Below are positions 1 through 64,000 of a stretch of 64,000 nucleotides of DNA, in pieces. The stretch's first letter is position 1; every line of letters starts with the position of its first letter. The notes beneath the pieces were generated by a model. The model saw only the letters and a list, made by a program, of their open reading frames with translations. It was not told the DNA's origin and searched no databases. This DNA is from Rhodothermales bacterium (GTDB lineage: Bacteria; Bacteroidota; Rhodothermia; Rhodothermales; JABDKH01), in the NCBI GenBank assembly GCA_965224105.1, contig CBDCYH010000002.1, forward strand, positions 1,785,112 through 1,849,111. The letters are read 5' to 3'. The translations under genes were made by a program, and so were the position numbers.

Positions 1-1716
1 TCAGCGGCGTTCAGCGTGATGGTGCCCATGGTCGTTAGATCAGCGGTTGACTCAATACCGCGGTTCATCGCAATCTACAAGACCGTCGACACACCTGCAG
101 CATCGATGTCGACCGGCGTCACCACATCGCTACTGATGTTTGGAGCCTTGATCGTTCTGCTTAGTGCGTGCAGTGGTCTGTTCTCTTTTCTGATGAGGCA
201 AACCATCGTCGTGGCATCTCGACACGTTGAGTACGATCTGCGGAGCAGAATGTATGACCATCTGCAAAAACTGTCGCACCAGTACTACGTCCATAACGCT
301 ACGGGCGATGTAATCACGCGTGCAACATCAGACATTGAACAAGTGCGCCGATACATCGGTCCCGCTATCATGTACCTCGCTCGAGCGTTTGTGGTCATCG
401 TGATTGCTCTGTTCGTAATGTTCATTATTTCGCCCAGGCTTACCCTCTTCGCGATCATTCCGCTACCATTTCTTGCCGTGTCTGTGTTTTTTGTCGCAAG
501 GCTCATCAGCCAAAGAAGCGACAGACTGCAAAAGCAGTATTCGCGCGTAACAAACACGGTGCAGGAGGGCATCGCTGGGATTCGTGTCGTAAAAGCGTTT
601 GCGCGCGAAGGAGCGGAAGCCAGGAAGTTTGATGCCGAAAGCAGCGACTACCGAGAACGGATGCTGGACCTTGCAAAAGTGGAAGCCGCATTCCGCCCCG
701 TCTTCATTCTGCTCGTTGGGATGTCCACGATTATTGTTGTTTGGGTCGGCGGCAGGTTGGCCATGAATGGGGATATCTCCATCGGCAACATCGCAGAATA
801 CATCATCTACGTTGCCCTCATGACCTGGCCCGTAGCAGCGATGGGTTTTGTGATTAGCATGATTCAGCGTGCCGCAGCCTCCATGGCACGACTGAATGAA
901 ATACTCGATACCGAACCGGATATCGCCGACACCGATGCGACAGATCACTCAATCACTCGTCTGGACGGCTCTGTTTCGTTTAAGAATGTAACCTACTCGT
1001 TCACACCCGACGCACAACCTGCACTGGACAACGTGAGTCTGCAGATAGAAGCGGGCTCGGTCGTGGGAATCGTCGGGAGGACGGGTTCTGGAAAAAGCAC
1101 TCTGGTGGATTTTATACCGCGCGTGCTCGAACCGCAGCAAGGGATTGTTCGCGTCGGTGGGCATGCAACCACAACGATCCCACTTAATGTGCTCCGTGGG
1201 CACATTGGATACGTTCCGCAGGATGTCTTTCTTTTTAGCGACACCGTCTCGAACAACATTGCGTTCGGAAATCCGGGCGCCGGGGTTCCTGAGATCGAAT
1301 CAGCAGCGAAAGACGCAGACCTGCTGGCGAACATCGAGTCGTTCCCGAAAGGGTTCGAGACTGAGGTTGGTGAGCGGGGTATCACGGTTTCCGGCGGCCA
1401 GAAACAGCGGACGTCCATCGCGCGTGCGCTAATTCGCAAGCCCGGAATTCTCATCCTTGACGATGCACTGTCTGCCGTTGACACTTCAACCGAACACACC
1501 ATCATCCAAAACCTGTTGGCAAGGCGCGAAGGCGAAACACTGATCATCGTGAGCCACCGAATTTCGAGTGTGCAGTTTGCAGATGATCTTATTGTAATGG
1601 AGGATGGGAAGATTGTGGAGCAGGGAACTCATGCTGAACTGGTTAACCGAAATGGTGTCTACGCAAGCATGCATCGGAAGCAACAACTCGAGAACGAAAT
1701 CGCGGCAATTACCTGA
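1..1716 (+). CDS. ABC transporter permease/ATP-binding protein (exporter half-transporter), 5'-truncated by the window edge
   Basis: The frame is open from nt 1 and the first TM helix is missing. A TM domain is followed by Walker A GRTGSGKST, signature VSGGQKQR and Walker B ILILDD. Confidence 0.9.
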   Translation, partial: SAAFSVMVPMVVRSAVDSIPRFIAIYKTVDTPAASMSTGVTTSLLMFGALIVLLSACSGLFSFLMRQTIVVASRHVEYDLRSRMYDHLQKLSHQYYVHNATGDVITRATSDIEQVRRYIGPAIMYLARAFVVIVIALFVMFIISPRLTLFAIIPLPFLAVSVFFVARLISQRSDRLQKQYSRVTNTVQEGIAGIRVVKAFAREGAEARKFDAESSDYRERMLDLAKVEAAFRPVFILLVGMSTIIVVWVGGRLAMNGDISIGNIAEYIIYVALMTWPVAAMGFVISMIQRAAASMARLNEILDTEPDIADTDATDHSITRLDGSVSFKNVTYSFTPDAQPALDNVSLQIEAGSVVGIVGRTGSGKSTLVDFIPRVLEPQQGIVRVGGHATTTIPLNVLRGHIGYVPQDVFLFSDTVSNNIAFGNPGAGVPEIESAAKDADLLANIESFPKGFETEVGERGITVSGGQKQRTSIARALIRKPGILILDDALSAVDTSTEHTIIQNLLARREGETLIIVSHRISSVQFADDLIVMEDGKIVEQGTHAELVNRNGVYASMHRKQQLENEIAAIT

Positions 1717-1717
1717 G

Positions 1718-2656
1718 ATGATTATTGCAACACCGCTTGGGGTTAGCGCTGCGGTTCCCATGCACGGGCGCCACCTATCGGGTGTCCTGCTGGATTGCAG
1801 AAACGGATTCTATCTTGCAGATTGCGGCGAAGCGACGCAGTTCCAGCTGGGGCGAACCAACTGGAAGCAGTCCAAACTGCGAGCAGTTTTTATTTCTCAT
1901 CTGCATGGTGACCACTATTTCGGATTGTTTGGTTTGTTGTCAACACTCACACTGCTGAAACGGCAGGCCCCGTTGACGATTGTTGGGCCTGTTGGACTTA
2001 AGAGCAGAGTTGACGTAACGCTCGATCTTGCGACCTTGCAGTTTGAGCTGACCTGGCTCGAGCTCGACCCGCAGTCGTTAGCGAGGGCCGCGGGGCCTAC
2101 AACAGTTTATGAGAACGAGGATCTGACCGTCACAACCTGCGCCCTCGACCACACCCTGGACTCCCTCGGCTTCCGGTTCACAGAGAAACCCCGACGGGGC
2201 CGCTTCGACGTCGCCCGCGCACAGGCCCTCGGCATTACGAACGAAAGGGACTACGGACGCCTCACAGATGGAGAACCCGTCACCTCGCCCTCCGGACTAC
2301 GCGTCGAACCGGCTGATGTCCTCGGCCCCGAACGCCCCGGATCATCTTTCGCCTACATCACCGATACACGGCCCTGCCCGGCTGCCATCGCCCTGGCGGA
2401 TCACGCAGACGTGCTCTACCACGAAGCAACCTTCCAGGAGGCACACAAAGAAAACGCCGTTGCAACCGGACACTCGACCGCCCGTGAGGCCGCATCAGTA
2501 GCAAAAAATGCGAATGCAAAACAATTGGTGCTAACGCACTTTAGCGCGCGCTACGACAACCTCACCGACCTGGTGAAAGAAGCCGCAGAAGTTTTTCCGA
2601 ACACATCCGCTGCGCAAGAATTACAGCCTGTAAGAATCGGAAGGGACGAAAAATAA
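1718..2656 (+). CDS. rnz: ribonuclease Z (tRNA 3' endonuclease, metallo-beta-lactamase fold)
   Basis: ATG at 1718 lies 1 nt after the upstream TGA. Motifs DCGEATQFQ, ISHLHGDHYFGLFGLLST and C-terminal HSTAREAA...LVLTHFSARY match the RNase Z pattern. Confidence 0.88.
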   Translation: MIIATPLGVSAAVPMHGRHLSGVLLDCRNGFYLADCGEATQFQLGRTNWKQSKLRAVFISHLHGDHYFGLFGLLSTLTLLKRQAPLTIVGPVGLKSRVDVTLDLATLQFELTWLELDPQSLARAAGPTTVYENEDLTVTTCALDHTLDSLGFRFTEKPRRGRFDVARAQALGITNERDYGRLTDGEPVTSPSGLRVEPADVLGPERPGSSFAYITDTRPCPAAIALADHADVLYHEATFQEAHKENAVATGHSTAREAASVAKNANAKQLVLTHFSARYDNLTDLVKEAAEVFPNTSAAQELQPVRIGRDEK

Positions 2657-4465
2657 GTGAGCGAGAAAGAGAAGCAAGCAAATAGGATAGACGCTAAACT
2701 GCTCAGGCGGATTATCACCTACCTCGCGCCATACAAGGGGTGGGTGGCGTTGGCATCCGTCACGGTGATCACTGCGGCTTTCCTTGGCCCACTCCGACCA
2801 AAACTTGTGCAGCTGGCAATCGACGATCACATCGTCGTCGGAGACATGCCGGGCCTGCAGCGGATTATCATGCTGCTCTTCGTCGTTCTGTTCGCAGAGG
2901 GCATCCTGTCGTTCTTCAACACCTATCTGACCCAGTGGATCGGCCAGCAGGCTATCTACGACCTGCGAACGAAAGTCTACCGGCATATCCAGAAGCAGTC
3001 ACTCACGTTTTTCGATCGTAACCCCGTTGGCCGATTAATTACGCGCGTGACAAGCGATGTCGAGTCATTGTCCAACGTGCTGTCGGCCGGGATCGTGACC
3101 ATCCTCGGCGACTTGTTCAAGCTGGTTTTCATCGCGTATTTCATGTTCACGCTTAGTCCGAGGCTGGCGGTTGTAACCCTGGCGGTTTTACCGCTGATGA
3201 TGGCAGTTACTTTTTGGTTTCGAGCGAAGGTGCGCGAGCAATACCGCGAAACGCGAGCGCAGGTGGCTAAGCTCAACTCGTTTCTGCAGGAGCACATCAC
3301 GGGGATGAAAATTGTGCAGCTGTTTGGTCGGCAGAAGACGGAGCTGGTCAAGTTTGACCAGATCAACGATGCGCACCGGGTCGCCCAGATAAAAACGATC
3401 TTCTACTTCGCGCTTTTCTGGCCTATGATTGATATCACGGCTTCAACCGCTCTGGGTCTTGTCATCTGGACAGGTGGACTGAGTGCGATCTCTTCGTCAC
3501 TGTCTTTGGGCGTGCTCATCGCGTTCATCCAGTATGCGCGACAGTTCTTCGATCCTGTCCGCAATTTGTCAGACCAGTACAACACCCTGCAGAGCGCGAT
3601 GGCCGGTGCGGAGCGGATTTTTGATCTGCTCGATGAGGATGCGTCGCTTCCGGTTGACGTGGAGGCAGAGGCGGCCGCGATCTCGCGTGGTGAGATTACC
3701 TTTGAAAATGTCTGGTTTTCGTACGACCTCGTTGGCAGGGAAGACGCAGATGCAACGGATGATCCGAACTGGATCTTGCGGGATGTGAGTTTTACCGTCT
3801 CGCCGGGCCAGCGTCTCGCCATCGTCGGCGCCACAGGTGCAGGCAAGTCGACGATAATCAACTTGCTCATGCGGTTCTACGACCCACAGAAGGGAAGGGT
3901 GCTCATCGACGGATTCGACATTTCGAAAACGAACCCGCAGTTGTTGCGCAAGAAGATTGGTCTTGTACTGCAGGATGTGTTTCTTTTTTCCGGATCCGTC
4001 ATAGACAACATCTCGCTTGGGGATGAGTCGCTTTCGGTTGATGATATTCGGCGAGCCTCGCAGATAATCGGAGCCGATTCGTTTATCGATCGCCTACCCG
4101 GTGGCTGGGACTATGAGGTTAAAGAACGCGGATTGTCCCTCTCGCACGGCCAACGACAGATGCTTTCCTTTATTCGGGCTCTGGTGTACGATCCGGTTAT
4201 ACTGGTCCTGGATGAGGCCACCAGCAGCGTGGACTCAGAGACGGAGAGCGCTATCCAGACTGCGCTCGACACGATGATGGAAGGGCGCACATCCGTAGTT
4301 GTGGCACACCGATTGTCGACCATCCGGCATTCGGAGCAAATTCTTGTCATGCACCGTGGGGAAGTGCGAGAAATGGGGTCGCATGGCGAGCTGATGGACG
4401 TTTCCGACGGTCTGTACCGGAAATTGTACGAGATGCAGTACCTGGACGAGGTCCACGCAGGGTGA
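2657..4465 (+). CDS. ABC transporter permease/ATP-binding protein (second exporter half)
   Basis: GTG start directly abuts the rnz stop. Six-TM domain, Walker A GATGAGKST, signature LSHGQRQ, Walker B ILVLDEATSSVD. Confidence 0.9.
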   Translation: MSEKEKQANRIDAKLLRRIITYLAPYKGWVALASVTVITAAFLGPLRPKLVQLAIDDHIVVGDMPGLQRIIMLLFVVLFAEGILSFFNTYLTQWIGQQAIYDLRTKVYRHIQKQSLTFFDRNPVGRLITRVTSDVESLSNVLSAGIVTILGDLFKLVFIAYFMFTLSPRLAVVTLAVLPLMMAVTFWFRAKVREQYRETRAQVAKLNSFLQEHITGMKIVQLFGRQKTELVKFDQINDAHRVAQIKTIFYFALFWPMIDITASTALGLVIWTGGLSAISSSLSLGVLIAFIQYARQFFDPVRNLSDQYNTLQSAMAGAERIFDLLDEDASLPVDVEAEAAAISRGEITFENVWFSYDLVGREDADATDDPNWILRDVSFTVSPGQRLAIVGATGAGKSTIINLLMRFYDPQKGRVLIDGFDISKTNPQLLRKKIGLVLQDVFLFSGSVIDNISLGDESLSVDDIRRASQIIGADSFIDRLPGGWDYEVKERGLSLSHGQRQMLSFIRALVYDPVILVLDEATSSVDSETESAIQTALDTMMEGRTSVVVAHRLSTIRHSEQILVMHRGEVREMGSHGELMDVSDGLYRKLYEMQYLDEVHAG

Positions 4466-4543
4466 AATTTCCTGTTCTTTGAGCGCAACTATTCCGAACA
4501 CCTAACGTTTCATCGTAAATCGACGATAAACGATCAATACAGA

Positions 4544-4870
4544 ATGGCTAAAACCGCAAAAAGTAAATACAGCCGGAACGCAGAGGATGTGGCAAAATGG
4601 GCAAAAGCCCTGGCACACCCCGCGCGCGTCGAGATCCTCAAGGTGCTCGCATCAACAGAGGGCTGCTACTGCGGCCACATCGTGAACGAGCTTCCCCTGG
4701 CACAAGCAACGGTGTCCCAACACCTGAAAAAACTGAAAGAAGGGGACCTCATTGTGGGAAACGTCGACGGACCAGCCATCTGCTATTGCGTCAACAAAGG
4801 CGAAGTGCAAAAAATGTTTGCCACGTTCGCCTCGTTGCAATCAAAACTGGAAAACTGTAAGAGGTGTTAA
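4544..4870 (+). CDS. arsR: ArsR/SmtB family transcriptional regulator
   Basis: 108 aa with the HTH pattern [11 protein letters not shown]...[30 protein letters not shown], including a Cys pair before the HTH. Confidence 0.85.
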
Positions 4871-4871
4871 G

Positions 4872-5690
4872 ATGAAAGAGAACGAAGCCTGCTGCGCAAC
4901 GGACTGTTGCTCAACAGAAAGCGAATCGGTAATCACATTGGAAAAAGGCGATCTGGAAATAAAAGAAAAAGTCCGGTCGCGGTATTCCGAGATCGCCCGC
5001 TCGCGATCGACAGGGTGCGGATGCGAAGGTATCGACGCCGTGGCCCAAACTGCCGACTACAAACAGCTGGAGGGTTACCAGGGAATCGCAGACCTGGGTC
5101 TGGGATGCGGATCTCCAACTGCTACAAACTTGATGCGGGAGGGCGACACGATCCTGGACCTCGGATCAGGCGCGGGCTCCGACATTTTTATTGCCCGCAA
5201 GGCCATTGGCGAAACCGGCTTCGCAATCGGAGTCGACTTTTCAGAGGATATGATATCGTTGGCGGAAGAGAATGCGCGAAAACTGGGATTCGAGAACACC
5301 AAGTTTATCCTATCCGATATCGAATCTTTGCCCGTACCGAGCGACTCCGTTGACGTTGTGACCAGCAACTGCGTAATAAATCTCGTCCCAAACAAACAGA
5401 AAGTTTTTTCGGAAGTCCTTCGCGTCCTCAAGCCAGGAGGCTATATCACTATTTCGGATATTGTTAGCAGCAAGCCTCTCCCGGCGGGTATCACGCAGGA
5501 CGAGGATTTATACTGCGCATGTGTAGGTGGTGCCACAACGAAAGAAGAGTATCTTTCGCTCCTGGCCGAAAGTGGATTCGAAGACATTAATGTCTCCACG
5601 TGGCGGACGCTCTCTGTTGACAACTTACCTGCAGACCTGGGTGTGGGGAGCCTAACTGTTGTGGCCAGAAAGCCCAAAGATTCCAACTAA
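4872..5690 (+). CDS. arsM: arsenite S-adenosylmethionine methyltransferase (ArsM-like)
   Basis: ATG at 4872 lies 1 nt after the arsR stop. SAM motif ILDLGSGAGSD; conserved Cys clusters CCATDCC, GCGCEG and YCACVGGA. The ORF-track start at 4752 overlaps arsR and is unlikely. Confidence 0.8.
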   Translation: MKENEACCATDCCSTESESVITLEKGDLEIKEKVRSRYSEIARSRSTGCGCEGIDAVAQTADYKQLEGYQGIADLGLGCGSPTATNLMREGDTILDLGSGAGSDIFIARKAIGETGFAIGVDFSEDMISLAEENARKLGFENTKFILSDIESLPVPSDSVDVVTSNCVINLVPNKQKVFSEVLRVLKPGGYITISDIVSSKPLPAGITQDEDLYCACVGGATTKEEYLSLLAESGFEDINVSTWRTLSVDNLPADLGVGSLTVVARKPKDSN

Positions 5691-5711
5691 CTGTGTAACT
5701 GTTTTCAATCA

Positions 5712-6044
5712 ATGGACACGTACTACAAACCTGAAGACCTCAAGAAATTCGGTGACATCGCCGAGGGTAGCAAAGACCTTGCAGCAGCCTTTTTTTCTTA
5801 TTACGGGAAAGTTTTTGAAGACGGAGCTCTTTCCGCGCGAGAAAAAGCGCTCATTGCCCTCGCCGTCGCGCACACTGTACAATGCCCGTATTGTATAGAC
5901 GCGTACACATCGGATTGCCTGGAGAAGGGATCAGATTTGGAGCAGATGACGGAGGCGGTGCACGTCGCGGTTGCGATCAGGGGAGGAGCATCCCTGGTAC
6001 ACGGCGTGCAGATGCTTGAGCAGACGAAACGAATGACCATGTAG
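5712..6044 (+). CDS. AhpD/carboxymuconolactone-decarboxylase-like protein (arsenosugar-biosynthesis-associated peroxidase-like type)
   Basis: 110 aa with the AhpD-like motif ALAVAHTVQCPYCIDAY (CxxC). It sits between arsM and arsS. Confidence 0.7.
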   Translation: MDTYYKPEDLKKFGDIAEGSKDLAAAFFSYYGKVFEDGALSAREKALIALAVAHTVQCPYCIDAYTSDCLEKGSDLEQMTEAVHVAVAIRGGASLVHGVQMLEQTKRMTM

Positions 6045-6047
6045 TCC

Positions 6048-7163
6048 ATGATTGAACTTGAAGTGCTTGACGGCGGGGTCCTGCAGATCGATGGACCCCG
6101 CAGGACAACGAGCCTGATGGCCCGGCGATCGCCGCTGACCGTGCCAGAAGAACAACTCAAAGCGTTGGACGCGGTATCAGTGCTGAACTCACCCAGCGGC
6201 AAAGGATTCTTCTTTGATGATATCCAGGCTTCGGGGTGGAGCACGCTCAAGCCAGAAAAACTGGAGATCTTTCAGATAAACGTTGGCAAGCTATGCAACA
6301 TGACCTGCATGCACTGCCACGTGGACTCCGGTCCAGACCGCACGGAAGAAAACATGGATCGCGAAACCGTCGAGTATTGCCTCGAGGCTATTCGCAACTC
6401 GGGAGCGCATACCGTTGACTTAACTGGGGGTGCACCGGAGTTGAATCCGAATTTCGAATACCTGGTCGACGAATGCATCAAGATGGGCAAACACGTCATC
6501 GATCGATGCAACCTCACCATACTTACCACCAAACGATTCGAGCACCTACCGCAATGGTTCGCGGATCGCGGAGTGGAAATCGTGAGCTCTCTTCCGCACT
6601 ATAGAAAACTCGGTACGGATGCCCAAAGGGGTGAGGGCACCTACGAAAAATCTATCCGCGCAATCAAGGAGCTGAATCGGGTTGGTTATGGGAAGGGTCA
6701 CCCGAACAAAGTATTAACCCTGGTCACAAACCCCGTGGGTGCCTTCCTCGCTGGTAACCAGACGTCGCTCGAGGTCGAATGGAAACGAGAATTAGCGTCC
6801 AACCACGGGATCTACTTTGACAGATTGATCGCGCTCAACAACATGCCGATGTCACGGTATCTGGAGTGGCTTCTGGAAAAGAATCAGCTGGAAGAGTACA
6901 TGCAGAAACTGGTGGATGCGTTTAATCCGGCAACGATCGGTGGCCTAATGTGCCGGAACACGGTTTCGGTTAATTGGAAAGGCGAAATATTTGACTGTGA
7001 TTTTAATCAGCAGCTGGAAATGCACTCGATGTTGGGTGATCAACCCATGACGGTGCGCGACTTTGATCACGACGCATGGCTTGCGCACAACATTCGCACG
7101 GAGCGACACTGTTACGGATGTACGGCCGGTGCGGGGTCGGGCTGCGCCGGAGCCATCACCTAG
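6048..7163 (+). CDS. arsS: radical SAM/Cys-rich protein ArsS (arsenosugar biosynthesis type)
   Basis: Radical SAM cluster motif CNMTCMHCH and a Cys-rich C-terminus CYGCTAGAGSGCAGA (all Cys, no in-frame UGA). The start is uncertain; MARRSPL about 23 codons downstream is an alternative. Confidence 0.75.
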   Translation: MIELEVLDGGVLQIDGPRRTTSLMARRSPLTVPEEQLKALDAVSVLNSPSGKGFFFDDIQASGWSTLKPEKLEIFQINVGKLCNMTCMHCHVDSGPDRTEENMDRETVEYCLEAIRNSGAHTVDLTGGAPELNPNFEYLVDECIKMGKHVIDRCNLTILTTKRFEHLPQWFADRGVEIVSSLPHYRKLGTDAQRGEGTYEKSIRAIKELNRVGYGKGHPNKVLTLVTNPVGAFLAGNQTSLEVEWKRELASNHGIYFDRLIALNNMPMSRYLEWLLEKNQLEEYMQKLVDAFNPATIGGLMCRNTVSVNWKGEIFDCDFNQQLEMHSMLGDQPMTVRDFDHDAWLAHNIRTERHCYGCTAGAGSGCAGAIT

Positions 7164-7180
7164 CTGACCGCGCGCGGTCT

Positions 7181-7975
7181 CTAGTACAACAACATGTCGA
7201 AGGTGCGACGGTATTTCTTCGTCACCTCGTGATCCGGCCCGAGCAAATTGAAAATCGCAATGCAAGCCTTGCGGCTGCCATCATCATCATGATAGCGATC
7301 GGTTTTCAGCACATCCATAAATCGCTCGACGGCCGCGGGATAGTCAGACTCCCTAAGTGCGCTGATGGCTTGATGATATGCACGCGACGATTCTGAATTC
7401 TCCTCCGGCCTGTCAAGTTGCATCAGCCGAACAAAAGTCTCAATGGGCTCACGTAAATGGATAAGCCGCGGATCCACGCCGACGGCCTTGTTGATAAACT
7501 CCAACGCTTGGTCAGGTTCTTTGAAAACAATGAGCTGAGCCAACCGGGCAAGGGCCTGCGGATTGCCGGGGTCTTCAGCAAGTGCCTTTCGATAGAGATC
7601 CGTTGCAGCGTCGGTATCTCCCGACTGTTCCTTTTCATCCGCCAGGGTGAGCAATGGCGTCGCGCTTGTTGGCAAGTGCTCACTGAGCCAACGACGAACC
7701 TCGTGCTCAGGAAGCGCACCGGTGAATTCGGCGGAAACGGCGCCATCGACAAACAGCTTCACCGCCGGGATTCCACGGATTCCATATTGCTGCGAAATCT
7801 CTGGGTGCTCATCCGTATTCACTTTAACAAGTGTCATGCCCTCCCGATTATCCGCGGCTACGCGATCCAGAACCGGCCCGAGCATCCTGCACGGCCCACA
7901 CCACGGCGCCCAAAAATCAACAAGAACCGGTTTGGTCTTGCTGGCTTCGATAACATCTTCGTCAAAACTCTGCAT
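7181..7975 (-). CDS. thioredoxin-domain protein with C-terminal TPR-like domain (YbbN/CnoX-like)
   Basis: An N-terminal thioredoxin fold with WAPWCGPC is followed by a helical-repeat C-terminal half. Confidence 0.85.
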   Translation of the reverse strand: MQSFDEDVIEASKTKPVLVDFWAPWCGPCRMLGPVLDRVAADNREGMTLVKVNTDEHPEISQQYGIRGIPAVKLFVDGAVSAEFTGALPEHEVRRWLSEHLPTSATPLLTLADEKEQSGDTDAATDLYRKALAEDPGNPQALARLAQLIVFKEPDQALEFINKAVGVDPRLIHLREPIETFVRLMQLDRPEENSESSRAYHQAISALRESDYPAAVERFMDVLKTDRYHDDDGSRKACIAIFNLLGPDHEVTKKYRRTFDMLLY

Positions 7976-8088
7976 CTACCCTCTCGGTCGTACGTACATT
8001 TGCCATCCGCCGTGCGAACGCAATATTCTGAGCAAAACACGCCGTAATACGACGCACCGGGGTACAAGTTTATCTCTCATCCTTCGAC

Positions 8089-9228
8089 ATGAAAAATTTA
8101 TTTATTGCGCCTGTCATTGTTGCGACAGTGCTACTTCTCGCCAGTTGCGCATCCGACGATACCGAAACGGATTTGGCCTACAACCCGGCCTCAGATAGTC
8201 TTCGATTCGCGGGTGAAGTTCACCTCCGAAACATTAAGCAGCTTACGTTTGGCGGTAACAACGCGGAAGCCTACTGGAGCTTCGACGATTCCGAACTAAT
8301 CTTTCAAAGCGATTGGGAAGCGATCAACTCACAGGGATGCGACCAGATCTACACGATGGATGTGGAAAGCACGACAGGCGCGCTCACAGATTATCAGCTT
8401 GTCTCGACGGGCAAAGGTCGTACAACATGCAGCTACTTTACTAAAGATGGTCGCGTCGTGTATGGCTCAACGCATGCCGCGCAGAGCGAGTGCCCTGCGG
8501 CACCACAGGGGGGTCGCTACATCTGGCCGATCTACGACACCTTCGACATCTACATTGCCAACGCGGATGGATCGGATCCGTCTGTGCTGATTGGCGGCGA
8601 GGGGTACGACGCGGAAGCAACCGTCTCGCCAGATGGCAAGTATGTGATCTTCACGTCCACGCGCTCTGGCGACCTGGAGCTGTGGCGCTATGAATTTGAA
8701 ACCGGCGAGACTCTCCAGCTAACGGACGAGCTCGGCTACGACGGGGGAGCGTTCTTCTCTCCAGACTCTAAGAAAATCGTCTGGCGAGCGAGCCGGCCGG
8801 AAGGTGAACGCGCGCAGAAGTATTCGGAGTTGCTTGCGAACGGCATGGTCGAGCCGGGAGCGCTGGAGCTGTTCATCGCGGACATTGACGGTAGTAACAA
8901 GCAGCAGATTACCGACCTCGGTGCGGCCAACTGGGCTCCGTTCTTTCACCCGTCGGGCGAGAAGATTCTCTTCAGCACAAACCACCACACGATCGAGACC
9001 AACCCAAGGGAGTTTGACCTGTTCATGGTAAATCTGGACGGCACAGGCCTAACCCAGATAACCCACTCCGGTACGTTTGACGCTTTCCCCATGTTTTCAT
9101 TCGACGGGAAGAAAATTGCGTTTTCATCCAATCGAAGGGTTGATAGGAGGGAATCGCGCGACACAAACGTGTTTGTTGCTGATTGGGTGGAGAATCCGAC
9201 AGATGAAGATAGAACCTTCGCGAACTAG
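8089..9228 (+). CDS. PD40/TolB-like beta-propeller lipoprotein
   Basis: Lipobox LLLASC. Repeated PD40-type segments (SPDGKYVIFTS, FSPDSKKIVW, FHPSGEKILFS, FSFDGKKIAFSS). Confidence 0.7.
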   Translation: MKNLFIAPVIVATVLLLASCASDDTETDLAYNPASDSLRFAGEVHLRNIKQLTFGGNNAEAYWSFDDSELIFQSDWEAINSQGCDQIYTMDVESTTGALTDYQLVSTGKGRTTCSYFTKDGRVVYGSTHAAQSECPAAPQGGRYIWPIYDTFDIYIANADGSDPSVLIGGEGYDAEATVSPDGKYVIFTSTRSGDLELWRYEFETGETLQLTDELGYDGGAFFSPDSKKIVWRASRPEGERAQKYSELLANGMVEPGALELFIADIDGSNKQQITDLGAANWAPFFHPSGEKILFSTNHHTIETNPREFDLFMVNLDGTGLTQITHSGTFDAFPMFSFDGKKIAFSSNRRVDRRESRDTNVFVADWVENPTDEDRTFAN

Positions 9229-9250
9229 CCTTTCAACCGGATTAGCAAAA

Positions 9251-9272
9251 AAAGTTAGCCTTGGCTAACTTT
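9251..9272. promoter_or_regulatory. 22-bp dyad AAAGTTAGCC-TT-GGCTAACTTT, candidate metalloregulator operator
   Basis: Perfect 10-bp inverted arms with a 2-nt spacer, 28 bp upstream of the ATG at 9300. The half-site hexamer GTTAGC also occurs in the DtxR box. No U-tract follows, so it is not a good terminator. Confidence 0.45.
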
Positions 9273-9299
9273 GCGGCTTAACCATCGATTTTGTCGCAA

Positions 9300-10250
9300 A
9301 TGCAAGCTTTTCGCGTTTCGGTCGTACTGGTGGCCGCTATTCTCGCAACCGTAGCCGCCGGGTGTACACGCGAGCCCAAACCTGAATCGGGTGCCGCCGC
9401 ACTCAACGTCGTCGCAACAACAAATCTGGTCGGCGACCTGGTCGAACAGATAGGAGGGATGAGGGTGAATACCGTGAGCCTGATGGGTCCAGGCGTCGAT
9501 CCACACCTCTACAAAGCCAAAGCCGGAGACGTCGGCCGGCTTACTAGCGCAGACGTGATCTTTTATGGTGGACTCCACCTCGAAGGCAAAATGGTCGAAC
9601 TGTTTGAAGAGATGGCACACCGGGGTCAGAAGACCATCGCCGTGACGGATGGCTGCGACAAGAGTTTGTATATCGAGTCAGAAAGTTTTGGTGGCAACTA
9701 TGACCCACACGTCTGGTTCGACGTGAACCTCTGGGCGTGCGCGGCAGAGTACGTGGCTGCGGAACTGGTCGCGGCAGACCCCGAGGGGACTGCCATCTAC
9801 AGGACCAACCTGGAAACGGTGTTAGAAGATTTTAACGAACTGAAAACGCACATCCACCAGCAGGTGAGTCGTCTACCGGAGGAACGCCGGGTGCTCGTTA
9901 CCTCCCACGATGCCTTTGGATACTTCGGCCGGGCCTACGGGTTTGAGGTTTTCGGCTTGCAGGGTTTAAGCACCGAGCTCGAAGCCGGGACGGCAGATGT
10001 GCAGAGACTGGCCAACCTGGTGTTCGAACGAAAACTGCCTGCGCTATTCATCGAATCATCCGTCTCACCACGAGGGATTGAAGCCGTGCGAGCGGCCGTG
10101 CGCGCAAAAGGGTTTGATGTCCAAATTGGAGGCGACCTCTTTTCCGATGCGCTCGGTGAGAAAAACACTCCGGAAGGAACGTATGTCGGGATGGTCAGGC
10201 ACAACGTGAATACCATCGTCTCGGCCCTCGCCGCGAATCCACAAAGGTAA
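9300..10250 (+). CDS. metal (Mn/Zn/Fe) ABC transporter substrate-binding lipoprotein (TroA/MntC/ZnuA family)
   Basis: Signal peptide plus lipobox VAAGC. Cluster-9 SBP pattern ([24 protein letters not shown]). The ORF track starts at TTG 9291; ATG 9300 is preferred. Confidence 0.85.
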
Positions 10251-10999
10251 TGTCCGCAAACAATGCCATCGAGGTACGCGACCTCACTGTCGCATACAGA
10301 GAAAAACCTGTTCTCTGGGATATTGACCTCGATGTGCCATCAGGTGTTCTGATGGCGGTGGTCGGACCGAACGGCGCCGGCAAAACTACGCTGGTTAAAT
10401 CGATCCTCGGCCTTGTCGACACCGCCGCCGGTGAAGTCGAAATAAATGGCAGGCCGCTGCGCAGGAAAAACTCCGGCGTGGCTTATGTGCCGCAGCGTGG
10501 TTCGGTTGACTGGGACTTCCCGACCACTGTCGTGGATGTGGTAATGATGGGCCTGTACGGGACGCTTGGCTGGATCCGCAGACCAGGGAAAAAGGAACGA
10601 GATAACGCCATGGCTGCACTCGAAAAAGTGGGCATGGCCAAATACTTCAACCGACAGATTTCCCAACTGTCAGGAGGACAGAAACAGAGGGTGTTCCTCG
10701 CTCGGGCACTCGTCCAGGATGCGTCGGTCTATTTTATGGATGAACCATTCCAGGGTGTTGACGCAATCACCGAGCGAGCTATCATCGAGTTGCTCCGTGA
10801 GTTGCGGTCATCCGGTAAAACCGTGGTCGTGGTTCATCATGATTTGCAGACGGTGCCAGAATACTTTGACTGGGTGTTGCTACTGAACGTGCGGCGGATC
10901 GCATCAGGCCCAGTGAAAGAGGTCTTCACCCACGCCAATCTGCGGGCGACCTACGGCGGCCGGATCGGGTTTGTCGATTCTCTTGCCAGCGAGGAGTAG
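10250..10999 (+). CDS. metal ABC transporter ATP-binding protein (TroB/MntB/ZnuC-like)
   Basis: Walker [10 protein letters not shown], signature LSGGQKQR, Walker [13 protein letters not shown]. The start overlaps the SBP stop. Confidence 0.9.
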
Positions 11000-11000
11000 C

Positions 11001-12128
11001 GTGGAGCTCTCCGACTTTATATTCGACTACACCCTAAGAAACGTAGCGCTGGGCGCGGCGGTGCTTGGGATTGTGAGCGGGGTGCTGGGTTCGTTTGCCG
11101 TCCTGCGCAAGCATAGCCTTATAGGGGATGCGATCTCGCACGCCGCGCTGCCAGGGATCATCCTGGCATTTTTGCTAACCGGCTCGAAGTCGCCTCTGGT
11201 TCTTCTGCTGGGCGCAACCGCCGCCGGACTCGCTGCGATGTTCTCTGTAAACCTCGTAACGGATCGAAGCCGCGTAAAATTTGACACCGCGCTGGGACTC
11301 GTGCTCTCCGTTTTTTTCGGGCTGGGCCTGGTGCTTCTCACGATGGTGCAGAGCCGCCCCGATGCCAATCAGGCAGGACTGACCAAGTTCCTTTTCGGGC
11401 AGGCCGCGGCGTTAGTCCAGCAAGACGTTTTGCTAATGACCGTGGTTGGCGCGGTCGTTATCCTCGCAATGGTCATCAACTGGAAGCAGTTTAAACTCCT
11501 GGCCTTCGACCGGGAGTTTGGCTCGTCCCTCGGAATCAACATGACATCGTTTAACGTCTTGTTGACCGTCCTCCTGGTTGTCGCCATCGTAATCGGTTTG
11601 CAGACGGTGGGCGTGGTGCTGATGAGCGCAATGATCATCGCACCTGGCGCAGCTGCGCGTCAATGGACGGACAGGCTCGGCAAGATGGTCTGGCTCGCCG
11701 CTTTTTTCGGTGCTCTCTCCGGAGTCGTCGGTGCGAGCCTGAGTAGCGTAAGTGGAAATCTGCCCACCGGCCCGTTGGTAATTCTAAGCGCCGGTGTTAT
11801 CGTCACCGTTTCCTTGCTGCTCGCCCCTGAGCGAGGGGTGATACCACGGTACCTCCGCGAGTGGCGCAACGGTCGGCGCCTGCGCGCTGAGGCCGTCCTG
11901 CTAGACCTGTACGCCCTGGCCAACCAGCACGCATCCGATACCCATCCACATAGCGAAATTGTACTCGACGTGATGAGCCATTTTAATCAGGGCGCCCGTA
12001 ACTCACTGCAGCATCTGCGAGAGCAGAAACTCGTCGCGGAGGTGCAACCTAAAGTTTGGTCGCTTACCGAGAAAGGTGTCAACACAGCCCGCGACCTGTT
12101 GGCGCAACACGAATCAGATATTTCGTGA
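11001..12128 (+). CDS. metal ABC transporter permease (ABC-3/TroC-like) with about 84-aa C-terminal DtxR-N-like winged-helix tail
   Basis: GTG at 11001 just after the ATPase stop. A polytopic ABC-3-type core is followed, from about nt 11874, by EAVLLDLYALANQH...ARNSLQHLREQKLVAEVQPKVWSLTEKGVNTARDLL, which aligns by eye to DtxR residues about 8-80. Confidence 0.85.
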   Translation: MELSDFIFDYTLRNVALGAAVLGIVSGVLGSFAVLRKHSLIGDAISHAALPGIILAFLLTGSKSPLVLLLGATAAGLAAMFSVNLVTDRSRVKFDTALGLVLSVFFGLGLVLLTMVQSRPDANQAGLTKFLFGQAAALVQQDVLLMTVVGAVVILAMVINWKQFKLLAFDREFGSSLGINMTSFNVLLTVLLVVAIVIGLQTVGVVLMSAMIIAPGAAARQWTDRLGKMVWLAAFFGALSGVVGASLSSVSGNLPTGPLVILSAGVIVTVSLLLAPERGVIPRYLREWRNGRRLRAEAVLLDLYALANQHASDTHPHSEIVLDVMSHFNQGARNSLQHLREQKLVAEVQPKVWSLTEKGVNTARDLLAQHESDIS

Positions 12129-13243
12129 TGGGACTATCGGCGAACGTAGAAATCCTCCTGATCGCGGTCGTCGCCGCAGCCGCGTGCGCCCTCCCCGGCG
12201 TGTTCCTGATACTCCGGAAAATGGCAATGATGAGTGACGCGATCAGCCACGCAATCCTGCCCGGAATCGTCGTAGCATTCTTCGTTACGTCCAACCTCAA
12301 TTCACCACTGCTCATTGTCGGCGCCGCCCTCACCGGCGTGCTCACCGTCTTCCTCGTGGAAACCCTCATGAGCACGAGACTGCTTCGCGAGGATGCGGCG
12401 ATGGGACTTACGTTTCCTGTTCTGTTCTCGATTGGAGTGGTTCTGATTGCCCGATACGCCGGGGACATCCACCTCGACACCGACGCCGTCCTGCTCGGCG
12501 AGCTGGCCTTTGCGCCATTCGACCGCTTCACCATCGGCGGACGGGACATCGCTCCCGCTGCGCTTGTAACCATGACCGTCGTCCTCTTGTTGAACATGGC
12601 ATTCATCCTGCTTTTCTACAAGGAGCTCAAGCTTAGCACCTTCGATGCGGGCCTTGCCGCAGCGCTAGGGTTCTCACCAGTCGCCGTACATTACGTGTTG
12701 ATGGGCCTGGTATCCACAACGGCGGTCGCCGCGTTCGATGCGATGGGATCTATTCTGGTTGTCGCGCTGATGATCGGCCCCCCGGCCTGTGCCTACCTTC
12801 TCACAAACAACCTCTCGCGCCTAACAATTTTGAGTGTGATAATCGGAGCTGCCTGCGCCGCTGGCGGCTTCGCCATGGCCGCCGCATTCGATTACTCCAT
12901 TGCCGGTTCGATCGCAGTTGTTATCGGACTAACGTTCGCCGCTGTGTTTCTTTTCTCACCCCTCGACGGACTCATTGTGCAAAACATCCGCAAAGAAAAA
13001 CGGCGGATCGGGTTTGGGGAAAAATTGCTCGCCATTCATCTTATCCAGCATGAAGGGCTACCGGAGGAGGAGCGAGAAAACCGCGAGATACACTTGCAGG
13101 AGCACCTCAACTGGGACGAGTCTTTTGCCGAAGACGTAGTGGCGTTGGCATTGCGCAATGGCAACGTTCTGCGGGAGGGTCCCATGCTGGTCCTCACCGA
13201 CTCCGGTCGCGAGCTGGCCACGTCTAGCGTTGTTGATCCCTGA
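12127..13243 (+). CDS. metal ABC transporter permease (ABC-3/TroD-like) with about 84-aa C-terminal DtxR-N-like tail
   Basis: ATG at 12127 overlaps the upstream TGA. The ABC-3 core is followed, from about nt 12989, by EKLLAIHLIQHEG...FAEDVVALALRNGNVLREGPMLVLTDSGRELA. The ORF-track start at 12056 lies inside the previous gene. Confidence 0.85.
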
Positions 13244-13280
13244 GTTTGGCTCGACGGTCCGACAGGAAGAATCAGCAGAC

Positions 13281-13309
13281 AAAAAAAGCCCCGCCAAAAT
13301 TGACGGGGC
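13281..13309 (-). terminator. rho-independent terminator (minus strand)
   Basis: Minus-strand read GCCCCGUC-AAUUUU-GGCGGGGC (8-bp stem including one G-U) followed by UUUUUUU. Confidence 0.75.
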
Positions 13310-13495
13310 CATAGTCATTGCCACAGCGCGAGTACGAAGAACCTCTTCATACCACGGTGGGCGCCGCTCGCTTTCTTCCACCTTCCACGGTTTGTAGTAC
13401 ACGTCTACAATCTCTTGCGAGTGTGGCCTGATGTCCAAAGGCGAAGGATGGCTCCCAATGTAAAATTGTTAGGTTCTTACATTGTGCGCTGTGAC
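13310..13495 (-). ncRNA. candidate structured small RNA downstream of zapA (6S-like architecture; identity unproven)
   Basis: Two perfect collinear 8-bp long-range helices on the minus strand: CACAGCGC (13486-13493) with GCGCUGUG (13322-13329), and AAGAACCU (13471-13478) with AGGUUCUU (13337-13344). They are separated by a symmetric 7x7 internal loop, enclose about 125 nt, and are followed by the terminator at 13281-13309. Confidence 0.4.
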
Positions 13496-13504
13496 AAAGA
13501 GCAC

Positions 13505-13792
13505 CTAGACGCTCACTACGGCGTCCAGGGTATCGTGTAATTCCTCGAGATTGGAAGATACGGTATTTTCAATTTCCTGCAGCGCCGCCTGCGCAGAATA
13601 AAGTTCATCCGTAACAGCAAGGGCGGTAATGATCGCCGCGGTAATATCCGATTGGTCCGGATGCGCATCCAGAAACGCGCGGATCCGCGTATCTAGATAG
13701 TCCGCCATCTCCTGCGTCCGGTCGATATCCGCCGCGTTAACCCGCAACGAATATTCTTTGTGCAGAATCCTGACCTTAATGGAGTGATCCAC
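13505..13792 (-). CDS. zapA: cell division protein ZapA
   Basis: 95 aa with the ZapA-like pattern VRILHKEYSLRVNAADIDRTQEMADYLDTRI...IITALAVTDEL. Confidence 0.8.
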   Translation of the reverse strand: MDHSIKVRILHKEYSLRVNAADIDRTQEMADYLDTRIRAFLDAHPDQSDITAAIITALAVTDELYSAQAALQEIENTVSSNLEELHDTLDAVVSV

Positions 13793-13794
13793 AG

Positions 13795-14070
13795 CTACGC
13801 CTCCATTTTTTCGAGGTACATATCAATCGACGAAATGAAATGCTGGATTTTCTTGCGAGCAGCATCACGATCGCCGTCAGTAGTCACCAGGCCGGGCTGC
13901 TGGCCGTCGGCCGTCCGCTCCCAAAGAACTTTCAAACTCTCAAGTAGCTGTTCGTTTTCCTGTCGCAATCGCTCAAGTTCGCCAGTTGCCTTTTCAACTT
14001 TTTCCTTGAGTGATACAAATTGTTCGCTGAAGTCGGTCATTTGAGCCGGAGGTGATGCGTGACGCTTCAA
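13795..14070 (-). CDS. small coiled-coil protein (ZapB-like, function inferred from position only)
   Basis: Heptad-like charged sequence FVSLKEKVEKATGELERLRQENEQLLESLK, directly upstream of zapA. The start may instead be the ATG at 14040 (MTDFSEQF). Confidence 0.5.
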   Translation of the reverse strand: MKRHASPPAQMTDFSEQFVSLKEKVEKATGELERLRQENEQLLESLKVLWERTADGQQPGLVTTDGDRDAARKKIQHFISSIDMYLEKMEA

Positions 14071-14075
14071 TATAA

Positions 14076-16535
14076 CTACTGCCGCAGTTCAGCCCCAAAC
14101 TGCTGTTCAAGCGCTGCAATAATCTTTTTGATTGACTTGTCGACCTCCGCGTCGCGAAGCGTCCGGTTCGCGGCATAGGTGAGGCCGAACGCCAGGCTCT
14201 TCCTGCCGTCGACCACGCCCTTTCCGGCGTAGACGTCAAAGAGACGCACGTCGGCAAGCAATTTCCCGCCCGCATTTCTAATTGCTGATTCAGCTGCGGA
14301 CGCGGGTGTTGCAGACTCTACAACCACTGCCAAGTCTCGTTCCACCGTCGGGAATCGACTGACCGATGTATACTTCGTAACACCCGATGGCGCCTTTTCG
14401 AGGAGCAGACTCAAATTAAGCTCAGCGAAGAACACCGGAGCTTTCAGGTTTGCAGCTGCGAGTAACTTCGGATTGAGTACGCCGGCCAGCCCCGCATGTC
14501 TGCCGCCAAGAGCAATGCTGATAGCCGGGTTTGCTATCGTGGCAGGCACAGGATGTTGCGAGTATTCAGCTGCTATTCCAAGCTTCTCGAAAATCCGGTC
14601 CGCGATACCCTTCACATCAAAGAGATCAAACGGATTTGCCGATCGGTCCCATGCGGCTTCCGGCCTTTCCCCTGCAAGGCATATGAGCAGGCTCTCGTGC
14701 TCGATGTATCCGGGTATTAGTGAGTTACGGTGCTGCCCCTTCCTGAACACATGTCCTAATTCGAAAAAACGCACGCCCTTCTGACCGTGGTTGAAATTGA
14801 ACGCGACCGCAGAAACAGCCCGTGCCAGCAGGCAAGGCCGAAGTGTCGTCATTCCACGATTGATCGCGTTCGCTGTGTCTACCACGTCTCCAAACATCTC
14901 ATCACCAAACATGGCCCGGTCGTTGTAGACGGATGCATCTTCGGAAGAAAGAAGGCTGTTCGTCACAATTTCCATGAAACCGCAACCGGATAGCAGTGAC
15001 CTTATCTGGTCGCGCTTGTCCACGCTCGAGTCGGGTGGCAGGGAAGGGATAGACACGGATGCTGGCTCCGGGATCTTGTCGAACCCGTGCAGCCTGATCA
15101 CTTCCTCGATGAGATCAATTTCTCGCGACACATCGGGCCGGAACGAGGGCACTTTGCAAAAAAGTTCGTCGCCTTGTTCGGTTATGTCAAAGCCAATGCC
15201 GGAAAGGAGCCGAACGATTTCCTCTTTAGCGATCGGCACACCCGTAATTCGGGCAACGCGCGAAACGCGCATGCGAACGGGTTCGCGTTCTGGCTGCGGG
15301 ATTCTTACATCAACTATTCCCGGTACCAGCTTGCCCCCACCAATCTCGGCAATCAGCTCTGCAGCCCGCCTCGCCGCCCACGCCTGGCCTTCCGTGTCGA
15401 CACCACGCTCAAACCGGTAGGACGCATCCGTCTGGATGTCCAACTCTTTGGCAAAACGCCGCGTAAGCGACGGATCAAAGTAAGCACTCTCCAGCAAAAC
15501 GGTTGTTGTCGAATCGCTTACCTCAGAGTTGGCGCCGCCCATGATCCCGGCGATAGCTATCTCGCCCTCACCATCACAAATCATGGGTGCCCCGACCGAC
15601 AGTTTGTGCTCTTTTCCGTCAAGAGTCACGAAAGTCTTTGTCGTCTCCGTTGTCTTGACCCGGATCTCTTTTCCTCTGATGAGATCGTAGTCAAAAGCGT
15701 GCAGGGGCTGGCCACACTCGTACATCACGTAGTTGGTAACATCTACGACGTTGTTAATTGGTCGCAAACCGACGGAAGTGAGCCGCGCTTGTATCCAGTC
15801 TGGAGACGGTCCGATCGTTACATCCGTAACAGCCATTGCAACATACCGGTAGCAGGCTTCTGGCGAATCAATCGCTACGGAAATCATCTCGTCAAGATCT
15901 TTACCGGTCGACGCCCCGCTAAGCCGTGGGCGCTTCAGGTTGGCGGAGGCAAGCGTCGCAACATCTCTGGCAACACCAATGTGGGAGATAGCGTCCGGGC
16001 GATTGGGGGTAATGGCGATGTCAAGGACGTGATCGCGCGACGGATGCTTGCGTCTGTCGAGGTAGTCGGCGAGAGGTTCACCGACAGCCGCATCAGATTC
16101 CAAAACTAGAATGCCGGTGTGGTCTTTGCCAAGCCCGAGTTCGTCTTCAGCGCAGATCATCCCGTGGGAGGGGACCCCGCGAAGTTTGCTCTTCTTGATC
16201 TTCAACTGAACCGGCTCACCGCTCTTGTCTGTCACGACTACCGTACTGCCAATGGTCGCGACGGCCACTTGTTGGTGCACGGCAACATTTGATGCACCGC
16301 AAACAATCGAAAGGGGCTCGTCGCCGCCAATCGTGACCTGGCACACGCGGAGTTTGTCTGCGTCCGGGTGTGGCTGCACGTCCAGCACCTGCCCGACGAC
16401 GATTCCGTCCAGGTTTATCCCGGTCTGAATAATTTCCTCTACCTCCAGACCACTCATAGTGAGCGCATCCGCTAACGCGCCAACGTCGTAAGGATGGTCG
16501 ACGTATTCCCGTAGCCAGCTGGTACTAATTTTCAT
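14076..16535 (-). CDS. pheT: phenylalanine--tRNA ligase beta subunit
   Basis: 819 aa. N-terminal tRNA-binding domain (MKISTSWLREYV...), B3/4, B5 and C-terminal FDX-ACB-like domains. Follows pheS. Confidence 0.95.
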   Translation of the reverse strand: MKISTSWLREYVDHPYDVGALADALTMSGLEVEEIIQTGINLDGIVVGQVLDVQPHPDADKLRVCQVTIGGDEPLSIVCGASNVAVHQQVAVATIGSTVVVTDKSGEPVQLKIKKSKLRGVPSHGMICAEDELGLGKDHTGILVLESDAAVGEPLADYLDRRKHPSRDHVLDIAITPNRPDAISHIGVARDVATLASANLKRPRLSGASTGKDLDEMISVAIDSPEACYRYVAMAVTDVTIGPSPDWIQARLTSVGLRPINNVVDVTNYVMYECGQPLHAFDYDLIRGKEIRVKTTETTKTFVTLDGKEHKLSVGAPMICDGEGEIAIAGIMGGANSEVSDSTTTVLLESAYFDPSLTRRFAKELDIQTDASYRFERGVDTEGQAWAARRAAELIAEIGGGKLVPGIVDVRIPQPEREPVRMRVSRVARITGVPIAKEEIVRLLSGIGFDITEQGDELFCKVPSFRPDVSREIDLIEEVIRLHGFDKIPEPASVSIPSLPPDSSVDKRDQIRSLLSGCGFMEIVTNSLLSSEDASVYNDRAMFGDEMFGDVVDTANAINRGMTTLRPCLLARAVSAVAFNFNHGQKGVRFFELGHVFRKGQHRNSLIPGYIEHESLLICLAGERPEAAWDRSANPFDLFDVKGIADRIFEKLGIAAEYSQHPVPATIANPAISIALGGRHAGLAGVLNPKLLAAANLKAPVFFAELNLSLLLEKAPSGVTKYTSVSRFPTVERDLAVVVESATPASAAESAIRNAGGKLLADVRLFDVYAGKGVVDGRKSLAFGLTYAANRTLRDAEVDKSIKKIIAALEQQFGAELRQ

Positions 16536-16543
16536 GACGCGAG

Positions 16544-17557
16544 TTAGTCAAATTGTCGCAGGAATCTAACGTCGTTCTCGAACAGGATCCGTATGTCGTC
16601 GATTTGGTAGCGCAACATGGCAACCCGGTCGATGCCCATGCCGAACGCAAAACCTGAGTAAATTTCGGGATCAATGTTTACTGCTTCCAGGACGTTCGGG
16701 TCTACCATGCCGCATCCGAGGATCTCCATCCACCGTCCGCCGCCCGGGAGGGAGTTGTCCTCCCACCAAAAATCGACCTCGGCGCTAGGTTCTGTGAAAG
16801 GGAAGAAGCTTGGCCGGAGTCGCATTTTCGTTTGCGGTCCGAAGATAGCCTGCGCAAATAGTCGGAGCGTTTGTTTCAGGTCGGCGAAGGTCACGCCTTT
16901 GTCTACGTACAGCCCTTCGAGTTGGTTGAAGAAGCAGTACGACTTGTAAGAGATGGTCTCGTTGCGATAGACACGGCCCGGGATCACCACGCGGATCGGA
17001 GGCTTTTGCTTGAGCATGGTCCGAATCTGGACAGGCGACGTGTGTGTCCTGAGGAGCACGTTCTCTTTTTCCCCGTCGTTGACCTCCACGAAAAGTGTGT
17101 CTTGCATGTCGCGCGCGGGATGGTCGGGAGGGAAGTTGAGTGCGGTGAAATTGTGCCAGTCATCCTCAATCTCCGGTCCGTCTGCAACAGTGAAGCCCAT
17201 CTTCTGAAAGATGTTGACCATGTGGTTGCGAGCCTGGGTAACGGGGTGGAGTCTGCCGGATGGAACGGGGCGACCTGGTAGCGAGACATCGATTGCTGAT
17301 GTGGCTTGCGCGTCCGTGGCGGTGGTTGCAGAGTTCTTTGCCTCATCGAGTCTTTCCTGTACGCGCTGCTTCAGGACGTTAATGGTCTGGCCGAACTTTT
17401 TGCGCTCGTCGGGGGGAAGGCTCGGGATCACCTTCATTGCTTCCGTGATCCGTCCCCGCTTCTTTCCGATGAACGCGATGCGAAACTCTTCCTGCTTATC
17501 GCTCGAGCCAAGGTCGGCATCTTCGATTTCGCGTCTTATTTGTTCTATGTCAACCAT
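16544..17557 (-). CDS. pheS: phenylalanine--tRNA ligase alpha subunit
   Basis: 337 aa with class II motifs (HPARDMQDTLF, FRNE-like YRNETISYKS, FPFTEPSAEVD, GMGIDR). Confidence 0.95.
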   Translation of the reverse strand: MVDIEQIRREIEDADLGSSDKQEEFRIAFIGKKRGRITEAMKVIPSLPPDERKKFGQTINVLKQRVQERLDEAKNSATTATDAQATSAIDVSLPGRPVPSGRLHPVTQARNHMVNIFQKMGFTVADGPEIEDDWHNFTALNFPPDHPARDMQDTLFVEVNDGEKENVLLRTHTSPVQIRTMLKQKPPIRVVIPGRVYRNETISYKSYCFFNQLEGLYVDKGVTFADLKQTLRLFAQAIFGPQTKMRLRPSFFPFTEPSAEVDFWWEDNSLPGGGRWMEILGCGMVDPNVLEAVNIDPEIYSGFAFGMGIDRVAMLRYQIDDIRILFENDVRFLRQFD

Positions 17558-17575
17558 CGGGGGTCTCTTTGCAGT

Positions 17576-17610
17576 ACAAAAAACCCGCCTCGCGCTTCAG
17601 CGCGGGCGGG
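17576..17610 (-). terminator. intrinsic terminator/attenuator-like hairpin between rplT and pheS
   Basis: Minus-strand read CCCGCCCGCGC-UGAA-GCGCGAGGCGGG followed by UUUUUUG. The U-tract ends about 18 nt before the pheS ATG. Confidence 0.6.
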
Positions 17611-17644
17611 TTCGCAATGACATCAATATACGGTAGTTACCGCC

Positions 17645-17989
17645 CTACGCAGAAGCCTTAACGACCTCGGCAAAAGCCTCGGGGTCGTGCACTGCAAGGT
17701 CGGCCAGGACTTTTCGGTTCAGCTCAATCTCGGACGCGTGCAGCGCGCCCATCAGCTTCGAATACGTGGTGCCATTTAGTCTCGCAGCTGCATTGATTCG
17801 GGTAATCCACAATCTGCGGAACTGGCGCTTGCGCTGCCGGCGGTCGCGATACGCGTATTGGAGTGACTTGTCGACCGCATGCTTGGCGACGGTGTAAATA
17901 GTGCCGCGACGGCCCCAGTAACCCTTGGCCATCTGGAGGACCTTGCGTCTTCGCTTCCGTGATGCGACTCTGTTCTTGGCGCGTGGCAT
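17645..17989 (-). CDS. rplT: 50S ribosomal protein L20
   Basis: 114 aa, [26 protein letters not shown]..., canonical L20. Confidence 0.95.
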
Positions 17990-18024
17990 TAATCTCTTCC
18001 TTCGTTCGTGATTAGCGCAATGGC

Positions 18025-18219
18025 TTACGTGCTGATCATCCGCTTCGCTCGCCTCTCATCGGCCGGGTCTACTATCGTTCCCTTCCGCAAGTTGCGCTTC
18101 CGCTTCTGTGACTTCTTCGTAAGAATGTGGCTGGCAAACGCTTTCTTCCGCTTCACCTTGCCCGTACCAGTAAGCGAAAAACGCTTCTTGGCGCCACTGT
18201 TGGATTTCATCTTTGGCAT
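18025..18219 (-). CDS. rpmI: 50S ribosomal protein L35
   Basis: 64 aa, [14 protein letters not shown]..., canonical L35. Confidence 0.95.
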
Positions 18220-18374
18220 TCTGCCTGTCGCTTGAAGGCGATTTCTCGCCGTGACTCAGCCATCGCTGGCCGAAAAACCATTGCAAACCACTAAAATACG
18301 GCGACAGACCGTCAGGCGCAATCGCCGTTATCGGTGAGACTCGCCAGGCAGACCAAGATTCTGTGAAGTGACTC

Positions 18375-18926
18375 TTAGCCCTTCTTGCTCTTGTTCGGAG
18401 CCAGGATGGTGGTCATCCGGCGGCCTTCCATCTTAGGCGCCTGGTCAATCTTGGCAATGTCCTGCAACTCCTCAATAAAGCGGTGGAGGATCTGCATCCC
18501 GTGATCTTTATACACGATGTCCCTGCCTCGAAACTGCACATACGCCCGCACCTTATCTCCGTGCTCTAGAAACTCCCGCGCGTGCTTCGTCTTGAAATTG
18601 AAATCGTGGGTGTCGGTGTGGGGGCGGAACCGCACCTCCTTCAGCGCAATCGTGTGAGACTTCTTACGCTGCTCCTTCTCTTTCTTTTGCTGCTCGTATC
18701 GATACTTTCCGTAGTCGATAATCTTGCACACCGGTGGGTCGGCGTTCGGGGAGATTTCAACTAGATCCAGACCTCGATCTTCGGCTAGTCTAAGAGCGTC
18801 CTCGATTGGATACGTCCCGTGCTTCCCCTCAGGGTCCACGACACGTACGACGCTCGCATTAATATTGTCATTAACTCTAGTCCTGTCGCGCTGCGGTGCA
18901 CGCTGGTGTCGACGAGGTATGGCCAT
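18375..18926 (-). CDS. infC: translation initiation factor IF-3
   Basis: 183 aa. RVNDNINASVVRVVDPEG..., an N-domain, a lysine-rich linker and a C-domain. An in-frame TGA lies immediately upstream of the ATG, so the start is this ATG or the AUA at codon 3. Confidence 0.93.
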   Translation of the reverse strand: MAIPRRHQRAPQRDRTRVNDNINASVVRVVDPEGKHGTYPIEDALRLAEDRGLDLVEISPNADPPVCKIIDYGKYRYEQQKKEKEQRKKSHTIALKEVRFRPHTDTHDFNFKTKHAREFLEHGDKVRAYVQFRGRDIVYKDHGMQILHRFIEELQDIAKIDQAPKMEGRRMTTILAPNKSKKG

Positions 18927-19062
18927 TCACTATTCTCTTTGTTATACATATTCGTGTATCGACATCATCAGCATGAATAAAACCAGCTTCCGATGCCGTG
19001 TCGGCTACAATAACCGACATTGGTCGGTTCCAACCAAATAATTCAAGGCAATGCTTGAACCA

Positions 19063-21006
19063 TTACGAACTCCGGAAGGCAGACGAAATGTCAGCCTCCA
19101 GGTGCTCAACGAAAGAAGCTACAGACATCGTGCCGAGTTCGCCGGAACCATGCTTCCGGATACTCACCTGGCCACCACTTGCCTCCCTCTCGCCCACAAT
19201 AGCCATATAGGGAATCTTCTGGGTTTCCGCACCGCGGATTTTGTAACCAACCTTCTCGTTCCTCAAATCAACATGTACTCGGAATGCGGATAACTCCCTG
19301 GCCACGTGTTCACCATACTCCTCAAACTGCTGGCTTACCGGGATAATCTCAACCTGGATGGGGGCCAGCCAGGTTTTGAAATTACCGCCGGTGTGCTCGA
19401 TTAGCACTCCAATAAACCGCTCGAGCGACCCGAACGGCGCGCGGTGGATCATCACCGGACGGTGCTTCTGATTGTCTTCTCCGACATAACTGATATCAAA
19501 CCTTTCAGGCAGGACGTAATCCAACTGCACTGTACCCAGCTGCCATTCTCGACCGATGGCATCTTTTACCATGAAGTCGAGCTTCGGTCCGTAGAAGGCG
19601 GCTTCACCAATCGCATCAACAGCGTCCAATCCCGATTCCTGTGCGGCTTCCCTGATCGCGACCTCCGCCCGATCCCACTGCTCGGGATCACCAACGTATT
19701 TATCCGTGTCCTGCGGATCCCGCAGCGATACCTGCGCCCGAAAATCGGTGAAGTCCAGTGCGTGCAAAACCGTGAGAGTCAGGTCGATCGCATTCTTGAA
19801 CTCATCCTTCACCTGGTCCGGCGTACAGAAAATGTGGGCGTCGTCCTGCGTAAACCCACGTACGCGCGTGAGCCCACCCAGCTCGCCCGACTGCTCATAC
19901 CGGTAAACCGTTCCGAACTCGGCGTACCGCACCGGTAGGTCGCGATACGAATGCGGACTGGAATCATATATCTCGATGTGATGGGGACAATTCATGGGCT
20001 TGAGCAGGTATCCGCTGTCCTCGTCCTCGAGCATCGCCGGGAATTGGCTATCCTGGTAATACGGATAATGGCCACTCGTTTTGAATAGCTCCAATTTCCC
20101 AATGTGCGGAGTAACCACAGGCTCGTAGCCACGCTTCACCTGCTCCTGCCGGAGAAATTCGGCGAGCGTCTCACGCAAACGCGCTCCCTTCGGAAGCCAC
20201 ATCGGCAAACCCGGGCCAACCTTTTTGCTGAACGTGAACAGCTCCAGCTCCTTGCCAAGCTTGCGATGATCCCGCTGTCGAGCCAGCTCCATCATCTCGA
20301 GAAAATCGTCCAGCTCTTTCTTCTTCGGAAAACTGATGCCGTAAATCCGCGTCAACTGCGCTCGACTTTCATCGCCGCGCCAGTACGCCCCAGCAACGTT
20401 CAACAGCTTCGGATACTTGATGGGCTTGGTGCTGGGGATGTGCGGCCCACGACACAGGTCAACAAAATTTCCCTGCTGGTAAAACGTGATCGTCCCGTCT
20501 TCCAGCTCATTGATCAACTCAATCTTGTACTCGTCGCCTTTTTCTTTGAAGTAGCTCAGCGCATCTTCCTTGCTAACGTCTTTGCGAACGTACTCTGAGT
20601 CGAGCTTGGCGAGCTCTTTCATTTTTGTCTCGATCGCCTCCAGGTCTTCCAGCCCAATGGTGCGCTCCCCGATATCCACGTCATAGTAGAAGCCGCGATC
20701 AATCGCCGGCCCGATTCCGAACTTGACACCCGGATAGAGCTGCTCCAGTGCTTCAGCCAACAAATGCGCAGAAGAATGCCAGAACGCCTTCTTGCCATCA
20801 ACATCATTCCAGGTAAGAATGGACACTGATGCATCCTCTTCGATCGGTCTGCCAAGATCACGCACCTCACCGTCGACCTTTACTGCCAACGCCTGCCGGG
20901 CAAGTCCACTCGAAATGGATTCGGCCACCTGGAGGCCGGTCGCACCGCGCTCATACGATCGCGCGCTGCCGTCGGGAAGGGTTATTCTAATTGATGCGTT
21001 GCTCAT
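19063..21006 (-). CDS. thrS: threonine--tRNA ligase
   Basis: 647 aa. TGS domain (IRITLPDGS), editing domain (HSSAHLLA), class II core and anticodon-binding domain. Confidence 0.95.
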
Positions 21007-21060
21007 GTGCGTCTTACGCCGATCGTCAACTTTTGCTCACGCAGCTTCACGGCCGAAAAT

Positions 21061-21092
21061 AAAAAAGGCGCGACTGCAATTGCAGAGCACCC
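21061..21092 (-). terminator. possible terminator after tRNA-Val
   Basis: Minus-strand read GUGC-U-CUGC-AAUU-GCAG-UC-GCGC (imperfect stem) followed by CUUUUUU. Confidence 0.4.
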
Positions 21093-21094
21093 GG

Positions 21095-21168
21095 TGGGTC
21101 CTAGCGGATTCGAACCACTGACCTCTACGATGTCAACGTAGCGCTCTAACCAACTGAGCTAAGGACCC
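21095..21168 (-). tRNA. tRNA-Val (anticodon GAC)
   Basis: 74-nt cloverleaf read on the minus strand: acceptor GGGUCCU/AGGACCC, D-arm GCUC...GAGC, anticodon stem CUACG/CGUAG with loop UUGACAU, T-arm AGUGG-UUCGAAU-CCGCU. CCA is not encoded (next bases CCG). Confidence 0.9.
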
Positions 21169-21297
21169 TGAAAAGCGAGCGTGAATATATCAATTTGGAC
21201 CTAGCTAGCCAACATTAGACGATTACGCCCCGATGAAGACTTAAATGTATTCAACCATCAGGCGATACCACGAAGGCACCCTCGAACAGACAATCCA

Positions 21298-21636
21298 ATG
21301 CCGACTACGAACGACCCTACGACAAAAATCAAACGGATGAGCCCCGTACAGGTCTTCCGGCGCTTGCCGCCAACTCTGGAGATTCTCACCGAGTGTCCGC
21401 ATGCTGTATACGAAGGACTCGCCAGGGCCTCCGACGAGGCCTTCCAAAAGGGATTCAACGTCGACCAGATCTGCAATGCGGTGTGCACCGAAGCTACCCA
21501 CCATGGCTATCATGCAGTTGTTCACCCGACCGAAGTGGTGCACCGAAAATTTCCGTCGTTCCCCGGGCAAACGGTAATGGGATGTTACATCCTTGTCGAT
21601 CTGCAGGAAGTGTCCGGACCCGACCTCTTAGCGTGA
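21298..21636 (+). CDS. hypothetical protein (strand ambiguous; a codon-aligned antisense ORF lies at 21241..21570)
   Basis: 112-aa ORF with GC-rich third positions (about 65% by my count). The antisense 109-aa ORF is also open. I recognise no family. Confidence 0.35.
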   Translation: MPTTNDPTTKIKRMSPVQVFRRLPPTLEILTECPHAVYEGLARASDEAFQKGFNVDQICNAVCTEATHHGYHAVVHPTEVVHRKFPSFPGQTVMGCYILVDLQEVSGPDLLA

Positions 21637-22311
21637 TAGCCCAAGCACGAGCCGTGCTCCGATCCTCGTCTTGTTGTCTCGGTACGAGGTAAGCTCGACA
21701 ATTGCCCTTCCGCTTGTTCTCCTCGCCGCCAGGGCAGAAGTGAATCCGCTCAATAATCTGTTGCCAACCATCACCGCAGCCAGAAGAGATCGACGTCGGC
21801 TCGCCGTCTCCGCACTGTTTCGTTCCGACCGATAGTCAAGACGATCTTCTTCGGATGCCCACTGCCATTCAAACGTCGCATCCTCGATGTAGTCCAGCTG
21901 ATTCCATGCCCGGTTGCGCAGAACAACCTCGATGAATTCATCCGACGAACTGTACGCTGCAAGATTAAGCAGGAACGTGCGGTCTTTTCCAGTCAGATCC
22001 GCACCCGCTCGGCTCGTCGCCAGTCCGCGATAATTTTCAACATGCCTTCCATGTTGCCAATCGGACAACGCGTACCCTGCAATCGAAGACACATCAGCAA
22101 TCGTATACCAGGTTGCGGCACCGCTCCACGACCCATTCACGTATCGGTGCCCCAGTCCAGGCAAGACAGCACTCATGGCAAATGCTTTTGCTGGAGATTT
22201 GCGTTTAACGGTCTGTACGGGCGAGAGGTCTTGGGCCGCCACATCCGTCGCCGACAGTGTAAACGTAGCAGCAAGAAATGCTAAAACAATGCGGGCCGAC
22301 AAAGTACACAT
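21628..22311 (-). CDS. secreted hypothetical protein (DUF5683-like N-terminal segment)
   Basis: Signal peptide ending AAQ. The segment AMSAVLPGLGHRYVNGSW resembles the DUF5683 motif. Co-oriented and abutting the TonB-dependent receptor. Confidence 0.55.
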   Translation of the reverse strand: MCTLSARIVLAFLAATFTLSATDVAAQDLSPVQTVKRKSPAKAFAMSAVLPGLGHRYVNGSWSGAATWYTIADVSSIAGYALSDWQHGRHVENYRGLATSRAGADLTGKDRTFLLNLAAYSSSDEFIEVVLRNRAWNQLDYIEDATFEWQWASEEDRLDYRSERNSAETASRRRSLLAAVMVGNRLLSGFTSALAARRTSGRAIVELTSYRDNKTRIGARLVLGLSR

Positions 22312-22312
22312 C

Positions 22313-24796
22313 CTAGAATGTGATCTTGGCGCGTACGTTCACGGTACGCGGGGTCAGGCGAGTTGGAATTCGGTTCCAAATTCCCTCTCTGTTAGGTACC
22401 CAATAGTAGGAGACGGTGTTGACCATATCAAATACGTTGAGCAGCTCAGCAGTTAAGTCGAGCGATACCGGCCCACCGAGTCCGCGGTCGAAGACCGTCA
22501 CCCCATACGAAGCTCCGATGTCGAATCTAAAGTATCTCGGATACCGCGCAGAGTGGCGGGGCCCCGGTTCCTGTATCTGAACATTGCCAATCTGCATCCC
22601 TGGGACCGGCGGTGTGTACGGCAGGCCAGACCCAAACAACGTCCTCATATGTATTTTCCACGCATCGCTGTTCGGAATGTAGTCCTGGACAAACATCGAA
22701 ATGGTATGCTTCTGATCTGTGGGGCGCGAGAGCGTGCCCGCATTCGAAGGCGTAGAAAATTCGTCGAGGAATGTCTCCTTGGCGTTCAGGTAGCTATAGT
22801 TCACCCAGCTCTCTAATCCGGGTACAAACTCCCCGCGGAGTTGAAGGTCGATCCCGTACGTTTCGCTTTGGGCATCGTTCTCGCCAGAGTACTGAACGCG
22901 CACATTCTCCAGGTCGTAGGAAATTACATTCCTGATAGACTTGATGTATGCCTCGCCTCGTAGCGTGAGCCTGCTGGACGGGAAGAACCGCTCGCCACCA
23001 ACTACCGTCTGGATCGAACGCTGCGACTTGAGCGATGTGTTCAGAGCGCCTAGAATGGTTTCACCCGGCGAAGGCTTGCCGCGCAATTCTCTGTACGTTG
23101 GAGCCTGATGGTACACGCCGGCGGATCCGAAGAAAGACCAGACATCAGAGTGTTTGTAGTTTAGAAATAAACGGGGCGATACGGTGACTTCTTCGTTGAA
23201 GGTGAAATAATCCGACCGCACACCAACGGTTGCGACTACTTTACCCGGACTGGATGGCAGAACCTGAAACGTGTTTCCAAGGTGAAGGCCAAATTGCTGC
23301 GCACCGAGATCCGCTGAATCGTCGAGGCTATCCGTAACGATAGTGATAATTTCGCCATCTAGATCCGGCCCAATAACTACAGAACGCTCGTTGATCACAT
23401 CGGTGAACGAGTAGTCGCGTGCGTACCAGCCTCCTTCGACAATATTATTGCGAAACTTGAAGGAGTAGTTTCCTTTTGCAGTAAGTGTACTAACGGTGAC
23501 GCGGTTGTCTGCGCGATCCTCCTGGCGAGATGTTCCGGTGGCAAGCAGACCTTCACCCGTGTTCGGATCGTCACCAGGTTCGAGCTTAAACAATATAGCA
23601 GTCCCGGATAGATCGTAGAACTCGGTTTCCTCCGTGTCAAAATAGGAGACGTCGTGGCTGGCCGTGAAGTTGTCACCGAAAACGCTCGTGAGTCGCGCTC
23701 CGGCAAAGGCTGTCTGGTATCCATCCACCTCGGTGTTGTCGGGGTCGAACGTGGTCCAGAGGGATTTCAAATTATTGGGCGCAATCCGTGGATCCTGACT
23801 AACCGTCCCGAAAAAAGTCTTCCGCGTGTTTGGGTCTAACCGAAACTCATGGTCTGCAAATACACCGATCACGCCGAGCTCGTGCTGGGGTGTGAGCCTC
23901 GCGGTGATCATTGCCTGCACGTCGAGGAACACCGGCTCGTAGGTACCTTTTAGTTCTTGCGTCGCGAAGAAGTGACTGGCCTGCGCCCGCCTTATCCCTG
24001 CAGCCATCCCCACCTTGTTCTTCACTAGCGGAGCTTTTACAGAGACCCCGGCATCCAACAGCGAGGCATACACGTTGCCCGTTGCCACGCCGTCCATTGG
24101 CGTTGCGTACTCAACTTCGAGCGCTGAGGACAACTTGCCACCGTAGCGCACGGGAAAGCCGCCGGTATAGAACGTCACATCCTCAGCCAGGTCGGGGTTC
24201 AGCAGACTAAGGCCTTCCTGCTCGCCTTGGCGCGGACGGAACGGCAGGTAAATCTCGAAACCGTTGAGGAACAACAGATTCTCGTTGTATCCGCCGCCGC
24301 GAACCGAGTACTGGTTCGACAACTCGTTGTTTGATGCAACTCCGGGCACCACCTTTAGTGATCGCACCACATCTTTCATGGGTGCGGGCAGATTTTGAAT
24401 ATCCTTCGGATCGAGACGGTACACGCCCGCCTGGATCTCATCAACCTTGTCGTCCTCCACTGTGATACCATCGAGCGAGACAGTGTCAATGCCAAGTGCA
24501 ACGTCCAGTCGCGTGGCTTGCTCTCGTGCAACGATGGCGGAATCAACCCTTGTTACATAACCGATAGACGAGAAGGAGATGGCATAACGCCCAACAGGTA
24601 GCCGAAGCGAATATGTTCCGTTTTGGTTCGTCGCTGTGCCGAAATTCGTACCGCTAACCAGGACGGAGACGCCAGGGACCGGTCTACCCGACTCCGATTC
24701 GGTAACAGTCCCCTCAACACGATTCCAGTATTGAGCGCTGGCCTGCACAGGGCACATCAGCCCCACAAGGAAAAGAAGAAAAAGACAGTTACGCAC
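22313..24796 (-). CDS. TonB-dependent receptor with N-terminal carboxypeptidase-regulatory-like domain
   Basis: 827 aa. Signal peptide; CarbopepD_reg pattern VEGTVTESESGRPVPGVSVLV...TNQNGTYSL; plug and beta-barrel; C-terminal aromatic residue (ITF). Confidence 0.85.
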   Translation of the reverse strand: MRNCLFLLFLVGLMCPVQASAQYWNRVEGTVTESESGRPVPGVSVLVSGTNFGTATNQNGTYSLRLPVGRYAISFSSIGYVTRVDSAIVAREQATRLDVALGIDTVSLDGITVEDDKVDEIQAGVYRLDPKDIQNLPAPMKDVVRSLKVVPGVASNNELSNQYSVRGGGYNENLLFLNGFEIYLPFRPRQGEQEGLSLLNPDLAEDVTFYTGGFPVRYGGKLSSALEVEYATPMDGVATGNVYASLLDAGVSVKAPLVKNKVGMAAGIRRAQASHFFATQELKGTYEPVFLDVQAMITARLTPQHELGVIGVFADHEFRLDPNTRKTFFGTVSQDPRIAPNNLKSLWTTFDPDNTEVDGYQTAFAGARLTSVFGDNFTASHDVSYFDTEETEFYDLSGTAILFKLEPGDDPNTGEGLLATGTSRQEDRADNRVTVSTLTAKGNYSFKFRNNIVEGGWYARDYSFTDVINERSVVIGPDLDGEIITIVTDSLDDSADLGAQQFGLHLGNTFQVLPSSPGKVVATVGVRSDYFTFNEEVTVSPRLFLNYKHSDVWSFFGSAGVYHQAPTYRELRGKPSPGETILGALNTSLKSQRSIQTVVGGERFFPSSRLTLRGEAYIKSIRNVISYDLENVRVQYSGENDAQSETYGIDLQLRGEFVPGLESWVNYSYLNAKETFLDEFSTPSNAGTLSRPTDQKHTISMFVQDYIPNSDAWKIHMRTLFGSGLPYTPPVPGMQIGNVQIQEPGPRHSARYPRYFRFDIGASYGVTVFDRGLGGPVSLDLTAELLNVFDMVNTVSYYWVPNREGIWNRIPTRLTPRTVNVRAKITF

Positions 24797-24906
24797 TGGT
24801 TGTTAAAGAATTTTCAGTCGTAGAAACGGTACCAGTATTTCGATTCAGATCCTGTCTTTTATAGTTGATGGAGCGGGAGAACGAGGACCCTGGCTGATCG
24901 TTCCTA

Positions 24907-25599
24907 TTATATAATCCGTTCGAGAAAATACAGCAACGCGTAAGGCACAGTGAGTCCGAACACCGTTCCGGCGATAACCTCGGGTCTCGAGTGCGCCCTC
25001 AGGTGGAGTCGCGCCCAAACAACAATCGGGGTTGCAAGAACTCCGAGGATTATGGCCAGGACTAACTGCGTCGTTCCTCCAGCAAGTATCGCCTCCTTTT
25101 CCAGCAAAATAAACAGGGTCATACTTACAAAACCTGTGATACTGGCCATGTGTAGCGAAATTTTGAAACGGGTGTTGATGAGAAACAGGATCACGGCGTT
25201 CAGCGCATAACACAGTAGTAACGAGGTAATCAGTTTGGGTACCGGCCGTGCAAGGGTGTGAACGAGGGCGAGGACAACAAAATCTGATGCGATGCTAACC
25301 AGGTATGGCGCCAATCGGAGTTCTTTCTGACGCAACTCAATTGAAACACCGCCATGCGTCTCCGCTACGCGCAGGATGATGACAAACGGAATAAGCGCAA
25401 AGAAAATTATCGACAACGTTATTATCGTTGCCGTCTGAGCTCCGGTCAGGGTCAGCTTCGCGCATACGATCGACAAAAGGATTGGCGGGAGGATTAGTGG
25501 ATTTATGATATACGTAATCCACTTAGCCAGAGACAATGAGCCCGGCGTACCACCGGCGTGCATTTCTACTGCGGATGATTCCTTAGTATGCTCTTGCAA
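24907..25599 (-). CDS. PAP2-superfamily-like integral membrane protein (divergent)
   Basis: Polytopic. ISLHMAS and [16 protein letters not shown] resemble PAP2 motifs 2 and 3 (SxH; SRx5Hx3D with A/E substitutions). The annotated start overlaps the proS 3' end by 17 nt, so a later start (MHAGG) is possible. Confidence 0.5.
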
Positions 25600-27055
25600 A
25601 AACGACCCTTCGTTGTGACGGCTTACCGGAGATCATGTCCTTCCCGGATTCCTCCTGCTGATTCAGCGGTATGCACCGGATGGTGGCTTTCGTGCGCTGT
25701 TTTATTTCCTCCTCGGTTTCAGCGGATCCATCCCACGGAGCATACACAAAGCCGCCCTTATTCTTGATGACATCAGCGAATTCGTCAAACGTGTCGACGG
25801 TCGTGGTCATGTCTTCCCGAAATTTAAGCGCACGCTTGTACAGAGAGTACTGAATGTCGTCGAGTAGATCAGACACGTGAGCGTCAATTCCGTTCATCGC
25901 AACCGATTCTTTTTCTTTCAAATCCCGGCGGCTCACCTCTACGCTTCCACTCTGGAGATCGCGAGGGCCGATGGCAATGCGCACAGGCACACCCTCCGTT
26001 TCGTGTTGGTTAAACTTGAACCCGGGACGGACACCATCGCGGCTATCCAATGCAACCGTAATTCCCTTGGCCTCGAGCAACTGTTTGATTTGTTCGCCAG
26101 CCTCCAGGACGTTGTTGCGCTCGTCTTCTTTGCGGTAAATCGGAACGATAACTACTTGTGTTGGGGCAAGCTTTGGTGGCAGGATCAAACCCTGGTCATC
26201 GGAATGCGACATAATCAGTGCGCCGATCAACCGGGTGGAAACACCCCAGGACGTGGCCCACACATACTCGAGCTGATTGTCCCTCGTCTGATACTTACAA
26301 TCAAACGCCTTAGCAAAGTTTTGTCCGAGGAAGTGACTCGTGCCGGCCTGCAGCGCTTTACCGTCCTGCATCAACGCCTCGATGCAGTACGTGTCCACTG
26401 CACCAGCAAACCGCTCACTCTCTGACTTCACGCCGCGGAGTACCGGCACGGCCATATAGTTCTCGGCAAAGTCAGCGTAGATGTCGAGGATCTTTAATGT
26501 TTCCTCAACCGCTTCCTCCTTCGTTTCGTGAGCCGTGTGTCCTTCCTGCCACAAGAATTCGAGCGTGCGCAGGAAAAGTCGGGTGCGCATCTCCCATCGA
26601 ACGATGTTTGCCCACTGGTTGATAAGCACAGGCAGGTCTCGCCACGACCGAATCCACTTGCTGTATGAATCCCAGATTATCGTCTCGCTCGTGGGCCGAA
26701 TCACCAGATTCTCTTCCAGCTTCGACTCTTCTGTGGCCGTTAGCTCGCCCGCTTCGTTCAGGCCCAACTTCGAATGGGTAACAATTGCGCACTCTTTTGC
26801 AAAGCCTTCTACGTGGGCCGCCTCCCGGGCGAGAAACGACTCCGGAATGAGCAAAGGGAAATATGCATTTTGATGCCCGGTCGCCTTGAACATCCGGTCG
26901 AGCTCACGCTGCATATTTTCCCAAATGGCAAACCCGTTCGGCCGGATTATCATACATCCTCTAACCGGCGCATAATCAGCAAGCTTGGCCTCTCGAACGA
27001 TATCGATATACCATTTGGAAAAATCAGAATTCCGTGGCGTGATGGCGTCGGCCAT
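25583..27055 (-). CDS. proS: proline--tRNA ligase (archaeal/eukaryote-like type)
   Basis: 490 aa. N-terminal [30 protein letters not shown], class II motifs, no bacterial INS editing insertion, terminal Tyr. Confidence 0.93.
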
Positions 27056-27325
27056 AGTGTACAGTTAGTGCGTGGTTATGAATACAGGATTGAACGCCCA
27101 AAATGGACGAAAAAGGGTCAGGAACGAGTGTGAGGCCCTCCGGTCCGAAATTTGCCACGAAACGCGGTAGAAATAGCTACCTGGAGGCAATGGCACCGAA
27201 ATGACCGAGTTCAGCAAATATACCGGCATACCGGCACCTTTGTCATACGGTTTTGAAGAAATGCTTCTCTCCCCAAATTTGTGTAAAATCGAAAGGTAGC
27301 CCCAGATTTGTTATCAGATACGCAC

Positions 27326-28522
27326 ATGAAAAAGTACACAACACTTTCGCCCACGTTGATTCTGCTGATGAGCTTTGTCCTGAGCGGATGCTACACCCAG
27401 TTGGCTACAGTAGACGTCGACGACCGCGTACACACAAAACGTGTCACCATTATTGAAGACGAAGACGGGCAGATTGTCGAAACCGAGTACTACGACGAAG
27501 ATGCGTACTACGAAGACGATGTCTACATCCCGTCGAGCTACAACACCTACTTCAGAACGTATTACCACGATCCGTTCTACTCTTCGCATTACGATCCCTG
27601 GTACTCGTACGACCGGTACTATTACGGTGGCGGGCCTTACGGATACTACGGCTACAATCCTTACCGATATCGGAGCGGTCTGACGCTCTCGTTTACCTGG
27701 GGACGGCCGTGGGGACATCGACGATACTGGCCTGCATACGGCAACCACTACTACGGCTATAATCCTTTCCGGTACAACAACTACTACTCTGGCTACTACG
27801 GCGGGTACGGCTATAACAACTACGGCTATGGCTACAACGGATATTACGGTGGAAGCAAGCGAGCGAGATTGTCGAACCGCTTTGCTCCTCGCGGAAGCTC
27901 CTACGGCAGAAGTGGACTGAGTTCGCAGCCGGAGGAAAGAGGCTACAATAGAAATACTGGCAACAGAACAGTAACGCGAACCGGCAGCAGCGCAGCGGCC
28001 GCAAAATCAAGGAGTGGAAATTCACGAGCGCGGAGCAGCACAAGAACGGTGCGGCGCGGCGATGCAGCGACCCGGACGCGGTCGTCCAACCGATCCTCAA
28101 CCCGAACTCGATCTTCCGACCGATCGTCGTCATCATCGGCGACGCGGTCAACAAGAAAGCGTAGTAGTTCGTCAGGTGTTCGTTCTCAAAGCTCACGCGG
28201 ATCGCGGTCTTCGGCCCGGCCGTCATCGAGCCGAACGAGGTCGACTCCGTCTCGAACCACGACTACAAGGTCGCGCTCGAACGACCGGAGTTCGTCATCC
28301 GCTCGGACAACCAGAACGAGGTCGTCATCCCGGAGCGCGGCACGATCAGGATCTTCGCGCTCGTCATCGAAACCGTCGCGCGCCACTTCATCCAGAAAGT
28401 CCTCCGGGTCAAGTGCATCGAAATCCCGAAGCTCATCTCGCAAATCGTCCGCCCGCTCAAGCGGCAAGTCGAGAAGCTCCAGTAAATCATCAAGGAGTTC
28501 CAGCCGACGCGGAAGGAACTAA
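27326..28522 (+). CDS. lipoprotein with Tyr/Gly/Asn-rich region and about 220-aa Ser/Arg-rich C-terminal tail
   Basis: MKKYTTLSPTLILLMSFVLSGC lipobox. An acidic Y-rich stretch is followed by YGGGPYGYYGYNPYRY-type repeats. The last 222 aa contain about 50 Arg and 9 Lys against about 5 Asp/Glu (my count). Confidence 0.65.
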   Translation: MKKYTTLSPTLILLMSFVLSGCYTQLATVDVDDRVHTKRVTIIEDEDGQIVETEYYDEDAYYEDDVYIPSSYNTYFRTYYHDPFYSSHYDPWYSYDRYYYGGGPYGYYGYNPYRYRSGLTLSFTWGRPWGHRRYWPAYGNHYYGYNPFRYNNYYSGYYGGYGYNNYGYGYNGYYGGSKRARLSNRFAPRGSSYGRSGLSSQPEERGYNRNTGNRTVTRTGSSAAAAKSRSGNSRARSSTRTVRRGDAATRTRSSNRSSTRTRSSDRSSSSSATRSTRKRSSSSGVRSQSSRGSRSSARPSSSRTRSTPSRTTTTRSRSNDRSSSSARTTRTRSSSRSAARSGSSRSSSKPSRATSSRKSSGSSASKSRSSSRKSSARSSGKSRSSSKSSRSSSRRGRN

Positions 28523-28538
28523 ACCCTGGTAAAAATCA

Positions 28539-30158
28539 ATGATAGAATCTATCCGTGCCATTGGTGCGTCCATGAAAAACCGATCAGGACGTCGCCCCAA
28601 ACTCCAGCTCGCCACGTTAGCGATAGCATTTTCAAGCTTTATCTTTGCGACGGGGGCGTCTGCCCAAACAGCCGTCGACGCAATCCGATTCTCCGAGCGG
28701 CAGCCGGGCCTCGCGGCGCGAGCGCTGGGGATGGGCGGTGTCGGAACGGCCGGCCTTGGGGACTACTCAGCCGTGTTTTCGAATCCAGCCGGGCTCGGGT
28801 ACATGAAAGCCTCGTCGTTTTCAGGCTCGCTTAGCCTATACTCCACCTCCGACGATGCCACTTACTCAATCGGCTCATCGGACCTGCTCACTCCCAACGA
28901 TATCACCGATACCCAGCTATCACACCTTGCATACACCTATAAGGCACCAACCAGGCGCGGCTCACTCGTATTCGCACTTGGGTTGAGTCAAACGGCATCC
29001 TTCTCCAGGGAGCTGGCCTTTGACGGATCGAACCCCAACAACTCCGCAACAGATTTTTTCATGCCGTTGTCGGATGAGTTTACAGTCGATGTTTCTGCTG
29101 GTGCCGACGGGATTAGCGGAACAGCAGATGATGAGTTTACCCCATCCTTTACCCGCGACCTTTCGGCAATAGCCTACAACATCTTCGCTATTGATCTCGA
29201 CGTGGACGCGTTTGAGAATGGCGATCCGGTTCCATTCTTTCCTGCCGTTACAACGGGCACGGTCGACCAGCAGGGACTGGTAACAGAGCGTGGGGCCATG
29301 CACGAGGTAAACATTGCGGCTGCATACGAGGCTTCGAAGAACGTAATGGTTGGCTTCGGAATAAACATCCCATACGGAAAATGGGAGCTGAACAGAGGCT
29401 TCACGGAAAACGATTCCCGGAACGACAACGATGGGTCCGGCACAACTGTCGATTTTGATCGACTGGAGTGGGACCAGTTCGTAGAGTCGCGTTTGGCCGG
29501 TGTTAATCTCCGTGGCGGTGTTTCCTTTGTCATGCCAAATGGCTTCCGCGGAGGACTTTCGGTTGAGAGCCCAACGTACTACTACATCGAGGAAGATTTC
29601 GAAACTATTATCACAACGGTTTTTGATGATGGATTTACCGACACGTACGGCGATGATTCATCAGAAGACATTGGCAAAGGGAGCTTCGACTACAACCTTA
29701 TAACCCCCTGGCGTCTTGGGGCGGGAATCGGATACTCCAACAGACGTTTCAAGGTCATGCTGGATGCCGAACTGATCGATTGGAGCCAAATGGAGTTTGA
29801 TTCGGATGTATTCTCATTCGCAGAAGAAAACAGGGATATGGCTCGCAACCTGGACCAGGTAGTAAATGCTAAACTTGGAGCCGAGTACCTCGTTGGCTCA
29901 TTCGCTGTCCGGGCTGGACTGGCAGGAATATCCGATCCAAGAAATTTGGACCTCCTGACGGACCCGGTAGATAAAACACGGATCTTCGGATCACTTGGTT
30001 TCTCGTTCTACCCAAACAATAAATTTGCTTTGGACGTCGCGGTTGCTCAAGATGCTTTCGATGATGAGTACACTCCGTACAATATCGTTGGCGCTCCGGT
30101 GATATCAGAAGTAGTACGACGAAATCAACTTGCCATCGGACTGAGATTCTTTTTCTAG
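28539..30158 (+). CDS. outer-membrane beta-barrel protein (FadL/PorV-like transport family)
   Basis: Signal peptide ...ATGASAQ. N-terminal motif RALGMGGVGTAGLGDYSAVFSNPAGLGY and C-terminal ...LAIGLRFFF typical of OM barrels. Starts 16 nt after the lipoprotein gene. Confidence 0.7.
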   Translation: MIESIRAIGASMKNRSGRRPKLQLATLAIAFSSFIFATGASAQTAVDAIRFSERQPGLAARALGMGGVGTAGLGDYSAVFSNPAGLGYMKASSFSGSLSLYSTSDDATYSIGSSDLLTPNDITDTQLSHLAYTYKAPTRRGSLVFALGLSQTASFSRELAFDGSNPNNSATDFFMPLSDEFTVDVSAGADGISGTADDEFTPSFTRDLSAIAYNIFAIDLDVDAFENGDPVPFFPAVTTGTVDQQGLVTERGAMHEVNIAAAYEASKNVMVGFGINIPYGKWELNRGFTENDSRNDNDGSGTTVDFDRLEWDQFVESRLAGVNLRGGVSFVMPNGFRGGLSVESPTYYYIEEDFETIITTVFDDGFTDTYGDDSSEDIGKGSFDYNLITPWRLGAGIGYSNRRFKVMLDAELIDWSQMEFDSDVFSFAEENRDMARNLDQVVNAKLGAEYLVGSFAVRAGLAGISDPRNLDLLTDPVDKTRIFGSLGFSFYPNNKFALDVAVAQDAFDDEYTPYNIVGAPVISEVVRRNQLAIGLRFFF

Positions 30159-30238
30159 GCAAACCGGTTTCCATTAGGGGAAAGAGAATCTATTTTGGCC
30201 TTTCCTATGGGCGAGTAAACTGATATCATTGCGACGCA

Positions 30239-31057
30239 ATGAACCAGCTCAACGCTAATGCTCGCCTAAGTCCGCGTGTCGACCAAAAGACGACACCTAT
30301 CGAACATGGCTCCGCGCTTAACCTGGTGGCGGAGTCGTTCGTCGACTACCTTTTCCACGGTAGCGCCGTGCGCAATTTCATTCCCGAGGGCAGATTCGAA
30401 ATTCTGTTCCAACACGGGAGCCTGTTTCTGCACAATGCGGATGGCGCCAACTGGGCTGCCCGCCCCATCGGATTTGTAGGCGGCCTTCACTCCAAGGCCT
30501 ACCGCGTAAAACCTGATAAACATGCAGCCGAGTGTTTTGGAATTCGCCTGAAAACGAATTTCACGCACTGGCTCATTCCGCATTCTCTACATCAGTTCAA
30601 GAATGGAGTTTTTGACATTGCTGACATTTTTGGTGAGGAAGCTCGCGCGCTGACGCACAAACTCGGCCAGACGTCCGATCGCCTGGAGCAGTTCGCGTTG
30701 ATTGAGCAGTTCCTGGTGCCGAGAATCAGACCCAGGTCCAGGCGCCTTGATGCTCCGTTCGAGCAAATGATTTGGCAGAACTGCTCGATTTCAGTTCGCG
30801 AATTGTCAAATCTCTGTCATTGCTCCGATTCACATTTCAGGAAATTGTTTTACGAAGAAATTGGCCTCTCACCGAAAGAGTACATCAAGGTTGTTCGCAC
30901 TAGGAAAGCGATAACAGAAATGCAGTCAGGACGACACGATTCGCTCACAGAGGTTGCGTATTGTCTGGGCTACTTCGATCAGTCACATTTTATCAGCGAC
31001 TTCAAGTCGGTCACTCAAGCACTTCCCAGCAACTATTTCGTGGCTGCCAGCGATTGA
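30239..31057 (+). CDS. AraC family transcriptional regulator
   Basis: C-terminal double HTH: SDSHFRKLFYEEIGLSPKEYIKVVR...LTEVAYCLGYFDQSHFISDFK. Confidence 0.8.
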   Translation: MNQLNANARLSPRVDQKTTPIEHGSALNLVAESFVDYLFHGSAVRNFIPEGRFEILFQHGSLFLHNADGANWAARPIGFVGGLHSKAYRVKPDKHAAECFGIRLKTNFTHWLIPHSLHQFKNGVFDIADIFGEEARALTHKLGQTSDRLEQFALIEQFLVPRIRPRSRRLDAPFEQMIWQNCSISVRELSNLCHCSDSHFRKLFYEEIGLSPKEYIKVVRTRKAITEMQSGRHDSLTEVAYCLGYFDQSHFISDFKSVTQALPSNYFVAASD

Positions 31058-31146
31058 CGCGGGCCGAATAAGCGATTTGTACAATCTCATTGTCGGCGCT
31101 TCCTGTACTGTTAACAGATTCACACCGTCAACAATGCTTGGATCTA

Positions 31147-32403
31147 ATGCGAATCATTACTCAACTCATACGCGCGTGTATCTTCTGCTGTCTGCTCGCC
31201 CAGGGCGCTCTTGCCCAGACGGCCTTTGTCCAATCGTTCAATGCCGGGAATTTCGAGCAATCTGTCGAGGAGGCAAGGAAAGTTCTTGGGGAAAATGAAA
31301 ACGACCCGGCAGCCAATTTTTACACGGGAGCCTCTCTCGTTCGGCTCGAGAGATACGCCGAGGCAGAGAAATTCCTGATCGCCGCACGCACAAACAGCTT
31401 TCAACCGGCGGTAGCCGTGGGTGCAAACTTGCTAAGAACATTCGCTGGCCAGAAAAAAACGAATCAGCTTTTTGCCGAACTGGATTCGTTAACAGCAAGC
31501 GGTTTCCGAGGTCTCCGTACGCTGCAATCGGCGGAGTTTGACTATCTCAGAGACAGCGACAGGTTTGTCCAGGCGGAGGAAGCGGTGTACGCCAACGCCT
31601 TCCCGTGCACATCCGACGATCGTTACAAGAAATTGGATTTTTGGGTGGGCGCCTGGAACATCTACGACCGAAACGAAAACCTGATTGCACATAGCAACAT
31701 TTCCAAGAGAGAAGGCGGCTGTACTGTATTTGAGGACTACCGCACATTGACCGGGTTTGTCGGGAGCAGCATCAATTATTTTGATGATGCTGATGAAATG
31801 CAAAAACAGATCTGGATCGACCTGAACAACAGCATCACCCGATACCAGGAGGTAGCATCCGATCGGGATTCGCTAATCATGCTGGCGCAAAGGGATAGCG
31901 TGAACTTCAACAGGATGGTTTTTGTGCACTCAGCCAACGGCGATACCGTTCGCCAGACCTTTCAGAATTCGCCGGATGCCGGGAAAACCTGGACAAACGG
32001 CTTTTTTGGTAAGTACGTCCGACAGACCAAAGCCTCAGTAGGAAGCGAACTGCGAGAAGTCCTAAGCAAGATGGAGGCGCTTTTCCAAGAGGACAACATG
32101 GCGGAGATTGCAGACTTCTACACATCCGATGCAGTTATTTATGGGCCGGGGGGGAGGACGTATGAAGGCATCGATGCTGTTCGCGCCTACTGGCAGTCAC
32201 TCAAGGGAAAAGGGGTGTCCTGGACCAATACGGTAGAAGCCGTGCATCTGGATGATGGACAGGTGACGTCGCTTTCAACATCAGATCTAAAGCACGTTTT
32301 TAACGGGAGCCAGGTGACCTCGCTTACAAAAGCACTAGTGATTTGGAAACGCGTGGGTGGCGAGTACAAGATCCACCGTGATTTTTATCAGATGATGCGA
32401 TAG
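31147..32403 (+). CDS. secreted protein with TPR-like N-terminal region and SnoaL/DUF4440-like (NTF2-fold) C-terminal domain
   Basis: The ATG at 31147 gives the signal peptide MRIITQLIRACIFCCLLAQGALAQ. The C-terminal ADFYTSDAVIYGPGG...AYWQSL...VIWKRVGGEYKIHRDF resembles NTF2-like domains. Confidence 0.55.
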   Translation: MRIITQLIRACIFCCLLAQGALAQTAFVQSFNAGNFEQSVEEARKVLGENENDPAANFYTGASLVRLERYAEAEKFLIAARTNSFQPAVAVGANLLRTFAGQKKTNQLFAELDSLTASGFRGLRTLQSAEFDYLRDSDRFVQAEEAVYANAFPCTSDDRYKKLDFWVGAWNIYDRNENLIAHSNISKREGGCTVFEDYRTLTGFVGSSINYFDDADEMQKQIWIDLNNSITRYQEVASDRDSLIMLAQRDSVNFNRMVFVHSANGDTVRQTFQNSPDAGKTWTNGFFGKYVRQTKASVGSELREVLSKMEALFQEDNMAEIADFYTSDAVIYGPGGRTYEGIDAVRAYWQSLKGKGVSWTNTVEAVHLDDGQVTSLSTSDLKHVFNGSQVTSLTKALVIWKRVGGEYKIHRDFYQMMR

Positions 32404-32507
32404 AGAACGATTCTTACGGCTTCACGCCAGTACCCTCCGCGTAACGCCTGGTGCTGCTCCGCAACCAAGACGTCGGTATTTGTTGTTGCACTTGGCAGAA
32501 GGCGAAA

Positions 32508-33206
32508 ATGATAAAGATCAGGAAAGCCGAAGATCGCGGGCATGCCGATCATGGATGGCTCAAATCGCATCACACATTTTCTTTTGCCTCGTATCTCGAT
32601 CCGAATAACATGGGCTTTCGCTCGTTGCGAGTGATGAACGAGGATGTTGTTGCTGCGGGCAAAGGGTTCGGAACGCACCCGCACGACAACATGGAAATCG
32701 TGTCCTACGTTTTGGAAGGGTCGCTCGAGCACAAAGACTCGATGGGGAATGGGGAAGTGCTTACACCAGGTGAGTTCCAGAGAATCAGCGCGGGCACGGG
32801 CATCACACACAGCGAGTTCAACCCTTCACCTACGGAGCGAACCCACTTTTATCAGATATGGTTACTGCCGAAGTCGCGGGGGATCGTGCCAAGCTATGAG
32901 CAAAAACGTTTCCCCGACGAGGAGAAGCATAACGACCTTCGCCTCGTTGCTTCTCCGGATGGAGACCAAGGCTCGCTTTCCATACATCAGGACACGCGCA
33001 TTTATCTGTCACGCCTCGACGAGGGCAGGTCTGTCGAGTATAACCTGCCCGATGGGAGGTACGCCTGGTTGCAGGTCCTACGTGGCCAGGTGAAAGTCAA
33101 TTCCATTCAGATGGACACAAGCGATGGCGCAGCTATTGGTGAAGAGACACAATTGAAGATGGAAGCGTCATCTGATGCCGAAATCATGCTCTTCGACTTG
33201 GCATAG
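32508..33206 (+). CDS. pirin family protein (quercetinase-like bicupin)
   Basis: MIKIRKAEDRGHADHGWLKSHHTFSF...GFGTHPHDNMEIVSYVLEGSLEHKDSMGN is the canonical pirin N-terminus. The ORF-track start at 32451 is probably too early. Confidence 0.9.
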   Translation: MIKIRKAEDRGHADHGWLKSHHTFSFASYLDPNNMGFRSLRVMNEDVVAAGKGFGTHPHDNMEIVSYVLEGSLEHKDSMGNGEVLTPGEFQRISAGTGITHSEFNPSPTERTHFYQIWLLPKSRGIVPSYEQKRFPDEEKHNDLRLVASPDGDQGSLSIHQDTRIYLSRLDEGRSVEYNLPDGRYAWLQVLRGQVKVNSIQMDTSDGAAIGEETQLKMEASSDAEIMLFDLA

Positions 33207-33234
33207 TTGCAAATGTGGAATATCGGGTGGTGCG

Positions 33235-34278
33235 CTAGTCGTCGGCGGTTTCAGCCTGCTGACGACGAAGGCGCGCTGCCTCGTGGAATCGGTTTGCCGC
33301 ACGAACGTGCTCCCGTAACGTCCTGCTGAATGTGTGACTCCCATCTATGTTGGCCACAAAAAAGTAGTAGCCGTGGTCCTCAGGTTGCAGCACGGCCTGG
33401 ATAGACGACCTCGAGGGATTCGTCACCGGTCCCGGCGGAAGGCCGCGATTGCGATACGTGTTGTATGGATGGTCGATTTTGTAATCGCGAAAAAAGAGCC
33501 TTCTCTTCTGACCCTCGCTCTGGATAATGGCATATTGCACCGTGGGATCTGCATCTAACATCCAGCCGTCACGGAGGCGGTTTAGATAGACTCCAGCGAC
33601 AGTTGGTTTTTCTTCCTCCACCGCTGTCTCCCATTCAACAATGGAAGCGAGCGTGACAACATCTTCTTTGGACAATCCCAGGCCGTGCACATCATTAGTG
33701 GTTGCGGAAGTGTAAAAACTGTCAAGGGTGCTTTTAATTTCCTTTATCACCGTTGAAGGTGGGGTTTGCCAGTAGAAGTTGTATGTGTCTGGTAGCAGGA
33801 ATCCCGGCAAACGAGTTGTATCGGTACCCGCTTCTTCGGCCAGCGAAATGTCGCGTAGCGCGTGTAAAAACTCATCAGCCGAAAACTCCATATTGCGTGC
33901 GGCGGATGCTGCAGCGACTTCCGGTGTAACACCGGGCGGAATAAGTACCTTCACAGGCGTTTGCAATCCTTTCCGAAGCGTCTGCAAAATGTCTATTGCC
34001 GAGCTACCCGAACCAATCGAATAAAAGCCGGCCTTAATCTGATCGCCCCATCCCGTCGCTCTGGCGACAAATTCAAACCGACCAGCTGATGAAAGTATAC
34101 CGGCTTCAGACAGGGAGTCGGTCACCTGGCCGAGGGTGGACTGGCGAGCGATAAATACATCGCGTTCGTCCTGGTAGTTCGAGGTTACCGGTGCAAACGC
34201 GGCATAGTAGACCCCAGCCGCAACCAACAGGAGAAGCGCTATCGCGGCGATCAATAAACGTTTCCAGCCAGACTTCAT
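33235..34278 (-). CDS. mltG: endolytic murein transglycosylase MltG (YceG-like)
   Basis: N-terminal TM anchor and YceG domain motifs (ASIVEWET, GVYLNRL, LDADPTVQY, YNTYRNRGLPPGPVTNP). Confidence 0.9.
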   Translation of the reverse strand: MKSGWKRLLIAAIALLLLVAAGVYYAAFAPVTSNYQDERDVFIARQSTLGQVTDSLSEAGILSSAGRFEFVARATGWGDQIKAGFYSIGSGSSAIDILQTLRKGLQTPVKVLIPPGVTPEVAAASAARNMEFSADEFLHALRDISLAEEAGTDTTRLPGFLLPDTYNFYWQTPPSTVIKEIKSTLDSFYTSATTNDVHGLGLSKEDVVTLASIVEWETAVEEEKPTVAGVYLNRLRDGWMLDADPTVQYAIIQSEGQKRRLFFRDYKIDHPYNTYRNRGLPPGPVTNPSRSSIQAVLQPEDHGYYFFVANIDGSHTFSRTLREHVRAANRFHEAARLRRQQAETADD

Positions 34279-34613
34279 TCTTCTGCGATGAAATGCCTTA
34301 CCATGTTGCGCGTCTCGTCGATGATCCGCTCAAAAATTCTCCTGATGGATTCGTCCGGCAGTGGGCCTTCGCTTTTTGAGACCACCCCTGCAATGACAAT
34401 CTTTTCGCGACTAGGCACATAGACTGGAAGATCATCCCGTTTCTTGATCTCGCCGATAGCGGTCGCAATTTCTCCCCGACGGTTAATCAGCTCGACTAAG
34501 ACCGAATCCACGACATCAATCGCACCGCGCAGGTCCTCGATGGTGACATCGACACTGCGATGTGAATTCTGGAGTTCGTCGAGTCGGGCGAGTTTTTGTG
34601 AAAGAGTAGTCAT
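34275..34613 (-). CDS. chorismate mutase (AroQ class)
   Basis: 112 aa. LRGAIDVVDSVLVELINRRGEIATAIGEIKK...VYVPSREKIV...IFERIIDETR matches the CM type 2 helical pattern. Confidence 0.8.
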   Translation of the reverse strand: MTTLSQKLARLDELQNSHRSVDVTIEDLRGAIDVVDSVLVELINRRGEIATAIGEIKKRDDLPVYVPSREKIVIAGVVSKSEGPLPDESIRRIFERIIDETRNMVRHFIAEE

Positions 34614-34639
34614 ACTAAATTCTCGGCGAGCTGGGCAAG

Positions 34640-35689
34640 TTACAACACGGCGTTTGCATCTGCTTCAAAGGTTAGGTCGCTGAACTGCGATTCGGCGAAG
34701 CGCACGGCCGCGGCTGCCGCAATCATGGCGGCGTTGTCGGTGCAGTACTCGAGAGGGGACAGAAAAAGTTCTCCACCGGATTGGTTGGCCAATCGGGTGG
34801 CCTCAGCCCGCAACAACGAGTTGGCTGAAACCCCGCCAACGATCACGACTCTATTGATTCCCGTCATCGCAACGGCTTCCTGCAGTTTCATTATCAGTTG
34901 ATCGACCACAGCTGCCTGGAACGACGCGCACAGGTCGGCAAGGTGGGTCGCGATGTATTGCTCTCTCTCTGTTTTGTCGACAGCATTGAGGAAGTACAGC
35001 ACGGAGGTCTTCAGGCCGGAAAACGAGAAATTCAAACCGGCCATCGATGTTCTCGGAAAGGTGTGGAATTGGGGGTCACCCTTCCGCGCGCACTCGTCGA
35101 CGGTGGGTCCTGCCGGATATTCGAATCCAAACAAAGAGCCCACCTTGTCAAACGCCTCGCCTGCCGCGTCGTCCAGCGTTGCACCCAGCTTTTCATACTG
35201 ACCCGCGCCCGAAACGCGTAGCAGCAAGGTGTGTCCCCCAGACACGATAAGGCAGAGGAAAGGATACTCTGGCTGCTTGCTGGCCAGAAATGCCGAGAAA
35301 ATGTGTCCTTCCAGGTGATTTACTGCAATCGCCGGTATGCCCAAGCCAAGTGCAAACGTCTTCGCGAAAGAAACACCCACCAGAAGGGATCCAGCGAGCC
35401 CGGGACCATTAGTGACCGCAACTGCTGACAGATCCGATGGTTCAACACCCGATTCTCGAAGTGCCCGGGAGACGACCGGCGCAATCGTCCTCATATGAGC
35501 CCTTGAGGCTATTTCCGGTACCACGCCGCCATAATCCACATGCTCCAGTTGCGACGAGATGACGCTCGCAACGATCTGGCCATCAGCAATCACCGCGGCC
35601 GCCATGTCGTCGCATGAGCTCTCAATCGCAAGAATGTTCGTTCGGTCGTACAATATGCAGAAGCGCCCTCCGTTGACACAATTGGGCAT
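34640..35689 (-). CDS. tsaD: tRNA N6-adenosine threonylcarbamoyltransferase
   Basis: ILAIESSCDD, Kae1/TsaD motifs (HMRTIAPV, NHLEGH, VSGGHT, GGVSAN). The true start may be the TTG about 12 codons downstream of the ATG at 35689. Confidence 0.9.
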   Translation of the reverse strand: MPNCVNGGRFCILYDRTNILAIESSCDDMAAAVIADGQIVASVISSQLEHVDYGGVVPEIASRAHMRTIAPVVSRALRESGVEPSDLSAVAVTNGPGLAGSLLVGVSFAKTFALGLGIPAIAVNHLEGHIFSAFLASKQPEYPFLCLIVSGGHTLLLRVSGAGQYEKLGATLDDAAGEAFDKVGSLFGFEYPAGPTVDECARKGDPQFHTFPRTSMAGLNFSFSGLKTSVLYFLNAVDKTEREQYIATHLADLCASFQAAVVDQLIMKLQEAVAMTGINRVVIVGGVSANSLLRAEATRLANQSGGELFLSPLEYCTDNAAMIAAAAAVRFAESQFSDLTFEADANAVL

Positions 35690-35876
35690 CTAAAACGCGC
35701 TTAAATGCCAGAACTCCGCAGTAGATTCGTCGTTAGTGCAAATAGCGGAAGACGACCCCTTTCGAGCTGGACAGCGTCATCCAGAGGCGTTTCACTACTG
35801 CTCGGAGCAAACGGCTGATTTGCATGAGTTTTAGTGATACCTGGTCGATATATTCTGTGATAGATCAAGAAAGACT

Positions 35877-36356
35877 ATGAGATCATTTATTGTTGCAATT
35901 GGAATAGTAGCTGTTTTGGGTCTCTCAACGCCTGCGCAGGCGCAGGTCAGAGGGATGGATTTGCACCAGACCAACGCGGCCACCCTCAATAACTCCGGTC
36001 CGGGAGTATTGATGAAAACCATTTTTAACCCAAAGTATTTCCAGATGGGTCATTCCATCGAATTTACTGCGGGTACAGGCTTCGGGTCGTTGGCAATGTA
36101 CACCAATACGCTTCAGTGGTCCTTGTCAAACAAGTTCAGCGCGAGGGCGGATGTCAGTGTGGCGTATTCGCCTTTTAGCAACGGGTCAAACTCCTCCTAC
36201 AATGATCCTTTTTCAAACGGAGCGTCAGTCTTTTTGCGTAACGCCGAGTTGAACTACTCTCCGCGCAATAATGTCAATCTGCATCTATCCTACAGTAGAA
36301 GCCCGTACGGTTATTACGCTCAGCCCTTCGGAGCCTACAGATATCGCCGGTATTAG
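35877..36356 (+). CDS. secreted hypothetical protein
   Basis: Signal peptide MRSFIVAIGIVAVLGLSTPAQAQ. S/N/Y-rich, ends ...YRYRRY. No family recognised. Confidence 0.5.
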   Translation: MRSFIVAIGIVAVLGLSTPAQAQVRGMDLHQTNAATLNNSGPGVLMKTIFNPKYFQMGHSIEFTAGTGFGSLAMYTNTLQWSLSNKFSARADVSVAYSPFSNGSNSSYNDPFSNGASVFLRNAELNYSPRNNVNLHLSYSRSPYGYYAQPFGAYRYRRY

Positions 36357-36382
36357 CGCATCACCAACCTGGCGATAGCTGC

Positions 36383-36847
36383 ATGAGTAAATGGAGATCG
36401 CGCTGGTCTAATCTGGTATTGAACGCCGCCATTGTCGTCTTCGGTGCACTTGCGCTCGTTCTCCTTTTTTCGCTTGTAACCCGCGCCCTGGCACCGCGTA
36501 CAGATCCGTTGCGAGACGCAAACGCAGGCTCGCTCGTGGGAGAGATAATCCAGGTCGAGGTGCTCAATGGGGCAGGGGTGGACGAGCTAGCTGCACGCGC
36601 GACAGCCTTTCTCCGTCAACGGGGTTTTGACGTCGTATACTCAGGCGACCACGACACATTCGAGTTGGAAGAGTCGCTAGTCATCGACCGCGTCGGGGAC
36701 ATAGCATCAGCCAAAAAGGTTGCCAACGCATTGGGGATTGCAGAAGAGAATATCAGAGAGGAAATCCAGGAGAGTTTGTATCTGGATTCGTCCGTAATTA
36801 TTGGGCAAGACTTTAGGGGGCTGCGCCCGTTCAAAAACGACAACTAA
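36383..36847 (+). CDS. LytR C-terminal (LytR_C) domain membrane-anchored protein
   Basis: N-terminal TM helix followed by VEVLNGAGVDELAARATAFLRQRGFDVV...AKKVANALGI. Confidence 0.6.
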   Translation: MSKWRSRWSNLVLNAAIVVFGALALVLLFSLVTRALAPRTDPLRDANAGSLVGEIIQVEVLNGAGVDELAARATAFLRQRGFDVVYSGDHDTFELEESLVIDRVGDIASAKKVANALGIAEENIREEIQESLYLDSSVIIGQDFRGLRPFKNDN

Positions 36848-36858
36848 ACATCTACTAC

Positions 36859-37305
36859 ATGGCAGAAGGACAAGAGAAACTCATCCCAACTGTTTCCGAA
36901 GATAAAACCAGAACTACCTCGGCATCCGCAGCCGCACTCGCTCGAACCGCCATTGATGCGGCGCTCGACAAGAAAGCAACGAACGCCGTCGTCCTCAACA
37001 TGAAAGAAGTCTCGGGTGTCGCTGACTTTTTCATACTCTGCTCGGGCGATACAGAAATTCAGATTCGCGCCATCGCAGAACACATCAGATCTGTGGTTAA
37101 GACTGAACACGCAGAGACGCCCTGGCAGAAAGAAGGCGATGATCACTGGCAGTGGGTCGTACTAGACTACGTTGACGTGGTTGTGCATGTGATGAGCCCT
37201 GACAAGCGTGCATTTTACGGACTGGAACGGCTGTGGGGAGACGCAGAATACGAGAGTGTAGATGAGTCTATGCGAGCTGCCGATATTCAGCTTCTAAAAA
37301 GTTAA
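36859..37305 (+). CDS. rsfS: ribosome silencing factor RsfS (Iojap-like)
   Basis: ALDKKATNAVVLNMKEVSGVADFFILCSGDTEIQIRAIAEHI...WVVLDYVDVVVHVMSPDKRAFYGLERLW. Confidence 0.85.
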   Translation: MAEGQEKLIPTVSEDKTRTTSASAAALARTAIDAALDKKATNAVVLNMKEVSGVADFFILCSGDTEIQIRAIAEHIRSVVKTEHAETPWQKEGDDHWQWVVLDYVDVVVHVMSPDKRAFYGLERLWGDAEYESVDESMRAADIQLLKS

Positions 37306-37317
37306 ATTGCACCAAGT

Positions 37318-37815
37318 ATGAAATTCTTTTTGCCGATCCTGCTTCTAATCGTCACCGGATGCGCCTCGTCGACGCGGTTGGCTGAACCCCTTGATGAACA
37401 GTTCGGCCATCGGTTTGATGGCACCGCCCCGGATGGGCGAACTACAGAAGTGATCGGCCCATCAGAATCGGGAACGGATTACCTGATATCGGAGGCTGTG
37501 TTTGACACGCTACACCTGCGGCCTCAAAAACTCACCACAGAGATGGCGGCCGCCGGTGAGCAAATCAAAATTGAGGTGCTGGTAAAAGGCTCCTTCCCGG
37601 ATTCATGCACCGAGCTGGATAATCTGGAGCAGGAAAGGGCACAGCACATTATCACCGCCCGGCTTACCACGCGGCGGCCCAAAGATTCGGTGTGTGCAAG
37701 CGTTGTTCGTCCGTTCCGATTCTACATGATGTTGGATGGAGACTATGGCGAGGGTAGCTATACGCTAAAACTCAATGGACGCGCTCGATCGTTTGTGATC
37801 CGGGCCGTTAAGTAG
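37318..37815 (+). CDS. hypothetical lipoprotein
   Basis: Lipobox LLLIVTGC. No family recognised. Confidence 0.5.
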   Translation: MKFFLPILLLIVTGCASSTRLAEPLDEQFGHRFDGTAPDGRTTEVIGPSESGTDYLISEAVFDTLHLRPQKLTTEMAAAGEQIKIEVLVKGSFPDSCTELDNLEQERAQHIITARLTTRRPKDSVCASVVRPFRFYMMLDGDYGEGSYTLKLNGRARSFVIRAVK

Positions 37816-37859
37816 GGCAACGGTTTCGGTCGATACAAGATGCACAACTAGTTTTTTCC

Positions 37860-38678
37860 GTGCGCACATCCATCGTAACGTTTCTATTCCTGCTGATTCT
37901 CACTGGAGTGAGCAGTTCGTCCTACAACGGAACCAGGGCCCCTTCGAAAAAAGCCGGCGCTCCAGGTGACGGAACGTGCGCCGACTCCGGTTGCCATAAT
38001 ACCTTCCCACTGAATTCGGGTAATGGCAACGTTTCGATCGTTGCACCCTCGCAATTCTCGAACGGCGTACCCGTTGATATCGAGATAACCGTTACCGACC
38101 CGGAGGCGGTGCGTTTCGGATTCGAGATTACAATTATGAACGACGCAAACGAAAATGCAGGTTCATTCGAGATTCTGAGTACCAACACCGCAAAGACAAT
38201 CGGCAATGCTGCGTACGTGTCCCACTTTCTTGCAAACGCGAACAACACCTGGACGGTAAGATGGAACCCGCCGGCCGAAACATCGCAGCAAAACGTCACT
38301 ATCTATGCAGCGGGAAATGGCGCCGATGGGCAATCGAATCGTGATAACGACCGCATATATACCACGAATCATCCCATGGAGTTTGTGCCAGCGACGTCGG
38401 CCGAGGAAAGTGTGCACCCGGAGAATTCCTTGGTGCTCGAGCCGGTCAGCCCAAACCCATCGTCGAACAGGATATCATTGTTTGTACGAGCCGCGGGCGA
38501 AGTAACACTTGCAGTCGCGGATATCGCTGGAAGGAGAGTCTTCGAACAACACGCAGGTCTGGTCGCCGGTCGCAAAGAGATTAGCATCGACCTGGATGGC
38601 CTGCCGCCGGGTTACTACATCGTACGCGCAACCTCGGGTCGACAAACCGTAACTCGCCCGTTAATTCTCGTTCGCTGA
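37860..38678 (+). CDS. secreted protein with T9SS type-A C-terminal sorting domain
   Basis: GTG start and signal peptide. N-terminal motif GAPGDGTCADSGCHN. The C-terminal ~80 aa (LEPVSPNPSS...PPGYYIVRATSGRQTVTRPLILVR) match the Por secretion-tail pattern. Confidence 0.7.
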   Translation: MRTSIVTFLFLLILTGVSSSSYNGTRAPSKKAGAPGDGTCADSGCHNTFPLNSGNGNVSIVAPSQFSNGVPVDIEITVTDPEAVRFGFEITIMNDANENAGSFEILSTNTAKTIGNAAYVSHFLANANNTWTVRWNPPAETSQQNVTIYAAGNGADGQSNRDNDRIYTTNHPMEFVPATSAEESVHPENSLVLEPVSPNPSSNRISLFVRAAGEVTLAVADIAGRRVFEQHAGLVAGRKEISIDLDGLPPGYYIVRATSGRQTVTRPLILVR

Positions 38679-41510
38679 TTGCTGTTCGGCTGCGTCGAGC
38701 TGTTGCTTCATTATTCGGTACTCATCCGCTGTTCTGCGTAGGGCAGAATCACCAGCCACGCGGGCCAGGTCGCCGCTAAATCGGGCTGCCTCATCGTAAG
38801 CGTCGACCTCGACGTACATTCCCTGCGTAAATCGAATGAACTGCGTGATCTCCTGAACTTGCTGGGGACTGCGTGCAAATTCCAACTTGTGTAGCAGAAG
38901 CGGCTCAATCTTTTTCATGACCTCTATCGCTTTCGTTGGATTACCTGCCTCTACGTAGGAACGACTTGTGAGCAGAACAGATCGCTCGTCACCCGGAATC
39001 GTTTCGAACGGCATCGCCTCATACAGCTTATCAAGAAGTGCCAGCGCTCGGTCTTTGTCTCCAGCACGGGCAAGGGCGGATGCGGTGTGCGAATAAATAT
39101 TCCGGTAGTTGTCGGTCATTCTTCGGATGTTGTGGTCGTAATACACATCCGGATCGTCCAGCCCGCGGAAACGGAAATTCTCCAGGCGTTCGGGCGTTAC
39201 CGAAGGTTCTACTCGGCCAAGCTGCGTATCCTCATGACGAATCGGCACAATCCGGAAGGCCTGCCCCTCCAGCTGGAAATATTCCTGGAGATCCAATTCA
39301 CCATCGGGACTCACAGTAACAGCAAAGTACACCGGCCTCTGCCATCCCTCCCGCGCTGCGGTGACCACAATGTCGAGCGCAACCTGATCAGCCCCATGTA
39401 CAATGTTGATGTTCTCGTCATACGGATAGTCCCTGCCGTTGTAAGTCCACCGCATCGGACTCTCCACGATCGACGTGTCAATACCCGTCAGGATTTCAGA
39501 CGCAAAGATTCGTTTATCAACAGGTAGCGTAATTTCCCTGGGCTCCCACCGGGCAACCGACAATCTCGACAATGCGTCGTCCTCCATAGAGATGGGAAGC
39601 GGTTCCGAGTCTCTCGAATATTGATACTTTAGTTGCTTTGCGTACCAGGGTGTGTTGAGAAGCGACAGGTTTGCCACCCGCACGTCCCGTCGAACACCTT
39701 CGACCTCCTGCATATACCAGAGTGGGAAAGTATCGTTGTCCCCGTTGGTAAACAGGATGGCGTCCTCGGCGACGCTGTTAAGCATGTTGTATGCGTAGTC
39801 AGGAGCAATGTACCGGCCCGATCTGTCGTGGTCGTCGTAGTTCTGCAGCGTCATCCAGCCGGGCACGGCAGCGAACAGCAATATGGCAACTCCCACACCC
39901 ATCTTCAGGTTTGGTTCGCTGTCTTCGCCTCGACTACCAAATGCCAACTCAAGCAGCCCCGCTGCGCCAATCCCAATCCACAAGGAGAATGCAAAGAAAC
40001 TCGCCACGTAGGAGTAGTCCCGCTCCCGCGGTTGAAACGGTGTCTGGTTCAGGTATACAATAATCCCTATACCAGTTATCAGAAACAGTACGGCAACCGA
40101 GAGCGCACTTCTCCAGTCACGCCGAAAATGAAAGAGCATCCCAAGAAAACCAAGCAGGAAGGGTAAAGCGAAATACACATTCCTGCTTGCAAACTCGCTT
40201 GGAGTGCTAAAGAAGTATTCGTCTCCTTCGCCCGAGAATAGTCCCGTAATCACCGGCGCGTCCTGAACATCACTTGCACGCCCTATAAAATTGAACCCAA
40301 AGTATCGCAGGTACATATGCCCTACCTGATACTTCCAGAAATACTGTGAATCGCTATCGAACGTACGGTATAGTGCTATGTGGGCGGGCTCCTGCGAATG
40401 GCGCCTGGGGAATAGCTTTTCCTCGTTCGTGTTGATGGTGCGCAGACGGTTGTCATACGTGAACCCTCGGAGTAATGGGGTCGAGCCGTATTGTTCGCGC
40501 TTCAGGTACGAAACGATAGCTTCGGCAGTCTCCGGATCGTTCTCGTCGATTGGCGGATTGGCGGCCGACCGAATGAAGATCAAAGCGTAGCTCGAATAGC
40601 CGATAAGCACCATTGCCAGGCACAAGAAGAGCAGATTCGCGGCTGGCATCTGGTTCTTGTGCGTCAAGTAGGTCGCGACCGCGACGCCAATTATCACCGC
40701 AGCGAAAACAACGAATGGGTTGCCCGCTGACCCAGCGATATCAGGAAGCTTCTGGATGATGATTGGATAAACCAGCAGGAAAAACGCCGACGCAACCACT
40801 CCAGCCAAAAGTATTCCGCCGATACGTTTACCTATTGTCCAATCGTCTTTCTCAAACTCCGTGAAGAAGACAATCAGCGCGATGAAAAAGATGGCAAGCA
40901 GATTGAGCAAGTGGATGCCGATCGCCAGTCCGAACATGTAAGCGATGAGTAGCAGATATCGGTTGGACGCCAGGCCAAACAGATGCCCACTTCCGCCACC
41001 GGCCGCTTCTTCGATCTGCGTATCTTCACGCCATTTCAGGACCAGCCAGACAACGATGGCTGTGAACAACATCGACAACGCATAGACTTCAGCCTCGACG
41101 GCGTTAAACCAGAAAGAATCCGTAACAGCGAACGTGCACGCACCGATAACGCCAGCAGAGAGTGCAACTACCCGCCCTTCCTCGCCTGGGCCTGTGTCAG
41201 ATCGCCACTCTTTGACAAGCCTAACGATGATCAGATGGGTGAGGAGAATAGTGAGTGCGCTTGCAAGGACAGAGACCAGATTTACCGCCAACGCGATGTA
41301 AGGTGTGGGAACGAACATGGAGAAGGCCCGGCCAATCAGCATGTAGACTGGTGCTCCCGGAGGGTGCGAAACCTGGAGCTGATTCGCGATGGCGATAAAC
41401 TCGCCCGCATCCCAGAAAGAGGCCGTGGGTGCTACTGTGAGCAAGTAGAGGATCAGGGAAAAAGCAAAAACGGCGGCGGCAACGCGGAATTCTGTGTCTC
41501 TCCAGTTCAT
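38661..41510 (-). CDS. DUF2723 (TMEM260-like, GT-C-type) polytopic membrane protein with C-terminal TPR-like region
   Basis: 949 aa. N-terminus LTVAPTASFWDAGEFIAIANQLQVSHPPGAPVYMLIGR is typical of DUF2723. Many TM helices and a helical-repeat tail. Confidence 0.85.
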   Translation of the reverse strand: MNWRDTEFRVAAAVFAFSLILYLLTVAPTASFWDAGEFIAIANQLQVSHPPGAPVYMLIGRAFSMFVPTPYIALAVNLVSVLASALTILLTHLIIVRLVKEWRSDTGPGEEGRVVALSAGVIGACTFAVTDSFWFNAVEAEVYALSMLFTAIVVWLVLKWREDTQIEEAAGGGSGHLFGLASNRYLLLIAYMFGLAIGIHLLNLLAIFFIALIVFFTEFEKDDWTIGKRIGGILLAGVVASAFFLLVYPIIIQKLPDIAGSAGNPFVVFAAVIIGVAVATYLTHKNQMPAANLLFLCLAMVLIGYSSYALIFIRSAANPPIDENDPETAEAIVSYLKREQYGSTPLLRGFTYDNRLRTINTNEEKLFPRRHSQEPAHIALYRTFDSDSQYFWKYQVGHMYLRYFGFNFIGRASDVQDAPVITGLFSGEGDEYFFSTPSEFASRNVYFALPFLLGFLGMLFHFRRDWRSALSVAVLFLITGIGIIVYLNQTPFQPRERDYSYVASFFAFSLWIGIGAAGLLELAFGSRGEDSEPNLKMGVGVAILLFAAVPGWMTLQNYDDHDRSGRYIAPDYAYNMLNSVAEDAILFTNGDNDTFPLWYMQEVEGVRRDVRVANLSLLNTPWYAKQLKYQYSRDSEPLPISMEDDALSRLSVARWEPREITLPVDKRIFASEILTGIDTSIVESPMRWTYNGRDYPYDENINIVHGADQVALDIVVTAAREGWQRPVYFAVTVSPDGELDLQEYFQLEGQAFRIVPIRHEDTQLGRVEPSVTPERLENFRFRGLDDPDVYYDHNIRRMTDNYRNIYSHTASALARAGDKDRALALLDKLYEAMPFETIPGDERSVLLTSRSYVEAGNPTKAIEVMKKIEPLLLHKLEFARSPQQVQEITQFIRFTQGMYVEVDAYDEAARFSGDLARVAGDSALRRTADEYRIMKQQLDAAEQQSANEN

Positions 41511-41569
41511 GTAGGCGAAAATTGGGTCTTGATGATGTCCAGGAAGGTACGTCGAAGGAAGGCTGTACG

Positions 41570-42271
41570 CTATCGGTCGGACTCGGTTCGGGTTTTTGCA
41601 GGATGTGGATCGGCTCCCACGATGATAACTATTTCTCCCTTTACTGATTCCCGTGTATCCAGCACATCCGCCACGGAATCCAGGGATCCGCGGATGTACT
41701 CCTCAAATTTCTTGCTCACCTCTCTAGCAATCACGCATGGCCGATCGGCACCGAGGGCCTCGACAAGCTGCGCGAGGGTTTTCTTAATACGGTGGGGTGA
41801 CTCAAACAGAACAATTGTCCGATCCATCTGCTTGAGTGTCTCAAGCCGTTTGCGGCGACCCTTTTTGGCCGGGAGGAATCCCTCGAAAACGAATCGATCG
41901 CAAGGAAGACCGGATGCGGTGAGAGCGGGAATGATAGCGGTGGGGCCAGGCAGCGCCGAAACTGCAATACCTTCCTCCACACACCGGCGGACCAACAGAA
42001 ACCCTGGATCCGATATCCCCGGTGAGCCAGCGTCTGAGACTAACGCAACCGTCGTCCCCTGGTGCATCCGCAGAACAAGATGGTCAACCTTGCCACGCTC
42101 GTTGTGTGCGTGGAAGCTCACCATCCTCGCGTCAATCTCTAAATGTTTAAGCAGCTTTCCCGTAACCCGCGTATCCTCACATGCGACGATGTCGGCTTCC
42201 GATAGTACCCGGACTGCTCGAAGCGTGATGTCCTCCAGATTACCGATGGGAGTTGGGACCAGAAACAGCAT
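41570..42271 (-). CDS. rsmI: 16S rRNA (cytidine1402-2'-O)-methyltransferase
   Basis: MLFLVPTPIGNLEDITLRAVRVLSEADIVACEDTR... is the canonical RsmI. Confidence 0.9.
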   Translation of the reverse strand: MLFLVPTPIGNLEDITLRAVRVLSEADIVACEDTRVTGKLLKHLEIDARMVSFHAHNERGKVDHLVLRMHQGTTVALVSDAGSPGISDPGFLLVRRCVEEGIAVSALPGPTAIIPALTASGLPCDRFVFEGFLPAKKGRRKRLETLKQMDRTIVLFESPHRIKKTLAQLVEALGADRPCVIAREVSKKFEEYIRGSLDSVADVLDTRESVKGEIVIIVGADPHPAKTRTESDR

Positions 42272-43612
42272 CTACCTACCAGATCTTTCGAAGCGTCGGA
42301 TCGATCCCCAGTCACCCCAGACGCGCATCAGTAGGTAAACACAAACTATTCCGCATACGATGTTGGCAATCCACATACCCATCCATGGTTCAAGCAAGCC
42401 TCTGTCGGCTAACTTCTCGCCTTGCACCAAGGTTATCCAGAAAAACATGAAGATCCCCGTGGCGATCATTGCCGATTTTGCCAACCCGCCTCGCCTGATG
42501 GACAGTCCGATTAGTGAGCCCATCAGCATAAAGACCAGCGATGCCGCAGCGATGGAGTTTTTCTTGTGAATCTCCACGGCATACTGGTTTGCGCGACGTG
42601 TCTTCCACGAAATACTTCGCCTGGCGTTGTCGAGGTCTGCGCGGATGGTCCGGGCTTTTTGCGTCGCAGCTTTTCGGATTTGCTCGTCCGTGTTCGCAAT
42701 TGCAATCTCTGTTGGGATGGGTGATTCTGATGTGACGTCTCCAACCACGTTGCCAATCATATCAACCAGAGCAACCGTTTCTTCTGTAGCCGTGGCACGG
42801 AGAGAGTCTACAATGGTTCTCATTTCTCTGCTGCGCATCGTCCGGTCACTTCTTCGGCCACTCGTAGGATCTGAACGTTCAAATATAAAATCCTCCAGTT
42901 GCAGCGACAGACGATAAGTTGAAAACTCCAGGATCTCGTAGCGATCGTTGTCCTCCTGCCGATAGCGGTGGACCTCTCCATCTTCCAATATCAGATCGAG
43001 TCGATTAAACCCGATGGGCACGATAACGCCCTCCGTTGCCTTTATCGCTGTCCGTCGGCGACTACCCTCGGAGTAATCATAAACCAGTACATCCCTCATC
43101 GTGTTACCACCCTCAACGATGTCTTTCACCAGGATGCTGTAATTGCTAACGCCGTTGTAAAACACGCCAGGTTGAACCTCAAAGCCCGGCTTTTTTTGCC
43201 GGATGTCAGTCCACAGATTCCGCGCTCTGAAGTTTGCTTCTGGTAAAACCTCGTTGTTGAAATACACCATGGCCAGACTGATTCCTGCTCCTACCAGAAT
43301 CACCGGCCAGGCTAATTGGATGTAGGATACGCCGGCATTTTTGATAACCGCATAGGCGTGCGATTCGCTTAGTTTGCTGAAAACCATGAGAACGGAAATC
43401 AGCACAGACATAGGGACAGCAAGGACGACCATGTATGCCAGGCTGTAGACAATAAGCTCGGCCACGGCGGAGAAGGGCAACCCTTTGCCGACGAGCGTTG
43501 GCAGATACTTTATTAGGAACTGCATCAGCAAGAGGAACATAAACATTGCCAACCAACTCAAAATTCGTGCTGGCATCATTTTCAGAATCATCTTGTGGAA
43601 GTGTGAGATCAC
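42272..43612 (-). CDS. LptF/LptG family LPS export permease
   Basis: 446 aa with the YjgP/YjgQ topology (three TM helices, a large periplasmic domain, three TM helices). Abuts rsmI. Confidence 0.8.
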   Translation of the reverse strand: MISHFHKMILKMMPARILSWLAMFMFLLLMQFLIKYLPTLVGKGLPFSAVAELIVYSLAYMVVLAVPMSVLISVLMVFSKLSESHAYAVIKNAGVSYIQLAWPVILVGAGISLAMVYFNNEVLPEANFRARNLWTDIRQKKPGFEVQPGVFYNGVSNYSILVKDIVEGGNTMRDVLVYDYSEGSRRRTAIKATEGVIVPIGFNRLDLILEDGEVHRYRQEDNDRYEILEFSTYRLSLQLEDFIFERSDPTSGRRSDRTMRSREMRTIVDSLRATATEETVALVDMIGNVVGDVTSESPIPTEIAIANTDEQIRKAATQKARTIRADLDNARRSISWKTRRANQYAVEIHKKNSIAAASLVFMLMGSLIGLSIRRGGLAKSAMIATGIFMFFWITLVQGEKLADRGLLEPWMGMWIANIVCGIVCVYLLMRVWGDWGSIRRFERSGR

Positions 43613-43704
43613 AGGAATGATTCGCTTAGTTTGGCCGATAAGTAGTTCGTAAAGTGTATCAACAGATTCGCTGGGGCAGCGAGGTCTAAATATGTCTAGG
43701 GTCC

Positions 43705-44364
43705 ATGGAGGTTAGGGTGAGCGCAAGTCACATACAAACCTTTGCCTTCAATCCGTTTGGGACGAATATGTTTGTCCTTTCGAGTGAGGGCGAAGCGGTT
43801 ATCGTCGACGCGAGTACGTATCACGAGGAGGAGTACGAGCAGGTCGCGGCTTACCTCCAGTCTGAGCGACTGCAGGTGAAGAGGCTACTGCTCACGCATG
43901 GACACATCGACCATATATTTGGCTGCTCGCGGCTATCACAGGAGTTCGGCCTGCCGTGGGAGCTACAAAGCGAGGACTTCCCGTTGATTCGGCAGGGATC
44001 GGTGCAGGCGCAAATGTTTGGCGTTGAACTGGATCAAAATTTTGAGATTCAGAATCTCGGTCTTGATGAGGCTATAACTTTCGGGAGTGCTTCGCTTTCG
44101 TTGGTTCACACACCAGGACACTCACCCGGGTCAGTCACCTTCATTGAGGACGCGGCCGAGCGTCTGGTCGTGGGCGACGTAATCTTCCGCGGTTCTATTG
44201 GCAGAACCGATCTCTGGCAAGGGTCTTTTCCGGTGCTAATGCAAAGTATCCGCGAGCGCGTTCTGGTCTACCCGGATTCCTGGGAAATTTTTCCGGGACA
44301 CGGTCCAGGCACGACAGTAGGCTCTGAAAAAACGAACAACCCGTTCGTAACCGGGTCGGACTAA
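43705..44364 (+). CDS. MBL-fold metallo-hydrolase (glyoxalase II-like)
   Basis: LLLTHGHIDHIFG, HTPGHSPGS and GDVIFRGSIGRTD motifs. A GTG at about 43717 is an alternative start. Confidence 0.8.
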   Translation: MEVRVSASHIQTFAFNPFGTNMFVLSSEGEAVIVDASTYHEEEYEQVAAYLQSERLQVKRLLLTHGHIDHIFGCSRLSQEFGLPWELQSEDFPLIRQGSVQAQMFGVELDQNFEIQNLGLDEAITFGSASLSLVHTPGHSPGSVTFIEDAAERLVVGDVIFRGSIGRTDLWQGSFPVLMQSIRERVLVYPDSWEIFPGHGPGTTVGSEKTNNPFVTGSD

Positions 44365-45506
44365 ACGCTAACACGTTCTTTTTCGATTATCTCCCTGTAG
44401 AACTCTTCGTATTGGGGAGTAACCTTGTGCATGTCGAACTCATCGACGGCACGCGACCGCGAAGCATGGGACATCTTTTCGTGCAGGTCATCGTTTTCGA
44501 GCAAGAGTTTGATTCGGTCGATGAACGCATCGTTGTTATCCAGCGGACAGAGGAAGCCCGTTTCGCCATCAATAACAAGTTCCGGTAGGCCACCGATCTG
44601 GCTCGCGACAACCGGGACATTGCATGCCATGGCTTCGAGCGCTGCCAACCCAAACGTTTCCGTTTCGCTTGGCATGACGAAGATATCTGCGATTGAGAGA
44701 ATTTCCTCCACCGGCTCCTGTTTTCCAAGGAAACGAATATCTTCGTAAACACCATGCTCCCGCGCAACGCGTTCACTTACGCTCCTGTCTGGCCCATCTC
44801 CGACCAGTAGCAGTTTTACCGCGTGGCCTTCGTGGCGGAGCGCAGAAAATATTTCTACAACCCGTGGCGAGTTTTTAACAGGACGGAAGTTCGAGACATG
44901 TACCAGCACCTTCTCACCCTCAGGACACAGAGCGCGCTTGAAGTGCTCTTTATGCTGGCGGTAAAACCTGGTCGTATCGATAAAGTTGGGGATGACTTCG
45001 ATTTCTCCGTCAATCTCGAATCGGTCAAAGGTTTCCTGGCGCAGGTAGTCCGAGACTGCGGTCACCCCGTCTGATTGATTGATGGAATAATTCACCACAG
45101 GCTGATACGAAGGGTCACGACCGACGATGGTTATGTCGGTGCCATGAAGAGTTGTGACCACCGGTAGCTGAATCCCTTGTTCAAGCAAAATCTGCCGCGC
45201 GGTAACAGCGCTCATTGCATGCGGGATCGCGTAGTGAACGTGGAGCACATCCAGTTTTTCCAGCTTCGCAACGTCCACCATCTTGCTCGCCAGGTTCAGC
45301 GAGTAGTTGGGGTATTCAAAGAGGGGGTACGTGTTGACGTCCACTTCGTGGAAGTAGACGTTTTCCGTTGCAATACCCAACCTGAATGGCAACGAATATG
45401 CGATGAAGTGAATCTCGTGTCCCCGGGCGGCTAAAGCCTTGCCCAGCTCAGTTGCCACCACACCACTACCGCCGTATACCGGATAACACGTTATACCAAT
45501 TTTCAT
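44361..45506 (-). CDS. bshA: N-acetyl-alpha-D-glucosaminyl L-malate synthase (bacillithiol biosynthesis GT4)
   Basis: MKIGITCYPVYGGSGVVATELGKALAARGHEIHFI... and the C-terminal E(x7)E-type GT4 motif (SETETFGLAALEAMA). Confidence 0.8.
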   Translation of the reverse strand: MKIGITCYPVYGGSGVVATELGKALAARGHEIHFIAYSLPFRLGIATENVYFHEVDVNTYPLFEYPNYSLNLASKMVDVAKLEKLDVLHVHYAIPHAMSAVTARQILLEQGIQLPVVTTLHGTDITIVGRDPSYQPVVNYSINQSDGVTAVSDYLRQETFDRFEIDGEIEVIPNFIDTTRFYRQHKEHFKRALCPEGEKVLVHVSNFRPVKNSPRVVEIFSALRHEGHAVKLLLVGDGPDRSVSERVAREHGVYEDIRFLGKQEPVEEILSIADIFVMPSETETFGLAALEAMACNVPVVASQIGGLPELVIDGETGFLCPLDNNDAFIDRIKLLLENDDLHEKMSHASRSRAVDEFDMHKVTPQYEEFYREIIEKERVSV

Positions 45507-45689
45507 TTACAAACCTGGCGAATTAGACTTCTTCAGACTCCTTATTCGCGCTCTTGTTACACATTGCCAAAAAATCACCCCATGGCTCGATCGGGGTCAG
45601 ATCCGGCGGGGAGAAAAATTCCGCATCTGAATCAAAACCGCAGTGACCAAGTAGGTGCATCAAGCGCAACAAACAAAAGAGATGTAGCC

Positions 45690-46340
45690 ATGCTCTCCAC
45701 CTGTATCGCTTCATTCAAGCGCAATATGGCCGTTGCTAGCGCCTTGCTGCTCATCACCGCGGGAGCACCCGCAGTCGCCCATGCCCAGCTCACTATTGCT
45801 GGCGGACTGAACTTCCAGAATCTGGAAGACATCGACACGGGTAGCACGCAGGCCACGATTGAAAACTCGACGGGCTATCACGTCGGGCTGTACTACAACC
45901 TGGGTGCGGGTTCGTTTTCGATTCGCCCGGGTGTTTTCATTCGGAACATCCAATCGATCAAAGCCACTGCGCTGAGCCTGCGAGACGACTTCAGCCTGAA
46001 CATGGTAGACGTTCCTGTCGACGTGCGCTTCCGCGTTGGATCGGGATCTCCAATCGCACCCAGCCTAAGCGTGGGGCCGGTTGTCCATTTCGCAAATTCA
46101 TCAGATGAGGGGTTCGATTCCGCACTTGACAATCTAAGCCTGTCGGCGTCGGCCGGGGCTGGTCTGGAATTTCGAATGCCCGTCCTTGGACTAAAACTGT
46201 TTCCCGAAATCCGCTACTCGTTTGGGCTTACCGGATTCACAAAAGATGGTGAACCCATAACGATTGCAGGACAGGATTTTACAGTAGCGAACCCGTCCAA
46301 CCTCAACACGATCATGCTGAGGCTCGGGATAGGGAACTAG
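45690..46340 (+). CDS. small outer-membrane beta-barrel protein (porin-family/OMP_b-brl-like)
   Basis: The ATG at 45690 gives a signal peptide ending AHAQ. Alternating beta-strand pattern; ends ...IMLRLGIGN. Confidence 0.6.
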   Translation: MLSTCIASFKRNMAVASALLLITAGAPAVAHAQLTIAGGLNFQNLEDIDTGSTQATIENSTGYHVGLYYNLGAGSFSIRPGVFIRNIQSIKATALSLRDDFSLNMVDVPVDVRFRVGSGSPIAPSLSVGPVVHFANSSDEGFDSALDNLSLSASAGAGLEFRMPVLGLKLFPEIRYSFGLTGFTKDGEPITIAGQDFTVANPSNLNTIMLRLGIGN

Positions 46341-47014
46341 GAGATTCCCTCGAAGAACCTGAAGCGGAGCGTGTCTATCTCAAACTGAGGCCGCACCTGC
46401 ACCGGTTCTGATCCGAGCGACCAGACAGGATGACGACGGTCTTTCATAGACTGCTCCGAATAGAAGTGCCGCGTCCAAATGCTAAACGGTCGAAGAGAAG
46501 CCGGTGCATTCTTTATCGTGTGCGCAATCTTTAGCGCTTCCTGCCAGTTCGGATGCTGTGCGTGCGGAGGAAGAGTCGAGTAGAACATCTTCACTCGGCT
46601 TGTATCATTGAACGCCGAAAACTGAACTGGGTCAAGAATCACATCCCGGTACGTGCGCTTGGCTCGGTACTTCGTTTCCACTCGGTTCCGTACAACCCAG
46701 GCAACCAACTCCATCTCGCGTACATCTTTCGTCTCGGAATAAATGCAACGAGCCAGCCACAATGTTTCGCCATCAATCTGATCGGGTCTTAGTGCTGGCA
46801 GTGCATCCCAATCAATCATGGATTCGAAATCCAGGATAAGTGGCACCTTGTTGAAGGTGTGGCTTGCGATCGGATCGATGTCGTAGGCGCCATGCGTGTG
46901 CATTGGTGTAAGGTCAATCTCCTTTGGAGTAGACCCGGAGTACACCACGAGGTAGGCCAGTAGTAATACTGGAATACCAAGATGAAACGACATTCTTTGG
47001 GTCTTCTTTGACAC
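46337..47014 (-). CDS. cell wall hydrolase (SleB/CwlJ Hydrolase_2-like)
   Basis: LWLARCIYSETKDVREMELVAWVVRNRVETK...VILDPVQFSAFND matches the Hydrolase_2 core pattern. Signal/anchor at the N-terminus. Confidence 0.7.
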   Translation of the reverse strand: MSKKTQRMSFHLGIPVLLLAYLVVYSGSTPKEIDLTPMHTHGAYDIDPIASHTFNKVPLILDFESMIDWDALPALRPDQIDGETLWLARCIYSETKDVREMELVAWVVRNRVETKYRAKRTYRDVILDPVQFSAFNDTSRVKMFYSTLPPHAQHPNWQEALKIAHTIKNAPASLRPFSIWTRHFYSEQSMKDRRHPVWSLGSEPVQVRPQFEIDTLRFRFFEGIS

Positions 47015-47199
47015 GATTGCTCTAAACTATTCCTGGTCGGAAAGTGAGGTGATTATGCAGGAACGACTTTTTCTGCATGAGACCAATTGGCCGCGAAACG
47101 ACACCTCTACATTATTGTTTCGCAAGGCAATCAATAACAACGCCAAGTTCGTACTTTCTTTCGTCAAACTTCAAATTTGTAGCAATTTATCACTGATTA

Positions 47200-48351
47200 A
47201 TGCGGATTCTTGCAGATGAGAACATTCCTGGCCTCCAGCAGATTTTCGGAAATCTTGGCCATATCAAGACCAAGCGGGGGGCGGATATCTCATCTGAGGA
47301 CTTGAATGGAATTGACGTGCTACTTGTCAGAAGCGCGACGCGCGTCGACGAAACACTCATCAGGCATCATAGGCCGCGATTTATCGGGACCGCGACGGCG
47401 GGCACAGACCACGTAGATGTCGATGCGCTGAATCAATTGGGGATTCACTTTGGAAATGCTCCAGGCTCAAATGCGGTCTCTGTTGTAGAATACGTCCTCG
47501 CCGCACTCTCTTTTCTTGCTGATTCAACCGGATCCGACATACGCGGTAAAACTGTTGGCGTGGTCGGGGCCGGTCAAGTTGGTGGAAGATTGATTGCTCG
47601 CCTGCACGCCCTCGACTGCGAAGTTCTCGTTAGCGATCCACCATTGCAAACCGCTGCTGCACGTAAAGCCACTCATGCGCACACGTTCGTTCCGTATACA
47701 ACGTTGATTGCAGAATCGGATATTGTCTCTTTCCACGTTCCGCTAACACACAACGGACCTCATCCCACGTACCACCTGCTAAACGAACGAAACATCAATG
47801 CCGTAAAGAGGGATGCATGGATCGTCAACGCGGCACGCGGCGAAGTCGTAAGCACATCAGCAGCAAAACAACTCGCGCACGCCGGGAATCGGATGGTGCT
47901 GGACGTATGGGAATCAGAACCAACACCCGACGCTGATCTCGTTGCCGCAGTGGACATCGCAACGCCGCACATTGCAGGGTACTCTATTGACGGCAAACTC
48001 CTCGGCACACAGATGATCTTCGAATCCTGCATGTCTGCGATAAACGGAAGCCCAGAGCAAGGGCCCGTGTTACCACGTCTCGAAAACAGAGCGCTCAAGC
48101 TCGTTGGCAGTGAAGATGTGATGTCGTGGGAAGTCCTTCGCCAGTTGTATCCGATTGATGAGGACCACCACAGCTACAAAACCGCCTTTCTCGCAGCTGG
48201 CAAACTGGAAAGAGGTAGCGTATTCGCAGATCTACGAAAAAACTATCCAACACGTCGGGCCTTTTCTTCCTGGGACGTCCAGACGAGAGTGCCCGTTTCT
48301 GATGCTCAGCGAAAGGCGTTCAAGGAAGTTCTTGACCTAACCCTTGATTAG
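47200..48351 (+). CDS. pdxB: 4-phosphoerythronate dehydrogenase
   Basis: MRILADENIPG... N-terminus, NAD motif GVVGAGQVGGRL, D-2-hydroxyacid dehydrogenase core and PdxB-type C-terminal dimerisation domain. Confidence 0.85.
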   Translation: MRILADENIPGLQQIFGNLGHIKTKRGADISSEDLNGIDVLLVRSATRVDETLIRHHRPRFIGTATAGTDHVDVDALNQLGIHFGNAPGSNAVSVVEYVLAALSFLADSTGSDIRGKTVGVVGAGQVGGRLIARLHALDCEVLVSDPPLQTAAARKATHAHTFVPYTTLIAESDIVSFHVPLTHNGPHPTYHLLNERNINAVKRDAWIVNAARGEVVSTSAAKQLAHAGNRMVLDVWESEPTPDADLVAAVDIATPHIAGYSIDGKLLGTQMIFESCMSAINGSPEQGPVLPRLENRALKLVGSEDVMSWEVLRQLYPIDEDHHSYKTAFLAAGKLERGSVFADLRKNYPTRRAFSSWDVQTRVPVSDAQRKAFKEVLDLTLD

Positions 48352-48357
48352 CGATCG

Positions 48358-49257
48358 TCAACCTTCCCGGTCAAATCCAAAGGATCGAAGTTGCGTGTCA
48401 GAATCTCGCCAGCCTTGACGCACTTTAACGAACAGCCGCAGGAAGACGCCCCTCTGAAGAAACTCTTCGATTTCTACGCGCGCACGCGAGCCTATTTCTT
48501 TGAGGGTTCTACCGCCTTTGCCTATCACAATTCCTTTTTGCGATTCCCGATCGACGACGATTTCTACATCAATCAAGTCCTTCCCGTCTTCCTTCTCCTC
48601 GTACGCCACAACGTTGACCTGACAATGATACGGGACTTCTTCATGTACCCGCAGGAATAACTGTTCGCGAACCAGCTCTGCAACAAAAAAACGTTCCGGC
48701 ATGTCGCTGATCATTTCATCAGGATAGAGCTGCGGCCCAACAGGTAGATGCGAGACCAGCGTGTCTCTGATGAGGTCCATGTGGTAACCCGTTTTTGCAG
48801 ACGCAGGAATCACCTCGGCGAAGGGATGCAGCTCTGAATATTTTTTCACCAGCGGCATTGCCGTTGCCTCATCGATCAAATCAATTTTGTTCAGTATCAG
48901 GAGTGCTGGCTTTTCGGTGATGAGTGACAACGTTCGCGTGTCAGGATCAGCAAGCGTGGCATCTACGACGAACAGCATGACGTCGGAGTCGGCGATTGCC
49001 CGGCGTACGCCTTTCATCATGCGTTGCTGCAGGCCGTATTTAGGTTGAATCACCCCTGGAGTGTCGAGGAATATTATCTGATGCTCCTCGGTAGACACAA
49101 TTCCGAGAATCCGATTACGTGTTGTTTGCGCCTTCCGTGTGACGATGGACAGTTTTTGCCCGACAAGCTGGTTCAGGAGGGTGCTTTTTCCTGCGTTGGG
49201 TTTGCCGATCAGGGCTGCGTAGCCTGCTCGGAAACCAGGATTAGGAGCTTCTATCAC
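48358..49257 (-). CDS. era: GTPase Era
   Basis: G1 GKPNAGKST, G3 DTPG, G4 NKID, C-terminal KH domain (VDRESQKGIVIGKGG). Confidence 0.95.
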   Translation of the reverse strand: MIEAPNPGFRAGYAALIGKPNAGKSTLLNQLVGQKLSIVTRKAQTTRNRILGIVSTEEHQIIFLDTPGVIQPKYGLQQRMMKGVRRAIADSDVMLFVVDATLADPDTRTLSLITEKPALLILNKIDLIDEATAMPLVKKYSELHPFAEVIPASAKTGYHMDLIRDTLVSHLPVGPQLYPDEMISDMPERFFVAELVREQLFLRVHEEVPYHCQVNVVAYEEKEDGKDLIDVEIVVDRESQKGIVIGKGGRTLKEIGSRARVEIEEFLQRGVFLRLFVKVRQGWRDSDTQLRSFGFDREG

Positions 49258-49979
49258 GTCGACGCGATCAGTTTGTGCATGCGGGATACGGAGTGGGGCA
49301 GACCTGCAAGGACAGCATCGGCGATGATTGCAAACCCAATCGATACCTCCTCCACATGAGGTACCGTCTTGAGGAATGGAGTGATGTTGCTGTAGTCCAG
49401 GCCGTGCCCGGCGTGAACGGTAAGTTCCAGCCCGTGAGCATACGCGGCGGCCTCCGCAAACATCTCTAATTGTTTTGCACGTTCCACTTCAGTGGCCGCG
49501 TTTGCGTAATCACCTGTATGTAGTTCGATTGCATTTGCACCGGCTTCTTTTGATGCCTGAATCTGATCGAGCACGGGGTCCACAAAGATTGCAACTTGCT
49601 CTATCTCCGCCGCTACCAAACGCTCCACAGTTGTTTCTACTATCGCACGGCGACTAACCACATCAAGTCCGCCCTCCGTTGTTACCTCTTCGCGTCGTTC
49701 CGGTACAAGCGTTGCAACATGCGGACACAGGGTGCAACACAACTCAACAATTTCCGGATTTGTCGAAAGCTCAAAATCAAGTCTACCGCGAACAACTTCT
49801 TTCAAGAGCTGCGCGTCCCGGTCTTTGATGTGGCGACGATCCTCACGCAAATGAAACACGATTCCGTCAGCACCCGCTGCCTCGCATAGAACGGCCGCAT
49901 GCACGGGGTCGGGGAATCTCTCCCGCCGGGCGTTCCGCAACGTCGCTACGTGGTCAATGTTGATAAGTAAATTCGTCAT
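49254..49979 (-). CDS. pdxJ: pyridoxine 5'-phosphate synthase
   Basis: MTNLLINIDHVATLRNAR...PDPVHAA...HLREDRRHI is the canonical PdxJ. The ORF-track start at 50036 adds a non-homologous extension. Confidence 0.9.
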   Translation of the reverse strand: MTNLLINIDHVATLRNARRERFPDPVHAAVLCEAAGADGIVFHLREDRRHIKDRDAQLLKEVVRGRLDFELSTNPEIVELCCTLCPHVATLVPERREEVTTEGGLDVVSRRAIVETTVERLVAAEIEQVAIFVDPVLDQIQASKEAGANAIELHTGDYANAATEVERAKQLEMFAEAAAYAHGLELTVHAGHGLDYSNITPFLKTVPHVEEVSIGFAIIADAVLAGLPHSVSRMHKLIAST

Positions 49980-50204
49980 ATTTGGGCCGCGTTTGCCAGC
50001 TACTATATGATTTGCGTGATGTCTTGAAAGATACACCCGGCGAGAGGAAACAATGCCAGTTGCTTTTCGGAATAGTGCATGGTATTTTCGAAAAATGGAC
50101 GTTTCGGACCCTCAGGCAGGGAACCGTCCACCCCTCCTGGCAGGCAGTAACCTTCCGTCTGTTGTCCAAGGGTAATTAGTTTTCAAACAGATAGAGGCTT
50201 CAGA

Positions 50205-50666
50205 ATGGCGTCGAACGGCCGCGGTTCACAAATCGGATTGCAGATTCTGCTGAGTTTAGTCATCATTGCGCTGGCATATTTTCTCTACCGCTCTATTACT
50301 GATCCATGGCAAGAGGTAAGGGAGCAGGAAAGGCTGACCGAAGAAACAAGAGCCCGGATGACGCAGATCCGAACCGCCCTCATCAGGTACGAAGGCGTGA
50401 ACGACAGGTACACAGCAGACCTCGACTCGCTGGTGATGTTCGTGAAGTCAGACAGTCTTCTGCGCGCAAGACCGGACAGCATCTTTGGAATCGGATTCGA
50501 CGCGGACCAGCTACCCATTTCACCCCGGACCGGTAACCGGTTCGTACTCGCGGTGAATGACACCGCACGCGTCAAGACGTATCTTCTCGAGGATCCCGAT
50601 TCCGACGACTTCATCGGCACACTCGCCGGTGATGTAACGCGGCTGAACGCCTCCAGCTGGGAGTAA
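50205..50666 (+). CDS. N-terminally anchored hypothetical protein (pseudopilin-like helix pattern, no prepilin motif)
   Basis: One TM helix (LQILLSLVIIALAYFLY) followed by RMTQIRTALIRYEGVNDRYTADLDSLV, reminiscent of the GspG/pilin alpha1-C plus 'Y..N.RYP..L..L' segment. No G/FTLIE cleavage motif. Confidence 0.5.
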   Translation: MASNGRGSQIGLQILLSLVIIALAYFLYRSITDPWQEVREQERLTEETRARMTQIRTALIRYEGVNDRYTADLDSLVMFVKSDSLLRARPDSIFGIGFDADQLPISPRTGNRFVLAVNDTARVKTYLLEDPDSDDFIGTLAGDVTRLNASSWE

Positions 50667-50686
50667 TCTATCACCACACATTTTGC

Positions 50687-51595
50687 ATGGAACCTTCCAA
50701 CGCCCAAGTCAGGGCTGGCGTCTTTTTCACCTCCTCGTCAATGCGTTACGCCGAGCTCGAAAGGCAAGGCGATAGTTCCAAACTTTTGCGTCTCGGCAGC
50801 TGCGATTTTTCATTCAATCCGCTAAACGAACTATCGGGACAGACAGACGAGAATCTGGCTAATCTCACGGATGCGGTGGCCGAGGTTTTTGTCAAGTCGC
50901 GCGCATCGCGAATCCACGTTTCCCTCCACCCCCGGTTGGCGAATTCGTTCTTTAGCCCGGTCGCGAATAGTCTGTCGCGCAAAGAAGCACGTCGCCAGAT
51001 TGCCGAGGAGGCAAGGTTGATCTATCCGGACAAGGGAGCGGCGGGAATAATCTCGCGGAAACTGGACAACGTGGTGGTGTCTGGTGGATCCAAACATGCA
51101 TGGGTGCACATCACGGCGGTTCCGTCTCTGGTTAGAAATAGGCTGCAACAGTTAATGCGCGGCTTATCCGACAAGGTGTGCGTCGGAATTCCTCTTGCCG
51201 AGTCGATCGTTCCACTGCTTTCCCATTCGCGCGAAGTGCGCACAGCAGCGTATGTCTTTCTCGTCGGATTGTTTGAGGGACGACTGGAACTGCTACTCTG
51301 CAAGCGGGGCAGATTGCACTATGCACAATCAATATCTTACACGGGTGCGCCCTCGGATGCGATCTATTGGGCAACCAGTCTTTGCCAACGGCTAAGAGTT
51401 AGCGCAAAGGATCTCGACGTAATCCACATGTTCGGCGAGAAGACGGATCGCACGGTTGAGAGACTGCTCGCAGGATCGTTTGAGGCGCAGGTGCAAGAAC
51501 TCGATCCACTGCGAGCTATCGTAGTAGACCCAGGACGCTTCTCCTCCGATTTCAATCACGGTGCCTTCGCTCCGTGTATCGGAGTTGCGATCTAG
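50687..51595 (+). CDS. hypothetical protein, possibly PilM/actin-like ATPase fold
   Basis: 302 aa. GVFFTSSSMRYAELERQG and VFLVGLFEGRLELLLCKRGRLHYAQSISYTG loosely follow the PilM phosphate-1 and second-domain patterns. Weak by-eye call. Confidence 0.45.
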   Translation: MEPSNAQVRAGVFFTSSSMRYAELERQGDSSKLLRLGSCDFSFNPLNELSGQTDENLANLTDAVAEVFVKSRASRIHVSLHPRLANSFFSPVANSLSRKEARRQIAEEARLIYPDKGAAGIISRKLDNVVVSGGSKHAWVHITAVPSLVRNRLQQLMRGLSDKVCVGIPLAESIVPLLSHSREVRTAAYVFLVGLFEGRLELLLCKRGRLHYAQSISYTGAPSDAIYWATSLCQRLRVSAKDLDVIHMFGEKTDRTVERLLAGSFEAQVQELDPLRAIVVDPGRFSSDFNHGAFAPCIGVAI

Positions 51596-51600
51596 TCACC

Positions 51601-52155
51601 ATGCGGATTATGGGCGGAACGCTCCGCGGGAGATCACTCACCATCCCATCCAGCAACGTTCGACCAACCACGGGCAGGTCGCGCGAGGCGATCTTCAGCA
51701 TGGCAAGCGCACGAATGGACTTCGACGGGGCCAGGGTCCTGGATCTCTTTGCTGGGTCCGGAGCATTGGGCCTGGAGGCTATAAGCAGAGGCGCTGCCAC
51801 TTGCACACTTGTCGATGTCTCCCCTGAATCGATCGATTGCATTGCTGAAAATGTTTCGGCTCTGGGCGTCGGGGATGAGTGTACAGTGGTAATGGACGAT
51901 GCAGAGCGATTTCTTCTCGACCAGGTGCTAGACTTTGACCTCGTTCTCGCCGATCCTCCATATGCGGCCGAACGACTGGATGTAATTGTGCATCTTGTTA
52001 TCGAAAAGAACCCAGCCGCACTATTCTTCCTCGAGCACTCAAGCGAATGGGACTTCTCAGAACATCCTTGCCTCGAAAAAGTGAAACGGTACGGACGGTC
52101 CCACGTCTCTCTCTTCGATGCGCGAGAATCAGCCGAACCGACGCAGGATGAATAG
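51601..52155 (+). CDS. rsmD: 16S rRNA (guanine966-N2)-methyltransferase
   Basis: MRIMGGTLRGRSLTIPSSNVRPTTGRSREAIFSM, SAM motif LDLFAGSGALGLEAISRG, catalytic DPPY. Confidence 0.85.
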   Translation: MRIMGGTLRGRSLTIPSSNVRPTTGRSREAIFSMASARMDFDGARVLDLFAGSGALGLEAISRGAATCTLVDVSPESIDCIAENVSALGVGDECTVVMDDAERFLLDQVLDFDLVLADPPYAAERLDVIVHLVIEKNPAALFFLEHSSEWDFSEHPCLEKVKRYGRSHVSLFDARESAEPTQDE

Positions 52156-52618
52156 AAAAATTGCCATATACCCGGGCTCCTTCGATCCCATCACTTTCGG
52201 CCACCTTGATCTTATCGAGCGCGCCTCTGGAATTTTCGAGCAGCTAGTTGTCGGCGTGGGGAACAGCGATTCAAAAAAATATCTACTACCCCTGAACGAT
52301 CGGCTGGCGCTGGTACAGCATTGTATCGAAGGGTTTCCAAATGTGAGCGTCCAAAAGATTGAGGGACTAACCGTTGATTCAGCTGCATCTGCCGGAGCGT
52401 CGATCATCGTGCGAGGCGTTCGTGATTCGGCTGATTATGCTTACGAATCGCGCATCGCCAGATCCAACCTCGCACTTGCACCGGATATTGAGACCATATT
52501 GATGATTCCATCCGACGCGGTTGCGCATATTAGTTCAACCATCGTCAGGGAAATCTACAAGTCCGGTGGTTCCATCGCATCCTTTGTACCAGCGCAGGTT
52601 GTAGACCATTTGCGGTGA
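52148..52618 (+). CDS. coaD: pantetheine-phosphate adenylyltransferase
   Basis: KIAIYPGSFDPITFGHLDLIERA... and ISSTIVREI are canonical CoaD. Overlaps rsmD by 8 nt. Confidence 0.9.
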   Translation: MNRKIAIYPGSFDPITFGHLDLIERASGIFEQLVVGVGNSDSKKYLLPLNDRLALVQHCIEGFPNVSVQKIEGLTVDSAASAGASIIVRGVRDSADYAYESRIARSNLALAPDIETILMIPSDAVAHISSTIVREIYKSGGSIASFVPAQVVDHLR

Positions 52619-52657
52619 TCATTCCGCGAAAACTCGTCAACTCGATGGTGCTCTCGA

Positions 52658-53917
52658 GTGCCACAAGTACGATATTGCAGGCCGACAACTAATCAACCCG
52701 TGCGTCCGTTGATACAGGAGCTACATCTAAACCCAAATGTCGCTCGCATGCAGCCTTCGGCAACGATGGCGATGACCGCGCGAGCGAAGCAGCTAAAGCG
52801 GCAGGGCCTTCCCATCATAGGTCTGAGTGCCGGGGAACCGGATTTCGATACCCCGCAGCCTATTCGCGACGCGGCAATAAGGGCAATACAGGACGGCTTC
52901 ACCCATTACACAGAAAACGTCGGGATACTGGAGTTGCGCGAAGCAATCTGCAAGGCGATGAGTGAAAACAGGGGGCTTGTGTTTTCTCCGGATCAGGTTG
53001 TTTGTTCGAACGGCGCCAAGCAATCCGTGGCGCTTGCTGTTGTCGCCCTAAGTGGTCCGGGGGATGAGGTGATTATCCCTGCACCGTATTGGGTAAGCTA
53101 TCCAGAGATGGCGAGACTGGCTGGTGCCGAACCTGTTATCGTTCCGACGACCGCGGATGACGGTTACCTGATGTCCGCAGCAGCTCTCGAGGCCGCTATC
53201 ACACCGTCAGCACGACTTCTCATCCTCTGCACGCCATCTAATCCAACCGGTGGCGTGTACTCGAAAGATCACCTTGCAGAACTTGTGGATGTTTTGGTCC
53301 GTCATCCGAATGTATTTGTTATTGCTGATGAGATCTATGAACACATTGTGTTCGACATCGATTTCACCTCGATCGGTACATTCGAAAGCGTGCGCGAACG
53401 AGTCGTGACAGTGAACGGATTTTCGAAAGGTTTCGCGATGACGGGATGGCGGTTAGGTTATCTCGCCGCCGAGAAAGAGATTGCCAGGGCGGCCGCAAAA
53501 ATACAAGGCCAGTTTACGTCTGCACCCTCAAGCATTTCGCAGAAAGCAGGCGTTGCAGCACTCGCCATGGATCATGTGCATGTTCAGCGGATGGTTAAAG
53601 AATTCAGGAAGCGCAGGGACTACTTAATGGACTGGTCATCCACCATTCCTGACATCGTCTGTCCCAAGCCAGACGGCGCGTTCTATGTTTTCCCCGAAGT
53701 ATCCGCTTACCTTGACAGCACCTCGCCGTCGGGACGAAACATTGTGTCCTCAACTGACTTGTGCATGTATTTGTTGGAAGAACATCATGTGGCATTAGTA
53801 GCCGGAGACGGATTCGGATTTCCGAACGGATTACGGATTTCCTACGCTGCCTCCATGAGCGACCTGAAAGAAGCCACCAAAAGAATCTCTTCCGGATTGT
53901 CAGAACTGCGAAAGTAG
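52658..53917 (+). CDS. class I pyridoxal-phosphate aminotransferase (aspartate aminotransferase-like)
   Basis: SATMAMTARAKQLKRQGLPIIGLSAGEPDFDTP, NPTG, and the PLP-lysine region NGFSKGFAMTGWRLGY. The true start is probably the TTG at 52709 (MIQELHLNPNV). Confidence 0.9.
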   Translation: MPQVRYCRPTTNQPVRPLIQELHLNPNVARMQPSATMAMTARAKQLKRQGLPIIGLSAGEPDFDTPQPIRDAAIRAIQDGFTHYTENVGILELREAICKAMSENRGLVFSPDQVVCSNGAKQSVALAVVALSGPGDEVIIPAPYWVSYPEMARLAGAEPVIVPTTADDGYLMSAAALEAAITPSARLLILCTPSNPTGGVYSKDHLAELVDVLVRHPNVFVIADEIYEHIVFDIDFTSIGTFESVRERVVTVNGFSKGFAMTGWRLGYLAAEKEIARAAAKIQGQFTSAPSSISQKAGVAALAMDHVHVQRMVKEFRKRRDYLMDWSSTIPDIVCPKPDGAFYVFPEVSAYLDSTSPSGRNIVSSTDLCMYLLEEHHVALVAGDGFGFPNGLRISYAASMSDLKEATKRISSGLSELRK

Positions 53918-53927
53918 TAAACCTCGC

Positions 53928-55115
53928 ATGGAGCCGAATACCCTCGAAATTGAAAGTCCGGAGCCGTTGCCCAGGCCACCAACGGTGAAAGACCGGTACT
54001 GGCTGCATGCACTGCTTTTCATTTTAACCTTGATCAGCACCACTGTTACGTGGGTCTTGTGGTCGCCGAAGGTGTCGACGTGGGCGTCTTTTTTCCAGGG
54101 TCCAGAATTGATTACGGGGATGTTGTTCGCCATCTGTCTGATAGGTTTTTTGACGGTTCATGAGTTCGGGCACTACTTCGCGGCAAAACATCACCGCATC
54201 AGTGCCTCCCTGCCATACTTCATCCCCCTGCCATTCCTTGCCATCGGGACACTCGGTGCTGTAATTAGTATCCGTGAACCGTTACCCGACAAGACTCGGT
54301 TGTTGGACATCGGTGCCGCCGGACCGCTTGCCGGTTTTGCTGTTGCGCTGGTTCTGACGCTTGTGGCTTTCACAACCATGCCAGGTCCTGAGGCAGTTCT
54401 GGAGTACGAAGGTCACTACGAGATCAAAGAACACATCACCGAGTTTGGGACCTACCCTGATGAGATGCCAGAAAGCCAGGTAGGTGCTCCTGTAGTCGGG
54501 AACACGATCTTGTTCTGGGCGATGACGCACCTGTTTCCGAATACCCCGCCACCCTACGAGTTGTATCACGACCCATTGCTATTTAGCGCGTGGCTGGCAT
54601 TGTTCTTTACCGCGCTAAACTTGTTGCCCGTGGGCCAGCTCGACGGTGGGCATATCACGTATGCGCTCTTTGGGGCTAAGTGGCACGGCCGAATCGCGCG
54701 TGCCTTTATAATCTTGCTACTCACATCGGCGGCCGTTGGAGTTGTCAACGGATCGGAAGAAGTATTGCTACCCTACCTGGAAAACAACGGCCCGATAGTT
54801 TGGATTTGTCTGTCGCTTGTGTTGTACCTGTTCATGCGGAAGGTGCATCCGCGCAAACCACCGACTCAGTTGCTTAACGTGATAGGTATTATTGCGTTCG
54901 CTGCACTTTCCCCGAGAATGGGCTCCTTCGCTATGGCCATCGGCCATTCCGGATGGTTGATCTGGTCTCTGCTACTCGTTTTAGTTATTAAAATCGATCA
55001 CCCACCTGTTTTTAGGCCCGGCGAACTATCAAGAGGTCGGCAACTGGTGGCGATACTGTGCATTCTGATTTTTTTCCTTTGCTTCAGCGTACGCCCGTTC
55101 TATCTGGCTACCTGA
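53928..55115 (+). CDS. site-2 protease family (M50) membrane metalloprotease
   Basis: HEFGHYFAAKHH zinc motif in a TM helix, NLLPVGQLDGGH second motif, polytopic. Confidence 0.8.
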   Translation: MEPNTLEIESPEPLPRPPTVKDRYWLHALLFILTLISTTVTWVLWSPKVSTWASFFQGPELITGMLFAICLIGFLTVHEFGHYFAAKHHRISASLPYFIPLPFLAIGTLGAVISIREPLPDKTRLLDIGAAGPLAGFAVALVLTLVAFTTMPGPEAVLEYEGHYEIKEHITEFGTYPDEMPESQVGAPVVGNTILFWAMTHLFPNTPPPYELYHDPLLFSAWLALFFTALNLLPVGQLDGGHITYALFGAKWHGRIARAFIILLLTSAAVGVVNGSEEVLLPYLENNGPIVWICLSLVLYLFMRKVHPRKPPTQLLNVIGIIAFAALSPRMGSFAMAIGHSGWLIWSLLLVLVIKIDHPPVFRPGELSRGRQLVAILCILIFFLCFSVRPFYLAT

Positions 55116-55239
55116 TGCCCGCGTATTCTGATTTCAACGTGCGTAGGAACTTTGAGAGGCCCGGATCTTTCATGTTGCCACGCTCACAGCCGAACATTCT
55201 ATAGATCACCGCTACACAACCACCTGCCATTCTATTCTC

Positions 55240-56043
55240 GTGTTGACGGTGTTGATTAGATCTCGGTTTAAACATGCACATGCCCTGGGGACAATTGCCG
55301 TAATTGGCATGTTGTCGCTAACCGCCTGCGACGAGCTACCAGAAAACAGCGAGTTTACAGGCTCACCTCCGGTCCTTTCCGGATTTGTATTCACACCAGA
55401 TTTTGTTGATCTCACTGTCGCTGACAAGAATGTCGATGGCGACGCGGTAATAACATTAGTTGCCTCTGTCTCGGTCAACGATCCTGATGTGGATTTGGAC
55501 AAAGTAGTACTGACCATTACCTCACCGTTGCTGGACAAGGGAGTAATTGTTTCATCGGAATTGGTTAGTGCCACCGGATCGCAATTCAGCATTAGCGAAG
55601 AGGTTGTTCTACCTGCCGCGGAACTTGGAATCTATACGGTGCGCATTGTTGGATACGATAATGCAGCAAACCTGAGCAATCAGGTTCGCGGAAATCTGCT
55701 TTTCACATCGACGACGGGATCGGCGCCCTCGATCGACAACTTCGAGGCTTTCCCCGAAACGATCACCCCACCGGGTACGCTGGTAATGGTGGCGACGGCA
55801 TCAGACCCAGACGGGCTTGCAAACATTCTAAGTGTGCTCATCACGACCCCAAATAATCAGGAATTTGAAATGTTTGATGATGGGGTTTCAAGCGGCGACG
55901 CGACCGCGGGTGACGGAAGATTCACTGCAACTTTTGACGTCCCTGCTGGCGTCGCTCCCGGCGTTCAGACTTTCTCTGTCAAGGCTGTCGACCGATCTGG
56001 ACTCGAGAGCAATGTTGTGGAAAAAGACGTCACGATCCAATGA
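55240..56043 (+). CDS. lipoprotein with two Ig-like/beta-sandwich repeats
   Basis: GTG/TTG start region and lipobox LSLTAC. Two related ~105-aa segments (GSPPVLSGFVFTP... and GSAPSIDNFEAFP...), each ending in a V-x-V/I-x-D/YD-x-A/SG-L-x-SN pattern. Confidence 0.6.
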   Translation: MLTVLIRSRFKHAHALGTIAVIGMLSLTACDELPENSEFTGSPPVLSGFVFTPDFVDLTVADKNVDGDAVITLVASVSVNDPDVDLDKVVLTITSPLLDKGVIVSSELVSATGSQFSISEEVVLPAAELGIYTVRIVGYDNAANLSNQVRGNLLFTSTTGSAPSIDNFEAFPETITPPGTLVMVATASDPDGLANILSVLITTPNNQEFEMFDDGVSSGDATAGDGRFTATFDVPAGVAPGVQTFSVKAVDRSGLESNVVEKDVTIQ

Positions 56044-57593
56044 TGCGGATGCGGATATGCTCCTACATAGTATTGTTTTTCGGATGTGTCTCCTTGTCGA
56101 GCGCGCAGTCGTTCGATCTGGCAAAAAAAGCGTCGCGACCGCTGGTTGTTGTTGATGGGATTTCAAGCAATAGCGTTACCAATCTCCACGCGGAGGATAA
56201 CGAGCTGTGGGTTGGACCCTTCCTGAACGTCACGGATGATGGCGGATCGACCTGGAGATCCAGCGATGCGGACTCCATCGTGTCTGGCCGCAACCGGGTC
56301 TTCTCATTGGACATTGAAAACGACGTGGTCTGGGTCGGATTGGGCTACATCGACGATCCTGATGGCGAGGCGGTTCAGAGCGCCGCTGGCTTTCTGTTTT
56401 CCACGGATGGCGGCGAGACATTTTCATATCGCATCAGCCAGCTAGACAAACCCGGTGACACGACGCAGGTTTATGGTGTTTCCACACTTTCGGCCCTGGA
56501 CGTAATCGTTCCGCAACAGAGTCCGCCGTTTGATATCGACTACGATCCGGTACGCGATGAAGTTTGGGTTGCCGGTTGGGCGAGCGGTGTTCGCAAATCG
56601 GTTGACAACGGCGCAACGTGGCAGCGCGTGGTCCTGCCGCCCGATACCCTCGACTCGATCGAACCGTCAATTCCGTACGATTTTCGCATCGAACCGCGAC
56701 GCGGATTGCTCGGATGGCTCAATCATATGGGATTCTCCGTTCTAGTCGACGAATTTGGAACCGTTTGGGCCGGCACACCCGGAGGCGTCAACCGCTCCAC
56801 CGATGGCGGGGTTAGCTGGCAAAAGTTCAAGGCCGACGGTACGCCCAATAGCCTCACCGGCAATTGGGTTGTCTCCATCGAAGAACAGGAGTTGCCAGAC
56901 ACCAACGCCGTCTGGATGGCGACCTGGAATGCGGCTGAGGTAGGCGAAATTGGGCAGTTCGGAGTAACTGTTACCAGGAATCAAGGTCGCACGTTTGAAG
57001 CGGTACTTATTGGCGAGCAGATACTCGATTTTGCTTTCGACGGGGAAACTGCCTACGCTGCTGGTGATAACGGTCTCTTCATTACCGATGATGGGGGGAA
57101 AACGTGGCGAACGGTGCGTTCTTTTGTGGATCCATCTCAACTGGATCGAACCGTGCGACCGGATGCCCGAGTTTTTTCTGTTGCGGTAACTGATGATGCC
57201 CTTTGGGTAGGAACATCAGACGGGCTCTTGAAAAGTGTTGACGGAGGTGCGTCCTGGAACCTGTTTCGAGTTGAAGTGCCGCTCGACCCGGACGATGGCT
57301 CGACCCCTTCGGTTGAAACGTTTGCGTACCCCAATCCATTCTCGCCGGACGTACATCGGTTCATTCGGATTCGCTACGAGCAGGAAACTGCCGGTGATGC
57401 TGAGCTGCGGATTTTCTCTTACGGGATGGAGCTTGAAAAAACGATTAGCCGAAGTGGCCAAAGTGCTGGACTAAGGGAAATTGTATGGGATGGGACCAGT
57501 GAAGGTGGGGTGCGATTACCCAGCGGTGTATACTTCTATCAGATTAAAACTTCCGGCGGTACCAGGCGAGGAAAAATTCTGCTAATCGAATGA
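56040..57593 (+). CDS. BNR/Asp-box beta-propeller protein with T9SS/FlgD-Ig-like C-terminal sorting domain
   Basis: Signal peptide. Seven Asp-box-like repeats (TDDGGSTW, STDGGETF, SVDNGATW, STDGGVSW, TRNQGRTF, TDDGGKTW, SVDGGASW). C-terminus FAYPNPFSP...LPSGVYFYQIKTSGGTRRGKILLIE. ATGA overlap with the upstream gene. Confidence 0.75.
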   Translation: MMRMRICSYIVLFFGCVSLSSAQSFDLAKKASRPLVVVDGISSNSVTNLHAEDNELWVGPFLNVTDDGGSTWRSSDADSIVSGRNRVFSLDIENDVVWVGLGYIDDPDGEAVQSAAGFLFSTDGGETFSYRISQLDKPGDTTQVYGVSTLSALDVIVPQQSPPFDIDYDPVRDEVWVAGWASGVRKSVDNGATWQRVVLPPDTLDSIEPSIPYDFRIEPRRGLLGWLNHMGFSVLVDEFGTVWAGTPGGVNRSTDGGVSWQKFKADGTPNSLTGNWVVSIEEQELPDTNAVWMATWNAAEVGEIGQFGVTVTRNQGRTFEAVLIGEQILDFAFDGETAYAAGDNGLFITDDGGKTWRTVRSFVDPSQLDRTVRPDARVFSVAVTDDALWVGTSDGLLKSVDGGASWNLFRVEVPLDPDDGSTPSVETFAYPNPFSPDVHRFIRIRYEQETAGDAELRIFSYGMELEKTISRSGQSAGLREIVWDGTSEGGVRLPSGVYFYQIKTSGGTRRGKILLIE

Positions 57594-58624
57594 TGCTGCG
57601 GATGAAAAATATCATCCCGATCGTTGCAGCGATCGTGCTCATCTTAGGCGCGCCATCGATCGCGTATGCTCAGGCAGAGTTCTCGAGGATGGGTTTCGGG
57701 GCTTATGGTCTTGCCATGTCCAATGCGATGGCAGCGGAAACGTCGGGCGCGACGAGTCCTTATTACAACCCGGCGCTAACGCCATTTGCAACAGGTCAGA
57801 GTTTGGAGGCGTCGGTTGCGCTGATGCGTTTTGACAGACAACTTCAGTTCTTGCAATTCTCGGCACCGCTGAAGCCGCGCGCAGGGATTGCAGTAGGCTT
57901 GGTGCATGGCACCGTTGGCAAGATTGATGGCCGCGACAACTCCGGTTTTCACACGGGGTTCAGGTCCACGAGCGAGTTTGCATTTTTTCTTTCGTTTGGG
58001 TTGCGGTTCAGCGAGCGCGTTACCGGAGGACTGTCGTTGCAGTTGTTCCGATCGGATCTTGCGGATGAGATTAACGCAGCGGCCAGCGTCGGTATTGACG
58101 TTGGGCTCACCGCGCGTATCACAGAGAGCCTAGTCGCTGCAATGGTAGTTGATGATTTACTCGGGTCCTACGATTGGGATACGGCGGCCCTGTTCGGAGA
58201 GGGTGGACAGGCCAGCGAGGATAAATTTCCGTCGAGATACCGACTCGGCCTTGCATATGACGTGCCTGGACAACCACTCACTGTGACGGGCGAATATGAA
58301 ATACGTGTCGACAAGCGCGAGGCGCGATCAAGGGAAATTGAGCTCCTCAACGGAGTGCCGACAGAAATAACCGAAGCAACATCAGTTAGCCTGTTTCACG
58401 CATTGGCCAGATTCGGAAGCGAATACCGGTTCAATGAGTTAATATCTCTGCGTGCTGGTGTGGACCAACTGCGCACTGCGACACCCGGGGCTGTGAGGCC
58501 GTCGTTTGGTGTCGCGGTTCAAGAGGACGTTGGTTCTCTTCGGGTTGGAGGGGAGTACACGTTCGCTCTGGAGTCGTTCGGCGTTGGCGCAATGCATGTC
58601 ATTTCACTCAAGCTATTTCTGTAA
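57590..58624 (+). CDS. PorV/PorQ-like outer-membrane beta-barrel protein (divergent)
   Basis: Signal peptide ...SIAYAQ. MGFGAYGLAMSNAMAAE...SPYYNPAL N-terminal motif; ends ...VISLKLFL. ATGA overlap with the upstream gene. Confidence 0.6.
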   Translation: MMLRMKNIIPIVAAIVLILGAPSIAYAQAEFSRMGFGAYGLAMSNAMAAETSGATSPYYNPALTPFATGQSLEASVALMRFDRQLQFLQFSAPLKPRAGIAVGLVHGTVGKIDGRDNSGFHTGFRSTSEFAFFLSFGLRFSERVTGGLSLQLFRSDLADEINAAASVGIDVGLTARITESLVAAMVVDDLLGSYDWDTAALFGEGGQASEDKFPSRYRLGLAYDVPGQPLTVTGEYEIRVDKREARSREIELLNGVPTEITEATSVSLFHALARFGSEYRFNELISLRAGVDQLRTATPGAVRPSFGVAVQEDVGSLRVGGEYTFALESFGVGAMHVISLKLFL

Positions 58625-59551
58625 GTGGTGGGCCCCCGATACACACTCGCACTGGCCATGAGTCTATTGATTGCGGGAGGCCCTCTCCTTGCGCAGGACA
58701 GCGGTCTGCCGTTTTTGCAAATTGGGGTGGATGCACAAGGCATGGCGATGGGGGAGGCTCAGGTTGCATCGGCCCAAGGCGCTTTTTCAACTTTTTGGAA
58801 TCCAGCCGGACTTGCTGTTCAGTCTGGAAATCAAGCCGGTCTCGCGCACCATCGCTGGGTTGCGGGAACGCGGACCTATGCGGCGAACACGCGTTTCTCT
58901 GCAGGCGAGTCAAGTGGAGTAAGCCTTTTCCTTTTGGCGAATGGGAACGGCGAGCTGGAGCGGCGAGATGGGCAGGGCCCACCATCTGGTGTCTTCAGTG
59001 CACAATATCTGTCCGTCGGTGCTGGGTACGGCAAGTCGTTTGGTAACCTTCGCGTGGGTGTTGCCGTGAAATATTTGTCTGAACGGATCGCCGAAGCTTC
59101 TGCGAACGGATATGCGTTTGATGCCGGCGTCCAAACATCATTGCATGAGGGATCGGTGGGGCTCGGAGCTGCGATTGCCAACGTCGGGAGTATCACCGAA
59201 CTGAACGCGACATCAACCACGGTGCCGACAACCGTTCGGGTCGGCGGATACGTTTATCCGTTCCGGGTTGCAAGCTGGCTCGACAACGCTTCGCTGCTGA
59301 CTGCGAAACTAGAGGCCGAGATGTCGTACCTGACACCCAGTGACAGGATTCGTTTTCACTTTGGAGCTGAGGCAGAGCTGTTCGAAATGTTACTAACCCG
59401 GATTGGCTTTGTTACGAACGACAGTTTGCGGGGGCCAACGTTTGGACTCGGCCTAAAGGCAGTTCCATTCAGGGTTGACTATGCGATCGTGCCCTTCGAG
59501 GGTGGGTTTGGCGGACCGGGCCACGTTATATCGATCGACTATACGTGGTAG
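58625..59551 (+). CDS. PorV/PorQ family outer-membrane beta-barrel protein
   Basis: GTG directly after the upstream TAA. LPFLQIGVDAQGMAMGEAQVASAQGAFSTFWNPAGLA is the family-typical N-terminus; ends ...ISIDYTW. Confidence 0.7.
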   Translation: MVGPRYTLALAMSLLIAGGPLLAQDSGLPFLQIGVDAQGMAMGEAQVASAQGAFSTFWNPAGLAVQSGNQAGLAHHRWVAGTRTYAANTRFSAGESSGVSLFLLANGNGELERRDGQGPPSGVFSAQYLSVGAGYGKSFGNLRVGVAVKYLSERIAEASANGYAFDAGVQTSLHEGSVGLGAAIANVGSITELNATSTTVPTTVRVGGYVYPFRVASWLDNASLLTAKLEAEMSYLTPSDRIRFHFGAEAELFEMLLTRIGFVTNDSLRGPTFGLGLKAVPFRVDYAIVPFEGGFGGPGHVISIDYTW

Positions 59552-60337
59552 CTAGAAAGCTGCGGTAAGCGAAGTCCATAGGTCGTCGAGACCTATCCCC
59601 GAAACACCGCTCCGCGTTCTTATCGTGCAGAAGAAGTCGATGGCCATCATCTGAAAGGCGTGTATTGGGACTGCTATCCAAAACGAGCGGCACCTCCACA
59701 CGAGTGCGCCGAGAGCGACACCGCCGACGATGGAAAGGAATGCCTCCTCGAATGGTTTATTTATGTGCAGGGCTGCGAACGGCAGTGCCTGCACGAAAAT
59801 GGCGTACAGCCCGAACGTGCGCGCAGTGCCAAACAGTACATAGCCGCGCCACAGGTACTCCCACCCAATCCAATACAAGACCATAATAGTTTCGTAAAGG
59901 AGGAAAATCTTCCAGGATCGCGTTGCAGTACCCAAGTGCGGATACTTAGATAGAAAATCGGCATCATTCGAGAGGATCCAGCAGCCGACCAGCACAGCGG
60001 GGACGTAAAGGGCGGCCAGGCCGATCGCGAGTTTCCAGTCACCCAGGCCAAGTCCGATATCTGCGGGTTTGTTCTTGAATACCAGAATCAGAATTGCTAC
60101 CGGAATGGCGAATCCCAGTATAAATTGCCCGCCGAACCACCAGCCCCACTGCCAAAGCGCATCGGTGGCGATTGCCGGGTTATCCTCGAACAATGTCCTG
60201 AAAAACTTTCTGCCGCCGAATTCGTGATGCACGATTACAAACAGCGCCGCCGTTACAAGTACAACCACGGTTTGGCGGTCGAGTTTTTTCAGCGTTACCT
60301 TCAGAGCTTCCCATTCCGTCGCGAGCAGGTTAGGCAT
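59552..60337 (-). CDS. CPBP family intramembrane glutamic endopeptidase (CAAX/Abi-like)
   Basis: Polytopic, with motif 1 GWEYLWRGY (EExxxR variant) and later FAALH and H-containing motifs. Confidence 0.75.
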   Translation of the reverse strand: MPNLLATEWEALKVTLKKLDRQTVVVLVTAALFVIVHHEFGGRKFFRTLFEDNPAIATDALWQWGWWFGGQFILGFAIPVAILILVFKNKPADIGLGLGDWKLAIGLAALYVPAVLVGCWILSNDADFLSKYPHLGTATRSWKIFLLYETIMVLYWIGWEYLWRGYVLFGTARTFGLYAIFVQALPFAALHINKPFEEAFLSIVGGVALGALVWRCRSFWIAVPIHAFQMMAIDFFCTIRTRSGVSGIGLDDLWTSLTAAF

Positions 60338-60398
60338 TCTTTGATATTGATGTTTTCTGCCGTTTGTCGATATTGGAAAGGTACAAATTCATCACGTC

Positions 60399-62174
60399 GT
60401 GAAGTTACTTTCGGGCATTCTGTTATCGGTTGTATTGGTGTTTGTGCTCGTTGCTTGCGCGGATGTGCAGGGTGGGGAGCCACGTACGCAAGCGGGATCG
60501 CCTGATCTCGAATCCCTCTTTGCAGGATTCGACCCGGATGTTTTCGCGCCGCCCCCTGCCGTTGAGAATCCGGAGGTATGGGCGGATTCGATGTTGTCCA
60601 CGCTAACCTTGCGCGAACGCGTCGGTCAGCTTTTTGTCGTCCGGCATCAGTACACACGATCCGGCAGGCTGAGCAAAAAAACCAAAAGCGATATAGCCCT
60701 GGGAGTTGGCGGGGTACTCGTTTCCAGATTGCTTGCGCCGGACAGAGTGAAGTTGGAAACGAGCCAGATGCAGGAGCTGGCAGAGATTCCGCTATTGGTC
60801 GCGGCTGACTACGAGCGGGGGGTCGGGAGATTCACCAACACGTTCACGGAGCTTCCATCCAACATGGCAATCGGTGCTACGCATAATACCATGTATGCCG
60901 GAGCCGCGGGCCGACTTACCGCTATCGAGGCGAGGTCGGTGGGTGTCAATTGGCTATTTGCACCGGTGGTGGACGTCAACAACAATCCGTTGAATCCAAT
61001 AATCAATATTCGCTCGTACGGAAGCAACCCGGATAACGTTGCCGCAATGGCTTCTGCTTTTGCCGTCGAGGCGGAACGCTATGGAGTCCTCACGACCGCC
61101 AAGCATTTCCCTGGCCATGGCAACATCTCTGTAGATACGCATTCCAGCATGGGCCAGCTCCACTCCTCGAGGGAGGAGATGGAAGAAGTAGAGCTGTTTC
61201 CTTTCAGGAAGCTTTTGGACGCAAACGAGGTAGGTGCAGTGATGACGGCGCACCTGTGGGCGAAGGCGTTTGATCCGCAGGCGGTTCCGGCGACGCTCAG
61301 CGAAGAGCTACTCAGAAAGTATCTGCGCGTCGAATTAGGATTTGACGGAATCATCATCACAGACGACATTCGAATGGGCGGTGTTACCAAAACATACTCG
61401 TTCGAAGATCGGATTCTCGGTGCGTTGAAGGCTGGAGTGGACGTGATACTTATGCCGGATGACCTTGCAGAGGCCATTGACCTTGTTGTACAAAAAGTCG
61501 AAGAGGGAGAAATTGGTCTCAAGCAGATAAACAAATCCGTTAGGCGGATACTTCTTGCTAAATCGCGGTTACATCTCCAAAGTAATAATGAGATGTATGG
61601 TCGGTGGTATGATGAGCTTGCACAGAAACCGTTGGGCCAGACTATCGCCGATGAAATTGCAGCACAGTCGATCACGTTGGTCAAGACCGCAAGGCGGAAT
61701 AATGGCGACTCCATATTGTTTTCCCAATTGGGGAAAGGTGGAGTGTGTCTCTACCAGTTTTCGAATTACAGGAATTCGGAGTCTGTCGGTGCGGCGATGG
61801 ATCAATTTGCAGAGAGCTTGAGGAGAAGGACTACTGTTCGTGAGACAAGGTTTGCTATGGGTCGCAGGACCGTTTCGAACACCTGTGGGCCCGAGACTTC
61901 GCGAGTCGTAGCGCTGTATTTACGACTTAGGTCTGGTCGCGGCTCGGCGGGTCTGACCGCAAGATCGAGAGATGAGGTCCAGCGGCTCATGAAATCAGAG
62001 GCCGGCGGTACACTTGTGGTCTTTGGAAGCCCGTACGCGATTACCGAGTTCGCGGATGAATTCGATAACATCCTCATCGCGTACGACCAAACAATCGCAT
62101 CTGTTAGTGCGATGTTTGACATTCTCCTGGAATCAACTGAGGCTCCCGGGATTATTCCCGTCTCGCTCAACTGA
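60399..62174 (+). CDS. glycoside hydrolase family 3 lipoprotein (beta-N-acetylhexosaminidase/NagZ-like)
   Basis: GTG start, lipobox LVAC, GH3 motifs (VVDVNNNPLNPIINIRSYG, KHFPGHG, IIITDDIRMGG). Confidence 0.85.
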   Translation: MKLLSGILLSVVLVFVLVACADVQGGEPRTQAGSPDLESLFAGFDPDVFAPPPAVENPEVWADSMLSTLTLRERVGQLFVVRHQYTRSGRLSKKTKSDIALGVGGVLVSRLLAPDRVKLETSQMQELAEIPLLVAADYERGVGRFTNTFTELPSNMAIGATHNTMYAGAAGRLTAIEARSVGVNWLFAPVVDVNNNPLNPIINIRSYGSNPDNVAAMASAFAVEAERYGVLTTAKHFPGHGNISVDTHSSMGQLHSSREEMEEVELFPFRKLLDANEVGAVMTAHLWAKAFDPQAVPATLSEELLRKYLRVELGFDGIIITDDIRMGGVTKTYSFEDRILGALKAGVDVILMPDDLAEAIDLVVQKVEEGEIGLKQINKSVRRILLAKSRLHLQSNNEMYGRWYDELAQKPLGQTIADEIAAQSITLVKTARRNNGDSILFSQLGKGGVCLYQFSNYRNSESVGAAMDQFAESLRRRTTVRETRFAMGRRTVSNTCGPETSRVVALYLRLRSGRGSAGLTARSRDEVQRLMKSEAGGTLVVFGSPYAITEFADEFDNILIAYDQTIASVSAMFDILLESTEAPGIIPVSLN

Positions 62175-62275
62175 GACTGTCATCCCCTCTCTTGTTCCAA
62201 GATGTTAAATAGGCTAGTTTTAGCCACGGGCACGGCACGCCCGCAGTCCACCAACAACTTACCCATCCAGAATAC

Positions 62276-62692
62276 ATGATAAAGGAATTCAAAGAGTTTG
62301 CGATGAAGGGCAACATGGTCGACATGGCCGTGGGCATAATCATCGGAGCAGCATTTGGTACAGTCGTCAAATCCGTTGTTGATGACATACTAATGCCTGT
62401 AGTCGCATCTGTTTTTGGGACTCCAGATTTTAGCAACCTTTTCGCTGTGCTCAAAAATCCTACGGGCGAGACGTTTACCTCGGTCGAGGCTGCCCGGGAG
62501 GCGGGAGCGGTCGTCATGGCCTGGGGTATGTTCATAAACGCCCTCATCGCGTTCCTGATCGTCGCGTTCGTGCTCTTCCTTGTTGTGAAGGCAATGAACA
62601 GAGCGAAACGGGTCGAAGAGGAAACACCTGCAGAACCTCCAGCATCTGAAGTGTTGTTAACAGAAATTCGAGACCTCCTCAAACAGCGCTAG
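62276..62692 (+). CDS. mscL: large-conductance mechanosensitive channel
   Basis: MIKEFKEFAMKGNMVDMAVGIIIGAAFGTVVKSVVDDILMP... is the canonical MscL. Confidence 0.95.
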   Translation: MIKEFKEFAMKGNMVDMAVGIIIGAAFGTVVKSVVDDILMPVVASVFGTPDFSNLFAVLKNPTGETFTSVEAAREAGAVVMAWGMFINALIAFLIVAFVLFLVVKAMNRAKRVEEETPAEPPASEVLLTEIRDLLKQR

Positions 62693-62716
62693 TATAATTC
62701 AACACACATCTAGCAG

Positions 62717-62749
62717 GCGACGGGGGTCCAGCACTCCCGTCGCTTTTTC
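62717..62749 (+). terminator. rho-independent terminator after mscL
   Basis: GCGACGGG-(11-nt loop)-CCCGUCGC followed by UUUUU. Confidence 0.7.
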
Positions 62750-62752
62750 TAT

Positions 62753-63538
62753 ATGGATCTGTATCACAGAACATACGGTACCGGCAAACCACTACTAATA
62801 TTGCACGGGCTCCTGGGATCAAACGGGAATTGGCATACACTAAGCAGAAAGATATTTGCCCAACATTTTGCCGTCCATGCCCTGGACCTAAGAAACCATG
62901 GGATGTCACCACACGCGGAATCTATGTCTTACGAGGAAATGGCAACCGACATTGGCAATTTTCTAGATCAACACGGACTGGAAAACGTAAACATCCTCGG
63001 CCACTCTATGGGCGGAAAGGTTGCGCTGGAATGTGCGCAAAGGTTTCCGGAGAGACTCCATAAAATTGTCGTGGTGGATATTACTCCGTTCGGTTATCCC
63101 GACGGACACACAGGAATAATCAACGCTTTGCTGAACATTGACCTTGGAGAAAAAACCAGTCGCCACGAGGTAGATGATGAATTGTCACAATCGATCCCGG
63201 AAATTGGGGTGCGTCAATTTCTGCTCAAGAATCTGAAACGCACAAGTGAGGGATTTGAGTGGAGGCCCAACCTGGAGGGTATTCTGAACGACTACGACGA
63301 AGTGAGAGACAGCGTGAAGCTTGGTCGCTGCTTGCTTCCCATCCTTTTCGTCCGCGGATCCGAATCGAACTACATCGGGGAAAACGACATACCCCGAATA
63401 CGGGAGTATTTTCCGAATGCGCAGTTTGCCGATATCGAGGGTGCAGGACATTGGGTTCATGCCGATCAGCCTGAAAGCCTTGCGACGCACGTAATCGACT
63501 TTCTCCAACCCAATGACGCAGTGATCGCGGATGGATAA
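62753..63538 (+). CDS. alpha/beta hydrolase (YbfF-like esterase)
   Basis: HGLLGS oxyanion region, nucleophile elbow GHSMGG, C-terminal GHWVH. Confidence 0.8.
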   Translation: MDLYHRTYGTGKPLLILHGLLGSNGNWHTLSRKIFAQHFAVHALDLRNHGMSPHAESMSYEEMATDIGNFLDQHGLENVNILGHSMGGKVALECAQRFPERLHKIVVVDITPFGYPDGHTGIINALLNIDLGEKTSRHEVDDELSQSIPEIGVRQFLLKNLKRTSEGFEWRPNLEGILNDYDEVRDSVKLGRCLLPILFVRGSESNYIGENDIPRIREYFPNAQFADIEGAGHWVHADQPESLATHVIDFLQPNDAVIADG

Positions 63539-64000
63539 ATCTGTTAAAAAACTGTTTGAGCAGCTTGGGCGGAGGATTCTCGTGATGGACGGTGCCATGG
63601 GCACGATGATCCAGTCTCGGAATCTAGTCGAGGATGATTTTCGCGGAGAGCAATTTCAGCAACATCCAGCCAATCTGTTTGGCAACAACGATTTGTTGTG
63701 TATCACTCGGCCAGATGTGATCAAGCAGATCCATACAGAATTCTTGTCTGCGGGCGCGCAGATAATCGAGACGAACACCTTTAATGCAAACGCTTTGTCG
63801 CAGGGCGACTACGAAACGCAGGCAGTCGTTCGAGATATAAATATTGCTGCCGCAGGATGCGCGCGCCACGCGGTGGACAATTTCCCTGGCAAAACGCCCC
63901 GCTTCGTTGCCGGTGCATTAGGTCCGACAAGTAAATCACTTTCTATTTCTCCAGATGTGTCGAATCCGGGATTTCGTTCCGTGACCTTCGACGAGGTGAG
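63531..64000 (+). CDS. metH: methionine synthase, N-terminal homocysteine S-methyltransferase domain (3'-truncated by the window edge)
   Basis: Absent from the ORF track because there is no stop before the window end. ATG at 63531 gives MDKSVKKLFEQLGRRILVMDGAMGTMIQ...DLLCITRPDVIKQIHTEFLSAGAQIIETNTFNAN...GALGPT. Overlaps the upstream stop by 8 nt. Confidence 0.85.
   Translation, partial: MDKSVKKLFEQLGRRILVMDGAMGTMIQSRNLVEDDFRGEQFQQHPANLFGNNDLLCITRPDVIKQIHTEFLSAGAQIIETNTFNANALSQGDYETQAVVRDINIAAAGCARHAVDNFPGKTPRFVAGALGPTSKSLSISPDVSNPGFRSVTFDEV

What the first reader, a model, noticed from the sequence alone, without database searches (positions are those of the whole stretch)
27326..28522. Lipoprotein with a Tyr/Gly-rich low-complexity region followed by a ~220-residue Ser/Arg tail
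Seen in sequence: after a clean lipobox (FVLSGC) the protein has three distinct regions.
- An acidic Tyr-rich stretch (YYDEDAYYEDDVY).
- About 100 residues of Y/G/N/P repeats (YGGGPYGYYGYNPYRY, YYSGYYGGYGYNNYGYGYNGYYGG).
- A 222-residue tail made almost only of S, R, T, K, A and G. By my count it has about 50 Arg and 9 Lys against about 5 acidic residues.
The single 404-codon frame is continuous with the signal peptide, which supports this frame over the two alternative open frames in the same DNA.
Established knowledge: [G/S]Y[G/S]-type and RS-rich segments are hallmarks of eukaryotic phase-separating and RNA-binding proteins. They are unusual in bacterial envelope lipoproteins.
Inference: this may be a surface or periplasmic polycationic, disordered protein that binds polyanions (eDNA, LPS/capsule, polyphosphate), or a matrix or adhesive protein. 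I do not recognise a described family.
Basis: partly seen in the sequence, partly recalled or inferred. Interest (0 to 1): 0.6.

Follow-up and report, generated by a model that had tools for sequence, protein, structure and literature searches.

The report
Disordered cationic lipoprotein paired with barrel
This is a real gene for a fully disordered, tyrosine-rich and strongly positively charged lipoprotein, part of a large, unnamed family in the Bacteroidota/Rhodothermota group that always sits just upstream of its own FadL-type outer-membrane barrel gene, so the two very probably work as a pair whose function nobody has tested.

Summary
ORF 27326-28522 (+) encodes a 398-aa lipoprotein precursor.

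It is not an artefact or a wrong frame. In closely related genomes, substitutions in the tail pile up at third codon positions of this frame.

It belongs to an unnamed family with no Pfam or NCBIfam model and only "hypothetical protein" labels. A profile of the non-tail part finds 1,155 clusters at 50% identity.

Across 55 members the family keeps:
- a lipobox plus a conserved peptide (C-Y-T-Q-L);
- a segment of about 160 aa that is about 30% Y/W/F;
- one conserved alternating-hydrophobic strand motif (GLTLSFTWG);
- an S/T/R tail (median net charge +37) with evenly spaced basic residues and an R-G-(G)-R/N C-terminus.

In 33 of 33 testable Rhodothermales loci, and in Balneolaceae, Flavobacteriaceae, Sphingobacteriaceae and Ignavibacteriales, the gene lies directly upstream of an orthologous FadL-fold barrel.

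Function is inferred only. The likeliest reading is a lipoprotein-barrel complex whose cationic tail binds anionic envelope polymers. The FUS/SR-protein analogy is only compositional.

The parts
27056..27325 (.). Intergenic region between the divergently transcribed proS gene and the lipoprotein gene. It presumably holds both promoters.
   Evidence: ORF map. The sigma-70-type scan finds one promoter-like site on the - strand (27246..27217) and none upstream of the + gene. Bacteroidota-type promoters are not covered by that tool. proS is the divergent neighbour in 36 of the 51 loci fetched.
27326..28522 (+). Lipoprotein gene encoding a 398-aa precursor plus stop. An alternative in-frame TTG start lies at 27308.
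   Evidence: Homologues with the same architecture. The frame is confirmed by codon-position substitution patterns in related pairs.
27326..27388 (+). Signal peptide (residues 1-21, MKKYTTLSPTLILLMSFVLSG), type II (lipoprotein).
   Evidence: KK n-region, hydrophobic core and lipobox L-S-G-C. It is the only hydrophobic segment of the protein (maximum KD19 of 1.72 at residue 11). AF2 predicts a helix at residues 9-20.
27389..27406 (+). Lipidated Cys22 and the conserved N-terminal peptide C-Y-T-Q-L-A of the mature protein.
   Evidence: G-C-Y-T-Q is invariant in alignment A2. The motif GC[YF][ST]Q occurs in 48 of 55 family members. The Bacteroidota subtype has C-S-T-S-K-L-A-Q instead. Translation checked.
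27407..27550 (+). Acidic, Tyr-rich segment (residues 28-75), including EYYDEDAYYEDDVY.
   Evidence: Composition (computed for residues 23-75). The equivalent acidic Y-rich stretch is present in homologues. AF2 shows only a weak hairpin at 42-52 with pLDDT 56-68.
27551..27853 (+). Aromatic/Gly-rich low-complexity segment (residues 76-176; 32% Y, 19% G) with DP(F/W)Y and NPYRY motifs.
   Evidence: Family-wide, the stretch from the lipidated Cys to the start of the tail has a median length of 158 aa and about 30% Y/W/F. The DP[FWYL][YFW] pattern occurs in 47 of 55 members.
27677..27703 (+). Conserved alternating small/hydrophobic strand motif G-L-T-L-S-F-T-W-G (residues 118-126).
   Evidence: A perfect 8-residue alternation occurs in 28 of 55 members, against 0.27 expected from shuffled sequences (maximum 2 in 200 shuffles). 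At least 7 of 8 positions fit in 51 of 55, against 4.8 expected. Median position is 90 residues after the Cys.
27854..28519 (+). Polycationic Ser/Thr/Arg tail (residues 177-398; S82, R50, T22, K9, D3, E2).
   Evidence: Family tails have a median length of 236 aa, net charge +37, 42% S+T, 19% R+K and 8% hydrophobic residues. Basic residues are evenly spaced. The tail is under purifying selection in this frame.
28505..28519 (+). C-terminal R-R-G-R-N, a family-wide C-terminal ending of the type R-G-(G)-R/N.
   Evidence: The last residue is N in 26 and R in 19 of 55 members, and S in only 1, although Ser is the commonest residue of the tails.
28539..30158 (+). Partner gene: a FadL/OmpP1/TodX-fold outer-membrane beta-barrel (539-aa precursor). 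It starts 16 nt after the lipoprotein stop codon.
   Evidence: Pfam PF03349 scores 31.3 bits (cut-off 29.7). AF2 model pLDDT is 89.6. The top Foldseek matches are BamG and FadL/TodX. It is syntenic with the lipoprotein gene in every locus examined. No terminator-like site lies between the two genes.
25583..27055 (-). proS (prolyl-tRNA synthetase), the conserved divergent neighbour. It is context only, not part of the module.
   Evidence: Pfam domains ProRS-C_1, tRNA-synt_2b and HGTP_anticodon. Adjacent in 36 fetched loci.

Best explanation
**What it is (shown).** The gene encodes a Sec/signal-peptidase-II lipoprotein. Its whole mature chain (377 aa) is intrinsically disordered. It belongs to a large, undescribed family of the FCB superphylum: Rhodothermales, Balneolaceae, Ignavibacteriales, Flavobacteriaceae, Sphingobacteriaceae and Hymenobacter. 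The gene is always followed by an orthologous FadL-fold outer-membrane barrel gene. In this window the gap is 16 nt, consistent with an operon.

**How it most likely works (inferred).**
- The lipoprotein and the barrel form a stable outer-membrane complex.
- The lipoprotein docks through its conserved lipidated N-terminal peptide (C-Y-T-Q-L-A) and through the single conserved alternating-hydrophobic strand (G-L-T-L-S-F-T-W-G). That strand could pair with a barrel strand or occupy the lateral opening that FadL-type barrels have.
- This leaves the roughly 220-residue Ser/Thr/Arg tail free as a polyelectrolyte chain. Its positive charges are evenly spaced.
- The tail binds polyanionic envelope material: LPS phosphates, peptidoglycan, anionic lipids, or the very acidic loops of its own barrel.
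- The Tyr-rich segment and the Arg-rich tail could also associate with each other through Tyr-Arg contacts.
- The net role would be electrostatic tethering, stabilisation or monitoring of the outer membrane. This is analogous to other lipoprotein/barrel pairs.

**Open point.** Which face of the outer membrane carries the tail is not settled. The lack of a Bacteroidota surface-export signal after the Cys suggests that the N-terminus faces the periplasm.
For: **Real, translated gene**
- In close pairs, tail substitutions concentrate at third codon positions (pos1/pos2/pos3): 30/25/145 over 329 codons at 86% aa identity in L008 vs L009, 39/26/168 in L026 vs L028, and 10/5/35 in L039 vs L041.
- All Ser and Arg codons are used and there is no DNA repeat in the tail.

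**Lipoprotein**
- The window has a canonical lipobox. So do 131 of 140 new profile hits.
- The mature chain has no transmembrane-helix-like segment.

**Disorder**
- AF2 with a 34-sequence alignment gives mean pLDDT 44.

**Family**
- 74 word-index hits.
- 1,155 representative clusters at E<=1e-3 and 215 at E<=1e-10, using a profile that excludes the tail.
- Architecture statistics are conserved over 55 members.

**Obligate pairing with the barrel**
- The pair is found in L001, L002, L004, L005 and L006.
- In 33 of 33 Rhodothermales loci with enough upstream sequence, the ORF ending 24-296 nt before the barrel has an S/T/R-type tail. 32 of the 33 have GCYTQ, and 3 have aberrant C-terminal ends (L014, L017, L035), one of which (L017) also lacks the S/T/R composition.
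- A variant with a signal peptide but no lipobox also precedes an orthologous barrel (hhalign E 1.5e-42).

**Elements conserved beyond composition**
- The N-terminal peptide.
- The strand motif: 28 of 55 perfect against 0.27 expected.
- Even spacing of basic residues: adjacent basic residues 240 against 511 expected (z -16.7), and gaps of 4-7 enriched with z from +5.8 to +12.2.
- The C-terminal R-G-(G)-R/N ending.

**Precedent for FadL-type barrels holding partner proteins**
- BamG2 and BamH2 are in a putative operon (PMC12578637).
- RcsF is a lipoprotein that crosses the outer membrane inside OMP barrels, in a complex that monitors LPS (PMC4942254).

**Charge complementarity (weak hint only)**
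- The mature barrel has net charge -38, and its long loops are acidic.
Against: - No experimental or structural evidence exists for a physical complex. Synteny is the only link.
- No complex prediction could be run.
- The strand motif could instead mediate self-association or binding to another partner.
- AF2 gives the strand motif no structure.
- The correlation between barrel charge and tail charge is weak and not corrected for phylogeny (Spearman -0.36, p 0.09). The Pedobacter barrel is not acidic at all.
- Exporting a tail with net charge around +50 through Sec is energetically unfavourable. This leaves some doubt about its final location.
- Nothing identifies the polyanion. 'Tether, stabiliser or sensor' remains generic.
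- FadL-family barrels with an intact NPA hatch motif are classically transporters of hydrophobic molecules. That points towards a transport-related role instead.
Confidence: 0.45

Rival explanations
1. Surface adhesin or matrix protein. The chain is exported through or beside the barrel to the cell surface. There the Tyr/Gly/Asn/Arg-rich segment and the cationic tail stick to eDNA, capsule, anionic polysaccharides or substrata, or coacervate, in the manner of mussel-foot-type adhesive proteins.
For: - The composition is 32% Y and 19% G, plus N, P, R and W in the middle, followed by an Arg-rich tail.
- The putative extracellular loops of the barrel are strongly acidic (166-241 net -13, 363-380 net -6, 415-439 net -5). 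They could guide or hold a cationic chain.
- FadL-type barrels of this phylum anchor surface proteins such as BamH. PorV is a proposed substrate-binding and shuttling protein of the T9SS.
- NHBA of Neisseria is a surface lipoprotein with a disordered region and an Arg-rich heparin-binding stretch (PMC6104945, listed).
Against: - There is no Bacteroidota lipoprotein export signal. The first acidic residue comes at +8 after the Cys, whereas known signals have two or more acidic residues just after it (legend quoted).
- There is no T9SS C-terminal domain.
- No known route carries a 220-aa cationic chain across the outer membrane through a FadL barrel whose hatch is intact.
- The gene pair sits next to proS in soil, marine and hot-spring lineages alike. 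That looks housekeeping rather than niche-specific.
Confidence: 0.2
2. Accessory of a genuine FadL-type transporter. The barrel imports or exports a hydrophobic or amphiphilic anionic molecule, such as fatty acids, sulfonolipids or other lipids. The disordered aromatic and cationic lipoprotein captures or hands over that substrate, as SusD-like lipoproteins do for SusC.
For: - The barrel passes the Pfam Toluene_X threshold.
- It keeps the N-terminal hatch with an invariant N-P-A (N82, P83, A84), as transport-competent FadL proteins do.
- Foldseek scores FadL and TodX as high as BamG.
- Aromatic plus Arg residues suit binding of anionic amphiphiles (inference).
Against: - No lipid- or fatty-acid-metabolism genes are linked in any of the loci inspected.
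- A 220-residue tail under purifying selection, with regular charge spacing, is excessive for capturing a small molecule.
- No known FadL system has such a partner.
Confidence: 0.15
3. Assembly or plug partner. The lipoprotein is needed only for the folding, gating or stability of the barrel (as LptE is for LptD). The tail is a spacer or a BAM-targeting element with no ligand of its own.
For: - Strict synteny and the close spacing (16 nt).
- The conserved strand motif could insert into the barrel.
- RcsF/OMP and LptE/LptD are precedents for interlocked lipoprotein-barrel assembly (PMC4942254; LptD/LptE from established knowledge).
Against: - The tail is the longest part of the protein and is under purifying selection at the sequence level (86% aa identity while 44% of third positions differ).
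- It has non-random charge spacing and a conserved C-terminus. A passive spacer would not explain this.
Confidence: 0.1
4. Artefact. The ORF is a chance open frame, the wrong frame, or two genes joined by a frameshift, and the 3' half is not translated as Ser/Arg.
For: - Other frames of the same DNA are also open.
- The exact protein sequence is absent from the 15-billion-protein collection, although the neighbouring barrel is present. The gene may have been called differently in the source assembly.
Against: - Third-position substitution bias in this frame in seven related pairs.
- The same three-part architecture in more than 50 divergent homologues and in at least 1,155 clusters.
- A conserved C-terminal motif just before the stop codon.
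- GC3 typical of the genome.
Confidence: 0.01

Closest known systems
BamG-BamH (and the BamG2-BamH2 operon) of the Bacteroidota BAM complex
   Same: - A FadL-fold 14-stranded barrel is paired with a lipoprotein of the same phylum group.
[quoted passage not shown]
- The paralogous pair is in a putative operon (PMC12578637).
- BamG structures are among the best Foldseek matches of the barrel here (9hiv_F E 6e-17, 9hjm_F, 9n2d_B).
   Different: - The barrel scores 39.5 bits against a 250-bit cut-off on the BamG model.
- By my reading of the sequence against my recollection of E. coli FadL, it lacks the 10-12-residue N-terminal extension.
- BamH is a folded two-domain surface lipoprotein with an export signal. 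This lipoprotein is fully disordered, has no export signal and shows no sequence similarity to BamH.
RcsF-OmpA/OmpC/OmpF interlocked complex of Enterobacteria
   Same: - A lipoprotein takes up a transmembrane orientation inside an OMP barrel.
- The complex monitors LPS integrity (PMC4942254).
- It is the closest mechanistic precedent for a disordered lipoprotein segment combined with a barrel. That the RcsF segment is a disordered, positively charged linker is from my own knowledge.
   Different: - There is no homology.
- RcsF has a folded C-terminal signalling domain, a short linker (tens of residues) and no dedicated barrel encoded next to it.
- Here the disordered part is the whole protein and the barrel is a dedicated FadL-type partner.
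NHBA (Neisserial heparin-binding antigen)
   Same: A lipoprotein with a long disordered region and an Arg-rich stretch that binds the polyanion heparin (PMC6104945, abstract).
   Different: - NHBA has a folded C-terminal beta-barrel domain.
- Its Arg-rich motif is short and clustered.
- Here the basic residues are spread evenly over about 220 residues, and adjacent basic pairs are depleted.
Eukaryotic FUS-type Tyr-rich low-complexity domains and SR-protein RS domains
   Same: A Tyr-rich low-complexity segment and an Arg/Ser-rich segment lie in one chain. Tyr-Arg contacts are the established 'sticker' pair in FUS-family condensates (own knowledge, not tested here).
   Different: - Only 2 [G/S]Y[G/S] triads occur among 40 Tyr.
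- RS/SR dipeptides cover 31% of the tail and there is one RSRS. Classical RS domains have runs of RS repeats.
- The protein is exported and lipid-anchored, not nuclear or cytoplasmic.
- The resemblance is compositional only.
DUF3300 (PF11737) proteins and other exported proteins with S/T/R tails
   Same: P0064 (DUF3300), the Bacteroidales EF-hand-like proteins (P0028, P0047) and P0041 each carry an aromatic-rich stretch followed by an S/T/R tail ending in RR.
   Different: - Their N-terminal domains differ.
- No FadL-type barrel is encoded next to the two whose loci were fetched, P0028 and P0041.
- The window protein does not match PF11737.
- These are probably independent uses of a similar tail, or purely compositional matches.

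Membership tests
Bacterial lipoprotein (signal peptidase II substrate) | Positively charged n-region, hydrophobic h-region, and a lipobox [LVI][ASTVI][GAS]C with Cys at +1. | tested here: met
   MKK..., LSPTLILLMSFV, L-S-G-C22. A lipobox is present in 131 of 140 profile hits.
Bacteroidota surface-exposed lipoprotein (LES-dependent export) | Two or more acidic residues immediately after the lipidated Cys (roughly +2 to +6). | tested here: not met
   The mature N-terminus is CYTQLATVDVDD, with the first acidic residue at +8. The criterion is as stated in PMC12578637. Whether Rhodothermales use the same signal is unknown.
FadL/OmpP1/TodX family (partner barrel) | Match to Pfam PF03349 above the gathering score. 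| tested here: met
   31.3 bits against a cut-off of 29.7. Most homologues carry PF03349.
FadL/OmpP1/TodX family (partner barrel) | FadL-type barrel fold with an N-terminal hatch carrying the conserved NPA motif. | tested here: met
   AF2 model pLDDT 89.6. Foldseek matches FadL, TodX, TbuX and CymD at E 1e-13 to 1e-16. N82-P83-A84 is invariant in 36 homologues. The exact strand count and the lateral opening were not inspected because no coordinates were available.
BamG (Bacteroidota BAM subunit) | NCBIfam NF053685 equivalog score of at least 250 bits. | tested here: not met
   39.5 bits.
BamG (Bacteroidota BAM subunit) | Conserved N-terminal extension of 10-12 residues that threads the lateral opening. 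| tested here: inconclusive
   By eye, the mature N-terminus QTAVDAIRFSERQ... is about 4 residues longer than that of E. coli FadL. No structural alignment was made.
PorV/PorQ (T9SS shuttle and attachment barrels) | NCBIfam NF033709 score of at least 90 bits. | tested here: not met
   34.8 bits, N-terminal region only. PorV chain 8gl6_F reaches only E 4e-5 and TM 0.30-0.43 in Foldseek.
T9SS cargo protein | C-terminal sorting domain (Por_Secre_tail or a type B CTD). | tested here: not met
   No Pfam or NCBIfam hit at E<=0.1. The C-terminus is a disordered S/R tail.
DUF3300 (PF11737) | Match to PF11737. | tested here: not met
   No hit for the window protein or for nine of the homologues scanned. 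Only P0064 matches.
SR-protein RS domain | At least 50 residues with more than 40% RS/SR content made of consecutive RS or SR repeats (definition from own knowledge of the SR-protein nomenclature). | tested here: not met
   31% overall. The best 50-aa window reaches 46%, but there is only one consecutive RSRS. Basic residues are mostly 4-7 residues apart.
FUS-type prion-like low-complexity domain | Repeated [G/S]Y[G/S] triads in a polar, uncharged Q/N/S/G-rich context. | tested here: not met
   2 triads among 40 Tyr. The context is rich in D/E, P, R, W and F.

The most novel reading that the evidence does not exclude
The pair is a previously unrecognised kind of envelope device, common to the FCB superphylum. 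A wholly disordered lipoprotein is interlocked with a dedicated FadL-type barrel through a single membrane-crossing beta-strand. Its evenly charged polycationic tail and Tyr-rich segment form a polyelectrolyte brush or condensate-like layer on one face of the outer membrane. That layer would bind LPS or peptidoglycan and contribute to outer-membrane tethering or integrity in bacteria that lack Braun's lipoprotein.
Probability: 0.15. Interest if true: 0.85.

Novelty: new variant of a known kind. Interest (0 to 1): 0.62.

Why it matters
Bacteroidota and their relatives build their outer membrane differently from Proteobacteria. FadL-type barrels have recently emerged as platforms that hold partner proteins in BAM and in the type IX secretion system.

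This finding adds a third, much less conventional pairing. It is conserved across several classes and placed next to a housekeeping gene. The partner is an entirely disordered, highly charged lipoprotein with no annotation anywhere.

If the pair tethers or monitors the outer membrane, it would address how these phyla, which lack an Lpp-type tether, couple the outer membrane to the cell wall. If the Tyr/Arg composition drives self-association, it would be a rare example of an exported, lipid-anchored bacterial protein that works as a polyelectrolyte or condensate.

At the least, it defines a family of more than a thousand sequence clusters that deserves a database model. It also gives a clear experimental entry point, because orthologues exist in culturable Pedobacter, Oceanihabitans, Rhodothermus, Rhodocaloribacter and Salinibacter.

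Tried and rejected
- **Database searches on the lipoprotein.** Pfam, NCBIfam and PDB-sequence searches gave nothing. Pfam on 17 homologues gave nothing except DUF3300 in P0064, which shares only the tail.
- **Alignment-based locus searches.** A two-sequence barrel alignment worked but reached only Rhodothermales.
- **Source organism.** The identical barrel (P0075) is known from a 2.2-Mb contig, but the contig look-up found no record. The lipoprotein's exact sequence is not in the collection. The 27308 query was probably read with Leu rather than Met for the TTG start, so that look-up is uninformative. The best genome relatives are Rhodothermales MAGs at 53% barrel identity or less.
- **Structure prediction of the lipoprotein.** It gave only disorder. 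A lipoprotein-barrel complex could not be predicted with the tools available.
- **Literature.** Searches on FadL + lipoprotein + disordered, on Arg-rich disordered Bacteroidota lipoproteins, on FadL/PorV paralogues, and on DUF3300 found no description of this family.
- **BamG or PorV identity of the barrel.** Rejected on model scores.
- **Cytoplasmic tail (positive-inside topology).** Considered and set aside. The mature protein has no hydrophobic segment that could stop transfer, and lipoprotein processing is conserved across the family.
- **C-terminal sorting tag (PEP-CTERM, GlyGly-CTERM or MYXO-CTERM type).** Rejected because no hydrophobic helix precedes the basic C-terminus.
- **Bacteroidota O-glycosylation.** No D-[ST]-[AILVMT] sequon is present.
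- **Charge co-variation between barrel and tail.** Suggestive but not significant.
- **Rfam, tRNA and promoter/terminator scans.** They added nothing relevant to the finding.
Full report
**1. The observation**

- An ORF runs from ATG 27326 to the stop codon at 28520-28522 on the + strand, encoding 398 aa.
- The N-terminus, MKKYTTLSPTLILLMSFVLSGC, is a textbook type II signal peptide with lipobox L-S-G-C22.
- The composition counts are exact:
  - residues 23-75 are acidic and Tyr-rich (17% D, 15% Y, 11% E);
  - residues 76-176 are 32% Y and 19% G;
  - the last 222 residues contain S82, R50, T22, A17, G14, K9, D3 and E2.
- The tail is not a DNA repeat. Tandem Repeats Finder reports nothing there, and all six Ser and all six Arg codons are used.
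- GC3 in this frame is 0.56, typical of the neighbouring genes.
- No other ORF in the window has such a region.

**2. The frame and the gene are real**

I compared the lipoprotein genes of closely related genomes fetched through the barrel. Substitutions in the tail fall overwhelmingly on third codon positions of the Ser/Arg frame:

| Pair | Differences at pos1/pos2/pos3 | Codons | aa identity |
|---|---|---|---|
| L008 vs L009 | 30/25/145 | 329 | 86% |
| L026 vs L028 | 39/26/168 | 261 | 82% |
| L039 vs L041 | 10/5/35 | 278 | 95% |

This is purifying selection on the protein in this frame. It shows that the tail is constrained in sequence among close relatives, not merely in composition. The other open frames in the same DNA are by-products of the low-complexity sequence.

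**3. It belongs to a large, unnamed family**

- Pfam, NCBIfam and PDB-sequence searches find nothing for this protein.
- A word-index search returned 74 proteins, all unnamed or 'hypothetical'.
- Reading the hits shows a shared plan:
  - a lipobox followed by G-C-Y-T-Q-L;
  - an acidic Tyr-rich stretch (EYYDED.YYEDD);
  - Y-R-R-Y-F and repeated DP(F/W)Y motifs;
  - a short stretch such as S-L-S-F-G-W-G;
  - more Tyr/Gly;
  - often Y-G-P-R-G-S;
  - an S/T/R tail ending in ...R-G-(G)-R/N.
- A profile built only from the N-terminal and aromatic part (alignment A6, tail excluded) was searched against 1.84 billion representatives. It found 1,155 clusters at E<=1e-3 and 215 at E<=1e-10, matched end to end at the N-termini of proteins mostly 190-480 aa long.
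- Of 140 new hits, 131 have a lipobox.
- Two subtypes are visible: G-C-Y-T-Q-L... and S-C-S-T-S-K-L-A-Q... The named examples of the second subtype are Pedobacter. It has shorter tails and ends in P-S-R-G-G-R, T-R-G-G-G-R or R-P-S-R-G-N.
- Every named member is 'hypothetical protein', and none has a Pfam domain.

**4. Quantitative anatomy over 55 members**

- The stretch from the lipidated Cys to the start of the tail has a median length of 158 aa. It is about 30% Y/W/F and 12% G, with net charge -8.
- The tail has a median length of 236 aa, with 42% S+T, 19% R+K, 8% hydrophobic residues and net charge +37.
- The last residue is N (26 of 55) or R (19 of 55). It is S in only 1, although Ser is the commonest residue of the tails.

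Two features go beyond composition.

*Spacing of basic residues.*
- Adjacent basic residues number 240 against 511 expected from shuffling (z -16.7).
- Gaps of 4-7 residues are enriched (z from +5.8 to +12.2).
- Gaps of 10 or more are depleted (z -14).
- In the window tail, a gap of 4 occurs 17 times against 5.9 expected.

*Alternating strand motif.*
- About 90 residues after the Cys lies the only stretch with aliphatic or Phe/Trp residues. They alternate strictly with small residues: G-L-T-L-S-F-T-W-G in the window (27677-27703), and G-W-S-L-S-F-G-W-G, H-F-S-M-S-L-G-F-G, G-F-S-L-G-L-S-F-G elsewhere.
- A perfect 8-residue alternation occurs in 28 of 55 members, against 0.27 expected (maximum 2 in 200 shuffles).
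- At least 7 of 8 positions fit in 51 of 55, against 4.8 expected.
- This is the pattern of an amphipathic beta-strand of the kind that spans an outer membrane or pairs with a barrel edge.

*Disorder.*
- AF2 with a 34-sequence alignment predicts no structure beyond the signal helix and a weak hairpin at residues 42-52 (mean pLDDT 44).
- The mature chain has no helix-like hydrophobic segment (maximum KD19 -0.04).

**5. The partner barrel**

- Sixteen nucleotides after the stop codon, with no terminator-like site between, starts a 539-aa protein (28539-30158).
- It passes the Pfam Toluene_X (OMPP1/FadL/TodX) threshold (31.3 against 29.7 bits).
- It folds with high confidence (pLDDT 89.6).
- Its best solved-structure matches are BamG of the Bacteroidota BAM complex (9hiv_F, 9hjm_F, 9n2d_B) and FadL, TodX and TbuX. 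These score about equally (E 1e-13 to 6e-17). PorV is far weaker (E 4e-5).
- It is not BamG or PorV by their NCBIfam models (39.5 against 250 bits, and 34.8 against 90 bits).
- It keeps the hatch NPA motif, with N82-P83-A84 invariant in 36 homologues.
- The mature barrel has net charge -38, and its long loops are acidic.

**6. The pairing is conserved (the strongest functional clue)**

- The lipoprotein gene is immediately upstream of an orthologous barrel in:
  - a Rhodothermales-like MAG (L001);
  - Balneolaceae (L002);
  - Oceanihabitans (Flavobacteriaceae, L004);
  - Pedobacter steynii (L005);
  - an Ignavibacteriales MAG (L006), where a 178-aa mini-paralogue with G-C-Y-T and an ...S-G-R-K end is intercalated.
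- A barrel-based scan of one genome per species returned 42 loci, all labelled Rhodothermales, Rhodothermia or Rhodothermaceae or only broadly (Bacteroidetes/Bacteroidota, uncultured bacterium) (53% identity or less, so the window's own lineage is not among the representatives).
- In all 33 loci with at least 1 kb upstream, the ORF ending 24-296 nt before the barrel has an S/T/R-type tail. 32 of the 33 have GCYTQ. Three (L014, L017, L035) have aberrant C-terminal ends, probably from ORF picking or sequence errors.
- A subfamily that has an ordinary signal peptide (...A-Q|D-D-V-Y-Y) instead of a lipobox is also followed by an orthologous barrel (hhalign probability 100%, E 1.5e-42).
- By contrast, proteins that share only the aromatic-plus-S/T/R tail have other N-terminal domains (P0028, P0041 and the DUF3300 protein P0064). 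No barrel lies next to P0028 or P0041, the two whose loci were fetched.
- proS is the divergent upstream neighbour in 36 of the fetched loci. These include the Flavobacteriaceae, Sphingobacteriaceae and lipobox-less examples.

**7. Mechanism (inferred)**

FadL-fold barrels in this group of phyla repeatedly serve as membrane platforms for partner proteins.
- BamG2 and BamH2 are in a putative operon (PMC12578637).
- PorV is a proposed substrate-binding and shuttling protein of the type IX secretion system.
- Outside the phylum, RcsF is a lipoprotein that takes up a transmembrane orientation inside OMP barrels, in a complex that monitors LPS (PMC4942254).

By analogy, and given the strict synteny, I propose that the lipoprotein docks on its barrel through the conserved C-Y-T-Q-L peptide and the alternating strand. 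The tail would then be an evenly charged polycation that binds polyanionic envelope material.

The absence of acidic residues right after the Cys argues against the known Bacteroidota surface-export signal (criterion). This favours a periplasm-facing N-terminus, but the location of the tail is open.

- Shown: the gene, the frame, the family, the conserved motifs, the charge pattern, the synteny and the barrel fold.
- Inferred: the complex, the docking elements, the ligand and the physiological role.

**8. Rivals**

It lacks an export signal or a known export route.
- A substrate-capture accessory of a true FadL transporter is compatible with the intact NPA hatch. It does not explain a long, constrained, regularly charged tail, and no metabolic genes are linked.
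- An assembly or plug partner of the LptE type does not explain selection on the tail.
- An artefact is excluded.

**9. Comparison with eukaryotic low-complexity domains**

The resemblance is compositional only.
- There are 2 [G/S]Y[G/S] triads among 40 Tyr.
- RS/SR dipeptides cover 31% of the tail, with a single RSRS.
- Having a Tyr-rich and an Arg-rich segment in one chain still makes self-association through Tyr-Arg contacts conceivable. That is untested.

**10. Verdict**

- The feature is an undescribed but widespread variant of a known theme, the lipoprotein plus outer-membrane barrel pair. Its partner protein is of a kind not described before: entirely disordered, aromatic-rich and polycationic.
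- I found no paper on it.
- Interest is moderate to high. The evidence for existence, conservation and pairing is strong. The function is unknown, and the candidate functions bear on open questions about the envelope of the FCB phyla.

Noticed in passing
window 25583-27055 (-) and loci L001, L004, L005, L007-L049: proS is the divergently transcribed neighbour of the lipoprotein-barrel pair in 36 of the 51 loci fetched, across Rhodothermales, Flavobacteriaceae and Sphingobacteriaceae. It is not the neighbour in the Balneolaceae (L002) or Ignavibacteriales (L006) loci. This is unusually deep conservation of gene order for functionally unrelated genes, and the reason is unknown.
   Followed up: partly
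L006:7221-7757 (+): In the Ignavibacteriales locus, a 178-aa mini-paralogue lies between the full-length lipoprotein gene and the barrel gene. It has the lipobox motif F-L-T-G-C-Y-T, a short Tyr-rich part and a C-terminus ...N-S-G-R-S-G-N-S-G-R-K.
   Followed up: no
proteins P0028, P0047, P0044, P0046 (Bacteroidales), P0019/P0041, and P0064 (DUF3300): Several unrelated exported proteins carry the same kind of module: an aromatic/Trp-rich stretch, then an S/T/R tail ending in RR. Their N-terminal domains differ, and the two loci fetched (P0028, P0041) show no adjacent barrel. The tail may be a mobile or convergently evolved module in its own right.
   Followed up: partly
window 28665-28667 (Gln43 of the barrel) and family-b proteins such as P0066: The predicted signal-peptidase-I cleavage site of the barrel leaves an invariant N-terminal Gln (A-Q|T..). 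The lipobox-less lipoprotein relatives also have ...A-Q|D-D. This is consistent with the Bacteroidota 'Q-rule' of N-terminal pyroglutamate (rule recalled from my own knowledge).
   Followed up: no
window 27326-28522: The exact lipoprotein sequence is absent from the 15-billion-protein collection, although the adjacent barrel (P0075) is present from a 2.2-Mb contig. The gene was probably called with another start, or not called at all, in the source assembly. Low-complexity genes of this kind may be systematically under-annotated.
   Followed up: partly
window 28539-30158 and 23 paired loci: Barrels of the Rhodothermales pairs are very acidic (mean net charge -39), nearly the mirror of the tails (mean +41). 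The Pedobacter barrel is neutral (+1) and its tail carries only +13. The trend is not significant (Spearman -0.36, p 0.09) and is not corrected for phylogeny.
   Followed up: partly
window 30239-31057 (+) and 31090-32403 (+): Downstream of the pair lie an AraC-type regulator gene (HTH_18/HTH_AraC) and a gene for a TPR + DUF4440/SnoaL-like protein. Neither was seen in the other loci whose gene tables were read, so they are probably unrelated to the module.
   Followed up: no
window 21093-21168 (-): A single tRNA-Val (GAC) is the only RNA gene detected in the window by ARAGORN and Rfam.
   Followed up: no
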